This document shows positions 1-61,134 of a DNA stretch of 61,134 nucleotides, one piece after another (within the stretch, counting starts at the first letter, position 1; the number at the start of each line of letters is the position of its first letter). The position numbers and the translations under genes were made by a program. The stretch is taken from positions 1 to 61,134 of the forward strand of contig NIVC01002469.1 of the NCBI GenBank assembly GCA_002269645.1, given 5' to 3'. Below the pieces are notes generated by a model. That model saw only the letters and a list, made by a program, of their open reading frames with translations, was not told the DNA's origin and searched no databases. This DNA is from Macrostomum lignano. Its lineage: Eukaryota.

Positions 1-817
1 GGATAAGAGAGGAAAGAGCGGATAAGGGAGGAGAGCGGATAAGTGAGGAAGAGCGGATAAGAGAGGAAAGCGGATAAGGGAAGGAGAGCGGATAAGTGAG
101 GAGAGAGCGATAAGGGAGGAGAGAGCGGATAAGGGAGAGAGTGAATAAGAGAGCGGATAAGTGAGGAGAGAGTGGATAAGGTAGGACAGAGCGGGTAAGG
201 GAGGAGAGAGCGGATTCGATGATGGAGAGAGCGGATTCGATGATGGAGAGAGCGGATTCGATGAAGGAGAGAGTGGATTCGATGATGGAGAGAGCGGATT
301 CGATGATGGAGAGAGCGGATTCGATGATGGAGGAGCGGATTCGATGATGGAGAGAGCGGATTCGATGAAGGAGAGAGTGGATTCGATGAAGGAGAGAGTG
401 GATTCGATGATGGAGAGAGCGGATTCGATGATGGAGGGAGCGGATTCGATGATGGAGAGAGCGGATTAGATTATGGAGAGAGCGGATTCGATGATGGAGA
501 GAGCGGATTCGATGATGGAGAGAGCGGATTCGATGATGGAGAGAGCGGATTCGATGATGGAGAGAGCGGATTCGATGATGGAGAGAGCGGATTCGATGTA
601 GGAGAGAGTGGATTCGATGAAGGAGAGAGTGGATTCGATGATGGAGAGAGCGGATTCGATGATGGAGAGAGCGGATTCGATGATGGAGAGAGCGGATTCG
701 ATGATGGAGAGAGCGGGTTCGATGATGGAGAGAGCGGATTCGATGATGTAGAGAGCGGATTCGATGATGGAGAGAGCGGATTCGATGATGGAGAGAGCGG
801 ATTCGATGATGGAGAGC
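1..817. repeat. Purine-rich minisatellite; 21-bp unit GATGATGGAGAGAGCGGATTC from ~215, degenerate units before
   Basis: Direct tandem repetition; explains ORFs 466..972 and 471..959. Confidence 0.95.
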
Positions 818-2959
818 AATAGGTAAAAAGTTCCAAACCAAAAAGATGGCAGTTTCCATTCCTGCTGCTGACCGAATTTCTCAAGCGCTCTCGATTGCTC
901 ACAAAATGCGGTGGGAAATGACTGAAAGTCATAGGAGAGCAGATGGAGAACTTCTTCACAACCCGTCTCCACCCTGCCTGCCGCTTTCAGAGTTCAAGAA
1001 GATGATGCTGGTAATGCAGCAACGGGCGAGAACCACTGCTAAGCCAACAGTCCCCCCTCCTCTCCTGATCCCCAGCAATGAATCTGTGCTCCCTCCGCTG
1101 TCTCCTCGGCCTCGGGCCTTGAGCAGATTTTCACCTCATTTTGGCCTGTTGCGCCCGTAGACCCCACCGGCTCCCCCAGTCCCTGATTAGGTACGAATTA
1201 ATTAACGCAATCTGCGGTGTCTCTGGCCGTCCTTCAGCAGCTCCACTTCCCCGCTCCCTTCATCGCGGCCTTCTCGCGGCCGCCCCGTGTTAATTTCCTC
1301 TCTGTGCACTTATAGCAAATCTGGATCGCATTGCAATATTGCGTATATTCCTGTCTTTGTGTTTTTTCTCTCTCCTTTTTACTCTCTAATTAATCTACTG
1401 TTAGTAGCAATTGATGCTAATCACCGTTTCCTAATACTTCGGCAATCATTCTGACTCATTTATTTTATGGCTGCTGCCGCAATCCGTGTAATAATAATTA
1501 TTTTTCCACGTGCAATTATGGACGAAGTATTTTAATTAAACACCTGGCTGATTTTAATTGGCTGGAATTGGCTCTGTACATTGAGAAACCCATTGGAAAG
1601 GCTTCCGCGTACATAGCGGTGCCCTTCAAAATCTGGCCTTGTCCTCCAGTGTACATCGAGCAACATGTACTTTTCCTCCCCCAGCCCCCATTAATTATGA
1701 ATCTCAATCAGTTTGGCCAGGCGTTTATTGAGCCAATCGTCCAGCTTTGCGGACAGAATTTTCATTATTAAAAATTATAAACTTTTCTATTCCTCCTACT
1801 AAAAAACGGGTAGTCTTCTACACTACTCGCAGTAGCTTGCGCCATCTGTTTATATTTATACAAAAAGATTGTAAAATTGATTCAGCATATTTTGGGTGTC
1901 CCCTGCCCCCCCTCCCCCCGAGACCTCACAGAGATATTTTCTGGACTTAAATTCCATTAGAATTTGTACTACTTATTTTCTTGATAAATCATTCTTCTTT
2001 TTTCATGCATTGAATTGTCTTCATCTGCAGTCTCGGCACACATGTGGATTTTCGGCTTTTCATTCCTCTTCTAGCCATTCTGCCCTTTTGTTGCGGGGCA
2101 ACCATTCAACTACAAAATTAATAATGTAATCACAAATGATTACATTAGCGGCAACCTGTAAATACGGTCTCCTATCTGTTTTATACTATCTTTCTCCTAT
2201 ATAAGTGGACTGTTTGGCCCAGCCGCCTGCTCTCCCCAATATTTTCTGTCCCTGCACGCTAATTATCATAATTATTCATAGCGATTCGATAATAACTCCA
2301 TTACAATAGCAGATATTTAATATTCCTGTTTTACTGTACCGCCTGCTACTCTCTAGTTACCGATTTCCGCGCACCTGCCTGCGGCTCTGCTTTTCTACTG
2401 TTCATCTCAGCTGTTGTATTTATTTTTCCATTGTCTGAATTTCACAAATCGCTGTTTTTTCGCTCTGTTGGTTCAGATTTTGTGTCTATTTTTCCATCTC
2501 TTCTCTCTGTCTCTGCGCACAGCCAGCCGCTGTCCTTTGTTTCCTCTGCAACTCTGCTCGACTACTCTCGTCTGCTGCCAAGCCAGTAGTATGAGAGAGT
2601 TGTTTCAAACCTCGCATAATTTTATTCATTAGGCAATAATCTTGACCCCCAATATATGAGGGCATTGCGCTAGCAACTCCGTTTTATTTTCTGCGGAATA
2701 ATGTCCTGCGAGCGCTAACTTCTGATCGGGAGCCTCTCTTTTTATTTTTTCTTTCTATAATTTGCGATGCAGTACAACTGAAGCTGCTCGGCATGCCTGG
2801 CTGCAGCAGCTGCATGCAGTGTCGATTTTGCAACATACACCGATTAGCGAATGGGTGCGCGTTTGGCAAAGTATTTTCTAACTCTGTCACCATTGCAATT
2901 GCCGCCTTTGAGAGATCGGTCTTCGATCTTTTTTGTTCTCTATTTACATTTGTGCAGTC

Positions 2960-3640
2960 AATTCGTCTCCCCAACCCTCTCCACTGTGTGTGGTGCAGGA
3001 GAACTCGTCTCTCCAAGCCCCACACCGTGTGTACATTAGTGCAGGAAAACTCGTTTCTCCAACCCCCCACACTCCGTGTACATTGGTGCAGGAAAACTCG
3101 TTTCTCCAACCCCCCACACCGTTGTACATTGGTGCAGGAAAACTCGTTTCTCCAACCCCCACCACACCCTCTGTACATTGGTGCAGGGAACTCGTTTCTC
3201 CAACCCCCAAACTCTGTACATTGGTGCAGGAAAACTCGTTTCTCCAACCCCCACCCTCTGTAGATTGGTGCAGGAAAACTCATCTCTTTAACCACCCACT
3301 GTGTGTACATTGGTGCAGGAAAACTCGTTTCTCCAACCCCCACCACACCCTCTGTACATTGGTGCAGGGAACTCGTTTCTCCATCCCCACACCCTCTGTA
3401 CATTGGTGCAGGGAACTCGTTTCTCCATCCCCACACCCTCTGTACATTGATGCAGGGAACTCGTTTCTCCATCCCCACACCCTCTGTACATTGATGCAGG
3501 GAACTCGTTTCTCCATCCCCACACCCTCTGTACATTGGTGCAGGAAAACTCTTCTCTCCAACCACCCACTGTGTGTACATCGGTGCAGGAAAAGTGATCA
3601 CCCCAGAGCCTCCTCTGCATGCACACTGGTGCAGGAAAAG
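2960..3640. repeat. ~40-46-bp minisatellite (CTCTGTACATTGGTGCAGGAAAACTCGTTTCTCCAACCCCCACACC)
   Basis: Tandem imperfect copies; source of many overlapping repetitive ORFs. Confidence 0.93.
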
Positions 3641-4217
3641 TTGTTATTCTTTCATCAACCAGTCGAAGAAGACAATGCGATGCAGCGTATGAGTTGTGTA
3701 CAACTAAACAACAAAATCAAGAACACAGAAAGATGCAATCCAGTCCTCCTCAATTGAATGCCACGGATACGACAGCAAGGAAATAATAAGTAGTGTTTGA
3801 ACATATAATGTTGGAGTTCAATATTATCATTTTTAAGTACTGAGCTATTCGTGGGTAGTTAATTACTCGCAGTTGTTAAATAAAGCTTCAATTACTTTCA
3901 AAAATTAACTAATTAAAATTCCTATGCACACTATAACTGTCTACGCTATGCGCGAGGTTGCTCGCAGTAGTCGAAATGATTAAAAATTGAATAGTGAAGA
4001 TGGCGCTCTGGCTTGCTCATGAGTAGTATCTTGTACGTATCGTTAAAGTGTTCACGTAAAGCAATTTATCGTACAATAATAATCGCGTGCGGTCGGTTAA
4101 AATATTGTCTCACTGCTAAAATCATAATCTATGTCTCCGTGCTACGGCATTGCTCATCGAGATGGGCAGGTCCGAGTCCGAGTCAGGCCGGGTCAGGTCA
4201 GGTCAAGCCAGGTGAAA

Positions 4218-4427
4218 TCACCTGTACTGCGGAAATTGAGTGCTGCCAGTGGCGGGCACGGGGCCGGGTTCGCATTTCTCCCACTCCACTGGGAACTGCT
4301 GGTCCGCCTCGGCGGAGAAAGCGTTTCCGCCGGACAGCACCGGCGGCGGCGGCACCGGCGGCGGCACCTTGTTGTCGATGTTGTGCGTCTGGTACTGGGC
4401 GGGCTTCTGGCCCCCCATCACCAGGCC
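4218..4427 (-). CDS. VMAT: VMAT exon 10 (last; GLVMGGQKPAQYQ...QFPQYR*)
   Basis: Acceptor CCCGCAG|GGC in phase 0; 70 codons including stop; continues ...PPARMEDR as in the VMAT2 tail PPAKEEKM|AILM. Confidence 0.75.
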   Translation of the reverse strand, partial: GLVMGGQKPAQYQTHNIDNKVPPPVPPPPVLSGGNAFSAEADQQFPVEWEKCEPGPVPATGSTQFPQYR

Positions 4428-4439
4428 CTGCGGGTTTTT

Positions 4440-5190
4440 GCTGGCTGTGTACATAGGGGAGAACCACCCCACTCCAGCCCTGCTGCCTGTGTACATTGGG
4501 GACAACCACCCCAGCCCTGCTGCCTGTGTACATTGGGGAGAACCACCCCAGCCCTGCCGGCTGTGTACATTGGGGAGAACCACCCCACCCCAGCCCTGCT
4601 GCCTGTGTACATTGGGGAGAACCACCCCAGCCCTGCCGGCTGTGTACATTGGGGAGAACCACCCCAGCCCTGCCGGCTGTGTAGATAGGGGAGAACCACC
4701 CCAGCCCTGCTGGCTGCGTACATTGGGGAGAACCACCCCAGCCCTGCCGGCTGTGTACATTGGGGAGAACCACCCCAGCCCTGCCGGCTGCGTACATTGG
4801 GGAGAACCACCCCAGCCCTGCCGGCTGTGTACATTGGGGAGAACCACCCCAGCCCTGCCGGCTGCGTACATTGGGGAGAACCACCCCAGCCCTGCCGGCT
4901 GTGTACATTGGGGAGAACCACCCCAGCCCTGCTGGCTGCGTACATTGGGGAGAACCACCCCAGCCCTGCCGGCTGTGTACATTGGGGAGAACCACCTCAG
5001 TCCTGCTGGCTGTGTACATTGGGGAGAACCACCCCAGCCCTGCTAGCTGTGTACTTTGGGGAGAACCACCCCAGCCCTGCTGGCTGTGTACATTGGGGAG
5101 AACCACCCCACCCCAGCCCTGCTGCCTGTGTACATTGGGGAGAACCACCCCAGCCCTGCCGGCTGTGTACATTGGGGAGAACCACCCCAG
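4440..5190. repeat. ~37-bp minisatellite (CTGTGTACATTGGGGAGAACCACCCCAGCCCTGCCGG) filling most of VMAT intron 9
   Basis: Tandem copies. Confidence 0.95.
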
Positions 5191-5282
5191 CGAAAGTCCA
5201 TGTCGGAGGGAAAATCCCTACTGTAAATCCCTAATTTTGTCACGATGTGCCGCTGATGAAAGGCGTTTTAAAATTGTCTTAC

Positions 5283-5416
5283 GCGATCCTCCATGCGTGC
5301 CGGCGGGTCCCTGAGGAAGTAGTGCAGCGGGGCGTAGATGAATGCGATGATGGCGATGGACCACATCATCCAGCGGAACCCCATCATCTTGACGATGCTG
5401 CCGCTCAGAGCCGGGC
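5283..5416 (-). CDS. VMAT: VMAT exon 9 (GPALSGSIVKMMGFRWMMWSIAIIAFIYAPLHYFLRDPPARMEDR)
   Basis: CCAG acceptor, GTAAGA donor, phases 1/0; matches VMAT TM11-12. Confidence 0.92.
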
Positions 5417-5664
5417 CTGGTGATTCGTTTAAGACGCGGTTTCAAGGCTTTTGTACGGCACAGAACTACCATCAGATGAGTCTTTCCCTCAATTACTTGC
5501 TCCATCAACTACACTTCTCCACCCATCACCTCACTCCACCACCGCCCCAAGGACCACTAGTAGTCCAGGAGTCCTTGCATCCACCCCAATCCGATGCTCC
5601 TTCACCCCTCTTGCGCAAACACCAGAGTTCTCGCGCCCTCCCGTTCTCTCCGCTCCGTACGCAC

Positions 5665-5848
5665 CGACCGCAAAGCCGAGGCAGAAGGCGATGTCGGCGA
5701 TCGCGTAGACGCTGCCATAGACGGAGACGTGGCGCAGGTCGACCAGGTAGCCCATGAGCGGCATCATTGAGGAGTCCACCATGCCGATGGCGAAGCCCAG
5801 GCCGAAGTTTGGCACCACCAAGTGGCCCAAGGAATTAGCGAACGGGAT
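5665..5848 (-). CDS. VMAT: VMAT exon 8 ([61 protein letters not shown])
   Basis: Near-identical to the VMAT signature [27 protein letters not shown]; canonical splice sites. Confidence 0.97.
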
Positions 5849-5965
5849 CTGGGCAGTGACAATAATGGATTAGTATGCTCAAAATGCTGGCCAAATTCGC
5901 AAAAAACAACATTACGAGCGTATTTTTGGCTACCTACGCTCGTAAAAGGAATTCAATGCACTCAC

Positions 5966-6017
5966 AATTATTAAGCAGACGCCCATGATGACCATGCCGA
6001 GACCGGCGCTCAGCCAT
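5966..6017 (-). CDS. VMAT: VMAT exon 7 (RWLSAGLGMVIMGVCLII)
   Basis: TTTCAG acceptor, GTGAGT donor, phases 2/0; matches VMAT RWLCALLGMII. Confidence 0.93.
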
Positions 6018-6042
6018 CTGAAATAGAGGTTGGATCAGGCTG

Positions 6043-6256
6043 GGCGGAGTGAGGTGGCTGTGCGGAGTGAGGTGGCTGTGCGGAGTGAGGTGGCTGTGCG
6101 GAGTGGGGTGGCTGTGCGGAGTGAGGTGGCTGTGCGGAGTGAGGTGGCTGTGCGGAGTGAGGTGGCTGTGCGGAGTGAGGTGGCTGTGCGGAGTGAGGTG
6201 GCTGTGCGGAGTGAGGTGGCTGTGCGGAGTGAGGTGGCTGTGCGGAGTGAGGTGCG
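6043..6256. repeat. 18-bp minisatellite GCGGAGTGAGGTGGCTGT in VMAT intron 6
   Basis: ~12 near-perfect copies. Confidence 0.95.
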
Positions 6257-6401
6257 GACATATTTCATGCAGCTTCAACCCCAGTTGGTTCCATAGTTAG
6301 GGCCGCGAGGACGCAAGTAGTCCTGCCCATTCCGCTGTTTTCGTCTACAAGCTCCAAGTCGAACTCGATTGCATTGGCCCGAGAAAGAGTCGCGCCCTCA
6401 C

Positions 6402-6678
6402 CTGCCAATCCGGAAGGCGAGCGCGCCAAACAGGTTGGTGCCGATCAGGTAGGAGATGGAGCACGGCAAGAAGGCGACCCCCTGCTCCCACTTCTGCGCC
6501 CGCATGGTGTCCTTCATCCAGATAGGCAATGACGGCTCCAGCATGGCGATGCCCATGTTGCCGAAGGTGATGCTGCCGGCGGCCAGCAGGATGTAGGGGT
6601 CGCGCAGCAAGTTTTTCAGCGGGGCGCCTTCTTGCGCCTCGCGCCGGACTCCGGGCTTCAGCACCAGCAGTTGCAGCA
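6402..6678 (-). CDS. VMAT: VMAT exon 6 (LQLLVLKP...[32 protein letters not shown]...[13 protein letters not shown])
   Basis: Clear VMAT TM7-8 motifs (DPYIL, MLEP.LPIWM); canonical splice sites. Confidence 0.97.
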
Positions 6679-6788
6679 CTACGAAAGTTCAAAAAAGGGT
6701 GTTGAAATGGTTAAGTTGCTTCCTATAAAATCTGCATCGCCCTACTAACAGTCCGGCTAGTCAGTAGTGCAATCTGCGCATGACTCAC

Positions 6789-6878
6789 CGCCGTCCAGCA
6801 GAGCGAGGCCGGCCAGCAGCAGGAAGGCGGCCTCCTTGCTGACGAACTGGTACATCAGGCCGCCGAATGGAGGCCCGA
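6789..6878 (-). CDS. VMAT: VMAT exon 5 ([30 protein letters not shown])
   Basis: GPPFG motif; CCAG and GTGAGT sites, phases 1/1. Confidence 0.95.
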
Positions 6879-7239
6879 CTGGCGGAGCGGGGCGGAGGGC
6901 GGAGGTTTGAGTGGTTGGGGATGCTGGCTGGCAGCGGCAGTCCAATGCAAATTCTGAGAGCTCAGAGACACAACAGCGAATCTAATGGCGTCTATAGAAA
7001 AACTAAATATGACTAGCGCTTGTTTTTAGTAAGAAAATGTTATTGAAGCCGAATTTAAGCCTCGAAAATTGGTCGAAATTTGCTTTACATTATTGATGCT
7101 CTTGCTACTGGAAATTATCAAACGCATAGACAGGGCTTGGAGCGAATCTCTGCCGCTCAAGGGGGTGCGCTTGCAGTTAGTGCGAAATTGGCAGCTCTAT
7201 ATGCTAGAGTCAGCACGAGTAGTCAGATAAATGCGCTGC

Positions 7240-7573
<334 letters not shown>

Positions 7574-7583
7574 CCAATCTCAC

Positions 7584-7676
7584 CCAGCACTCCCATGGCG
7601 AGCCCGCCCAGAGCCAGGCTCATGGCCTGGCCCCTCTCCTTGTCGTCCGGGTACTGAGTGGCCAGCATGCCCAGTC
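7584..7676 (-). CDS. VMAT: VMAT exon 4b ([31 protein letters not shown]), 93 nt
   Basis: CCAG acceptor, GTGAGA donor, phases 1/1; homologous to VMAT2 [31 protein letters not shown]. Confidence 0.95.
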
Positions 7677-7947
7677 CTGGTCAGGGTTTGATGGTCGTGT
7701 CAGGAAAAAGCCTCTTGAGTTTTTTTAACGACGGTCAGAGCAAATAAATAAAAACGAAAAAGACAGTTGCCTACTAAAATCGAGGTTCAAGGGCAAATTG
7801 AAGAATAATGCTGAAAATCAAGTTCAATCCAGCAGATAAAATGCTTTAAGTGCTTTGAAACTGAAACGAAATAAAAATGTAAGACTCTTGTGCTTTAAAC
7901 AGAAGATTTTGGAGGAAGGCGGGATTCTGTCCCAGCATTCAATGCAC

Positions 7948-8040
7948 CCATGACTCCGAATGCCAAGCCGCTCAGCGCGATGCCGAGGGCGCGGCCTCGC
8001 TCCCCGTCCTCCGTGTAGATGGCTGCCACCATGCCCATGC
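7948..8040 (-). CDS. VMAT: VMAT exon 4a (GMGMVAAIYTEDGERGRALGIALSGLAFGVM), 93 nt; paralogous to exon 4b
   Basis: GCAAG acceptor, GTGCAT donor; same length and phases as 4b; open frame; 17/31 aa identical to 4b. Confidence 0.88.
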
Positions 8041-8074
8041 CTTGCGGGTTCAACAGATCATTAATAGCATTAAT

Positions 8075-8640
8075 ACTGACGGAGCGGAGTGGGGTGGGTG
8101 GGTGACTGGAGTGAGGTGGGGGCTGGAATGAGGTGGGGGTGGAGTGAGGTGGGTGACGGTATTGAGGTGCGTGACGGTATTGAGGTGGGTGACGAGAGTG
8201 AGATGGAGGACTGGAGTGATGTGGGGGGCTGGAGTGAGGTGTCGGGGCTGAAGTGAGGTGGGGTGGAGTGAGATGGGGGACTGGGTGAGGTGGGTGACGG
8301 TAGTGAGGTGGATGACTGGAGTGAGATGGGTGACGGTAGTGAGGTAAGTGACTGGAGTGAGGTGGGTAGCTGGAGTGAGGGGGTGGTTGGAGTGAGATGG
8401 AGGACTGGAGTGAGGTGGGTAGCTGGAGTGAGGGGGTGGTTGGAGTGAGATGGAGGACTGGAGTGAGGTGGGGGGCTGGGGTGAGGTAGGTGGCTGGAGT
8501 GAGGTGGGGGGGCTGGGGTGAGGTGGGTGGTTGGAGTGAGGTGGGTGGCTGGAGTGAGAGGTAGTTGGAGTGAGATAGGGGACTGGAGTGAAGTGGGTGG
8601 CTGGAGGGAGGTGGGTGGCTGGGATGAGGTGGGTGGGTTG
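8075..8640. repeat. Degenerate GGAGTGAGGTGGG minisatellite in VMAT intron 3
   Basis: Direct. Confidence 0.88.
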
Positions 8641-8814
8641 TTATTAGCTTGACAATGAGTCTTTTTGTAAGATAATAAACTGCAGATTCTGATGCCTTTC
8701 AATTGGCTTAGGGGACATTTAAATCCTCGTATTTTGGCAAAGCTTCTCAAATACCATCGACAGTGAGGCTTACAGGTATAATAGTTGGGTTTCCTAGACA
8801 AATGACGCCCTCAC

Positions 8815-8898
8815 CTGAAACGCTGGAACAGGCGGACCCGATGCCCTGAATGGCCCGGGCAACGAACAGGACACCATAGGACTCGCCGAATGCGAAAA
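8815..8898 (-). CDS. VMAT: VMAT exon 3 ([27 protein letters not shown])
   Basis: MFS/VMAT TM4 motif AR.IQGIGS.CSSV; canonical sites. Confidence 0.96.
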
Positions 8899-8979
8899 CT
8901 GAAAGCAGAGGCGAGGGTGGCTGCGGTGCTGCTGTGCACTCTGAGCGATTTGCAACCCCAAGGACCCCGCCATGCTCAC

Positions 8980-9504
8980 TGATAGTGGAGATGAACATGA
9001 TGACGAATCCGGAGAACATGGGAATTGAGTAGCCGATGCGGTTAGTGAGCGGCCCCACAAACGGATTCACCATGAGCTGCATGACAGACTTGGCCGCGAA
9101 CATCAACCCAACGTGGATGTTCATCTCCACCAGCTGCTCGTGCCGCCAGTTGTCCGCCTCAACGAAGCAGTCGTGGATCTTGGAGTCGTTGAGCCGAATG
9201 TACTTCACGTGCTCAACGAAGTACCTGTCCGCGTGCAGCACCGGCATGCGGCCGTAAAACCGGTGAAAGCCGCCGCCTTCCCCGGGCCCGCGGCCGCCAC
9301 CGCCGCTGCCGAACTCGCCAGCGACAGACTGGTGGCCCTTCCTGGCCGCCTCGGCCACCCACTGGGCGAACTGGTCCGTGGAGTTGTTGAACAGGTGCGA
9401 GTGGCGGGCCGCGATCGTCTCGTTCTTGGCCAGCTGGATGCACTCGGCGGTGTAGTTGTAGTCCCGGTGCCGGATGTACCACAGGAAGTCCGGGATGATT
9501 GGCA
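8980..9504 (-). CDS. VMAT: VMAT exon 2 (VPIIPDFL...large lumenal loop...[43 protein letters not shown])
   Basis: VPIIP and [13 protein letters not shown] motifs; N-glycosylation sequons in the loop; GCAG and GTGAGC sites. Confidence 0.96.
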
Positions 9505-9629
9505 CTGCGGGTGGCCCGTTTTTATTGGTAAATAAGCCTATCGCCACCTCGCAAAGTTCAGAATGTACTTAAAAAGTCGAAATAGCCGCTCTTCTCTTTT
9601 CCTCGACCCCTTCTCCATCTTGTCAGCTT

Positions 9630-10660
9630 TTTTGCTCCTCTCTCTCCCTGACCCTCTCTCTCCCTGACCCTCTCTCCCCGGCCCTCTCTCTCCCCTGTCC
9701 CTCTCTCTCCCTGACCCTCTCTCTCCCTGTCTCTCTCTCTCCCTGACCCTCTCTCTCCCTGTCTCTCTCTCTCCCTGACCCTCTCTCTCCCTGTCCCTCT
9801 CTCTCCCTGACCCTCTCTCTCCCTGTCTCTCTCTCTCCCTGACCCTCTCTCTCCCTGTCCCTCTCTCTCCCTGACCCTCTCTCTCCCTGTCCCTCTCTCT
9901 CCCTGACCCTCTCTCTCCCTGACCCTCTCTCCCCTGTCCTTCTCTCTCCCCGGCCCTCTCTCTCCCCTGTCCCTCTCCCCTGTCCCCCTCTCTCCCCGGC
10001 CCTCTCTCTCCCCTGTCCCCCTCTCTCCCTGTCCCTCCCTCTCCCTGTCCCTCCCTCTCCCTGTCCCTCTCTCTCCCCTGTCCCTCTCTCTCCCTGACCC
10101 TCTCTCTCCCTGTCTCTCTCTCTCCCTGACCCTCTCTCTCCCTGTCCCTCTCTCTCCCTGACCCTCTCTCTCCCTGTCCCTCTCTCTCCCTGACCCTCTC
10201 TCTCCCTGACCCTCTCTCCCCTGTCCTTCTCTCTCCCCGGCCCTCTCTCTCCCCTGTCCCTCTCCCCTGTCCCCCTCTCTCCCCGGCCCTCTCTCTCCCC
10301 TGTCTTCCTCTCTCCCTGTCCCTCCCTCTCCCTGTCCCTCCCTCTCCCTGTCCCTTTCTCTCCCCGGCCCTCTCTCTGTCCCCCTCTCTCCCCGGCCCTC
10401 TCTCTCCCCTGTCCCCCTCTCTCCCTGTCCCTCCCTCTCCCTGTCCCTCCCTCTCCCTGTCCCTTTCTCTCCCCGGCCCTCTCTCTGTCCCTCTCTCTCC
10501 CTGTCCCTCTCTCTCCCTGTCCCTCCCTCTCCCTGACCCTCTCCCTGTCCCTCTCTCTCCCTGACCCCCTCTCTCTCCCTGTCCCTCTCTCTCCCTGTCC
10601 CTCCCTCTCCCTGACCCTCTCCCTGTCCCTCTCTCTCCCTGACCCCCTCTCTCTCTCCAT
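9630..10660. repeat. CT-rich minisatellite (CCCTGTCCCTCTCTCT-like) in VMAT intron 1
   Basis: Direct; source of RE/RG-rich spurious ORFs. Confidence 0.93.
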
Positions 10661-11272
10661 GTCCCTCTCTCTCTGTTACTCTTTATCCCATCTCTCTCTA
10701 CTCTCTCTATCTCTATCTCCATTTTCTTATATTTTCTCCCATCTCTCTCCCTCCTCTACTTCTGTCTCTGCTTTGATGAGGAATATCCAAAAGCTGTCTT
10801 CACCGAGTCAGTGCTATGGAATTGATGGTCCATCCTTTGTCGCTCTCCTCTCCCTCTCTTTCCTTCTCCATCTCTCTGGCTCTTATAATATCTGATACTC
10901 GTATTTGTATTAAGACCTTTAATCCAATTTTAACAGCTATTTTTCGAGCATTTAAAGAACGCATTTCTAGTCAATGCTTTGCGCCTCTGAAATCTCCTTG
11001 CCTCGCTTCTCTTGTCTTGTCTTGGCCGCCCCCGCCCCGGCCTGGGAGGAGGCTGGCAGGCCCGGGGCAATCACGGGCCGGAGGAAATGATGCAGGAAGC
11101 TGTTGCCCCACGGTCCAGCGCGCTTGCATCGGGTCTTTGCGATCGACTTCTTTATAAGTTCTTTTTTGTTGGGCCATATTGGACAACACTCTTAGATTAA
11201 GACTTTACTCTGATATTCATTGCAGTCTGCTTTTCGCTGCAGCACGCAGTAGCAAAATAGATAAAGGCATCT

Positions 11273-11294
11273 ACAGACAGACAGACAGACACAA

Positions 11295-11343
<49 letters not shown>

Positions 11344-11344
11344 C

Positions 11345-11379
<35 letters not shown>

Positions 11380-11435
11380 GGCAGGCAGGCAGACAGACAG
11401 ATAGACAGACAGACAGACCAGACAGACAGACACTA

Positions 11436-11494
<59 letters not shown>

Positions 11495-11512
11495 AGACAG
11501 ACAAACAAACAA

Positions 11513-11555
<43 letters not shown>

Positions 11556-11558
11556 CTA

Positions 11559-11656
<98 letters not shown>

Positions 11657-11658
11657 GC

Positions 11659-11703
<45 letters not shown>

Positions 11704-11706
11704 CTA

Positions 11707-11739
<33 letters not shown>

Positions 11740-11783
11740 CTCAGACAGACAGACAAACACAGACAGACAGACAAACAGACAGG

Positions 11784-11815
<32 letters not shown>
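11273..11815. repeat. (CAGA)n microsatellite abutting the VMAT exon 1 donor
   Basis: Direct. Confidence 0.97.
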
Positions 11816-11816
<1 letters not shown>

Positions 11817-11820
11817 TCAC

Positions 11821-11989
11821 CAACTGTGGTCAGCAGCATGTTGTCCAGGAACAGCGCTATGAAGACAATCAGCAGGATGAGCTTCCTGGAGTTCCGCATC
11901 CCGGTCAGGTTGTCAAAGGCGTACTGCGCCCGCCCCAGCCAGCTCAGCTTTTTCTCATCGCTGCCGTCCTGGAACTCTCGATAGCCCAT
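11821..11989 (-). CDS. VMAT: VMAT exon 1 (MGYREF...SRKLILLIVFIALFLDNMLLTTV)
   Basis: ATG in ACCATGG context; SRKLIL.IVF.AL.LDNMLLT is the VMAT TM1 signature; GTGAGT donor. Confidence 0.96.
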
Positions 11990-14064
11990 GGTCGCGGGTC
12001 TGTGGGGGTTTGGGGCCCGTTTTCTTCAGACCCTGCTCGACTCCGCTACTTTGTTCTGGCAGATAAACTTTGAGCTTTTTTGACCATTTTCCCCTCGTTC
12101 TCATCTCGCAGTCTTTTGCGCTCTCCAGCCTGCGCTCAGTTTTCTTCTTTCCTTTCTTTACCTTTAGGCCACCTGAGCCCGCCTTCTTTCCCCCGATCTG
12201 CCATTGTGCTCAGCCCCCCCCCACTTGCACCCCAAAGTTGCAGCCTGAGCTGCCGGCAGCACCCCCTCCGCCCCGCCGACATCCGCAGAACATGACCGCC
12301 GGCTTTCATTGGGCTGCACGCCAAGAAATATCGGCGCACGTATTGAGACCTTCTGGGGGCCGCCTTTTTATCTCTGCAGACCCCCGGAGCGCCGCTACCC
12401 GCCTGCTCAGCAGGCCGCTTCCGGTCCAAGTCGCCTGCTCTCCGCGCCCGGTTTCCCGACCAGGCATCCATCATGTTCCAGCGGATTGCAGCCCCGCCAG
12501 GCAGTCATGCGACCCCCAAGCACTGAGAGCAGCGGCTGCTGCACAATAAGAAACTGACGCTCCATCCTCAGGGCTCAGAGTCTGGCACAGACCTACCAGC
12601 CTTCGGCTTTTGAAATTTCTTTCCATTCTCAGCTTTCAATTCTTTTCCGGCGCGGCTCGGCCTGCAAACATCCGCCAGCTCCCCCCCTGGCCCACGGAGC
12701 TGGCCCGGAATCTGGCAGATCATCGCTGGACCGAATGAAGAAGAAATTCAAATTTCAACGATCAGCCTCTCGCCCCGCGGCAGAGGGGCGGGCCCCGAAT
12801 ATCCTCTTAGAAGCAGACTGCTTGAGGATGCTTGAAGAGGAGCGCCAGCATCTCAGCGGCATCAGATGTCAACGGCAGATTTCCGGAGGGTGAGAAGAGG
12901 CTGATGATTTTTCGATTCTCCCCGATGCCAAGGGGATGTCAGCTGCAGGGTCTGGGATCCCCAGCTTCTCCCATTGTCTCTGCATGTACAAGTAGTGGCT
13001 CTCTCTTCATCAATTGATCTCTTCATCAATGCAAAAAAAGTTTGAAATTGTTTTATCCAAGCGCCATCACGGCTTGCACGCAAAGCCGGCGGGTTACCTT
13101 ACTTAGTCGTGTCTCTCGGCTGACGCAGCAAAGCTCCTGGAGACTCTTGTCTTCCGGCGAGGCGAATTTATCTCGGCGAACAACGCTTCGGACCGAGTGA
13201 GCGGCAAAGTCTGCTTCTAGAGGAAAGTTTCAGGCAGCAGCGGTTGCCGCTTATCCTCTCGTTAATAGCTGGATGAAGGGGCCGGGCTGGGGAGTCCGGG
13301 AGGCCCGGCCGGGCCAATCAGATCCCCGGCCCCCGACGGCTAATCCGGCCACCGAATGAGGGGATTAGGGATGCAATTTTCCCGGCTGGCGTCTTCCAGC
13401 GGCGGCTGCGGGGATTTGCCTGTCGGCCGGACGGCCGCGCCGCAACAGCTCGCCGGCTGGCCGGGAATCAGCGGAGCGAGAGGCGCTCCCAATTTCAGCG
13501 GCCGGGGAGTTCAACAAAATGCAGAGTCTGGAGTGGCGACACAAACTGATGAAGCATGTCAGCTGCCTTCAGGCCTGTCTTTGCAGCTCTGGATTCACGA
13601 AAACTTTAACAAGTAGTGGATCTGCTTATAGATGAATTGTTTTCTGCTTTCAGAGGCTTCAGAGATCCTAGGTTCGATTCCAGGTGTAGCGATAGCTATT
13701 GTAGTAGGAAAGTGTGCAGTTTAGCTTCTTTCCTCGGGTTTGCCAATTCGATTTTCAATTTAATAAAACAAACCTTGGTTTCCATTTCAGAGTTTGAAAT
13801 TTGAGCTCCGCGGCTGAGCAAAATTAATCGAGTTCCTGTGATTCTGCTGGACTGAGAACTCCAATTTCCCGACCTGTTCGCTTCAGCGGCCAGTGAAGTC
13901 ATTTTGAACTGCCAGATTGGTTAACAACATCCAGGATCCATCAAAATGGTGGGTGGGATAAAAATACTTCCTGGGAAAAAAACAGATCTAACTAATTTGT
14001 TTGCACTGGGCTGTGGGCGCTGCCGCAAACCAAGGCGTGCCCATTCCGCTGACCCCTGAGCACG

Positions 14065-14495
14065 CACACTGATGTACACAGCATGTACACTGATGTACAC
14101 AGCATGTACACAATGTACACAGTGTGTACACGATGTACACAGTGTGTAAACGATGTACACAGTATGTACACGGATGTACACAGCACGCACACTGATGTAC
14201 ACAGCATGTACACTGATGTACACAGCATGTACACTGATGTACACAGCATGTAAACTGATGTACACAGCATGTACACAATGTACACAGTATGTACACGATG
14301 TACACAGTATGTACACGGATGTACACAGCACGCACACGGATGTACACAGCATGTACACGGATGAATCCGGCATGAACACGGATGTACACAGCATGTACAC
14401 GGATGAATCCGGCATGAACACGGATGTACACAGCATGTACGCGGATGCACACAGCATGTACACTGATGTACACGGCATGTACACGGATGTACACA
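14065..14495. repeat. Degenerate GATGTACACAGCAT minisatellite
   Basis: Direct. Confidence 0.92.
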
Positions 14496-15247
14496 ACAAC
14501 CCCCAAGCCAATTTTCGTACACAAGCCCCCAAGTCATTGCAGCCGCGCACGGAATCGAGCCGCTGAGCTGCTGATTTCGAATCCACTCAGGCCTCAAAAC
14601 CAGCTTGATCGGTAATCAATCAAGTTAAGTCGCAGATTTTCTTGCAGCAGAATTTATTATACATAAAAATCGACAGCCGCGGCCTGAATGGCGGACTTGA
14701 AGCGGCGAGGCGTCCCCAGCACTCAAACACGAGAGATTTCTGTAAATAGATTGAGTAGCTATTGATGGAGCTGTGATGCTGCTGACACCTGGGGATTATC
14801 GATGTCCCCAATCCCGGATAGGTCAATTAGCGAGTGGGGTCACCGCAATTCCATGCGTCAGTCGCTGAGAGCAGTTGTAACAGCTGCGATAATACAGCGA
14901 TTTCTTCTTTAGCAAATTTTAGCTCCATTTGAAAGAAGCGACAAAACGGCAGCTAAGTTGACAGGCCTAATTATTAATTTCGATACCCATGGGCGCAATT
15001 ATTGCGCAATGCGCAGCCTACTAAACACAGACAGGACAGGAAGCTTCGAACTGTGTATTTATCGTATTACAGAGTGCATTTCAAACTGCCTGCAAATGTG
15101 GTGCTCCGGTACTTTTGGGGGACGTTTAATAAGTTTTATAATTACAGTGTAAAATATAGAAAATCAATTACAGATATGTTGTGCGTATGGGCTGAAATAA
15201 AACAAATGGTTCCAAATTAGCAGCGGAGGTACGCTCGAATTTCCTGG

Positions 15248-16093
15248 TCACTTCTCGTACAGCAGCTTCTTCTCCCATTCCGAGCGCCTGCGGTCGCCCG
15301 CCCGCTGCTGCCGGGTGCCCGACACCAGCTGGCGCAGCAGCTGCCGGTAGCGCTCGGGGATCTGGCCCCGCTGGCAGTGCGCCAACAGCCGGGCCGCGCT
15401 AGGCGACGGGTTGGCCGCGATAGTCGCGGCGACGTCCTCATCGGTGGCTGGCGCAGCCGCCGCGGCGCCTCCTCCAGGCGGGTGCAGAGTGCGCAGCATA
15501 TCGCTGAGGCGCTGCATCATCTGCTCTACCACGGCCTTGTTGTCCACGGAGTCGACCGGTGGCCGCCGTTGCGACAGCAGCACCCGCTGCTCAGCGGCCT
15601 GTCTGCGGCTCTGCGGCTGGCCCAGCTTTCTGGCCACCGCCGGGATCGCTAGCAGAGTGGCCGAAGTCTCCGCGTCTCGCTCAGTTGTTGGCTTGGATGC
15701 GGATGCGATTGGCGTCGCGGTTGGCTGCTGCTGCTGCGATGGTGGCTTCGGCGAAGGCGGCTTTGGCAGAGACGAAGGAGATGACGATGGAATCTCATCC
15801 CTGCTTGAACTGCCGGCCTCTATTGACTTCCAACGATGTCCGTCACCGGTTGGGGATGCCTTTGCTGGCTTAGCTGCCTCAGCCTCCTTGGTTTCACTTG
15901 ATACCACGGCCACCTCTTCGACTTCACCGGTCTTCTCTGGCGCGTCACCAACAACCTCCTCTAGGATAGCATCAAAGTCCTCCGGCGGGCAGCTGGAATG
16001 ACGTAGCTGCCGCCTTTTCATGAACGTCACTTTTTTTCTTGGCTTGCCTGTCTGCTTTCTGCTTCGCATTTTCTGCTGTTGCTTCTGCTTGCT
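15248..16093 (-). CDS. Unknown low-complexity protein, terminal (possibly only) coding exon; first in-exon ATG at 16069 gives 273 aa
   Basis: 846-nt open frame in a GC-rich island between AT-rich flanks; TTTGCAG acceptor at 16094-95; family not recognised. Confidence 0.6.
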   Translation of the reverse strand, partial: SKQKQQQKMRSRKQTGKPRKKVTFMKRRQLRHSSCPPEDFDAILEEVVGDAPEKTGEVEEVAVVSSETKEAEAAKPAKASPTGDGHRWKSIEAGSSSRDEIPSSSPSSLPKPPSPKPPSQQQQPTATPIASASKPTTERDAETSATLLAIPAVARKLGQPQSRRQAAEQRVLLSQRRPPVDSVDNKAVVEQMMQRLSDMLRTLHPPGGGAAAAAPATDEDVAATIAANPSPSAARLLAHCQRGQIPERYRQLLRQLVSGTRQQRAGDRRRSEWEKKLLYEK

Positions 16094-17951
16094 CTGCAAA
16101 GTATAGATAGCGCAGCCTAATCAGTTTTACACTTTGTGAGTTCAATTATTATTAGAAACAGAAAGTTTGCTTTATTTTTGCTTTTGTCTGTGGGAAGATC
16201 GAGTATATCAATTAACAAACAGCTAGGTGACGTTCGAATTTAAAGGCGACTTTTTAGATATTTTTAGAACTCCCTGAATTAAAAGTTTGATCTAAAAATT
16301 ATAGGACACCCACCATTTGAGCTTTTCTAGTGTTTGCTCGCCCCATTTTTTGCTAATTTTACGCATTCGTAGCACTGCTTTGTAAAGTATTTACTCGTAT
16401 ATATAGACTCGAACGTCCAAATAAAGTTCTACCAATGGCAATTTTAGTAAAATTAATTTATCATATGTTGACCGGAAAGATGAACTTCAATGATTATATT
16501 TATATATATTCAATTACAGTCCCCAAAACGCATTTTTATGTTTTGCTTCCGGTCACGATATAATATTGTCTAAAACTACTTCCATATGACTAGCCTATAA
16601 AGATAAGCGGCTGTGGTTTGTTTCAAGTCGAGATAATTATTTGTTCAGACTCGTCATTTGCGTTTCATTCGGAAAGACATTTTGTTTCACTGCTGAAACA
16701 AATGTACTCGATAGCGTTTACGCGATTTTTAACATCGCTTTTTTAAATTGTATATTTTTACTTCGTGCTCGGTCCCACTAATGTCCTTCGCAATCAAACT
16801 TTGGATTGGATACTGATCAAGCAAACTATTAGAATCACAAGTTAGCAGAGGCACAGGCATTATAATTATACTTAGACCTTTATCATAAAAACTGCTACTG
16901 ACATCAAAAGTACTACTGACTACGTTTACGATCGGTATTTTCGGGATGTAGTGAGTGTCCATGTTTTGAAGACTGCATGCACAGGTATGTATTATTAGTG
17001 TATTACTACTTTACAAGTAAACCTAACATAACAAAGTTGGCCAGTTATATTGTTGCAGATATTTGCTGAGTTTTTAACAGAATGAGAATATAAGTCTCGC
17101 CCAAAAAGGCGCCAACGAATAATGAGTAACAAGTGAACTAGGCAAAGTAGCAAAAAATTAAGATATTAATTAAACCCTACTGAGACTTAAAAACTATAGT
17201 AGTGAACAAGCAAAATATATCGGTATACCAATCAATAATTTTTTGTAATGAAATTTATCTTATCTTTTTTTCTGACACTGTATTTACTATCAGTTTCGAT
17301 TATGCTTCAACTTAAATTAGTAAGTATATACTGAGATTTGAGCAATATAGCAATATATTATTATTAGATTCAAATAATAGTTGGATTTGGTTAATTTACA
17401 AAGAAATTTGAAATTAGTTAGAAAACTTCATTTGTTTTTTGCAGTAATTTCTGAGGACATGTGGATCTGTTATGCTCTACTAATTAATGCATTGAAGAAT
17501 GTGCTGCTACTGCCATTTATGCCATGCAATGTATTTAAGAAATTATTGCACTTAAAAGTATATAAGTATTTTTTCTGTTCACTAGATTGAAGTTAAAAAA
17601 CAAACAGTGAGTTTATTTAAGATCATTCGTAGAAATTATATTGAATTATCAGTTATATATTAGCATAATTAAACCAAAGCATATGATTTTTCTGTATATT
17701 TTCAAACAATTTACAAGCCACTGCATTACAAAAAAATATTGAGCGCAAGATTTTTGAATATAAACTTTTTAAAGTTTACTGGTAATTTTATCTGTGATTT
17801 TTAAAAATATAATTATTTTGTCTTTTATCCTGCTTTATTAGTATGACTTCCATTTTTATTGAGTGAAGATTACAATATGTCAGTGTTAAATATTAATTAG
17901 TTACTCAAAACAGTTAAGTACATTTTTATTTATGACAATAAATAGTCACAG

Positions 17952-19094
17952 GTGCTCCCTCCGCAATCCGCAGCCCGCAGGTGGGCCGCCCCGTGCCCAG
18001 CTAGACAGTGGCGGGGCTGCAGCACCCGGTGACGGCATCGTCGGCGGCAGCGGCAGCAGCCACCCCGCCTTGTCGTCGGCACCACCGGCGAGCTGCACAG
18101 CCGCGCCTCCATCGCCAGCAATCAGCAAACGCCAGAGAAGAGTCTGAAGATGTCGAACCCTCCGACGCTGACGGGTCGGGCTTCATCACTATCAGCTTCC
18201 TGTCTGACAAGGACCGGACGGAGTCCGTGGCGCTGGTGCGGCAGCACGGCTGCTCCAGGGCGCGGAGACCGCAGGATTCTTCGAGTCCGGCTGAGCGGTA
18301 CCGGCAGAAGTGAGTCGGCGGTTCAGGGGATCTGGCTGGTCTAGGTTGTAAATGACAGCTCTAAGGCTGGGATTGAGATCCTCAGAGTCTGGGATTGTGA
18401 TCACCACAGCCTGGGATTGTGATCCCCACAGTCATGGGGATTATGATCCTCACAGTCATGGGGATTATGATCCTCACAGTCATGGGGATTATGATCCTCA
18501 TAGTCATGAGGATTATGATCCTCATAGTCATGGGGATTTTGATCCTCACAGTCTGGGGATTGGGGATTGTGATCCCCACAGTCTGGGGATTGGGGATTAT
18601 GATCCCCACAGTCTGGGGATTGTGATCCTCACAGTCATGGGGATTGTGATCCTCACAGTCATGGGGATTGTGATCCTCACAGTCATGGGGATTGTGATAC
18701 TCACAGTCATGGGGATTGTGATCCTCACAGTCATGGGGATTGTGATCCTCACAGTCATGGGGATTGTGATCCTCACAGTCATGGGGATTGTGATACTCAC
18801 AGTCATGAGGATTGTGATACTCAGCAGTCAGTGAATTTTATTATTCGCTGTCAGCGTGACATAGGAGACCATATCAGCATCGCACAGACCGAAAGTCCAT
18901 GCTCGGACAGCTCAGTCTCCGACAGGTCTTCATCAGCCCGCAGAAGGGCTCGCTTGCACAGAGAGCCAACTAAATTTATAAAAAATCTCTCTACTCTACA
19001 GGCGTACGGCTGTGAAACTGCAAGAGTCTCCAGCAGCTCTGCGGCAGGAGCAGCCGCAGCAGCAAGCAGCCGCTCTGTCCCGCTCGTGTCCAAG
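17952..19094 (+). CDS. Candidate 5' exons of the Slp/SYTL-like gene (17952-18309, 18888-18925, 19002-19094)
   Basis: GC-rich islands with CAG acceptors and GT donors; weak resemblance to a Slp homology domain; no single frame is open across the whole first exon. Confidence 0.25.
18365..18830. repeat. 24-bp minisatellite GGGATTGTGATCCTCACAGTCATG
   Basis: Direct. Confidence 0.95.
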
Positions 19095-19136
19095 GTGCTA
19101 ATCCCACCCTTATCTAGATCCCTAAAGAGATCCCTA

Positions 19137-19156
19137 GATAGATAGATAGATAGATT

Positions 19157-19243
<87 letters not shown>
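19137..19243. repeat. (GATA)n microsatellite
   Basis: Direct. Confidence 0.97.
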
Positions 19244-19245
<2 letters not shown>

Positions 19246-20079
19246 ATATCGATTACAGCACTGGGCAGAGCTGTATATAGTCCTTGAAGATAGTCTTTAA
19301 AACAGAGACACCACCCAAGGACTTCTCAATCACTCAGGACGGGAAACTTGCAAATCACGGGGGAAAAGTCTGAGGATCTATTAAAAGCATTTGCTATGAT
19401 GTAAGCCTTAAAAAGACTCCATGTAGTAGAGCTTAACTTTTCATCGATTTCTCATAAATTAAAAAAGCACAATAATGCAGTCGAACCGGACAACGTCAAA
19501 AAAGAGACTAAAAAGAGCAGCAGAAAAGAAATGTTTTGCTTTTGCTTTTGCAAGAAGCGGTAGATAAATTGTAGATGTTTTCTTTCGGTATGAGCTACGA
19601 GTATTTTGGGACAAACCGTTATACTCGTATGTAGCAAGAGATCTATTGGCGAAGGTAATCCTATGTTTATTAGAATGTTCTGTGTCTCACCGATCGTATC
19701 GTGGAGCTATCCCAATTGTTTTTTATTCGCGCCCTCTTCCTGACGTGTGCACCCCAAAACTCTCTGATTTACACCCTGTTGTGACCAGCCTTGCACTTTT
19801 ACCAGCAAACCAGTGTGCTGCCCCCACTTGAGTAAACAGATTCCTAACTCACGCTTGCTTTTGTGTTTTCCCACTGCCAAACTGACGCCTAGAAGTCTGT
19901 GTGCTTTTTGTATTCGTATCTGCCAGCATAAGGGGCTCCTCTGATTGCCGTGCTCTGCGATGCTCAATGCCAGACTTTATTCGGAGTCCAGGTGGCTCAG
20001 GTAAGTCTCACCGCATTCCCGTCCCCCTGCTTTTATTGTTTTCTTTAACACTTGCTATACCATGATTTCTCTCTCCTCT

Positions 20080-21000
20080 ATATCCATATTCTCCCTCTCT
20101 CTCCTCCCTCACCCCTCTCTCTCATCAATCATCCCCTCTCTCTCATCCCTCACCCCTCTCTCTCATCCATCATCCCCTCTCTATCATCCCTCACCCCCTA
20201 TCTCTCATCCCTCACCCCCTCTCTCTCATCCCTCACCCCCTCTCTCTCATCCCTCACCCCCTCTCTCTCATCCCTCACCCCCTCTCTCTCATCCTTCACC
20301 CCTCTCTCTCATCCCTCACCCCCTATCTCTCATCCCTCACCCCCTCTCTCTCATCCCTCACCCCCTCCCTCACTCACTCTCTCTTATCCCTCACCCCTCT
20401 CTCTCATCCCTCACCCCCCTCTCTCATCCCTCACCCCCTCTCTCTCATCCCTCACCCCACTCCCTCAACCCCCTCTCTCATCCCCTCTCTCATCCCTCAC
20501 CCCCTCTCTCTCATCCCTCACCCCTCCCTCACTCAGAGTCTCTCTCATCCCTCACCCCCTCCCTCACTCACTCTCTCTCATCCCTCACCCCCTCCCTCAC
20601 TCACTCTCTCTCATCCCTCACCCCCTCCCTCTCATCCCTCACCCCCTCTCTCTCCTCCCTCCACCCCATCCCTCACCCCCTCCCTTACCCCCTCTCTCCT
20701 CCCTCACCCCTCTCTCTCTCACCCTTCACCCCCTCTCTCTTTCTCATCCCTCATCCCTCACCCCCTCCTTCACCCCTCTATCTCCTCCCTCACCCCACTC
20801 CCTCAACCCCCTCGCTCATCCCCTCTCTCCTATTCTTCATCCTCTCTTCATTCCCCTCTCTCTCCTCCCTCAATATCTCTCCCCTATATCCTCTCTCCCG
20901 CTAACTCCTCTCCTCCTTTCCTCCTCTCACTCATCTCACTCCTCTATCTTCTTCTACCTCTCCTCTATCTCCCCCTTTCTTCTTTTCCTTTTCTCCATCT
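20080..21000. repeat. CT-rich degenerate minisatellite (CTCTCTCATCCCTCACCCC)
   Basis: Direct. Confidence 0.92.
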
Positions 21001-21799
21001 CTTAATCTCCCCTTTCTTGCTCACCTCTCCACTGTGCTGGCGATCTCAATGCCTATATTTAGCCGTTAGCTTGGGATCCGATTCGCAAACAGAGCCCTTT
21101 AAAGAATCTTGACTCCGCTTCCGTCAGGACTCAATCCGCGCCCCTCCTGGCCAGCCCTGCCGAATCGGCCAGATCATCGGCCAGGTGTCCGACTCGCCCC
21201 AGGTCTCTTCCATTTCTTAGCGATTCACCCACCACCTCCCCTCCCTGCCCGTTGCTCCAAGCGAGGCCGAGGATGCCAGAAGCCCCCCCCATTAAATTCA
21301 ATTCCGCTCACTGCAACCTCGGCTCAGCGATCGGCCACCTCCGCTCTCCCTTGCCTGCCCCGCTCTCCCCTACTGCTGGCCTCAGCCTCCCTCATCCCCA
21401 CACCGCCCCAGCATCTCTCCGGCATCGCCTATCCGTTCTCAAACTGTTTTTCTCCCCGTCTCTCTTCCTCCCAGGCCGTCGGAGCCAGCCAGTACTGGGC
21501 CGATTGCCCCAAATCCGCTGAAGCCCCCCCCCGCCACCCAGAATCTGCAGCAGGCGAAGGGCTCGCATCTTCGATTCCCGCCCAATGCTGTGTACGGACC
21601 GGCCCGCCGCTTCCTCATTAATAATTCATTAGCTTGCTGCCGTTAGAACTATAGATATGCGAAAATTTGATGCAGAATGCCGGATAGAAACAATTTATGA
21701 GGCTTCTGCCCCGTTTTAGGTTGCTTAAATAACAAAATTGTACTTGAGTGGCATTTTCAAGTTCTAACTCTACTGGTTAACTTTTTCCGCACTATCATA

Positions 21800-22060
21800 A
21801 TATATAGCAATCCACTCTATTCCTTAATCCATGTAGGCTAGATTAGCAATCCATTCAATTCCTTAACAAATTTGGGTTACATTAGCAATCCATTATATTT
21901 ATTAAATCCATGAAGGCTAGATTAGCAATCCATTGGGTATTCCTTACTCTAATTCAATGTAGGCTAGATTAGCAATCCACTCTATTCATTAATTCATGTA
22001 GGCTAGATTAGCAATCCATTCTATTCACTAATCCAATGAAGTCAGATTAGCAATCCATTA
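21800..22060. repeat. ~40-bp AT-rich tandem repeat (..ATGTAGGCTAGATTAGCAATCCA..)
   Basis: About 7 imperfect copies. Confidence 0.85.
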
Positions 22061-22498
22061 TGATCACGCAGAAAATATCAATCATTTAATCCTGAGCACT
22101 CTTTAATCTGCAGGCAGCTTAATCCCCAGCCTCCCCACCTGTTCCAGCCGCTCTCTGCTGAGTCTCTGCAGCCCCGACAGAGAACGATTGAGGGGGGGGG
22201 CAGCTATCCCTCTTTCCCTCTCTGATCCCGGGGTGCGGGCAGACGGAGCAAGGAAGGGATTTATGATGATCATCAGTACAGCTGCTGTCGCTGCTCAGCG
22301 CCCCATCTCAGCATCCAGGCCGGCATCACCCACTCTGAGTCGTCCTTAGTTTATTCTAAAATCCGCGCAGGAGCCTCAGGACAGCTGGGAGAGTTGGCGA
22401 GCGTGGCCCCATCCTCCCAGCCTCATGATTGCCGGGGTAGAGAAATATTTCAATTAAGTCAGAAAATTGTCGCATAAAACGGAACATTCCGGTTAATA

Positions 22499-23804
22499 CG
22501 AGGGGCACTAGATAAGTTTTTAGCTGCGGTCAAACCGTTTATTCAAATTAGGCCATATTTTCTGAGCATATTGAATAAGAAGTTTTATCATGGTCCCCAA
22601 AGTTTCATGCACCTAATTGTCACCATTCTCTCACTGTCGCATTTTGTCTCAACAAGGTCTGTGACTCTTTCAGCACTGTAATGGAGCTCAATCGTGAACA
22701 CTTTCGTGCCATGATTTTCTACGATTTTAAGAGCGGCTTGACATTTCACCAGTGCCACGAGCGGCTGTCTGCTGCCTTTCCTAACCTTGCGCCATCCATC
22801 GCCACCGTCACCGCCTGGTTCCGGGAGTTCAAGCGTGGCCGAGACAGCTTGGAAGACGAAGGTCGAACCGGCCGACCTGTTTCATTGACGACACCTGAAA
22901 CTATCGACCGCGTGCGGCGCATGATTGAGGCTGATCGGCGAGTGACGTATCAAACGATTGAGGCATGTCTTGGAATCTCATCGCCGACAGTCGCTTCTAT
23001 CCTTCGTGATCACCTCGCTGTCCGCAAGCTGACCAGTCGCTGGGTGCCGCATTTGCTCACCACCGAGCAGAAGCAGGCCCGCATGAGCTGGTGCCAGGAA
23101 ATGCTGGACAGGTTTGGCGGAGGGACGTCGAAGTCTGTCACAGACATTGTCACATGTGACGAAACGTGGGTGTATTGCTACGAACCCGAGCGGAAATGCC
23201 AGTCGCGTGTGTGGGCTTTTGAAGATGAAGCCCCGCCGACCAAGGTTGTCAGGGGTCGGAGCACTGGCAAGCAAATGGTGGCAACTTTCTTCCGAAAGAC
23301 TGGCCACATTGCGACTGTAGCACTCGAGAGCCAGCGCACAGTGACTGCAGATTGGTACTGCACCGTCTGCCTGCCGCGTGTCATCAGCAGCCTTAAAGAG
23401 GCGCGGCCAAAGTGCGGCGTTCGAGGTCTCTGGCTGCACCAGGACAACGCCAGTGCGCACACGGCGAATCGAACTCGAGAGTTTCTACAGACGGTGGGCT
23501 TCCAGCAGCTCAGTCATCCACCATATTCACCTGACCTGGCACCGTGTGACTTTTTTTTATTTCCATTCATCAAGAATTCCATGCGAGGGTGCCGATTTTC
23601 CTCCGCCGAAGAGGCTGTTGATGCCTATAGATCGGCCGTTGAGGGGGTATCCCACTCAGAGTGGCGCCACTGCTTTGAAACTTGGTTTGAGCGGATGAGG
23701 CGGTGTATCCAAGCTGATGGAGAGTACTTTGAAAAGCTCTGAAAGTTTCATCTTTATAACTGTTACATGTTGACCGCAGCTAGAAACTTATCTAGTGCCC
23801 CTCG
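22499..23804 (+). mobile_element. Full-length mariner DNA transposon, 1306 bp
   Basis: 35-bp TIRs CGAGGGGCACTAGATAAGTTT(T/C)TAGCTGCGGTCAA (22499-22533 and 23770-23804, 1 mismatch), TA on both sides, single internal transposase ORF. Confidence 0.98.
22681..23742 (+). CDS. Mariner transposase, D,D34D, 353 aa
   Basis: WVPHLL, VTCDETW, LHQDNA, YSPDLAPCDF motifs; 34 residues between second and third Asp; N-terminal HTH region. Confidence 0.98.
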   Translation: MELNREHFRAMIFYDFKSGLTFHQCHERLSAAFPNLAPSIATVTAWFREFKRGRDSLEDEGRTGRPVSLTTPETIDRVRRMIEADRRVTYQTIEACLGISSPTVASILRDHLAVRKLTSRWVPHLLTTEQKQARMSWCQEMLDRFGGGTSKSVTDIVTCDETWVYCYEPERKCQSRVWAFEDEAPPTKVVRGRSTGKQMVATFFRKTGHIATVALESQRTVTADWYCTVCLPRVISSLKEARPKCGVRGLWLHQDNASAHTANRTREFLQTVGFQQLSHPPYSPDLAPCDFFLFPFIKNSMRGCRFSSAEEAVDAYRSAVEGVSHSEWRHCFETWFERMRRCIQADGEYFEKL

Positions 23805-23950
23805 TAACGGCTGCCGCGCTTGAAATTTATAGTTGCTCTCCACTTTGGCTTGAGCTGGCAAAGCTGTTTCTTGCGAGGAGCCCGCTGTGACTAACTTGCT
23901 CTGCCTTATTCTCCTGTGCTCATTTTGCCGCGCCTTTGCCTTCATTCCAG

Positions 23951-24087
23951 ACTATGCGACGATGCCTCAAGTCGATGGCTGAGTCTGAGGCGGCTTCATC
24001 AGTTGAAGAGTACAGAGAGTGCGGATCAGCAGCAACAGCAACTTCGTAATAGAGACTTTTTGAGCTCGCTGATTGACAAGCTTTCTG
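23951..24087 (+). CDS. Slp/SYTL-like gene internal exon (LCDDASSRW...FLSSLIDKLS)
   Basis: TTCCAG acceptor, GTGAGA donor; phase compatible with the next exon. Confidence 0.6.
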
Positions 24088-24098
24088 GTGAGAGACCA

Positions 24099-24519
<421 letters not shown>

Positions 24520-24935
24520 ATTTTTCTTGGACCAGAACCCATGTGACCCGAAGGCTGCATGAGCTGCCTGCGTTTATATGTCTTCTGCTTTTGTTTGAAG
24601 GAAGCCCTTGAAGACAGGCAGCTACAGCTTGGGCTAAGAATTGCTGCTTCTAGGAAGAGCCTCCTCAGCAAGTGCTCCATCACAGCTTGTCAATTCGCTG
24701 TTTGCCATGGCGCCCCCCTGGCCCGCCAGTCCTCAACTCGCATTATCCCATTTGTTCCCCGAGTATTAGAAATGCCTGGGAAGCGACCTCGCTGCCACCT
24801 GCGCCGCGCCGCTTTGGCAAGGCAGTCGGGGATGGGAGGCAGCTCAGCTGAGCTGCTTGGATCGGGCCCTGCCGGCAGGCTATCAGGCGGCCTGCATGCC
24901 GGTTGAGGTCGGGGCGCCCAACTGGCTTATCTCAG

Positions 24936-25319
24936 TTTTCCACGCGCCCCCACCGACGATAAAAGAAGCCCCCCAGAATCCGCCTTCCTCATCAATTGCC
25001 GCCGCTGCCTCTCGCACAATTCAAGGCAGCCTGTCGGGTGTCGGATCGGCCGAGTCGGACAGCTCGCCGGCTTCTCGACGTTCAACGGACTTCAATCGGC
25101 AGCCGTCGCAGAACAGCCAGCAGCAGCAGCAGCTGGAGGATCCGCAGCAGCAGCCTCTGACCTACCGCCTGTTCAACAAGATGCGGCCCCGGAGATTCAA
25201 GGACAGCCCGCCGGCCGCCGCCGCTGCCGACGCAGGCTCCGACTCAGGCGCCGACGGTGCGCCCGCCGAAGCTGTCGGGTCAGAAGACGCCGGCCTGGCG
25301 CGGTCGGAAGAGGCGCCGG
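24936..25319 (+). CDS. Slp/SYTL-like exon, low-complexity linker
   Basis: CTCAG and GTGAGA sites, phases 1/1, open frame. Confidence 0.7.
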
Positions 25320-25544
25320 GTGAGAAGAGTCTTCGACTATTTACTGCGATAGACGGGCGGTTTTATTTATGAGTTCGGAGCGATCTGATATGAGAGCGAT
25401 TCTGAGATTGCGAGGGAGACGGACGAGCGCTGCGCTCCCCAGCCTGAGATAAGACTAGCTGGGGGCATCTACTGCAGTATTTGCCATGCGATCAATTCTC
25501 CCAATCCTCTCCTCTATCCGCGCCGCCTCCTCTCCCTCGCGCAG

Positions 25545-25622
25545 ACATTGTGAGATTCCTGCTAGACCGCCAGGCCAAGTGCTGGCCCGACCCCGTCGGC
25601 AATGGTTCCGTGACGCATTTTG
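25545..25622 (+). CDS. Slp/SYTL-like exon (DIVRFLLDRQAKCWPDPVGNGSVTHF)
   Basis: Long pyrimidine tract plus GCAG, GTAAGC donor, phases 1/1. Confidence 0.7.
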
Positions 25623-25700
25623 GTAAGCGCGCTCTGGTGATCGGCCGAGTGCCTCTCACTCTCTGCCTCCAGAAAGCTTCAAATTCTGACAAACTCGCAG

Positions 25701-26118
25701 GCCACCCAATTTTCGAGCGGTCGCCATCCCGCGCCGCCCCTGTTGAGTCCGACCTCGCCCAAGCTTCATCACAGGCGGAGGCTGGAGCGGTGGAGCGGGC
25801 TACGACGTTGCGGACTCTGCAGACGGAACCCCGGCCAGTGGTCGCAGCGCACAACCTCGACAGCGGCGGCTGCAATGTCGCTGTGTCGCCTCGTGCGGTG
25901 TCGCCCTGTCTGTCGACAGCGGCGGCAGCAGCAGCGACGGCGTCACCGGTGGCCAGCGACTCCGGCCGGCGGACCGAAGTCTGCGAGGAAGACGACGAAG
26001 GTTGCGGTGCGGTGAAACTGGCGCTGGACTTCAACTTCAAGACGTCCGCCTTCGCTGTGCACATCATCGAGTGCCGGGACCTGCCGGCTGCCGATGCCCG
26101 CCGCGGGCGCACCGATTG
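25701..26118 (+). CDS. Slp/SYTL-like exon including start of C2A (GAVKLALDFNFKTSAFAVHIIECRDLPAAD..RTD)
   Basis: C2 beta-strand pattern; GCAG and GTGAGT sites. Confidence 0.85.
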
Positions 26119-26570
26119 GTGAGTGCCGAAGGGGGCGGATTGGTGAGTGCCGAGGGAAGCGGATTAGTGAGTGCCGAGGGGGCGGATTGGTGAGTGCCGA
26201 GGGGGCGGATTGGTGAGTGCCGAGGGGGCGGATTGGTGAGTGCCGAGGGGGCGGATTGATGAGTGCCGAGGGGGCGGATTGGTGAGTGCCGAGGGGGCGG
26301 ATTGGTGAGTGCCGAGGGGGCGGATTGGTGAGTGCCGAGGGGGCGGATTGTTGAGTGCCGAGGGGGCGGATTGGTGAGTGCCGAGGGGGCGGATTGGTGA
26401 GTGCCGAGGGGGCGGATTGGTGAGTGCCGAGGGGGCGGATTGGTGAGTGCCGAGGGGGCGGATTGGTGAGTGCCGAGGGGGCGGATTAGTGAGTGCCGAG
26501 AGGGCGGATTGGTGAGTGCCGAGGGGGCGGATTGGTGAGTGCCGAGAGGGCAGATTGGTGAGTGCCGATG
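26113..26570 (+). repeat. 23-bp minisatellite GAGGGGGCGGATTGGTGAGTGCC, ~20 units, each carrying a 5' splice-site copy
   Basis: Direct; first unit overlaps the real donor. Confidence 0.95.
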
Positions 26571-26630
26571 TGATTGCTGGCGAGGTGTTCACGTGGCTGA
26601 TCACGTGACTTCTGGCTGCCCTGCCCACAG

Positions 26631-26733
26631 CTACGTGAAGACCTGCCTGCTGCCGGACCAAACGCGCGGCGCGAAGCGTCGCACAAAGGTGAAGAAGAAT
26701 TCGCTGTGCCCCATCTTCGATGAGAAGCTGAAG
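26631..26733 (+). CDS. Slp/SYTL-like exon, C2A (YVKTCLLPDQTRGAKRRTKVKKNSLCPIFDEKLK)
   Basis: Closely resembles Slp C2A YVKTYLLPDKSR..KRKT....T.NP.YDE.L; canonical sites. Confidence 0.93.
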
Positions 26734-26849
26734 GTAAAGAGCTTATTTCCATTTCAAACCAGAAATGCCTGTACAGTGCAATTTCAGCCTGGTTAGGGAG
26801 TTCCGATACATAGTTTGGTCTTTTGGGTTTGACTTCACCTAAAACCCAA

Positions 26850-27382
26850 AACCACCCCAACCAATTAGCTACCCCAGTCAATTAGCCACCCCAACCAATT
26901 AGCCAACCCCAACCAATTAGCCACCCCAACCAATTAGCCACCCCAGTCACCCAGCCACCCCAACCAATTAGCCACCCCAGTCACCCAGCCACCCAAACCA
27001 ATCAGCCACCCCAGTCACCCAGCCACCCCAACCAATCAGCCACCCCAGTCACCCAGCCACCCCAACCAATCAGCCACCCCAGTCACCCAGCCACCCCAAC
27101 CAATCAGCCACCCCAGTCACCCAGCCACCCCAACCAATCAGCCACCCCAGTCACCCAGCCACCCCAACCAATCAGCCACCCCAGTCACCCAGCCACCCCA
27201 ACCAATCAGCCACCCCAGTCACCCAGCCACCCCAACCAATCAGCCACCCCAGTCACCCAGCCACCCCAGTCACCCAGCCACCCCAACCAATCAGCCACCC
27301 CAACCAATTAGCCACCCCAGTCACCCAGCCACCCCAACCAATCAGCCACCCCAGTCACCCAGCCACTCCACCCCCACCCCAG
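26850..27382 (+). repeat. ~35-bp C-rich minisatellite (CCAACCAATCAGCCACCCCAGTCACCCAGCCACC) ending at the exon acceptor
   Basis: Direct. Confidence 0.93.
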
Positions 27383-27759
27383 TACCGGATCAGCGCGCCG
27401 GACCTGGAGACCAGGAAGCTGCGAGTGTCGGCCTGGCACAGCTCGGCACTGCTGCAGCCGGACCGGCCTCTTGGCGAGCTGGAGATTTCTCTCACCTCCG
27501 CGCAGCTCGACTGCCGCGAGGCGCGCTGGTTCCGCTTTCGGGCTCCCGCTGAGCCGGCCGCCTCCAAGCTGCAGCTGGCGCACCGGAAGTACATCGGCGA
27601 GTTGACGCTGTCGCTGAAGTACGTCACTGCCGGCAGCGTCAGCATCACCGACATCCGGCAGGTGGCCAGCCGCGGCGAGCTGCGCGTCTGGATCAAGGAG
27701 GCCCGCAACCTCGCGTCCGGGCGGCTGGGGGCGGTGGCAGCGGATCCCTACGTGAAGCT
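27383..27759 (+). CDS. Slp/SYTL-like exon, end of C2A and start of C2B (YRISAPDLETRKLRVSAWH...GELRVWIKEARNL...DPYVK)
   Basis: Slp-type C2B motif GELxVWIKEA.NL; phases 0/2. Confidence 0.94.
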
Positions 27760-27819
27760 GTGAGCTGGAGCGGTGGCTTGGTTGACTGGGGGATTGCTAG
27801 TATCGGTGGGAAGATGGCG

Positions 27820-28235
27820 GATCAATGGATTATCGATAGTAGGCAGTGGATTATCGATAGAAGGCAGTGGATTATCGATAGTAAGCAGTGGATTATCGAT
27901 AGAAGGCAGTATATTGTCGATAGAAGACAGTGGATTGTCGATAGAAGGCAGTGGATTATCGATAGTAGGCAGTGGATTATTGATAGAAGGCAGTGGATTA
28001 TCGATAGAAGACAATGGATTGTCGATAGAAGACAGTGGATTATCGATAGAAGAAATTGGATTATCAATAGAAGACAATGTATTATCGATAGAAGGCAATG
28101 GATTATTGATAGAAGGCAATGGATTATGGATTGAAGACAGTGGATTATCGATAGAAGACATTAGATTATCGATAGAAGACGGTGGGTTATCGATAAAAGA
28201 CCATGGATTATTGATAGAAAGCAATGGATTACTGT
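27820..28235. repeat. 21-bp minisatellite GTGGATTATCGATAGAAGGCA
   Basis: Direct. Confidence 0.94.
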
Positions 28236-28309
28236 GGACTCTAATGGGTTACAGATGATGCATTCTGTATTCAATGGCATGCAGTTTAGCAACCCGCCGC
28301 ACCCCGCAG

Positions 28310-28548
28310 CTGCCTGCTCCCCGTCCCCGGACAGCCCGGCGGCTTGGCCAGCAAGCTGCGAACTCCGCCGGTTCGCCGGTCCTGCAGCCCGGTCTGGAAT
28401 CTGGTGCTGAAGTTTGAGAATGTCTCAGTCGCTGAACTGCACTCCCGCCGACTGGAGTTGACGGTGTGGGACAAGTACCGACTGGTGCCGGGAACAAAGA
28501 CCTGCCTGGGCTGCGTGCTGCTGCAGTGCGACCACGACGGGGCTCTGG
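28310..28548 (+). CDS. Slp/SYTL-like exon, C2B (..KLRTPPVRRSCSPVWN..F..V...EL....LELTVWD)
   Basis: C2B motifs; GCAG and GTGAGC sites. Confidence 0.93.
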
Positions 28549-28611
28549 GTGAGCGGCGGGGTGGCAGCTAGCTGTGTATGATAGTGGAGGGTTCGACTAA
28601 TATGAGATGCT

Positions 28612-28890
28612 GGGGGTGGCAGTCTAGTGGTTAGAGACTCGGACTCACGACTGGAAGGTCGGGGGTTCGATTCCCGACCCACTCGGAACAATTTGTGTCC
28701 TCGAGCAACACACTTAACTCTGCATTGCTTCAGTTCACCCAGCTGTAAAATGGGTGCGAGCATTAGCTGGGGTAATTGAGGGTGTGTGGCGACCCCCTGC
28801 AGCTCCTTGAACTGAACAGCCGTACGCAGTCTTCAGATGCGCCGCGCAATTTGTGCCCATTACGGCAGGTGTTACTCAGTAATCCATTTT
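28612..28890 (+). mobile_element. tRNA-derived CORE-type SINE, copy 1
   Basis: A box TGGCAGTCTAGTGG and B box GGTTCGATTCC, then TGTGTCCTCGAGCAACACACTTAAC...CAGCTGTAAAATGGG resembling the MIR CORE; second copy at ~50916-51504. Confidence 0.85.
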
Positions 28891-29093
28891 TATTATTACG
28901 AGGGTTGAAGAAGTTTCTGAACAATTGAATGGTTTATATCGCATTGGTTTATTATACGTGTATGAATGAAGTTTATCTCATTGGTTTAATTATAACATTA
29001 GCTTTATCCCACCCTGGATGGTTACCTACAACAAGTGATTTTAGGGACTGATTATGAGAAAGTACTAACCGCCCCCTCTCCCATACCGCGCAG

Positions 29094-29245
29094 CCTCATC
29101 CGCAGTCTCCTCGTCGCTGAGCCCGTCCCCAGCCCGCCAGTCGGCGGAGTCGCGCATGTGGCGCACCGTACTGCAGCGGCACAACGTCTGGATTGACGGC
29201 AACTTTCTGCTGCGTGAGCCGGCGCCCAGCTCGGACTGTCAGTGA
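29094..29245 (+). CDS. Slp/SYTL-like last exon (..ESRMWRTVLQRHNVWIDGNFLLREPAPSSDCQ*)
   Basis: Matches the Slp C-terminal W..M...P..W.E....LR pattern; in phase; TGA at 29243-45. Confidence 0.9.
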
Positions 29246-29844
29246 CGCTGGCGGCTGCGTAGTTGTTGCTAAAGGGCAGCCGGCAGTGCTATAAACCGGC
29301 TCAGCATACATTAGAGCTACTAATTATCCTGCCCGCGGAAATTCTTTCTTAAGCATTTCTCCATTGTAAAATTCGTTGCGTTGTCAAGCAATCCATATAG
29401 AAATATTCCCAATACACATTAAATCTGCTTTTGTAACATTTTCGGCCGTTATCTCAATTTCGCAAATAATTATTGTCAGAGTGCTTAACAATTTATTTAA
29501 ATTCCTACACATACTCGATATGTGCTACTTATTCTGCAGGGCAGTAGCAGTATGTGTACAAGAGGCTTTGAATCTGATAGTAATCATTGTTTTATCGATC
29601 GATAGGTAACTGTCACGCGTGTTGATGTGACGCATCTCGGTTGCTGGATTTAGGATAAACCAAAAATTGTCTGCTTTAAACTGGAGTTTTAACAAGAATT
29701 TTCAAATATAGAATAAATTATTATATCTCTGCCGTTACAAGTGCTGTGAAATTTTACATTGCACTACAGACAGAAAATCAATTCTAGGCTTATTTGTTAC
29801 TATTCTAATCAGGACTTTCAGTGAATCGATAACACAAATATAAC

Positions 29845-30217
29845 TGGATGGGCCACTCAGGCATGTATACGTGGTAAATCAGCTTTCTACTTTCAGTTCA
29901 GTAGCAAAGAAGAGTACATAAGCTATTATATAAAAATAAAGGCAGCTGGAATGATTTTAATAAGTTTAGACAGCTTCCTTATTGGTTCAGCAATAATGTA
30001 TATTAGCCACTCCACTGAAATCTACATGGCAGCTTAAGGCAATAAAAATTTGGGCAGTGTAGGGGGTATTGTGGAAAGGCGCGGTTGGAAGGTTTAAGCC
30101 GGGGGGTTAAGAGCCAATAAGTAAGCCTTGGCTTTAAAAATACATTAAAATGCTTCTGTTTAACTTACTACTGAACTGAAAGTAGCTTACATGAAAATGT
30201 GCTGAGTGGCCTATCTA
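29845..30217. mobile_element. MITE, TIR (TA)GATGGGCCACTC, copy 1
   Basis: 14-bp terminal inverted repeats with internal similarity to the inverted copy at 49104-49495. Confidence 0.8.
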
Positions 30218-30724
30218 GTAATTGTGTAAGTATCTGTGATCGATAAGAAACCACAAATTTAAGGACAAACAATATGAAATTGATTTTCCAGATGGCCAGC
30301 CAGCACGGCTTGGCACGGATTCAAAGAGCAAGCTTTAGCCGCCCAATTTAGCTTATTGTATTTCAGACATTGTATTATTGGTAACAGGCTAGAGCGGGAG
30401 CAAAACAATTCGCTATAAATTCAGTGCTAAGCGGTTTACAACAGCGGAACAGAAACATTAGTGAGACAGTGTAAGGAACGGCCAGACGAAACGTGAATAA
30501 AAATGGCAGAATTTCACTAGATTAGATTTTCTTACCTAAAGTTACAACAAAACAAGCGTCAGTTTCTATGCGTACAGATAGACTATAGTTCAATAAAATC
30601 TTGAATTATTGAAATAGCGGATACGATGCGGATTCACAACACATGGTCTAATTATTAGGCGTTAAACAGGAAATTAAGACCCGAAACCGAGAATCAGAGT
30701 TGCGAGTAAGTTTAGATCCCAGAT

Positions 30725-31155
30725 TCAGCGCTTGCCAGCCCCCGAGCCGGTGCTGAGCAGGGCCACAAAGCCAGACGAGAGCAGCATGGACAGCAGGTAA
30801 TTCACCAAATTCGAGCTGGAGCGCAGCAGAAAGAAGGACAGGAACACCACTAGCAGCAGGAAGATGACATTGTTGAAGAAGATTGAGAACGTGGTGGCTT
30901 CGTAGTCAGCAACTTCGTTCTTGCGCCACAGCAGCATGTCATCGCGCTCCTTCTTGCTGACCTTCTTGCCCTTGGGCGCCTCCTGGGTGAGCTCCTGGCT
31001 GATGGCGTCCTCGCGCACCTGGCTAATGCGGTGCTTAACCACAAATTTTACATTCTTGTAGGCGAAGGCGATCAGATAGGAGCAGCCGAGGACCACAGCA
31101 GCAAACAGAGGAGCATTCTGGTAGGGGTCCATCATGTGGATGCGCCAGAACAGCA
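30725..31155 (-). CDS. SSR3: Translocon-associated protein gamma, exon 2
   Basis: AFAYKNVKFV.KH and LW.KNEVADYEATTFSIF.NN motifs, near-identical to SSR3; CACAG acceptor, phase 1. Confidence 0.98.
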
Positions 31156-32035
31156 CTGTGGGGTTGGTGGGGGATGTGAACTTACATGCCTGACTTTAGA
31201 AGTAAACATATGCAATGTTATATAGGTCATAACTGATATTGGCCTTATTGGAGCAAATTAAAAAATGCATGGATATCCTATAGAGCATGCAAGTGTGCAA
31301 GAAAACTTTGATCCTGGGCCTGCAGCTATACAAGTCATAAGAACATATTTTTTAAAGTTATCTAAACTTTATTCAGTTTTTTGTTATTCTTCAAGCAATA
31401 GAAACAGGCTTTTATGCTATCTGGGTTTGAAGATTTTTCAAGTCAGAATTTAAACAAGTTAATTGACAAGCTATAGAGCCTGTTCTACAATATGCTCTAT
31501 GATATAAAAAATATAAATGGAATATTTGAAAATTCAAGTTAGATGCATTGTCACCTCTAAGGAAAAATCTGCAGTGAAGAATGCCCATTCTGCCTTTCCA
31601 GTATTGAGAATATAGAACACTTTATCTGTAAATGCCTTTATTCAGGATAGGCTTATCTACCTTTGCCCAAACCTGGACCTTTGACATTTTTAGGCCCAAG
31701 AATCTCTACCAGCTTGTCCACTACCTAAAGGCTACCAGGAAAGCAACAATCTATTTCCTAGACTCCTTGATAGGGGACTGCACTATAGACACTGGCACTA
31801 CTAAAACTCTATATAACATTGCAGCACTAGCTACTCATGGTTGCCAGGGCTTAGCAAAATGGGCAACAATGTCTCCTTGCTATTTCTAGATATACAAAGT
31901 CCCCTATACTATAGCTAAGTCAACAGTTTTGTCAAAAATGTTCTTGCCAATATAAATTAGAGATTACAATATGTCATAATTATGTGCCAAGTGCATTTGC
32001 AACCCTTTGTATATATTGTAACTATGTGATAAGTG

Positions 32036-32676
32036 GGATTACAGTCATTTCGGTGACAGTCCTTTTGGTGACAAGCAAAAGTCATTTCGGTGACAAGAAA
32101 AATACAATTTTAGTTATAGCCGTTCTGTTTTTAAACAGAAAATTACTTAGAAAATCTTAAGGGATATTGAGCCTAAAATTTTATATTTTTTTAAACAGTA
32201 AAGTATTTCTGTATTTAATTTTGTTTATTTACAATTACAGAGTTGCGGTCTTTTGAATTATGTTTTCCAATTTAAACATGCAAAAGCATTGACAAATGAA
32301 TATCTCCGCCTTTCTCGTGGTCTGCATTTCATGAGGATTCTCTCTAGGTTTATGGTTTATGTGTCTGAACACTCTGGGACAATTCAAAATGATCTGCACA
32401 GGAAGAAAACAATATAATTAGTTTGCTTTCTTTTTTTAAATATATTCTTTCGACGAAAATTTTTAACTACATTATGAAACATAAATCTTAACAAAATAAC
32501 TACAACCGAATATTATGAAACGCCTCTTATCACTAAAATAACAATACTCATGAAATATTCGATTTTTCATTGAAAATGAAGTGTGTCTATCACAATTGCA
32601 ACTTGTCACCAAAATGACTATTTGTCACCGAAACGTCTGTCACTGAAATGTCTTGTCAGCGAAACAACTGGTACCC
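32036..32676. mobile_element. Foldback-like MITE with subterminal TTTCGGTGACA repeats, in SSR3 intron
   Basis: Inverted arrays of TTTCGGTGACA/TGTCACCGAAA at both ends; 8-bp flanks GATAAGTG and AATAAGTG (7/8). Confidence 0.75.
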
Positions 32677-32909
32677 AATAAGTGCATGTAAGACTCTTTA
32701 TATATGGCAAAATCCAAAAATGTGGGATAAAATGGTAAAACAATTTTGTGGACATTTGATAGAAGGTAATGTATCTAAAAAAGTTTTTTGAAAGATAGAT
32801 AAGACTTTAAAAACAGTTCTGAATAAAAACTATTGTTTTAATGCTTTACATCACTGAATAAATAAGTAAAAAACACAAAAAGCCAAGTCTGAGTTGCAAT
32901 GCAACTATA

Positions 32910-33600
32910 TCTCTACCTATAAAAATCAAAACTCTGTCTGTCTGTCTGTCTGTCTGTCTGTGGACAAATTACTTCGCTATGGACTCCCAAACCGCTCAAC
33001 CAAATTACACCAAACTTTACACCGACCCTAAACTTACTACGGAGAATGTCTTAGGCTACCTTTAAATTTCCTAGACTCAAGTCTTCCTACCTAAAAGTAC
33101 AAAAAACTGCTCAAAATGCGCGATTTTTTCACTTAATCCTCCATAGCGCCGCTCCACTTCTACCAATTCTCTTCAAATTTGACACAGACAATCTTCAACT
33201 ATTTTGGCACAATCGTGTAAAATTTCAAATCTCAAAGTTAATTCTGAAAGCCGCTGTGCACTTTTAAAGTTAGGCTGTTTTTTTTCAGCGTAGCAACCAC
33301 CCCAACCTCTGCCCACCTGCCTCTCTTTCCCGATCTGGGCAAAGGGTGTGAGTAGGTTTCAAAATGCCTAACTTTCGGCTGCCATAGTTTTGCTCCACGT
33401 GAAGCGATTGACTTCAAATTTGACACAATTCTTTATTGACTCATTCTCTGCCTACATGTAAAGTCTCAACTCTGTATCTCAATCAGGACAGAAACTGTAA
33501 GCATGTGAATTTTGTCTGCTTTTTCTGTTGTTTGTGCCTCTCACTCACTCATTCCCCCAGCCCAGACGAAGGGTCAGGCGATAGGGCTCAATGTACTTAG
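32910..33600 (+). mobile_element. Putative non-autonomous Helitron-like element with internal (CTGT)n
   Basis: A|TC start, TATAAAA then (TCTG)n then AAACCGCTCAACC..ACCAAACTT as in Lep1-type Helitrons; degenerate 3' hairpin GCCCAGACGAAGGGTCAGGC; terminal CTAG not intact. Confidence 0.45.
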
Positions 33601-34139
33601 CGAATGTACAGTGTTTTGAAATAACTTTTTAATAGCCTTCTCGGCACCCCGAGCGCGGAGAGGCGTGGAGAGGAGAGACAGTTTCAGCGAGATTCAAACC
33701 ACTGTCCTCTGTATAGACAAGTCTGCAGCCGTTTAACAGTGGATGGCAAATCAAGGCGATGTGGGATGGTTTGTATTGTAAAAATAGCGAAAAATTAATG
33801 AATAACTGATTAGTAGTGATTACAATGCAATCCTACTAAATTAGTTACACCATGAAAATTTTAACATCAAGATTTGCATAAGGTACTTTAAAATTTAAAT
33901 GGCTCCTAAGAAATACGTATTTCCTTGGTTGCTAGACTGCTGCAGACTGTGGTGGTGGAGCTGGGCTGGAGGGAGATACACAAATTCCTCGCTCTTAGGG
34001 CTGCTAATTGGCCAGAAATATGATGTGATTAAAGCATAACAACTATGAGAGTACTACGTTCCACAAACGCTTTCGAAGCGGGGATTGACAGACTTTAACC
34101 TCAAATGCCAGATAAAGAATCAAGCTCATGGCTGATGAG

Positions 34140-35490
34140 ATGAGAGTGAAAAGGAGAAGGAATAGACTATAAGAAGAGAGGAGAAGCGAGAGGAGGATAA
34201 GAGAAAAGATAAAAGACAAAAAGAGAGATGATGGGGTAAGGATAAGGAGTGAGCAGATAATATTGGAGTAAGAAGCGAGAGGAGGGGAGAGAGAAGAGAG
34301 AGGAAAGAGTAGAAGTGAGAAGAGGGAGAGAGAAGATGGGAGAGATGAGACAGGATCGATGACAGAGGAGAGCAGAGAAGAGTGAGAAGAGAGTAGAGAT
34401 GAGAGATGAAGGAGGAGAGAGCAGAGTGCAGAAAGGCGAGAGAAGAGAATAGAGGGGAGAGAGTATAGAAGAGAGAAGAGAAGAGGAGTAAGGAAAGAGA
34501 GTAATCAGAGGAGGGTAAAGAGAAGAGTACACTGAAGATTGGAGAGTACAGATGGCAGAAAAGAGAGGGGATGAGAGTGAACACGATATCTGAGAGGAGA
34601 GAGGAGAGAGGAGTCAGATGAGGGGAAAGAGAAGAGTACAGAGGAGAGAGGTGAGAACATACGAGTATACGAGAGTAAAGATGACAGATGAGAGAGGGAA
34701 GATAAGACTGAGAGAGCAAAGACGAGAGTGAACACACGAGAGATGGGAGAGTAGAGAGAAAAGAGGATAGATAAGAAATAAGAGATGAGAGATGAAAGGT
34801 GAGACAAAGGGAGAGAGAGAGAGAGAGAAGTGAGTGAGGAAAGAGGAGGGGAGGGGAGAGAATCAAGAGGACAGGGGAAAGAGGGGAAAGGATGAGAGAG
34901 GGGTGAGGAGAGAGAGGGAGAGATAGAGGTAGAGAGCATGCAGAGAGAAATGAGAAGAGATAAGAGATAAAAGATAAAAGAAGAGAAAGGAGAGATAGAT
35001 AAGAGAGCAAAGACGAAAGAGGAGAGGTGAAGGAAGAGACGATAGAAGAGAGGAGAGAGAGACGAGAGAGTACAGAGTACAGAGGAGGGAGGAGAGGAGA
35101 AAGGAGAGAGGAGAAGTGTTCGGAGAGGGTAGAGTAAGGAGTGAGAAGAGGGGAGAGGGAAGAGAGAATAGAGAGTAGAGAGCAGAGAGAAGATAGTAGA
35201 GAGCAGAGAGAAGATAGTGCAGATCGAGCAGAGGGAAGATAGAGTAGAGAGCAGAGAGAAGAGAGAGTAGAGAGCAAAGAGAAAATAGAGTAGAGAGGAG
35301 AGAGTAGAGAGCAGAGAGAAGATAGAATAGAGAGCAGAGAGAAATGGGAAGAGATAAAACAGGAGAAAGGGAGAGATAAGAGAGCAGAGACGAGAGAGGA
35401 GAGGAGAGAAAATAATAAGAGGGAATAGACGAGAGAAGAGGGGATAGAGGAGAGAGAGAAGAGAGAAAACAGAAGAGAAGATAGAGATAG
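34140..35490. repeat. AG-rich low-complexity purine tract in SSR3 intron
   Basis: Direct; source of L/S-rich spurious ORFs. Confidence 0.93.
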
Positions 35491-36095
35491 AAGTTTCTAA
35501 GGATCCAACTTCAAAGGGACACAAGGAGAGGCAGAGGCCATGAGTTTGCCTGACATTCTGTGCAGCACCCCAACCAACAATATTAATGTTTGCTTCAAAT
35601 ACTAATTGTACATGAATGTACTCTATTTTATGTTTAACTCTATCCTAAATTCCTAACTATTAAAAAGTTTTTGTTTAAGTATGGGCTCAGATTTCAGAAT
35701 ACATGCAAAAATAGTTCTGGGGGTTGGAATTCCCCGGGTTCAAATTCCGCGGGTTTCAACAGCTTGTAGAATATATAACAGACTAGAAAAAATACTTTGA
35801 AATATGATATGATATAGAAACTTTTTTGTTATAGATATACTTGAAATTTTGACAAAATTCTCACTGTTTTTACTTTTTCAACAATTTAGCTTTACTGCTC
35901 CTAGTAAAAAATAACTTTTAATACTAATAATAGTCACATCATAATGTCCATTATAATTTAAATTATTATAATTATATGAATAAATGCAGTTTAACATTCA
36001 AAATGCTTTGATGTTTCGATTAATTGAGCAAAACCCAATAATAAGATAATAATAACTCTAACTTGTAAATCTAAACAAAACTAACTGCAACTTAC

Positions 36096-36219
36096 TGATT
36101 GGTACAGCCGAGACAATTAGTCCATTTCCATAGAACAGTGCGTTTGATTTTGTTGATAGACTTCTACTGTAGTCTTGAAGAAGAATATCTTCTTGTTTAG
36201 AGGTAAGCTTTTTTGACAT
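36096..36219 (-). CDS. SSR3: SSR3 exon 1 ([41 protein letters not shown])
   Basis: Matches SSR3 N-terminus [37 protein letters not shown] donor, phase 1; total CDS 184 aa. Absent from the ORF track. Confidence 0.95.
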
Positions 36220-36526
36220 TGTAGTTTTAGCTTAGAAGATTTAGAAGAAAACTTTTACACTTTTACCAGAATACCTATAATTAAACCAACTCACAGACGA
36301 GTGTGCTATTAAACTAACAGTTCGTGTGGTTAACTCAGCAAAATCGAATATTTAAAAAAATAAGTGTAAGTTAAAACAAACGTTTGTTTACTAGAACTAT
36401 CTTTATGATCATCTAGTTATTTATTCAACAGTATAAATAAATGAAAATGCTGTTTTCGTGATATCAACTTAATAAGCAAATTTCCTTTGTGATAAGGAAA
36501 AAAGTACGTAATGAAGACTTAGGAAT

Positions 36527-36744
36527 GGGACGCAGCTCTAAAAAGTCGGCGCTTATTCTCTGGACCCCTGTTGAATGTTTCTGTTTCCGCAGTCCGCTGT
36601 TCATCCGCGTTTTAATCAGTATATCCATTCCGAATCTGCATCCGTTTCCGCCATCCGCGTTTTACCTTCTATTTCCGTATTCCGCGTTTTATCCACTGCC
36701 TCCGGTCCGTATCCGCGTCCGCTTCCGCGTTTTATCCGGTACCC
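36527..36744. mobile_element. 218-bp MITE-like insertion with CCGCGTTTTA subterminal repeats
   Basis: Perfect 8-bp TSD TTAGGAAT (36519-26 and 36745-52); terminus GGGTACCGGATAAAACGCGG on the minus strand. Confidence 0.75.
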
Positions 36745-36915
36745 TTAGGAATTTAATAATGGCTTCTAGTTCTAAGCTTATAAGCTGTATCAGAAGTAGA
36801 AAAATGAATCTTGATATTAAATTCAACAAAATTAATAATTAATAACAACAGAACGAAAACTAACGATAAACTAACGGTCGTTCGACAAATAAAAATTAAA
36901 TTGATACGTTGGCTA

Positions 36916-37230
36916 TGTAACAGGAACGGAGGCAGGACACTAAATTTGACTTTGAGCCTTGACCACCCAATCACCAGCTTGCACAGCTGCCTGCTTACTA
37001 GGCACACTCTAAAGCATGGCCAGTAACAGTTCGAGCTATGATTCAGCATTTATTGGACTCACCATCGAGCTAAGGCGATGAAATTCAGCTGATATAAAGT
37101 TACGAATATAAAGTATTGAACGAAACGAAAATATACGTGTATTATTACATTGCTATGCGATTACTTTGCTTTACTTAACACACGCCTCGAGTTGGCACCA
37201 ATTTAAATTACGAAATTAAGGTGTACTACA
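36916..37230 (-). repeat. 3' LTR
   Basis: No difference from 43167-43481 found by eye; PPT GAGGGGGGTAG adjacent (37231-41). Confidence 0.98.
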
Positions 37231-37900
37231 CTACCCCCCTCGCGAAAAAAAAAACAATGTCCCCATTGCGCTGAAAATTGACAGTTCGAACAAAATCTAC
37301 TTTATGAAAATATTTCTTTGACACAATACAAGTTGCGTTCAATGCACGCTCACAAGACGGACACTAAAGGATCGAATCGCGTATGAGCAAAAGTTAAAAG
37401 CCAACTTCAAAAATAGCGGCAAAATTCTTCAACCACAGCAATTTAGAACTTCACCAATGCAGTTTGAACCTAACGCGGAACGAAAATGCTCGAGTCTAAT
37501 TCAATAGAATATCGGATGATGATCAACGCACATACCCTAACGGATGCTAAAAATCGAACAATTATGTCAATGCGGAATAAAAATGCAATATTCACTTCAA
37601 CGCGAAAATTTACCAATTTTTTTGAATTTAGAAAATATTGTTGAAATCGAAAATAAATATTTTGATAGCAAAATGCGATTTAATATATAAGGGAATATAT
37701 AAAGCACCGGCCTGGAACTCGGAAACCACAACTGATTAAAACTCGAAAAGACAGCGGATTTGAATCTTAAAAACGAATTAAACGCAAAAAATACTCAGCC
37801 AAGTGACACGCAAAGGCAGCTCTGCTGGAACAGCGCACAAATGCACAACTCAAGCACAAACTGCGCAGGTCGCAGAAATCGGCAAAAAAGATTGTCAGAC

Positions 37901-40900
37901 TCACACTAGGACCCAGCCATCGTCAAGAACTTCGCTGCTGCAGTCGCTGGTCGCCTCACTCCGCGCCGGGTCGGGAGCGCGGGGCTGGTGCGCACGTTTC
38001 AGCTTGTTTGCGTGGACCACCCGACCGGTGTCGCCGTCCTTGTAATCGATAGGACGAACCAGGTAGTTCACCGGCGACGTTCGCTGCAGCACCCGGAACG
38101 GGCCGGTCCAGGGCGCCTGGTGTTTCGGAGCCAGTCCAGTCGTCCTTGAAAGCGCCGACGGCGGAACGAAAACCCATACGAGGTCGCCGACCCGGAATCT
38201 GCACCGCTTGGCCTTCCGGTCGTAGTACCGCCGCTGGCGTCGTTGTGCCGTCGCCATCGATCGCCGCACGGAGTCGTAGGCGCGAAGCAGCTGGTCGCGG
38301 TTGTTGGCGGCGAACTGGCCGACTGTCATTGGCGGCTCCGGTGGCCGGTAGACGACGTCAACTGGAAGCGTCATTTCCCGGCCAGTCAGCAGGCAGTGAG
38401 GAGTAAACCCGGTTGTAGCATTGACGCTGCTGCGGTAGGCCAGGAGACAATGCGGCAGCACTTCTTCCCAGTCCTCCGGCTGAACTGACTGCAGGTGGCA
38501 GCGGAGCATCTGGTGCAGAGTGCGGTGGAACCTTTCTACTAGGCCGTCGCACTGCGGATGGTAGCCGGATGTCCGCGTCTTCTGAATCTCCAGCAGCCGG
38601 CACAGGCTCCTGATGACCTTTCCGTCCACGGCCTTGCCACGGTCGGAGTGCAGAATGTGCGGGGCTCCGAAACGCGTCACCCAGTTGTCGAACAGTGCCT
38701 TGGCGATGGTGGCCGCTTTCTCGTCGGGGAGTGGCACCAGCTCGACCCACTTGGTGAAGTAGTCGACAATGGTGAGCAGCCGATCGTTTCCCCGCCGTGA
38801 CAGTCCAACTTTGACCACGTCGATGCCCACGCGCTGCATAGGAAATCCACTGGCCATAGTCTGCAGTGGAGCTCGGCGCTGACTCGGTGTCTTAGCGCGC
38901 TGGCACACTTGGCAGGACCTGACCGCTAGGCGAACGCTCTCCGCCATTTTCGGCCAGTAGCAACGCTGCTTGAGGGCTGCCAAGGTCTTGTCCTCGCCCA
39001 GATGCCCAAGCTCATGGACCTCCTCGATGAACTCCTCCTGTCTGCAGCGCGGAATCACAGGCACAGGCTTGGACTTCACCAGCTTGTTCAGGGCGCCGTC
39101 GACGAAACACAGGTCGCCGATCTTCTGTGCCAGAATTAGGCTCTCAGGCGACAGTCGGTCACGTCTGCTGGCGCTGAACCTTGTCTTGCCGTTGGACAGC
39201 AGGCGAAACACCGGGCCGATGTCTGGATCACGGAGCTGCAGTTCACGCAGTGACTGAGACGCATCTGACAGCGCCTCGCCTTCCTGAATGGCCTCGTCGC
39301 TGATTTCGTCTTCGCTGGAGTCCTCGCTCTCGCTTGGCCGCGGTTGAAGCTGCTGCTTCCGCCTTGAGGTGCCCTGACGTTCCGGCTCGGCGTTGGTCTG
39401 GGCAGCCGCAGAGGTAGCCGGCGCTGATGTCGCTGCGTTGGTTTGCACGGAGTTGACTCTGACTGTGTCGACCCGGCCAGCAGGCTCCGCGATTGGCACT
39501 GGCGCCTCGACCGTCGGCTCCGTCTGGCAGGCGGCTGTTGAAGTCTCGGCTGGCGCCACCGCTGTCGTCCCTGGCCGACAGACTCGACACTGGCTGGTGC
39601 ACTTTTGCTCTCGCCGAGAGAGGGCGTCTGCGTTGCCGTGTTGGCGGCCTCGGCGAAAGACGACCTTGAAGTTGAACTCATCGAGCAGCTGCAGCCATCT
39701 GGCCAGCTGGCCTTCGGGCTCTTTGAATGCCAGCAGATAGGTGAGCGCCTGGTGATCCACTCGAACGGTGAAGGCGCGCGGCAGCAGGTAGCTCCGGAAC
39801 TTCTTAACAAACTCGACAACAGCCAGGAGCTCGCGCCGCGTCACGCAGTAGTTGCGCTCAGCTCTTGACAGGGCGCGGCTGGCGTAGGCGATAACCCGCT
39901 CTTCGCTCGCCTGCACTTGCGACAGCACCGCGCCGATTGCGCAGTCACTTGCGTCGGTGTCGAGGATGAATTCGGAGCCCGACTCGCTCATGTCCGGGAA
40001 CGCCAGGATCGGAGCTGACAGCAGCGCTTGCTTCAGCTGGTTGAAGGCCGCCTCGGCTTCTGGCGTCCACTCGAAGGGCGTAGGCAGTGTAAGGCGGCGC
40101 AGAGGCTCGGCGATATTGGCGTATTCGCGCACAAATCTTCGGTAGTAGGAGGTCATGCCGAGGAAGCTCTTGACGTCCTTCGAGCTCCGGGGCACCGGCC
40201 AGTCTCGCACAGCCGCGGTTTTGCCCTCATCGACGGTGATGCCGGTCTTGCTGACGCGGTGGCCCAGGACTAACATGCTGGTATTTGCAAATCGGCACTT
40301 TGACGGCTTGAGGCGCAGGTTAAACTCGCGCAGTCGCTCCAGAACTGAACGCAGCCGATCGTTGTGCTGGCCGATGGTCTGGCCCATCACGATGACGTCG
40401 TCAATGAACACCAGACAGGCCTGCCACGTCAGCCCCCGGAGCACCAGCTGCATGAGCCGCTGAAAGGTGGCTGGTGCATTCCGGAGTCCGAACGGCATCA
40501 CGTTGAATTCAAACAGGCCTTCATGGCACACAAATGCCGTCTTCTCCTTGTCTCGGTCATTCATCTCGACTTGCCAGTAGCCACTTTCGAGATCCAGCGC
40601 TGAGAAGTAGCTGTTTCCTTCGAGGGCATCCAGAGTGTCATCGATGCGGGGCATCGGGAAGGCATCGGGCTTGGTCACCGCGTTCAGCAGGCGGTAGTCC
40701 AAGCAAAATCTGGCCGACCCGTCCTTCTTGCGAACCAGAACTATCGGAGATGCCCAAGGTGATGACGATGGTCGGACGACTCCCTTTGCCAGCATCTCGT
40801 TGACCAGCTCCTTCTGCTGTGCGATCGCTGTGGGAGCCAGGCGCCGCAGTCCTTGGCGAATTGGCCTGGCGTTGCCTGTGTCGATCTCGTGCTTTAACAA

Positions 40901-41839
40901 TTGGGTGCGGCCTGGGTTGCTGGGGCTCGCGAATACGTCACTGAACTCCAGCAGAAGGCGTTCGACTTGCTGCCGCTCCTCGGTTGGGATGTCATCGGCG
41001 ATTTGCACCTCGTCCTGCCAGGTCGTTGCAGTAGTCGGATCTGCCTCGCTGGCATCACCAGATCCTCCGGCTTGCAGGTGCGCCAGGGCTCGGCCAGACA
41101 GCGGGTTGAAGTTGCCGACGATGTCGCCCTCCTTGATCTCGACTGTCTCATCTCTGGTGTTGATGACAGCAACCCCCATTCCGTGGTCAACCAGCTTGGA
41201 CACGCTGCGGCCGATCATCACTTTGGCCGCCTTGCTGCCGCAGACAACGCCTGGTGCCTCCGAGTTCGTCCACGCTGCCGCGCTCGCTGGCCGCACCGGA
41301 ATGATCCAGCCATCGCCTGGCTGCAGTCGAACCGTGGCTGCCGCTGCCAGCTTGCAAGTCTGGGCCGCCTGCCTGGATGTCCGCATTGGCAAGGTGACGC
41401 CGAGGCCGTTGAACTCGAGAATGCCTGATCTCAGGTGAATCGAAATGTCAAATTTGTTTAGGAAGTCGCAGCCCAGAATTACCGGTGCGCTGAGGCAGGT
41501 CACTGCCAGGAATCTGTGTCGAAAATGAAGCGGACCAAGAAAAAAACTTATCTCAATTTCGCCCAGCACTGTTGCTTGATTGCCGCCCACGCCATAGATG
41601 GTTGTTGAGCTGGGTCTCAGCTGCCGTCTGAGCCTGGCCGAGTGCACGATGTCGCCGTTGATGCAGGAGATCTCGGCACCGGTGTCGATCATGCACGGCC
41701 GGCGTTTTCTGAGCATGCGCGAGGTGATGAAGCGCACTTGGTCGGGCTGGCAGCTGGGGCGTGGGGGCTGGGCCGAACTGTTTAGTGCTGAGAGGGCCGG
41801 TGCTGGCCCATTGGACCAGCCCCCCCAGCGTTTGGGCAC
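37901..41839 (-). CDS. Gypsy Pol (protease, RT, RNase H, integrase with GPY/F); expressed by -1 frameshift
   Basis: IDTGA, FIDD, TDASD, DALSR, HHCC zinc finger, GID..HSD.G..E, W.GPF motifs; uninterrupted frame. Confidence 0.98.
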   Translation of the reverse strand: MPKRWGGWSNGPAPALSALNSSAQPPRPSCQPDQVRFITSRMLRKRRPCMIDTGAEISCINGDIVHSARLRRQLRPSSTTIYGVGGNQATVLGEIEISFFLGPLHFRHRFLAVTCLSAPVILGCDFLNKFDISIHLRSGILEFNGLGVTLPMRTSRQAAQTCKLAAAATVRLQPGDGWIIPVRPASAAAWTNSEAPGVVCGSKAAKVMIGRSVSKLVDHGMGVAVINTRDETVEIKEGDIVGNFNPLSGRALAHLQAGGSGDASEADPTTATTWQDEVQIADDIPTEERQQVERLLLEFSDVFASPSNPGRTQLLKHEIDTGNARPIRQGLRRLAPTAIAQQKELVNEMLAKGVVRPSSSPWASPIVLVRKKDGSARFCLDYRLLNAVTKPDAFPMPRIDDTLDALEGNSYFSALDLESGYWQVEMNDRDKEKTAFVCHEGLFEFNVMPFGLRNAPATFQRLMQLVLRGLTWQACLVFIDDVIVMGQTIGQHNDRLRSVLERLREFNLRLKPSKCRFANTSMLVLGHRVSKTGITVDEGKTAAVRDWPVPRSSKDVKSFLGMTSYYRRFVREYANIAEPLRRLTLPTPFEWTPEAEAAFNQLKQALLSAPILAFPDMSESGSEFILDTDASDCAIGAVLSQVQASEERVIAYASRALSRAERNYCVTRRELLAVVEFVKKFRSYLLPRAFTVRVDHQALTYLLAFKEPEGQLARWLQLLDEFNFKVVFRRGRQHGNADALSRREQKCTSQCRVCRPGTTAVAPAETSTAACQTEPTVEAPVPIAEPAGRVDTVRVNSVQTNAATSAPATSAAAQTNAEPERQGTSRRKQQLQPRPSESEDSSEDEISDEAIQEGEALSDASQSLRELQLRDPDIGPVFRLLSNGKTRFSASRRDRLSPESLILAQKIGDLCFVDGALNKLVKSKPVPVIPRCRQEEFIEEVHELGHLGEDKTLAALKQRCYWPKMAESVRLAVRSCQVCQRAKTPSQRRAPLQTMASGFPMQRVGIDVVKVGLSRRGNDRLLTIVDYFTKWVELVPLPDEKAATIAKALFDNWVTRFGAPHILHSDRGKAVDGKVIRSLCRLLEIQKTRTSGYHPQCDGLVERFHRTLHQMLRCHLQSVQPEDWEEVLPHCLLAYRSSVNATTGFTPHCLLTGREMTLPVDVVYRPPEPPMTVGQFAANNRDQLLRAYDSVRRSMATAQRRQRRYYDRKAKRCRFRVGDLVWVFVPPSALSRTTGLAPKHQAPWTGPFRVLQRTSPVNYLVRPIDYKDGDTGRVVHANKLKRAHQPRAPDPARSEATSDCSSEVLDDGWVLV

Positions 41840-43095
41840 CTCCGGCGGATGTGGCCAGGCTGATGGCAGCCGTAGCAGATGGGCACCGCCCTAGGCTGCT
41901 GCTGTTGATGTGCAGCGGCGTCAGCTGATCTCCATGGTGGCGCTGGGGCTGTCTGCGCTCGATGAGCCGCTGGCTGGTGATGTTGTGTCGTCTGTGGCCC
42001 ATGCTGCGGTCGGGTTCCTGTCGGTGTTGACTGAACCGGTGCCGCTGGAGCTGACGCCTCGGCGCTGTGGTGCTGCGACTGGGAATTCATTATCTGCCGG
42101 GTCTCGCGCACTTGCTGGGCATAATGCAGGGCCTGATCCGGTGTAGTAAGAGGCAGCTGCATATTAAGCAGCCGCTCCGTCACGTAGTTGTCGTTCAGCC
42201 CTTGAATGAACCGCTCAAGCACAGTCTGCTGGCGACAGTCTTGAGCACCGAGCTCTGGGTAGGCCTTGAACGCGAGTCGCTGGAGGGCAGTCAGAAAATC
42301 CTCGAACCTCTCGTCCCTGCCCCGGCACCGACTGTGAAGCTCGCGCCGAAGTAGCGCAGTGCTGGTGGCACCGCCATGACGAGCGCGAAGGTGCTGCAGG
42401 AGATCTTCATAGCGGGCACCTGGCAGGAACTGCAGTGAAGTCCCAACGGGCTGTCCATGCTGCGCGCACAGTTGGTAGAGCCAGACCTCGTAGGTAGCGA
42501 ATGCTGGTCCCAGGTAACTGCTGAGCGTGTTGATCTTGCTGTAGTCACTCAGTCCTTGGTGCCGGCTTAAATACGAAGACACTCGACCCAGAAAGTCATC
42601 GAACGGTTCGGATCCGTTGAAGGGCGCCGGCTTCGGCACCGACGGAAGCTGGATTGCTTGTTGATATACCGGTGCGCACAGGTTGCGGTCGCCAGCGCCA
42701 GGGTGAGATCCGCCTTGGAGCAACGGAGCCCATGGTTCGGCCATACGGTGCACAGAGGGTCTTGGTGGATGTGTCACTGCAGCTGCCGCAGCTGCCGCGG
42801 AAGGCCTGGTGTCCAGCAGGAATGAGTCTCCCGTCGCCATGTAGTTCGTTGACGGTTGGCCGGGCCCGGGGGGCACTGGCACTTGAGACTGACAGCAGCG
42901 TGCTTCATCGACAGAGATTTGCACAGGATCGAGGTCACGAAGCTCTTGATAGCGCCGCCAGTTCGCCTCCCGTTCGGATTCAGGCTCACTGGTTGACGAA
43001 GAGGTGTAAGCCGTAGCCGCAGCGGTCGGACGTAAAATATCGCGATTTCTCAGTCTTAGCCGTTGAGGCTCTTCTGCCTCACGTTCTGACCACAT
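41782..43095 (-). CDS. Gypsy Gag with C-terminal CCHC knuckle (437 aa from ATG 43095)
   Basis: CYGCHQPGHIRRRC; lies between PBS and pol; start codon inferred. Confidence 0.9.
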   Translation of the reverse strand: MWSEREAEEPQRLRLRNRDILRPTAAATAYTSSSTSEPESEREANWRRYQELRDLDPVQISVDEARCCQSQVPVPPGPGQPSTNYMATGDSFLLDTRPSAAAAAAAVTHPPRPSVHRMAEPWAPLLQGGSHPGAGDRNLCAPVYQQAIQLPSVPKPAPFNGSEPFDDFLGRVSSYLSRHQGLSDYSKINTLSSYLGPAFATYEVWLYQLCAQHGQPVGTSLQFLPGARYEDLLQHLRARHGGATSTALLRRELHSRCRGRDERFEDFLTALQRLAFKAYPELGAQDCRQQTVLERFIQGLNDNYVTERLLNMQLPLTTPDQALHYAQQVRETRQIMNSQSQHHSAEASAPAAPVQSTPTGTRPQHGPQTTQHHQPAAHRAQTAPAPPWRSADAAAHQQQQPRAVPICYGCHQPGHIRRRCPNAGGAGPMGQHRPSQH

Positions 43096-43146
43096 GATGA
43101 TCGATGACAGGTGCAACCTTCGGTCTTTTATGCTATGAAGAAATTC

Positions 43147-43164
43147 GTCCTGGCGTGGTCGCCA
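43147..43164 (-). promoter_or_regulatory. Primer binding site TGGCGACCACGCCAGGAC (tRNA-Arg-like)
   Basis: Starts with TGG 2 nt inside the 5' LTR; complement resembles the 3' end of metazoan tRNA-Arg(UCG) as recalled, not searched. Confidence 0.8.
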
Positions 43165-43166
43165 AA

Positions 43167-43481
43167 TGTAACAGGAACGGAGGCAGGACACTAAATTTGA
43201 CTTTGAGCCTTGACCACCCAATCACCAGCTTGCACAGCTGCCTGCTTACTAGGCACACTCTAAAGCATGGCCAGTAACAGTTCGAGCTATGATTCAGCAT
43301 TTATTGGACTCACCATCGAGCTAAGGCGATGAAATTCAGCTGATATAAAGTTACGAATATAAAGTATTGAACGAAACGAAAATATACGTGTATTATTACA
43401 TTGCTATGCGATTACTTTGCTTTACTTAACACACGCCTCGAGTTGGCACCAATTTAAATTACGAAATTAAGGTGTACTACA
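43167..43481 (-). repeat. 5' LTR
   Basis: See 3' LTR. Confidence 0.98.
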
Positions 43482-43521
43482 GCTATCTAGCTATTTAAAG
43501 ACCATGGGTCCGTCCTATAAA

Positions 43522-43786
43522 GGGCCTTTTCATATTACCAATTCCAGAACCAGAATCGGTTCGGAATTCCAATAAAAACACCAGTATAACTATTAAACTC
43601 TGTTAATATTTGACTGCCTTAACAACCTAACTTAGCACAATTTTTCACTTTCTTCTTGGCGATTGTCATTCAATAATAAAAACAAAACTTTATAGCACGC
43701 ATTTCTCTCTAGTTATGGAGACAAAAAGTTATACTTCACAAATTGGTTCTGGTTCTGGAACCAGAGCAAGCAATATGAAAAGGCCC
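43522..43786. mobile_element. 265-bp MITE, possibly PIF/Harbinger-like
   Basis: 15-bp perfect TIR GGGCCTTTTCATATT plus inverted TTCCAGAACCAGAA; AAA on both flanks. Confidence 0.7.
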
Positions 43787-44112
43787 AAAGCCATCGTAAG
43801 ATAAGATCGTTCTTAGCTTCTATCTCAGCAGTGTAAAAGTTCCGACGTACGATCCAACTTACGCTACGACAGCTTTATAGTACGACCCCCATTCTTAGAA
43901 AACATTTGCGCTTGTGTTTGCCGCGCTAAAATAACCTAGTCAGCCAAGCCTTGTGTATTGTGTTGTTTAAAATCAAAACTTCTAAAGTCTAAAGAACGAC
44001 ATTACATTAAATCTACACATGTAAATCCAGTCGAAGTTTCCTTTCCATAGCTTTCAGTCAGCTCTCAGTCAGAACCCCGAAATTGTGAAATTGGTCCAAC
44101 TTGACTAATCAC

Positions 44113-44296
44113 CATGGGTGGCGGGAGCTTGCGGCACCGGAGGCACATGCCCCCCGAAAATGAGTCCACATGGTAATTTTCAGTTCTTTTTCTGATTTTA
44201 GGTCCTAATTAGCAGCTTATAAAGGTACCTGTGCCCCCCTTACCCTGTGCCTGGTGCCCCCCTCAAATATTAGGTTCCGCCAGACTGCTGCCCCTG
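44113..44296. mobile_element. Degenerate hAT-like MITE, 184 bp
   Basis: CA..TG termini with weak TIR; 8-bp flanks CTAATCAC and ATAATCAC; GTGCCCCC subterminal motifs. Confidence 0.5.
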
Positions 44297-46719
44297 ATAA
44301 TCACCATGATCAAGACTCAAGAGGCTGGCTATATAGGAATGTCACGCGCTTGTATGCCTGCTCAGGGAAGTTGGCGGAATGGGCAGCAATGCCTCTTGCC
44401 AGTTGTGCAATAGTGTGATGTGAACCCATGGTCCTAGCCTTAGACCTATTGTTTCTGGGCTTGCTTATTGCCAATACCAGTAGGCCTATTATGACCCCCC
44501 TGGCCAGCCAGTGGCTGCCCCCAACCAACTGTTTAGCTTAGTTATTAGTAATTTAGCTGGCTAGGCCTACCAATTTTTGGCAAAAAATGGAAAAGTCCTT
44601 AAGTTTTGTCTTATTTAGATGTCATTTAGTGATTTATTTATTAATTTTTTTGGCTTGCCATGTCTACTAAGTTTATAAATATAATATTGTATTTTATTCC
44701 TAATCCTAACAGTTAACATTTTTATTTATGTTATTAAGTCCTAGGCCTAACTATCTATTACCTTTTCTTTTATTGTTTTAATCTCTATAGTATTAGGCTA
44801 TTATATATGTATATTTTTAGAAGTATTCTAACATTTTCTAATGTCTTAGCCTTAGGCTAATAATAAATATTAAAGAATATTTGATTAGTATTAAAAGTCA
44901 AACAAAAAATCTTTAGCCCTACTGTATTGCAGTGCATAGCTTGGGTATACTAGACACCCACCTTAACTAGGCCATAGTAGTACTTAAGAAAAGATAATAG
45001 ATGTACTAGGCCAGGGCCTAGATTGTGTAATAGTTAAGATGGGGTAGATAAATGAAAATTTTCTGGCAGTTGGAGAGTTTCAAACTTTGAATTTCTGCTG
45101 GCATTGCGTTCGCACAAGTTAAATCTAGAGAATTACATAGACAAATCACAATGAAGTTTTCTCCTATTTTATTCTGACTACCAGGTTTTCAAGTCTAGGG
45201 GAAAGGTAGTTGCAATTGTAGACAAGCAGTCTTTTAGTGGCATGGTCATTCAAATGGTAGACATCGGAGACTCTGACACTGTGAATTAATGCCTCAATAT
45301 GCTGAGCTGATTACTATCAGTAGGATAGAGTTGCCACTACCATAATTTTCATATTATGGAATGCAATTAGTCTCGGAGCTTCTTTGAGTTGAGAACATTA
45401 ATTGTTTTATGCCAAATGACTGTGGGCAAATGACTTAATATAAACTACTGGGGCTTTGATTACTTAATGAAGATAAATTAGTCAATAAGTATGAGCTGCT
45501 TACTATTATTAATGGCTAGTAAAAGATTATCAAACAAAATTAATTAAAATTAAAGGTTACTTGAGACCCGACGCTATTAGAGATTTTGGTGATCTGGTAT
45601 GCTGGAGTGCTAAATAAACTAAAGAAGTATTAGCTGAACAGACAACAAATTTAGCAAAGGCAAAGGTTAAAGGGTTTAGCCAAGAGGAACTAAAGGTCTC
45701 AGAGGAAGAAGAAGAGAGAAAAGGAGAGGACCGAGAGAGAGAGAGAGAGATTGTGCATCATTTCCAGCATTAAAATAATTATGCAAAGGAAACAGTACAT
45801 TGATTGGAGCATGCATAGGTACCGCAAAAGGGGCAACTCTGGGAGCCACAAATGGCATATCATATGAACTAAATTAAACAAAATAATAATGAACTTAAGC
45901 ACATGCAAAAGTAAATGACCACTAGAAAGGGCAACAAAGGGGCCACAACCGGGAAAAAGACAAACCACACAAGGGCACAGCAGGAGGACCAACCAAAGGG
46001 GCAAACCTAGGAGTAGGAAAATATGGCAGAAACACATCATGGGGAACCTCAGTAGGGTAGACAGAGAAGACTAAACCCGGAAAAGAAAAAAAACACAGTG
46101 GTAGCCCCATTTACTACATAGTGTATGCCAGAACAAGGATCCTATCTCAGCTAAATGTATGCCAATGTATGCCAAAAACAAACAATTTCCCTAAAATGTA
46201 TGCCAAAAATTCCTAAAAAGGTCATTTGGTTTTCACAAATAGAGTTTTCTAAGAAAGGCTTTTGTATGAAAAGTCTTTAATAATTAAAAATATTTTTCAT
46301 TTTAAACAAACTTAAATTATACCTACAAAAAGAATAATACAAAACTTAGCAATAATTCTTAATATAATTCTTAATATTCTTAAATAGCAATATAACTCTT
46401 CAATAATTCTTAGCAATAATTTATACTAATTTTATTTATTGTTAATTTTAAAGAAGCAAAAAGTTTATCACTGACTTTCTAGACTATAAAAATCTCCTTT
46501 ATTTTACGTAAAAATGTTAATTTACATTACAATTTTCATGCACGGCATGAATTTATTCACCAAAATTTGTATGCCAAAAAATCTGCATAAATTTGTACAC
46601 AGTACTGTGTCAGCTCATTTTTAAATTGCAATCAAATATTGTAAAAAGTTTGACTACTTGTGTCAATAAAAAATCTAAATGCCTTTAAAAATTTTGTGGG
46701 GTCCTGACACTAATTTGAT

Positions 46720-47398
46720 ATACAGCTAGTCTTGACCCTAATTTGATTTGCAACCAGTCCTGATACTACTTTTATTTGCACCCAGTCCTGACACTAATTT
46801 GATTTGCAATGATTTGTAATTTTATTTGCAACCAGTCCTAACACTAATTTGATTTGCAGCCAGTTCTGACACTAATTCGATTTGCAGCCAGTTCTGACAC
46901 TAATTTGATTTGCAACCAGTCCTGACACTAATTTGATTTGCAACCAGTCCTGACACTAATTTGATTTGCAACCAGTCCTGACACTAATTCGATTTGCAGC
47001 CAGTTCTGACACTAATTTGATTTGCAACCAGTCCTGACACTAATTTGATTTGCAACCAGTCCTGACACTAATTTGATTTGCAACCAGTCCTGACACTAAT
47101 TTGATTTGCAACCAGTCCTGACACTAATTTGATTTGCAGCCAGTCCTGACACTAATTTGATTTGCATCCAGTCCTGACACTAATTTGATTTGCAACAAGT
47201 CCTGACACTAATTCAATTTGCAGCCAGTCCTGACACTAATTTGATTTGCAACCAGTCCTGACACTAATTTGATTTGCAGCCAGTCCTGACACTAATTTGA
47301 TTTGCAACCAGTCCTGACACTAATTTGATTTGCAGCCAGTCCTGACACTAATTTGATTTGCAACCAGTCCTGACACTAAATTTATTGCATGCCAGTCC
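46720..47398 (+). repeat. 28-bp minisatellite CCAGTCCTGACACTAATTTGATTTGCAA, ~23 units
   Basis: Direct; last degenerate unit provides the AG just upstream of the acidic ORF. Confidence 0.96.
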
Positions 47399-47406
47399 CA
47401 GCCACA

Positions 47407-47859
47407 ATGTCCACTGAGAACAGCAACGACCAGGAGGCTTCGGTTGACCGGGACCTAAACTTGAAGAAGCCCGCCAACGACCTTGCCGACGATTCCTGCG
47501 AGGGCGAAGGTGCCAACGGCGAAGAGGGCGACGCCGCCGGCGAGGACAACAGCCGCGCCAACGAATCTGACGATGACGAGGACGAGGGCGAGAGCGACGC
47601 TGAGGAGGATGAAGGAGAGGAGCCCGGCGAGGGCTACGGGGATGGCGATGGCGAAAGCGAGGCCGCTGCCAACAACAGTCGGAAGCGTCGCGTTGAGGAT
47701 AACGAAGACGAAGAGGACGAGGAGGAGGTCGGCGACCAGGACTTCGACGAGGACGAGGCTGAGGAGGCCGTGCCGGAGAAGCGGTCGCGCCGAGCGCTGC
47801 CAGGCGACAGCAACAGCAACAGTCGGCAGTCGGTGGACGAGGTCAGCTCGTCTGCTTGA
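47407..47859 (+). CDS. Small highly acidic protein with basic NLS-like motifs (prothymosin/parathymosin-like composition), 150 aa
   Basis: GC-rich open frame with high GC3; ACAATGT start 11 nt after a CCAG acceptor; RKRR and KRSRR motifs. Confidence 0.75.
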   Translation: MSTENSNDQEASVDRDLNLKKPANDLADDSCEGEGANGEEGDAAGEDNSRANESDDDEDEGESDAEEDEGEEPGEGYGDGDGESEAAANNSRKRRVEDNEDEEDEEEVGDQDFDEDEAEEAVPEKRSRRALPGDSNSNSRQSVDEVSSSA

Positions 47860-47957
47860 GCTCTGGTGATTTGGTGGCACCAGCTGCTGCCCGTGCTGAC
47901 ATGTGCGAGTGGTATTATACATAATCAGTGGGAAAGTGCAGGCAACGATCAGGGTTC

Positions 47958-48405
47958 AGGCCTCAGAACTCAGGTGACACACATCTCCCCTCAGATCAGG
48001 CCTCAGAACTCAGGTGACACACATCTCCCCTCAGATCAGGCCTCAAAGCTCAGGTGACACACATCTCCCCTCAGATCAGGCCTCAGAACTCAGGTGACAC
48101 ACATCTCCCCTCAGATCAGGCCTCAAAACTCAGGTGACACACATCTCCCCTCAGATCAGGCCTCAGAACTCCGGTGACACACATCTCCCCTCAGATCAGG
48201 CCTCAGAACTCAGGTGACACACATCTCCCCTCAGATCAGGCCTCAGAACTCAGGTGACACAAATCTCCCCTCAGATCAGGCCTCAGAACTCAGGTGACAC
48301 AAATCTCCCCTCAGATCAGGCCTCAGAACTCAGGTGACACACATCTCCCCTCAGATCAGGCCTCAGAACTCAGGTGACACACATCTCCCCTCAGATCAGG
48401 CCTCA
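47958..48405. repeat. 40-bp minisatellite CCTCAGAACTCAGGTGACACACATCTCCCCTCAGATCAGG, ~11 units
   Basis: Direct. Confidence 0.97.
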
Positions 48406-49103
48406 TTAATTCGAACTCATTAAACCAAGCAAGAAGTGTCCCACACACCAGCTGGTGAAGTCAGCGGCACAAGGCAATATTATTCATTGTTGTAAGAGCA
48501 GCTGTATTCCAAATACCTTTTTGTTCTTTGTTGTTTAAATGTTTGTTTTTTTAACTATTAATTACACTAGCTAGCCCATTTAACTTTACTGTTTCACGTC
48601 GTCACAATTTGGACTCACTGTGCTCAACTATCTTATTAATGTTTTAGCAAGGTTGTGTTAATAGGTGTTTCAATTTTACTGAACTTAATGCTAGAATAAT
48701 GTTTATGTATTATAGTTAACCTATAGCTCTGCTCGACATTAAATTGCAGTTAAAATTCACAGCATAAAGACCACGACAAATGCGTATTAATTGGCTCTCT
48801 ACTGCCAGCACTAGTAGTATATCCAGTTTTTTATAGTTTTTATCGACATAATAATCAAAGGTTTGTTAGTCAGCATTTACAAAGGCACAGGTGTTACCCG
48901 TCAGCAGCTGCTTTTATTATCTAATTATTATTTTATCAATTTACTGCGCTGTCAGTTTTAATTGTCTGTGGAATGCGGCGTCTACTAACTAAGTAGGCTC
49001 TAACGTGTTTTGTTAGTATTGTAAACGTTGGTTTTGTTGGCTGTTGTTTTTTTTTACTTTTTTTCATTCAGTTATTGGTTAGCTCCACAGATACTAGATT
49101 AAC

Positions 49104-49495
49104 TAGATGGGCCACTCAGCACATTTGCGTGTAAACTACTTTTAGTTCAGTAGTATGTTAAACAGAAGCATTATATTAGCTCTTAACTCTTAACCCCTCC
49201 CTAACTTAAACCCTCCAACTGCGCCTTTCCACACTACCCCCTCCCCCCACCCGCCCAATTTTTATTGCCTTTCTCGGAATTCCAGCCTAAAGCTGGCATG
49301 TACATTTCAGTGGACTGTCTAATGTACATTATTGCTGAACCAATTAGCAAGTTGTTTACGCCTGCAAGCTTGGGCTTCTAAACTTATCAAAGTCATTTCA
49401 GCTGCCTTCAGCTGCCTTTATTTTTATAAAATAGCTTATGTATTCTTCTTTGCTACTGAACTGAAAGTAGAAAGTTAATTAGAGTGGCCCATCTA
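49104..49495. mobile_element. MITE, TIR TAGATGGGCCACTC, copy 2 (inverted relative to copy 1)
   Basis: Perfect 14-bp TIR; shared internal blocks (CTACTGAACTGAAAGTAG, GGCAGCTG, GCGCCTTTCCAC). Confidence 0.82.
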
Positions 49496-49789
49496 TCTGT
49501 GCTCAAACCTGATACGAAGACTGATTTTTGTCGTCATTGTCGCTGAACAGCTAAAAATTAATTAATTAATTACTACTTCATTCGTTAATAAATTTGTTTT
49601 AAATGCACCTGTGTGTTTAGTGAAAAGTTTTTTTTTCATTTTTAATAAATACATTTTATTTAACCATCTACAGAATTTTTCTGTTTCGCGTCGTTTACAA
49701 ATCCAGATGTGCCGCTGTCCTGCTTGCATTGTTATACTCGGGGATCCTGTGGGTTAATAGCATTGCCTGACTTATCTAACACCCTTACA

Positions 49790-50225
49790 GGTGCTTTAGC
49801 TCACCCTGTAACATCCCTGTCTAACACCCTAGCTGGTAGGCTTTAGCTCACCCTGTAACATCCCTGTCTAACACCCTAGCTGGTAGGCTTTAGCTCACCC
49901 TGTAACATCACTGTCTAACACCCTAGCTGGTAGGCTTTAGCTCACCCTGTAACATCCCTGTCTAACACCCTAGCTGGTAGGCTTTAGCTCACCCTGTAAC
50001 ATCCCTGTCTAGCACCCTAGCTGGTAGGCTTTAGCTCACCCTGTAACATCACTGTCTAACACCCTAGCTGGTAGGCTTTAGCTCACCCTGTAACATCTCT
50101 GTCTAACACCCTAGCTGGTAGGCTTTAGCTCACCCTGTAACATCCCTGTCTAACACCTTAGCTGGTAGGCTTTAGCTCACCCTGTAACATCTCTGTCTAA
50201 CACCCTAGCTGGTAGGCTTTAGCAC
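49790..50225. repeat. 47-bp minisatellite CTTTAGCTCACCCTGTAACATCCCTGTCTAACACCCTAGCTGGTAGG, ~9 units
   Basis: Direct. Confidence 0.96.
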
Positions 50226-50915
50226 TCCGGAACTTCACTGTCTGAAAAGACACAATGAGCAATTAACTTTAAGCAGGAAATTCCATTGGCCTCAGTTGTG
50301 CAGTGTATTATCCTAATAAAATATATTTGGCTCATATTAGGCTCGAAGTTACGCTCATATATTTGCTTGTTTCTGTATTTAAATGTGCATAAAGTAGCAT
50401 TAATTGCAAGTATAGTACACAGGGAATTGCAAATGAATAAAAAAACAAGTGCTTAATGACAGTAGTATATAGTATAGCGATGTAGCCTAAAGTAACATTT
50501 TGAAACATCAATAACACTTGCGGCATTGGCACGAAGCAGCACACGGTGGAAATCAATAATTATAAATTGTTTAACTTTTGAAAGTTTGCGTGGATTCAAA
50601 GACTAGCTTGGAAGTGTCTTGAGTTGAATTAAATATGGAATTGTATAGGAGTAGATACTCAGCATAGAAACTAGTTGGTCAATCAAGTAAATAAGACCGA
50701 CTAAAAGTATAGCATAGACCGCAACCCTTTGATTAAAAAATAGTGCTGCGTCGTAGGTGTTTTATTTCTGGGTTAAAGCACGAATGAAAGTGGAAAGATT
50801 AGCATCTGCAGTATCCCCTAAGGCCGGTTTACAATCGAGAAGTTGAGACTTCTACCTGAGACTTTCTTAATAAACCTTTCACATTGAAGGAACACCCGAG
50901 ACGTCGGGAGCTGGG

Positions 50916-51504
50916 GATAATAATAACAGATAGATTACACCTACCCCAATTGGGCCAGATGTGCAACCGACAGCTCAGTCGCAGCTATTGCGCGGCGCAT
51001 CTGAAGTCTGCGTACGGCTGGGTGTCTTCACACATCCTCAATTACCCCAGCTAATGCTGGTGCCCATTTTACAGTTGGGTGAACTGAAGCAGTGCAGAGT
51101 TAAGTGTCTTGCTCAAGGACACAAATAGTGGGATCGGGAATCGAACCTCTAACCTTCAAGAAGTCTAACCACCAGGCCAGGCGCGTCGCCATCGGAGGGG
51201 GACAGGGAGGATATGCCAATGCTTTGTCCCCCACCCCACCTTGTGACCCGTTGTGGTAATCAATAATTTTTCTTTAGGGCGCGAAAATGAGTGTCTGTAG
51301 CGCTGAAAGGAATGCCATCGGCGCTAAAAGGAATGCCTGTGGCGCCAAAATGAGTACCTGTGGCGCCAAAATGAGCGCTGACGACACGATTCTGAAAATA
51401 ATGAATGAAATTGTAGGAACTTTTAGTCATGTACATGTTGAATTCGGCTTTGTCTCCCCACCATAAAATCCATGGCGACGCCCTTGCACCAGGCTGCAAC
51501 CTCC
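50916..51504 (-). mobile_element. CORE-type SINE copy 2, split by a MITE in its tRNA head
   Basis: Reverse complement aligns to 28612-28890 (B box, CORE, 3' body, TTA tail); head GGAGGTTGCAGCCTGGTG resumes beyond the MITE. Confidence 0.82.
51178..51486. mobile_element. hAT-like MITE, 309 bp
   Basis: 15-bp TIR CA(G/A)G(C/G)GCGTCGCCAT (13/15); perfect 8-bp TSD CACCAGGC (51170-77 and 51487-94). Confidence 0.88.
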
Positions 51505-51614
51505 TAGCCTAGAGAAGCCTTAAGAAGTATCGATGATTCTCTTTGTAAAAGTATGGAATTCAGATTAACTGTTTCAATAGTCACGCATGCATGTACAAAC
51601 TGTTGACCCAGAGT

Positions 51615-52211
51615 TCATCCGGCCTCTTGCGGAGCCGCCGAAGCTCCATTGCTGCTGCCGCCGCCGCCGCCGCGCTGTTGCCGTTTGATCTCGCGCTCAT
51701 TTCGCTGAATATGCGGATTGCTCCGAGCGCCGACTGTGGCCACCACGAAGGCCAGGCCGCAGAGAATCCGCAGCACGGAGCGGAGCAGGTGCTGGCTGAT
51801 GCGGATGCCGGCGATGTTGTACAGCAGGCAGCGGGCGAAGACGCCACCGCTGGCGGCGTCGCGGTGCAAGCAGAAGGCGTCGATCATAGCGCCGTAGAGA
51901 ATCGGCGAAATTGTCGACGAGAAGCTGGCCGCGAAGGTGATGAAGCCGAAGCCGATGTCCTTGTCGCGGGCGCTGATGGCGCGGATGACGATGACGCACA
52001 CGATGCTCTTCACCGCGCCAGCCAGCAGGTTCAGGCAGAAGAAGATGCAGTTGTAGGCGATGAGGGCCGCGCTGCAGCCGCCGCCGACTCCGCAAAAGCC
52101 GTCGAAGGCGACGAAGCCGGCAGGCGACGCCGTGGACGACGAAGACGCGACGGCGTCGCAGCCGCAGCCTTCAAAGCTGGCCAGCAGCGGAAGCGGCTGC
52201 GGACTCTCGGT
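51615..52211 (-). CDS. OATP/SLCO transporter, last coding exon (FEGCGC...DKDIGFG...PILYGAMIDAFC....RCLLYN)
   Basis: OATP motifs P..YG..ID..C and C.LY; CTCCCAG acceptor, phase 0, creating an N-S-T sequon across the junction. Confidence 0.9.
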   Translation of the reverse strand, partial: TESPQPLPLLASFEGCGCDAVASSSSTASPAGFVAFDGFCGVGGGCSAALIAYNCIFFCLNLLAGAVKSIVCVIVIRAISARDKDIGFGFITFAASFSSTISPILYGAMIDAFCLHRDAASGGVFARCLLYNIAGIRISQHLLRSVLRILCGLAFVVATVGARSNPHIQRNEREIKRQQRGGGGGSSNGASAAPQEAG

Positions 52212-52357
52212 CTGGGAGCGGAGGATCGAGCAGGCAGATAAGCTGGTTTTGTTATAATCCAAGATCCTGGCACCGGCTATGTACATTGGTACAGGCCACC
52301 TGATCACGCAAAAACTGCCTCATTTTGTGGCCCAAAAATTTATAAACACCTGCGTGC

Positions 52358-52852
52358 TTAGTCAGAATCCAGCATAAACACCTGCGCGCCGCTTACTCAG
52401 AATCCAGCATAAACACCTGCGTGCTTACTCAGAATCCAGCATAAACACCTGCGTGCTTAGTCAGAATCCAGCATAAACACCTGCGTGCTTAGTCAGAATC
52501 CAGCATAAACACCTGCGTGCTTAGTCAGAATCCAGCATAAACACCTGCGCGCTTAGTCAGAATCCAGCATAAACACCTGCGCGCTTAGTCAGAATCCAGC
52601 ATAAACACCTGCGCGCTTACTCAGAATCCAGCATAAACACCTGCGCGCTTACTCAGAATCCAGCATAAACACCTGCGCGCTTACTCAGAATCCAGCATAA
52701 ACACCTGCGCGCCGCTTACTCAGAATCCAGCATAAACACCTGCGCGCCGCTTACTCAGAATCCAGCATAAACACCTGCGCGCCGCTTAAGCAGAATCCAG
52801 CATAAACACCTGCGCGCCGCTTACTCAGAATCCAGCATAAACACCTGCGCTC
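52358..52852. repeat. 32/35-bp minisatellite GCTTA(C/G)TCAGAATCCAGCATAAACACCTGCGC
   Basis: Direct. Confidence 0.96.
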
Positions 52853-53929
52853 TTAAATCTAGCCAAGCCTGCTAGATTTCCTGCTGGCAAGACCGGCAGC
52901 GGTCACCTGCCCAGGCCTCTTCCTCGGCTAATCCTGCATTTCTGATTCCGACAGTCACCCAGACTGACAGCAATTTTCTCCTAGCAGCAGCAAGAAAAGT
53001 TGCCAGCCCACCTAAGTAAATGATTTCTGTGCCTTGAAAACTGCTCAGGCCCGAGGATTGAGTACACAGTAGTCAAGAGCGAGAGCAGTCAGAGTGGCCT
53101 GCACAAGCTTGGCACTAATTCGCGGCTGCACTGAGAGCTGCAATTAGGTCAGCAGGCCAGGAAATTCCACTCGCAATTACTTCGTCATAAATTTGGTTTT
53201 AGCAATTAAAAAATTGGCGCGGCTTTGAGGTGCGCAGTTTTCTAACCAGATTAAAGCCGCCATCTGCGCGCTCTGCCGAGTTTGTTTACACTTTGGATTT
53301 CTAAATTCGTCTTGTACGCTTTCTCTACTAGAAGCAGAAATTCTCTGGCTATCGCCTTTCGCATGCAGGGAGCCTGTTATCTTCTAGCAGGCTGGTCACT
53401 CTAGCCGGGCTGCAATGGACCGCAGGTTCTGCCGCAGCTGTGACCAGCCAGCTGCTATCTTGCACTGGAATCTCTGCAGTTCGCAGTTGCGCACACTAGT
53501 GCTATTTTTCTTCATTGCGTAATGCTGGCTGGACTGTTTCATGGACCACTAAAGCTGGATGCTGCAATTCCAAATCGTGCGGAACTCGCACTGGCGGGCA
53601 CAGTTTCACTCACAAGGCACAGAGACTGTATATGCCTGACGATTAGAAAGTCAGGGCCAGCTGTACACCCTGTGTGAGCGTGTGTGTGATTGCGTGCCTT
53701 CATACATTATTGGCGCGCTTGTATGTGTGCTCAGGGAGTCAGCGGAATGGGCAGAATTGCAGTCAGCGCTGGCTGTGAGACGAAGGCGCTGCGGCTCTGT
53801 CTATGGTAAAACCTGTTTGCTACTGGCTTGAACTGACCACTGATCCCAACACTGATTCTGTGTGCTGTATCATTACTCAAACCTTGTTTCCATGATAACT
53901 GCCAGGATTCGAACTCTGGTCCAACTCAC

Positions 53930-54050
53930 CGAGTTGTAAAATGAAAAACTCGAGCAGCCGGCCAGACAGGGCGACAAGTAGGAGGCGTTGCCGGAGCAGA
54001 CGGGCCGGTACTGCCGGCTGTCGCAGTCGCACAGGGCGCAGGCGGCGGGA
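53930..54050 (-). CDS. OATP Kazal-like domain exon (PAACALCDCDSRQYRPVCSGNASYLSPCLAGCSSFSFYNS)
   Basis: CxC..Y.PVC...Y.SPC.AGC signature; AAGCAG tandem acceptor (54050 or 54053); GTGAGT donor. Absent from the ORF track on this strand. Confidence 0.93.
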
Positions 54051-54089
54051 CTGCTTGGGGTGGAGAGTGGATGGGGCTGGCGGTTGTTT

Positions 54090-55370
54090 CTTCAGTGACT
54101 CTGGGGCTGCAGCTGTGTCCCTTCAGTGACTCTCTGAAGCTGGGCAGCTGTGTCCCTTCAGTGACTTTCTGGGGCTGGGCAACTGTGTCCCTTCAGTGAC
54201 TTTCTGGGGCTGCAGCTGTGTCCCTTCAGTGACTCCTGAGGCTGGGCAGCTGTGTCCCTTCAGTGACTCCTGAGGCTGGGCAGCTGTGTCCCTTCAGTGA
54301 CTTTCTGGGGCTGGGCAGCTGTGTCCCTTCAGTGACTCTCTGAGGCTGGGCAACTGTGTCCCTTCAGTGACTCCTGAGGCTGGGCAGCTGTGTCCCTTCA
54401 GTGACTCTCTGAGGCTGGGCAACTGTGTCCCTTCAGTGACTCCTGAGGCTGGGCAGCTGTGTCCCTTCAGTGACTCCTGAGGCTGGGCAGCTGTGTCCCT
54501 TCAGTGACTTTCTGAAGCTGGGCAGCTGTGTCCCTTCAGTGACTCCTGAGGCTGGGCAACTGTGTCCCTTCAGTGACTCCTGAGGCTGGGCAGCTGTGTC
54601 CCTTCAGTGACTCCTGAGGCTGGGCAGCTGTGTCCCTTCAGTGACTCCTGAGGCTGGGCAGCTGTGTCCCTTCAGTGACTTTCTGGGGCTGGGCAGCTGT
54701 GTCCCTTCAGTGACTCTCTGAGGCTGGGCAACTGTGTCCCTTCAGTGACTCCTGAGGCTGGGCAGCTGTGTCCCTTCAGTGACTCTCTGAGGCTGGGCAA
54801 CTGTGTCCCTTCAGTGACTCCTGAGGCTGGGCAGCTGTGTCCCTTCAGTGACTCCTGAGGCTGGGCAGCTGTGTCCCTTCAGTGACTTTCTGAAGCTGGG
54901 CAGCTGTGTCCCTTCAGTGACTCCTGAGGCTGGGCAACTGTGTCCCTTCAGTGACTCCTGAGGCTGGGCAGCTGTGTCCCTTCAGTGACTCCTGAGGCTG
55001 GGCAGCTGTGTCCCTTCAGTGACTCCTGAGGCTGGGCAGCTGTGTCCCTTCAGTGACTTTCTGGGGCTAAGCAGCTGTGTCCCTTCAGTGACTCTCTGAA
55101 GCTGAGCAGCTGTGTCCCTTCAGTGACTTTCTGGGGCTGCAGCTGTGTCCCTTCAGTGACTCTCTGAGGCTGGGCAGCTGTGTCCCTTCAGTGACTTTCT
55201 GGGGCTGGGCAGCTGTGTCCCTTCAGTGACTCTGAGGCTACAGCTGTGTCCCTTCAGTGACTCTCTGAGGCTGGGCAGCTGTGTCCCTTCAGTGACTCTC
55301 TGAAGCTGGGCAGCTGTGTCCCTTCAGTGACTCTCTGAGGCTGGGCAGCTGTGTCCCTTCAGTGACTCTG
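54090..55370. repeat. 34/35-bp minisatellite CTGTGTCCCTTCAGTGACTCCTGAGGCTGGGCAG, ~37 units
   Basis: Direct. Confidence 0.97.
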
Positions 55371-55890
55371 GGCGACCAATCGGAAACAGTAATGCACGTG
55401 ACAGCAGCCTATCGAGAGGCCGCGACAGTCTAATAAAAGAGTTCAAGCCCGTAACAGATAATAATAAAAAAGTCACGTGACAGATCGAAATTCAACGTGG
55501 CGCAGTTCAGCGCATCTCAGCAAGCTCTTAAGCAATGCGAAACGGTGATTTTAAATCGCAAACAGAGAGTGACAGCACAAAAATGTTGATTTTGAGAAAT
55601 CACAAGATCACAGGATCTTGGATTATAATTAAAATTTTGAGTATAGTCAGGGTCCTATTGCTGACCCGATTGTTTTAAACTTCGTTTTATCACGTGCTTC
55701 TGATAAGTAGCGCCGCTGCATTTGTGCCTGAATTTTTTATACAGCTTTGCTGCTCACTGCTTGCTTTTGCCTACGGCACGAAGTTTTCATCCCTGATCCC
55801 CTTTGCCGACCTGGGCAACATCACGTTCGCAATTGTATCGGTGTCAGCCTGTCCACCAATCAATCAATTATCAATCAATTAATCTCTTCT

Positions 55891-56228
<338 letters not shown>

Positions 56229-56241
56229 CGCCATATCTCAC

Positions 56242-56471
56242 CTGTCAAAGTCAGTGAACTCGGGTGTCGCTCTGCACTCCAGCAAAGCTCCAATGTTTCC
56301 CAGCAGGCCGATCGCCAGGCAGACCCCTGTGGTGAGCGCCAGCAGTTTGCTCAGCGACAGCCGGGCCCGGTTCATGAAGATGCCGCCCCCCAGAGTCCCC
56401 AGGGCCGATGAAAAGCCCTCCACAATGCCCGCGTACAGACCCGCCTCGCCTGTGGTCACTCCGAATCCGAC
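56242..56471 (-). CDS. OATP exon 2 ([32 protein letters not shown]...ALLEC)
   Basis: OATP TM8-9 pattern (F.....A..Y.G......G...GG); CCAG and GTGAGA sites, phases 0/2. Confidence 0.92.
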
Positions 56472-56599
56472 CTGGGTTGCGGAAATTTCGGCAGGACTCG
56501 ATCATCTCCGCCAAACTCACATTATATTTTTAATATGAAGTCAGGGCTGATGTGAAAGTAGGACAGAAAGAATATTCAGTCTAAAAAGCTTCTCATAGA

Positions 56600-57185
56600 A
56601 ACCCGTTTGGAACCAGCTTCTCCATTTGAACACCTAAATTGCTTCCCATTTGTTCACCCAACCAGCTTCCCAATTGGAACTCTCAACCAGCTTCCCCATT
56701 GGAACTCTCAACCAGCTTCCCCATTTGAACACCCAACCAGCTTCCCATTGAAACACCCAACCAGCTTTCCCATTGAAACACCCAACCAGCTTCCCATTGA
56801 AACACCCAACCAGCTTTCCCATTGAAACACCCAACCAGCTTCCCATTGAAACACCCAACCAGCTTTCCCATTGGAAGACCCAACCAGCTTCCCCATCGGA
56901 AGACCCCAACCAGCTTCCCCATCGGAAGACCTAACCAGCTTCCCCATCGGAAGACCCCAACCAGCTTCCCCATCGGAAGACCTAACCAGCTTCCCCACCG
57001 GAAGCAGCCAGCTTCCCCAATCCCCATTGGAAGACCCAACCAGCTTCCCCACCGGAAGCAGCCAGCTTCCCCACCGGAAGCAGCCAGCTTCCCCACCGGA
57101 AGCAGCCAGCTTCCCCATTGGAAGACCCAACCAGCTTCCCAATCGAAACCAACCATCTTCCCCACCGGAAGCAGCCAGCTTCCCG
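56600..57185. repeat. ~26-bp minisatellite (CCAACCAGCTTCCCCATTGGAAGAC-like)
   Basis: Direct. Confidence 0.93.
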
Positions 57186-57200
57186 GACTGGAACGCGGAC

Positions 57201-58385
57201 CTGGTAGTACTTGGGCAGGAAGGCCAGGAAGCCCATGAAGGCCAGGAACTCCAGCGCGGCGCCGATCAGCAGCGCCAGGAAGGTGAGGTTGCCGGCCAGC
57301 CGGCGCAGCGTGTGCGACAGGCCGGTCTTGACCAGGCTGGCCGGGTCCAGGCTCACCACGCTGTTCAGCAGGTCGACAGCCGGCGTCGGGCGGTCTCCGT
57401 TCTCGGCGCCTGGGGCGGCGGCCTCGGCTGCTTTGGCTGGAGTCGGCAGCCCCGACTTCGATGCGTCGCAATCAGCTGCTTGATGATTCTGTTGCTGCTC
57501 CTGCGGCGCCGCGGAGCCGTCCTCGCACAGGGCTCGGCCGTCGGGTTCGTCGAGGTCCGAAGCCGGGGGAAGCCGCTTCTCCGTGGGCAGCTCGATCTCC
57601 TCCGGCTGGCCGTCATCCGGGCGGGGCAGCTGCCTGGGGAAGCAGAACATGGTCAGCGAGCAGCAGGCGGTGAGGCCGGAGAGGCACACGAAGCCGAGCC
57701 ACCAGGCGCCGACGCCGGTGTGTTCGGCGGCGCCGCTCAGCAGGCTCTCGGGCAGCATGGCCAGCTGGCCGCCGATGATGTACCCGGGCACCGGCGCCAC
57801 GAAGCGGAGGGCCATCATGGCGGATATGTACACCGGGGCGCGCACCTTTGATACGTGGTCGTCGATGTAGGCGAGGCCCAGGTTCCAGAACGGCGTGCTG
57901 CCGACGCCAACCAGGAAGGCGCCGAGCACCAGCACGAAGTAGGCGACAGCCGACTGGCGGCTGAGCGGCTGCTGGCCGTCGGCAGCGACTGCGGCCGCGG
58001 CAGCCGACGTGGTGGCAGTGGAGTTGCACAGCAGTCCGGCTGAAGGGGAGCTCGACTGGGAGGCCGCCGAGCCGCCCGCGCCAGCCGGCATGGGGCCAAA
58101 GAAATAGTATGGACTGCTCATGATGAGAATGCCCAGCGACAGGAGCAGCCCGAGGCCGCCCATTGTCCGCGGCCGGTGGGCCTGGCGACCGTAGAAGCTG
58201 ACGGGCAGGACGCCCAGCAGGTAGCCGAAGTCGCTGGAGCCCTGCAGCAGGCCTGACAGCTTGCTGGGCAGGTTGAAGCGCTTCTCCAGGGTCGTGAGCA
58301 TGGAGATCAGGTAGGTGTCGAAGCTGCCGTAGACCAGGGCGAACAGGCCCAGGCAGAGTGTGTAGGCGTTGATGTTGCAGGGCAT
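57201..58385 (-). CDS. OATP/SLCO organic anion transporter, coding exon 1 (total ~710 aa)
   Basis: TTLEKRF.L.S..SG, SFYGR..HRPR, LG..YIDD.V....P.Y, GAWWLGF and LPRP motifs; donor CAG|GTCCGC. Confidence 0.95.
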
Positions 58386-59525
58386 TTTTCTGCTTCTGTT
58401 TGGCCTGTTTCTTCTGCTTCTTTAGCTTTCTGTCCCTCCTAGCCCGGGGCAGGCGCAGGCCTTTTGTATCACCTGAGCGGCTGGCCTGGAGCGGAGGAGG
58501 GAGAGACGTTGCGTTGCGCAAATCTGTTGGCCTGTCGGAGGGAATCGCGTTGCGTCACACCCGCGCTGACCCTGGGGCGAACCCGAGGCCCCAAGTGTTG
58601 AATAATAGAATGATGGCTGTTGCTTGCGCTCGGCAGTGCGGCCCGGGTGCAGTGGGGGCTGTTCAGGCCCAGCTGACTCGCTTGTGTGCTGTGTGCTTGT
58701 GGGCCGTTCGCTTTCGTGCAAATCCAACCCGCCTGTCCAGCCAGGCTTTGCGCGGGGCAAAAATTACCCGCTAGAAAATGGAGACGACCCTCAGTTCCCC
58801 TCCCTGCTCCCCTCCTACAACAGCCTACCCCAGGCTTCCCCCCCCCTCCGCTCCAGCGCTCTCCCTATCTATCCAACTCTCCCTGTGAGCGTTCTCATTG
58901 TCAGGCCACGCTTTTGCTGCCTCTTGCTGACTTTGCGCCGCAGCCAATGAGGTGGCAGGGCGTGTTGCACACCCCCTCTCTCTCCCCCTCTCTCTCCCCC
59001 TCTCTCTCTCTTCTGGAGACTCTCCTCCCCTTAGCACTTTCATTCAGTGAGCCAAGTGCACAAACACGACATTTTTGGCCAGTGTCACGGTCAACACTTT
59101 TCTGCCAGCGTGGTGACAGTCAGAAAGTCTGATCTTCTATTAAGAAAAGAAGAGAAAGCGAAATGAAAGAAAACTGAGAAGCCCAATGAGCGCCCCAAAA
59201 ATCCGGCTAGAAATTTTGAGCTGAGAGACGCAGTAATGTAAGCAAATCTTGGGCAGGAAATTCTGTGCTGAACCAAGCTTTGCTTTGCGGCTTTAATCCC
59301 CCCTAAGTGTTTTTATTAAGGAAAATTTCGGAGTTACCTTCGAAACACAACAACCCATAGGACATGAAATTTCGTGATTTAAAAAAATCCAAAATCGCTC
59401 AAGCACGAGGGAAAAAGTGAAAACTGTTAAAATTTGAAATTTTAGCAATGCGCAAAGTTAGCTACTTGCAGTCGCATATTTAGCAAAGTTTAACACGATT
59501 TTTTTTTCAACAGCTATCGAACGCG

Positions 59526-60581
59526 TCAAAGTCCCTTGGTGATGCTCATGGAGATGATTTTGTACACCGAGAACAGAATTCCTAGCGACAGCAATGTGGG
59601 AATTATAATGGCAGCTGCCTGGCTGCTGCCGCTCAGGTAGGTGCGCAAGTTCTGCTCCATCACAGCCTGCGAGTCGGTTGTGACTGCCGCCTCTGCTGTT
59701 GCTGTGGGTGCTGTAGTTGTTGTGGTGGGTTGTGTAGTTGTTGTGGTGGGTGTTGTAGTTGTTGTTGTGGGTTGTGTAGTTGTTGTGGTGGGTTGTGTAG
59801 TTGTTGCTGTGGGTGGTGTAGTTGTTGTGGTGGGTTGTGTAGTTGTTGTGGTGGGTTGTGTAGTTGTTGTGGTGGGTTGTGTAGTTTTTGTGGTGGGTTG
59901 TGTAGTTGTTGTGGTGGGTGGTGTAGTTGTTGCTGTGGGTGTTGTAGTTGTTGTGGTGGGTGGTGTAGTTGTTGCTGTGGGTGTTGTAGTTGTTGTGGTG
60001 GGTTCTGTAGTTGTGGTGGGTTGTGTAGTTGTTGCTGTGGGTGTTGTAGTTGTTGTGGTGGGTTCTGTAGTTGTTGTGGTGGGTTGTGTAGTTGTTGCTG
60101 TGGGTGGTGTAGTTGTTGTGGTGGGTTGTGTAGTTGTTGTGGTGGGTTGTGTAGTTGTTGTGGTGGGTTGTGTAGTTGTTGTGGTGGGTTGTCTAGTTGT
60201 TGTGATGGGTGGTGTAGTTGTTGCTGTGGGTGTTGTAGTTGTTGTGGTGGGTTCTGTAGTTGTGATGGGTGTTGTGCCAGGTGTCGGGGTTGGCGTGTTA
60301 GATGTTGTCATAGCAGTGTTAACCAGGGTCGTCGCTGCAGTAGGCTGTGTGGGTGTTCCATCAGACACAGTAGCCATTGTGGTAGACACCGCAGACGCAG
60401 GTGGGTCGGTGCTCATCGCAGTGGTGGCAGAGTCTGTCTTCACGTTTGATTCCAAAGAAGCCGAGCTGCCCGGGCCCTCAGTCTGTGTCGTCTGAGCATC
60501 GACTGTTGTGGAAGTCAACGACCTGACGGGCCTCTGTATAACCAGCAGCAGCAGCAGCAGTGTGCAAAGTTCACTGCTCAT
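59526..60581 (-). CDS. Thr/Pro-rich mucin-like protein with signal peptide and C-terminal hydrophobic anchor, 351 aa
   Basis: MSSELCTLLLLLLVIQRPVRS signal-like start; frame-preserving TTTTQP repeats; AAAIIIPTLLSLGILFSVY hydrophobic segment. Confidence 0.85.
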   Translation of the reverse strand: MSSELCTLLLLLLVIQRPVRSLTSTTVDAQTTQTEGPGSSASLESNVKTDSATTAMSTDPPASAVSTTMATVSDGTPTQPTAATTLVNTAMTTSNTPTPTPGTTPITTTEPTTTTTTPTATTTPPITTTRQPTTTTTQPTTTTTQPTTTTTQPTTTTTPPTATTTQPTTTTTEPTTTTTTPTATTTQPTTTTEPTTTTTTPTATTTPPTTTTTTPTATTTPPTTTTTQPTTKTTQPTTTTTQPTTTTTQPTTTTTPPTATTTQPTTTTTQPTTTTTTPTTTTTQPTTTTTAPTATAEAAVTTDSQAVMEQNLRTYLSGSSQAAAIIIPTLLSLGILFSVYKIISMSITKGL

Positions 60582-60959
60582 GTTTGAGGCCTTTGGGACT
60601 ACTGAGTATGATCTGAGCAGGATGCTGGCAGAGAAGACTAACGCGTTACAAACGAGTGGGCCTAAGTGCTTATGTATGCGGAATGCAATTAACCAATTAA
60701 CTGTGCATTGGTTTGCCAAATTCAATCAAATCACGGGGCTTCTATTGTCTTCAAGTCTGGAAAAAACAAAGGATCAGTGCGTGTGGATTGGATTGGTGCT
60801 CTCATCAGATTTCCCAATGACGATATATTGACTGCATGGTTAACTGGTATTGGCGACTCCTGTGAGATCAAGAGATCACGTGACGTCTTCTCAAAGAGCA
60901 GAAGATTTATATTTATAAATTGGCTAAAAGAACCGACAGAAGAGTTCAAGAAACAGACG

Positions 60960-61134
60960 GTCGTGGGTGGTGTATTTGTGTGTGTGGGTGGTGTATTTGT
61001 AGGTGGTGGGTGGTGTATTTGTGGTGGTGGGTGGTGTATTTGTGGTGGCGGTGGTGTATTTTGTGGTGGTGGGTGGTGTATTTGTGGTGGTGGGTGGTGT
61101 ATTTGTGGTGTGTGGGTGTGTGTATTTGTGGTGT
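60960..61134. repeat. ~21-bp GT-rich repeat (GTGGTGGGTGGTGTATTT), runs off the window
   Basis: Direct. Confidence 0.9.

Follow-up and report, generated by a model that had tools for sequence, protein, structure and literature searches.

In the flatworm Macrostomum lignano, the gene for the vesicular monoamine transporter (VMAT) has two adjacent, diverged copies of its fourth exon, 4a and 4b. We consider it somewhat probable that the two form a lineage-specific, tandem-duplicated substitution exon, in which 4b would provide the major form of the transporter and 4a a minor form with altered gating. We infer the splicing of 4a, its exclusivity with 4b and the functional difference from genomic sequence.

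The window analysed here is the entire 61,134-bp contig NIVC01002469.1 of the M. lignano assembly GCA_002269645.1. The VMAT locus was found by tblastn with a human VMAT2 sequence, which served as a guide for exon finding only. Exons were then read off the DNA, where every one of them is flanked by AG and GT, and assembled in code. The gene occupies the minus strand from about 12.0 kb to 4.2 kb, with ten coding exons and one extra, 4a:

Exon 1, 11821..11989, minus strand: ATG at 11989; N-terminus and TM1; product matches the annotated protein
Exon 2, 8980..9504, minus strand: lumenal loop, TM2 and TM3
Exon 3, 8815..8898, minus strand: N-terminal part of TM4; donor 8815 would serve 4a or 4b
Exon 4a, 7948..8040, minus strand: upstream unannotated copy, 93 nt, phase 1/1, AAG acceptor, GTGCAT donor
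Intron 4a-4b, 7677..7947, minus strand: 271 nt, 38% GC, without homology to the other flanks
Exon 4b, 7584..7676, minus strand: downstream copy, in the annotated protein; 93 nt, phase 1/1, CAG acceptor, GTGAGA donor
Exon 5, 6789..6878, minus strand: remainder of TM5 with the antiporter motif GPPFGG, start of TM6; common acceptor 6878
Exon 6, 6402..6678, minus strand
Exon 7, 5966..6017, minus strand
Exon 8, 5665..5848, minus strand
Exon 9, 5283..5416, minus strand
Exon 10, 4218..4427, minus strand: stop codon TGA

With 4b, the product matches the deposited M. lignano protein PAA57588.1/PAA65333.1 exactly over its 605 residues, and all splice junctions of the model other than those of 4a are thereby validated. 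The gene is an SLC18 VMAT, with the major facilitator (MFS) fold and 12 transmembrane helices, and is nearer to the VMATs than to VAChT: among solved structures, those of human VMAT2 (E 1e-170) and VMAT1 (4e-156) match best, with VAChT trailing at 4e-100. Pfam MFS_1 is recorded for the deposited protein, and an AlphaFold2 model of the 4b isoform reached a pTM of 0.74, with pLDDT about 90 in the helical core. Residues D49/N50, K195, R246, E368, D455 and D482, which correspond through the alignment with VMAT2 to human D33/N34, K138, R189, E312, D399 and D426, occupy invariant columns in an alignment of 54 sequences that includes the M. lignano protein.

The earlier note had described two 93-nt exons of phase 1/1 with AG/GT sites, lying 271 nt apart, and both direct reading and rebuilding in code bear this out. 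Exon 4a runs from 8040 to 7948 (acceptor cccgcaAG/G, donor G/GTgcat) and exon 4b from 7676 to 7584 (acceptor tgaccAG/G, donor G/GTgaga). Exon 4a encodes GMGMVAAIYTEDGERGRALGIALSGLAFGVM (31 residues). On the rebuilt exons the two peptides are those originally proposed, identical at 17/31 positions, and either copy, assembled with the remaining exons, completes the expected 605-aa open reading frame. At the nucleotide level 61/93 positions are identical and 32/93 differ, with no stop codon in either exon. The local alignment of 4a with 4b scores 32, where 1000 shuffles gave a maximum of 20 (p < 0.001), and each exon independently matches the human VMAT2 segment 203-233. In the 30 and 60 nt of intron to either side of the exons, similarity does not rise above the null (p 0.56 to 1.0). 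Recent gene conversion between 4a and 4b was considered and rejected, as no identical run is longer than about 8 nt.

The correspondence of exon 4 to human VMAT2 203-233 was upheld by alignment to the full-length chain 8ucj_A, where a 38-aa query covers residues 203-239 and the exon itself 203-233. This segment comprises the end of TM4, a cytosolic turn and the start of TM5. In the AlphaFold2 model of the 4b isoform, exon 4 (residues 260-290) forms a helix end at 260-267, a turn at 268-270 and a helix start at 271-290, with pLDDT 87-94; as modelled, exon 4 is the cytoplasmic tip of the TM4-TM5 hairpin. Cryo-EM work on VMAT2 places M204, M221, M403 and Y422 in the inner cytoplasmic gate, the salt bridges D214-R357 and R217-D411 in the outer gate layer, and, in the pocket for tetrabenazine and substrate, L228 and V232 (PMC10959523, PMC11695631). 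The gate and pocket residues listed beforehand agree with these papers for M204, M221 and R217 (gate) and for L228 and V232 (pocket), but L225, also listed, is not named as functional in either.

In human VMAT2 numbering, the 14/31 differences between the copies (4a/4b) are 204 M/L, 207 V/L, 209 A/T, 210 I/Q, 212 T/P, 213 E/D, 215 G/K, 219 R/Q, 221 L/M, 222 G/S, 223 I/L, 226 S/G, 230 F/M and 233 M/L. The swap of methionine and leucine at the equivalents of 204 and 221 is present as described (M/L in 4a, L/M in 4b); it affects two of the four inner cytoplasmic-gate residues, and the turn also differs in its pattern of charges. D214 and R217, which form the outer-gate salt bridges, and L228 and V232 of the ligand pocket are the same in 4a and 4b. 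The original suggestion that the two isoforms have different substrate or inhibitor profiles is weakened by these identities: the differences lie in the inner gate and the cytosolic turn, and a change in gating or kinetics is therefore a better prediction than an altered pocket. A resemblance of 4a to VAChT, also suggested, is marginal, since 4a scores 35 bits against VAChT (30 for 4b) but 46-48 bits against VMAT2. Metagenomic VMAT fragments from unidentified eukaryotes with small introns and AT-rich sequence (L009, L011, L013; P0212, P0213) carry GLGM, that is, leucine at the position of human M204, like 4b; gate position 204 is therefore not strictly invariant in animals.

How do the existing gene models treat the two exons? 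Exon 4b is present in the transcript-based annotation. Among the four M. lignano models in the protein cluster, three contain 4b and none contains 4a. The fourth, the older UniProt entry A0A1I8HYR0, is the only one without 4b: it skips both copies and retains intron 2, and the latter feature makes it probably a prediction artefact. The exact 4a isoform is absent from a collection of 15 billion proteins, which seemingly holds no transcript-derived fragments of this gene, and a search with a 47-aa 4a peptide returned only two short unrelated VMAT fragments. The control search with the 4b peptide also missed the annotated protein, so the absence of 4a from this collection carries little weight. 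Current M. lignano models thus miss what looks like a conserved coding exon.

Is 4a under constraint, or is it decaying? Both copies look as though selection has kept them as coding sequence. Their differences fall at codon positions 1/2/3 in the ratio 14/3/15, and GC3 is 0.87 in 4a, in 4b and in the whole coding sequence, next to an intron of 38% GC. Against a profile of 46 distinct outgroup segments, 4a retains 11/11 invariant positions, while 4b has lost one (M204), and the replacements in 4a are conservative or at variable sites. Compared with the bilaterian consensus segment, 4a is identical at 20/31 positions, no lower a share than the protein as a whole has in common with its homologues (52-61%). 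Starting from 4b, neutral drift produced an open frame scoring at least as high as 4a in 0.1% of trials at 16 substitutions and in 0/20,000 trials at 22 or 32 substitutions. Starting from the parsimony ancestor, an open frame with a score at least that of 4a arose in 1.3% of trials in the scenario with the fewest changes on the 4a branch and in at most 0.01% in the other; retention of the invariant positions had P 0.005 to 1e-4. The claim of selection on both copies is supported by these simulations (P about 0.013 to <1e-4 overall), by base composition and by the lost homology of the flanks. The pairwise dN/dS between 4a and 4b, which the earlier note had proposed to compute, is 0.47, a value that indicates relaxed constraint.

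That relaxation bears on a first alternative, which we regard as unlikely though deserving of serious weight: 4a may be a silent relic, a functional alternative or redundant copy for much of its history that is now unspliced, its weak splice sites being the onset of decay, so that only the 4b protein would be made. The omission of 4a from all available gene models would fit such a history, as would its splice sites, with an AAG acceptor and a donor, GTGCAT, that lacks +4A and +5G. So would its greater divergence: 4a scores 69 bits against the family profile, compared with 85 for 4b and 85-103 for outgroups, and parsimony assigns it 7-11 of the 14 amino-acid changes. A sequence long released from constraint would sit poorly with the rest of the exon, in which AG and GT are intact, GC3 is at the level of the coding sequence despite the 38%-GC intron beside it, and all invariant family positions are kept. 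Among the signs of decay sought (stops, frameshifts, indels, lost splice sites, a neutral substitution pattern), 4a presents none; its weak donor and its AAG acceptor are the sole hints in that direction. Because the drift simulations reject neutrality over the whole 4a branch, any inactivation would be recent. The three M. lignano paralogues are 100% identical in 4a and 4b, but their introns diverge by only about 1%, so that zero changes in 93 nt are expected about half of the time; at about 99% identity, these paralogues have no power on present-day constraint.

The donor of 4a is the weakest of the gene, whose other donors almost all have the +4A and +5G that it lacks. The pyrimidine content at its AAG acceptor (0.55) is no worse than for 4b or for exons 2, 9 and 10. 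As to what could make the choice between 4a and 4b exclusive, the 271-nt intron between them makes steric exclusion unlikely, and both introns are GT-AG, with no U12-type mechanism detected. Since 93 = 3 x 31, the frame stays open in a transcript with both exons (636 aa) as well as in one that lacks the two (574 aa), and neither the reading frame nor nonsense-mediated decay (NMD) would enforce exclusivity. Inverted repeats between the three introns were at chance level. In duplex energies over whole segments there was one nominal outlier, the 5' part of intron 3 against the 4a-4b intron (z = -2.65); the best local 30-nt intron duplexes were no better than shuffles, and locally no long-range RNA pairing rose above shuffled controls. 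Docking/selector-type RNA pairing is thus not supported as the exclusivity mechanism, and our search of the locus for a steric, U2/U12, NMD or RNA-pairing mechanism found none.

These results leave room for a second alternative, in which 4a is an ordinary cassette exon that is not strictly exclusive with 4b, and the 636- and 574-aa products are by-products, either mis-folded or regulatory. The frame survives double inclusion as well as double skipping, so NMD would not remove these transcripts, the search for a steric, U12-type or RNA-pairing mechanism came back empty, and A0A1I8HYR0 does lack both exons. We nevertheless find this reading improbable. In a rough hydropathy scan, the product with both exons gains a hydrophobic span, placed between two charged turns, and the product with neither loses one; either change would, we infer, invert the topology of the C-terminal half of the transporter. 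The earlier claim that both exons together break the MFS topology stands as regards the extra span, with the qualifications that the frame remains open and that the disturbance downstream is a prediction from the scan. A cassette exon, moreover, would not account for the family-invariant residues kept in 4a, and the skipping model, with its retained intron 2, looks like a prediction artefact.

The last alternative, an artefact of assembly or haplotype collapse, which could be entertained since M. lignano is a hidden polyploid whose PacBio assembly is difficult and since exon 2 of one paralogous contig contains a 1-nt indel and exon 1 is present there in an additional copy, is extremely improbable: the two exons are just 66% identical in nucleotides, a unique 271-nt intron separates them, and all three near-identical, independent contigs bearing the gene carry both exons, 100% identical and in the same arrangement, so that the pair is not an assembly artefact. 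The contig with the indel is the third gene copy, NIVC01002640.1, where a 1-nt deletion in exon 2 (9745-10268) and an extra, frameshifted copy of exon 1 (2743-2910) about 4.5 kb upstream explain a truncated 463-aa model. This copy is either a decaying homeologue or the product of a PacBio indel error.

Tandem arrays are present in five introns of the VMAT gene and make up a large share of its intronic DNA. The arrays recorded in the window are the following:

4439-5191: 37-nt unit x 20
6038-6254: 18-nt unit x 12
7241-7573, minus strand: (GATA)n x 83; begins 10 nt past the 4b donor
8097-8636, minus strand: 18-nt unit x 30, C/T-rich on the gene strand; fills most of the intron between exons 3 and 4a
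9637-10673: 16-nt unit x 65, in intron 1
11273-11816: (ACAG)n x 136, in intron 1

The region of the 4b donor, CUGG/GUGAG (7571-7595), shows complementarity of up to 14/17 nt to repeat units in the intron-3 minisatellite (8090-8297), with a duplex energy no better than that of shuffles. Other features of the contig include an uninterrupted 1312-aa ORF with domains for aspartyl protease, reverse transcriptase, RNase H and integrase (37901-41839, minus strand), which is the pol of a Ty3/gypsy-type LTR retrotransposon and looks intact, and a 353-aa ORF with Mos1-type HTH and DDE transposase domains, a mariner/Tc1-like DNA transposon (22681-23742, plus strand). A 467-aa ORF (56982-58385, minus strand) belongs by its match (E 5e-64) with the organic anion transporters of the OATP (SLCO) family, which makes it a second transporter gene on the contig. 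Upstream of VMAT and on the same strand lies a single-exon ORF (15248-16099, minus strand), annotated as a gene of 273 aa, with no Pfam match.

We compared the locus with VMAT genes of other flatworms and spiralians, as had been proposed; all those examined have one copy of exon 4, and none has the duplicate. The trematodes Schistosoma curassoni and Clonorchis sinensis (two assemblies) and the annelid Capitella teleta each have a single 93-nt exon with identical boundaries, and in the nemertean Tubulanus polymorphus exon 4 is fused to exon 3, with no second copy. No second copy appeared either in the metagenomic eukaryote VMAT loci that reach the exon-4 region (L009, L011-L013, L015); L010, a non-VMAT MFS match, and L014, which ends before exon 4, were left out of this comparison. 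Within species, the exon-4 peptide never varies across ten protein clusters (molluscs, schistosomes, Lingula, insects and a crustacean), many of them with several annotated isoforms. A model from Popillia japonica was considered as another exon duplication and rejected, since the peptides of exons 3/4 and 5 recur within it as exact repeats; it is most likely an assembly or annotation artefact. Among the lineages sampled, the duplication is, by these comparisons, specific to the macrostomid lineage. Between 4a and 4b, pS is 0.49 and dS about 0.8, close to saturation at synonymous sites, which together with the lost similarity of the flanks argues for an old duplication.

For the substitution exon that we favour, the sequence of events would be as follows. 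The 93-nt exon for the cytoplasmic TM4-TM5 tip would have been copied in tandem in the macrostomid lineage, and both copies would then have been retained as coding sequence. Exon 3, through its donor at 8815, would join either 4a or 4b, and the chosen exon would join exon 5 at acceptor 6878, each choice yielding a 605-aa transporter of 12 helices. With its consensus-like splice sites, 4b would give the major form; 4a, with its AAG acceptor and GTGCAT donor, would give a minor or cell-type-restricted one. The functional difference would lie in gate energetics, transport kinetics or regulation, and not in the binding pocket. As a tentative extension, it is possible that this single flatworm gene makes two transporters (M204/L221 and L204/M221, with a recharged turn) for different types of aminergic neurons, tuning the kinetics of vesicle loading or drug sensitivity.

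VMATs are the targets of drugs such as reserpine, tetrabenazine and amphetamines, and their cytoplasmic gate was defined only recently by cryo-EM. If our reading is right, the M. lignano pair would be the first pair of substitution-exon isoforms known from SLC18 and would amount to a natural experiment on how the cytoplasmic gate of a VMAT works: a selected pair of gate segments in an otherwise identical protein would offer two matched variants for probing the roles of 204, 221 and the TM4-TM5 turn in gating and kinetics. M. lignano permits transgenesis and in situ work, so that the use of the two exons by cell type could be mapped. As an event in one flatworm lineage, the duplication would have limited general reach unless 4a is expressed. 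The earlier note knew of no precedent in SLC18, and our literature search agrees: it found no paper on mutually exclusive VMAT or SLC18 exons, the sole co-occurrence being ChAT in ticks, and nothing about a Macrostomum VMAT or the gene id Mlig020917.

Exon substitution is exemplified by SLC12A1 (A/B/F), SLC25A3 (3A/3B) and SLC8A1 (A/B). Substitution of tandem-duplicated exons has been catalogued in membrane transport genes (PMC9741552, PMC8373072, PMC5740500). The M. lignano exons resemble the catalogued cases in being adjacent homologues of equal length and phase, in differing by mostly conservative changes with core residues retained, in that the piece to be exchanged would be a transmembrane or gating segment of a transporter, and in having outlasted any similarity of their introns. 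They differ in that use of the second exon is here a prediction from genomic sequence, in that the duplication is lineage-specific, whereas the catalogued events are mostly ancient, and in that an exon length divisible by 3 leaves the pair with no frame-based safeguard.

Two further systems invite comparison. Vertebrate VMAT1 and VMAT2 (SLC18A1/A2) are two monoamine transporters that differ in kinetics and pharmacology, partly through residues of this segment, and the M. lignano isoforms would likewise be a pair of functionally different transporters. In the vertebrate proteins, V232L contributes to the selectivity of tetrabenazine for VMAT2 over VMAT1 (PMC10959523). V232 is unchanged in the M. 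lignano pair, whose differences lie instead at the inner gate (204, 221) and in the TM4-TM5 turn; moreover, VMAT1 and VMAT2 are separate genes that differ throughout the protein, whereas the flatworm isoforms would differ in a 31-residue segment only. In Drosophila, one gene gives two splice proteins, VMAT-A and VMAT-B, which are used in different cell types and differ in the cytoplasmic C-terminus, involved in trafficking, with no duplicated exon. M. lignano would likewise derive two proteins from one invertebrate VMAT gene by alternative splicing, but with the difference placed in the transmembrane core and supplied by a duplicated exon.
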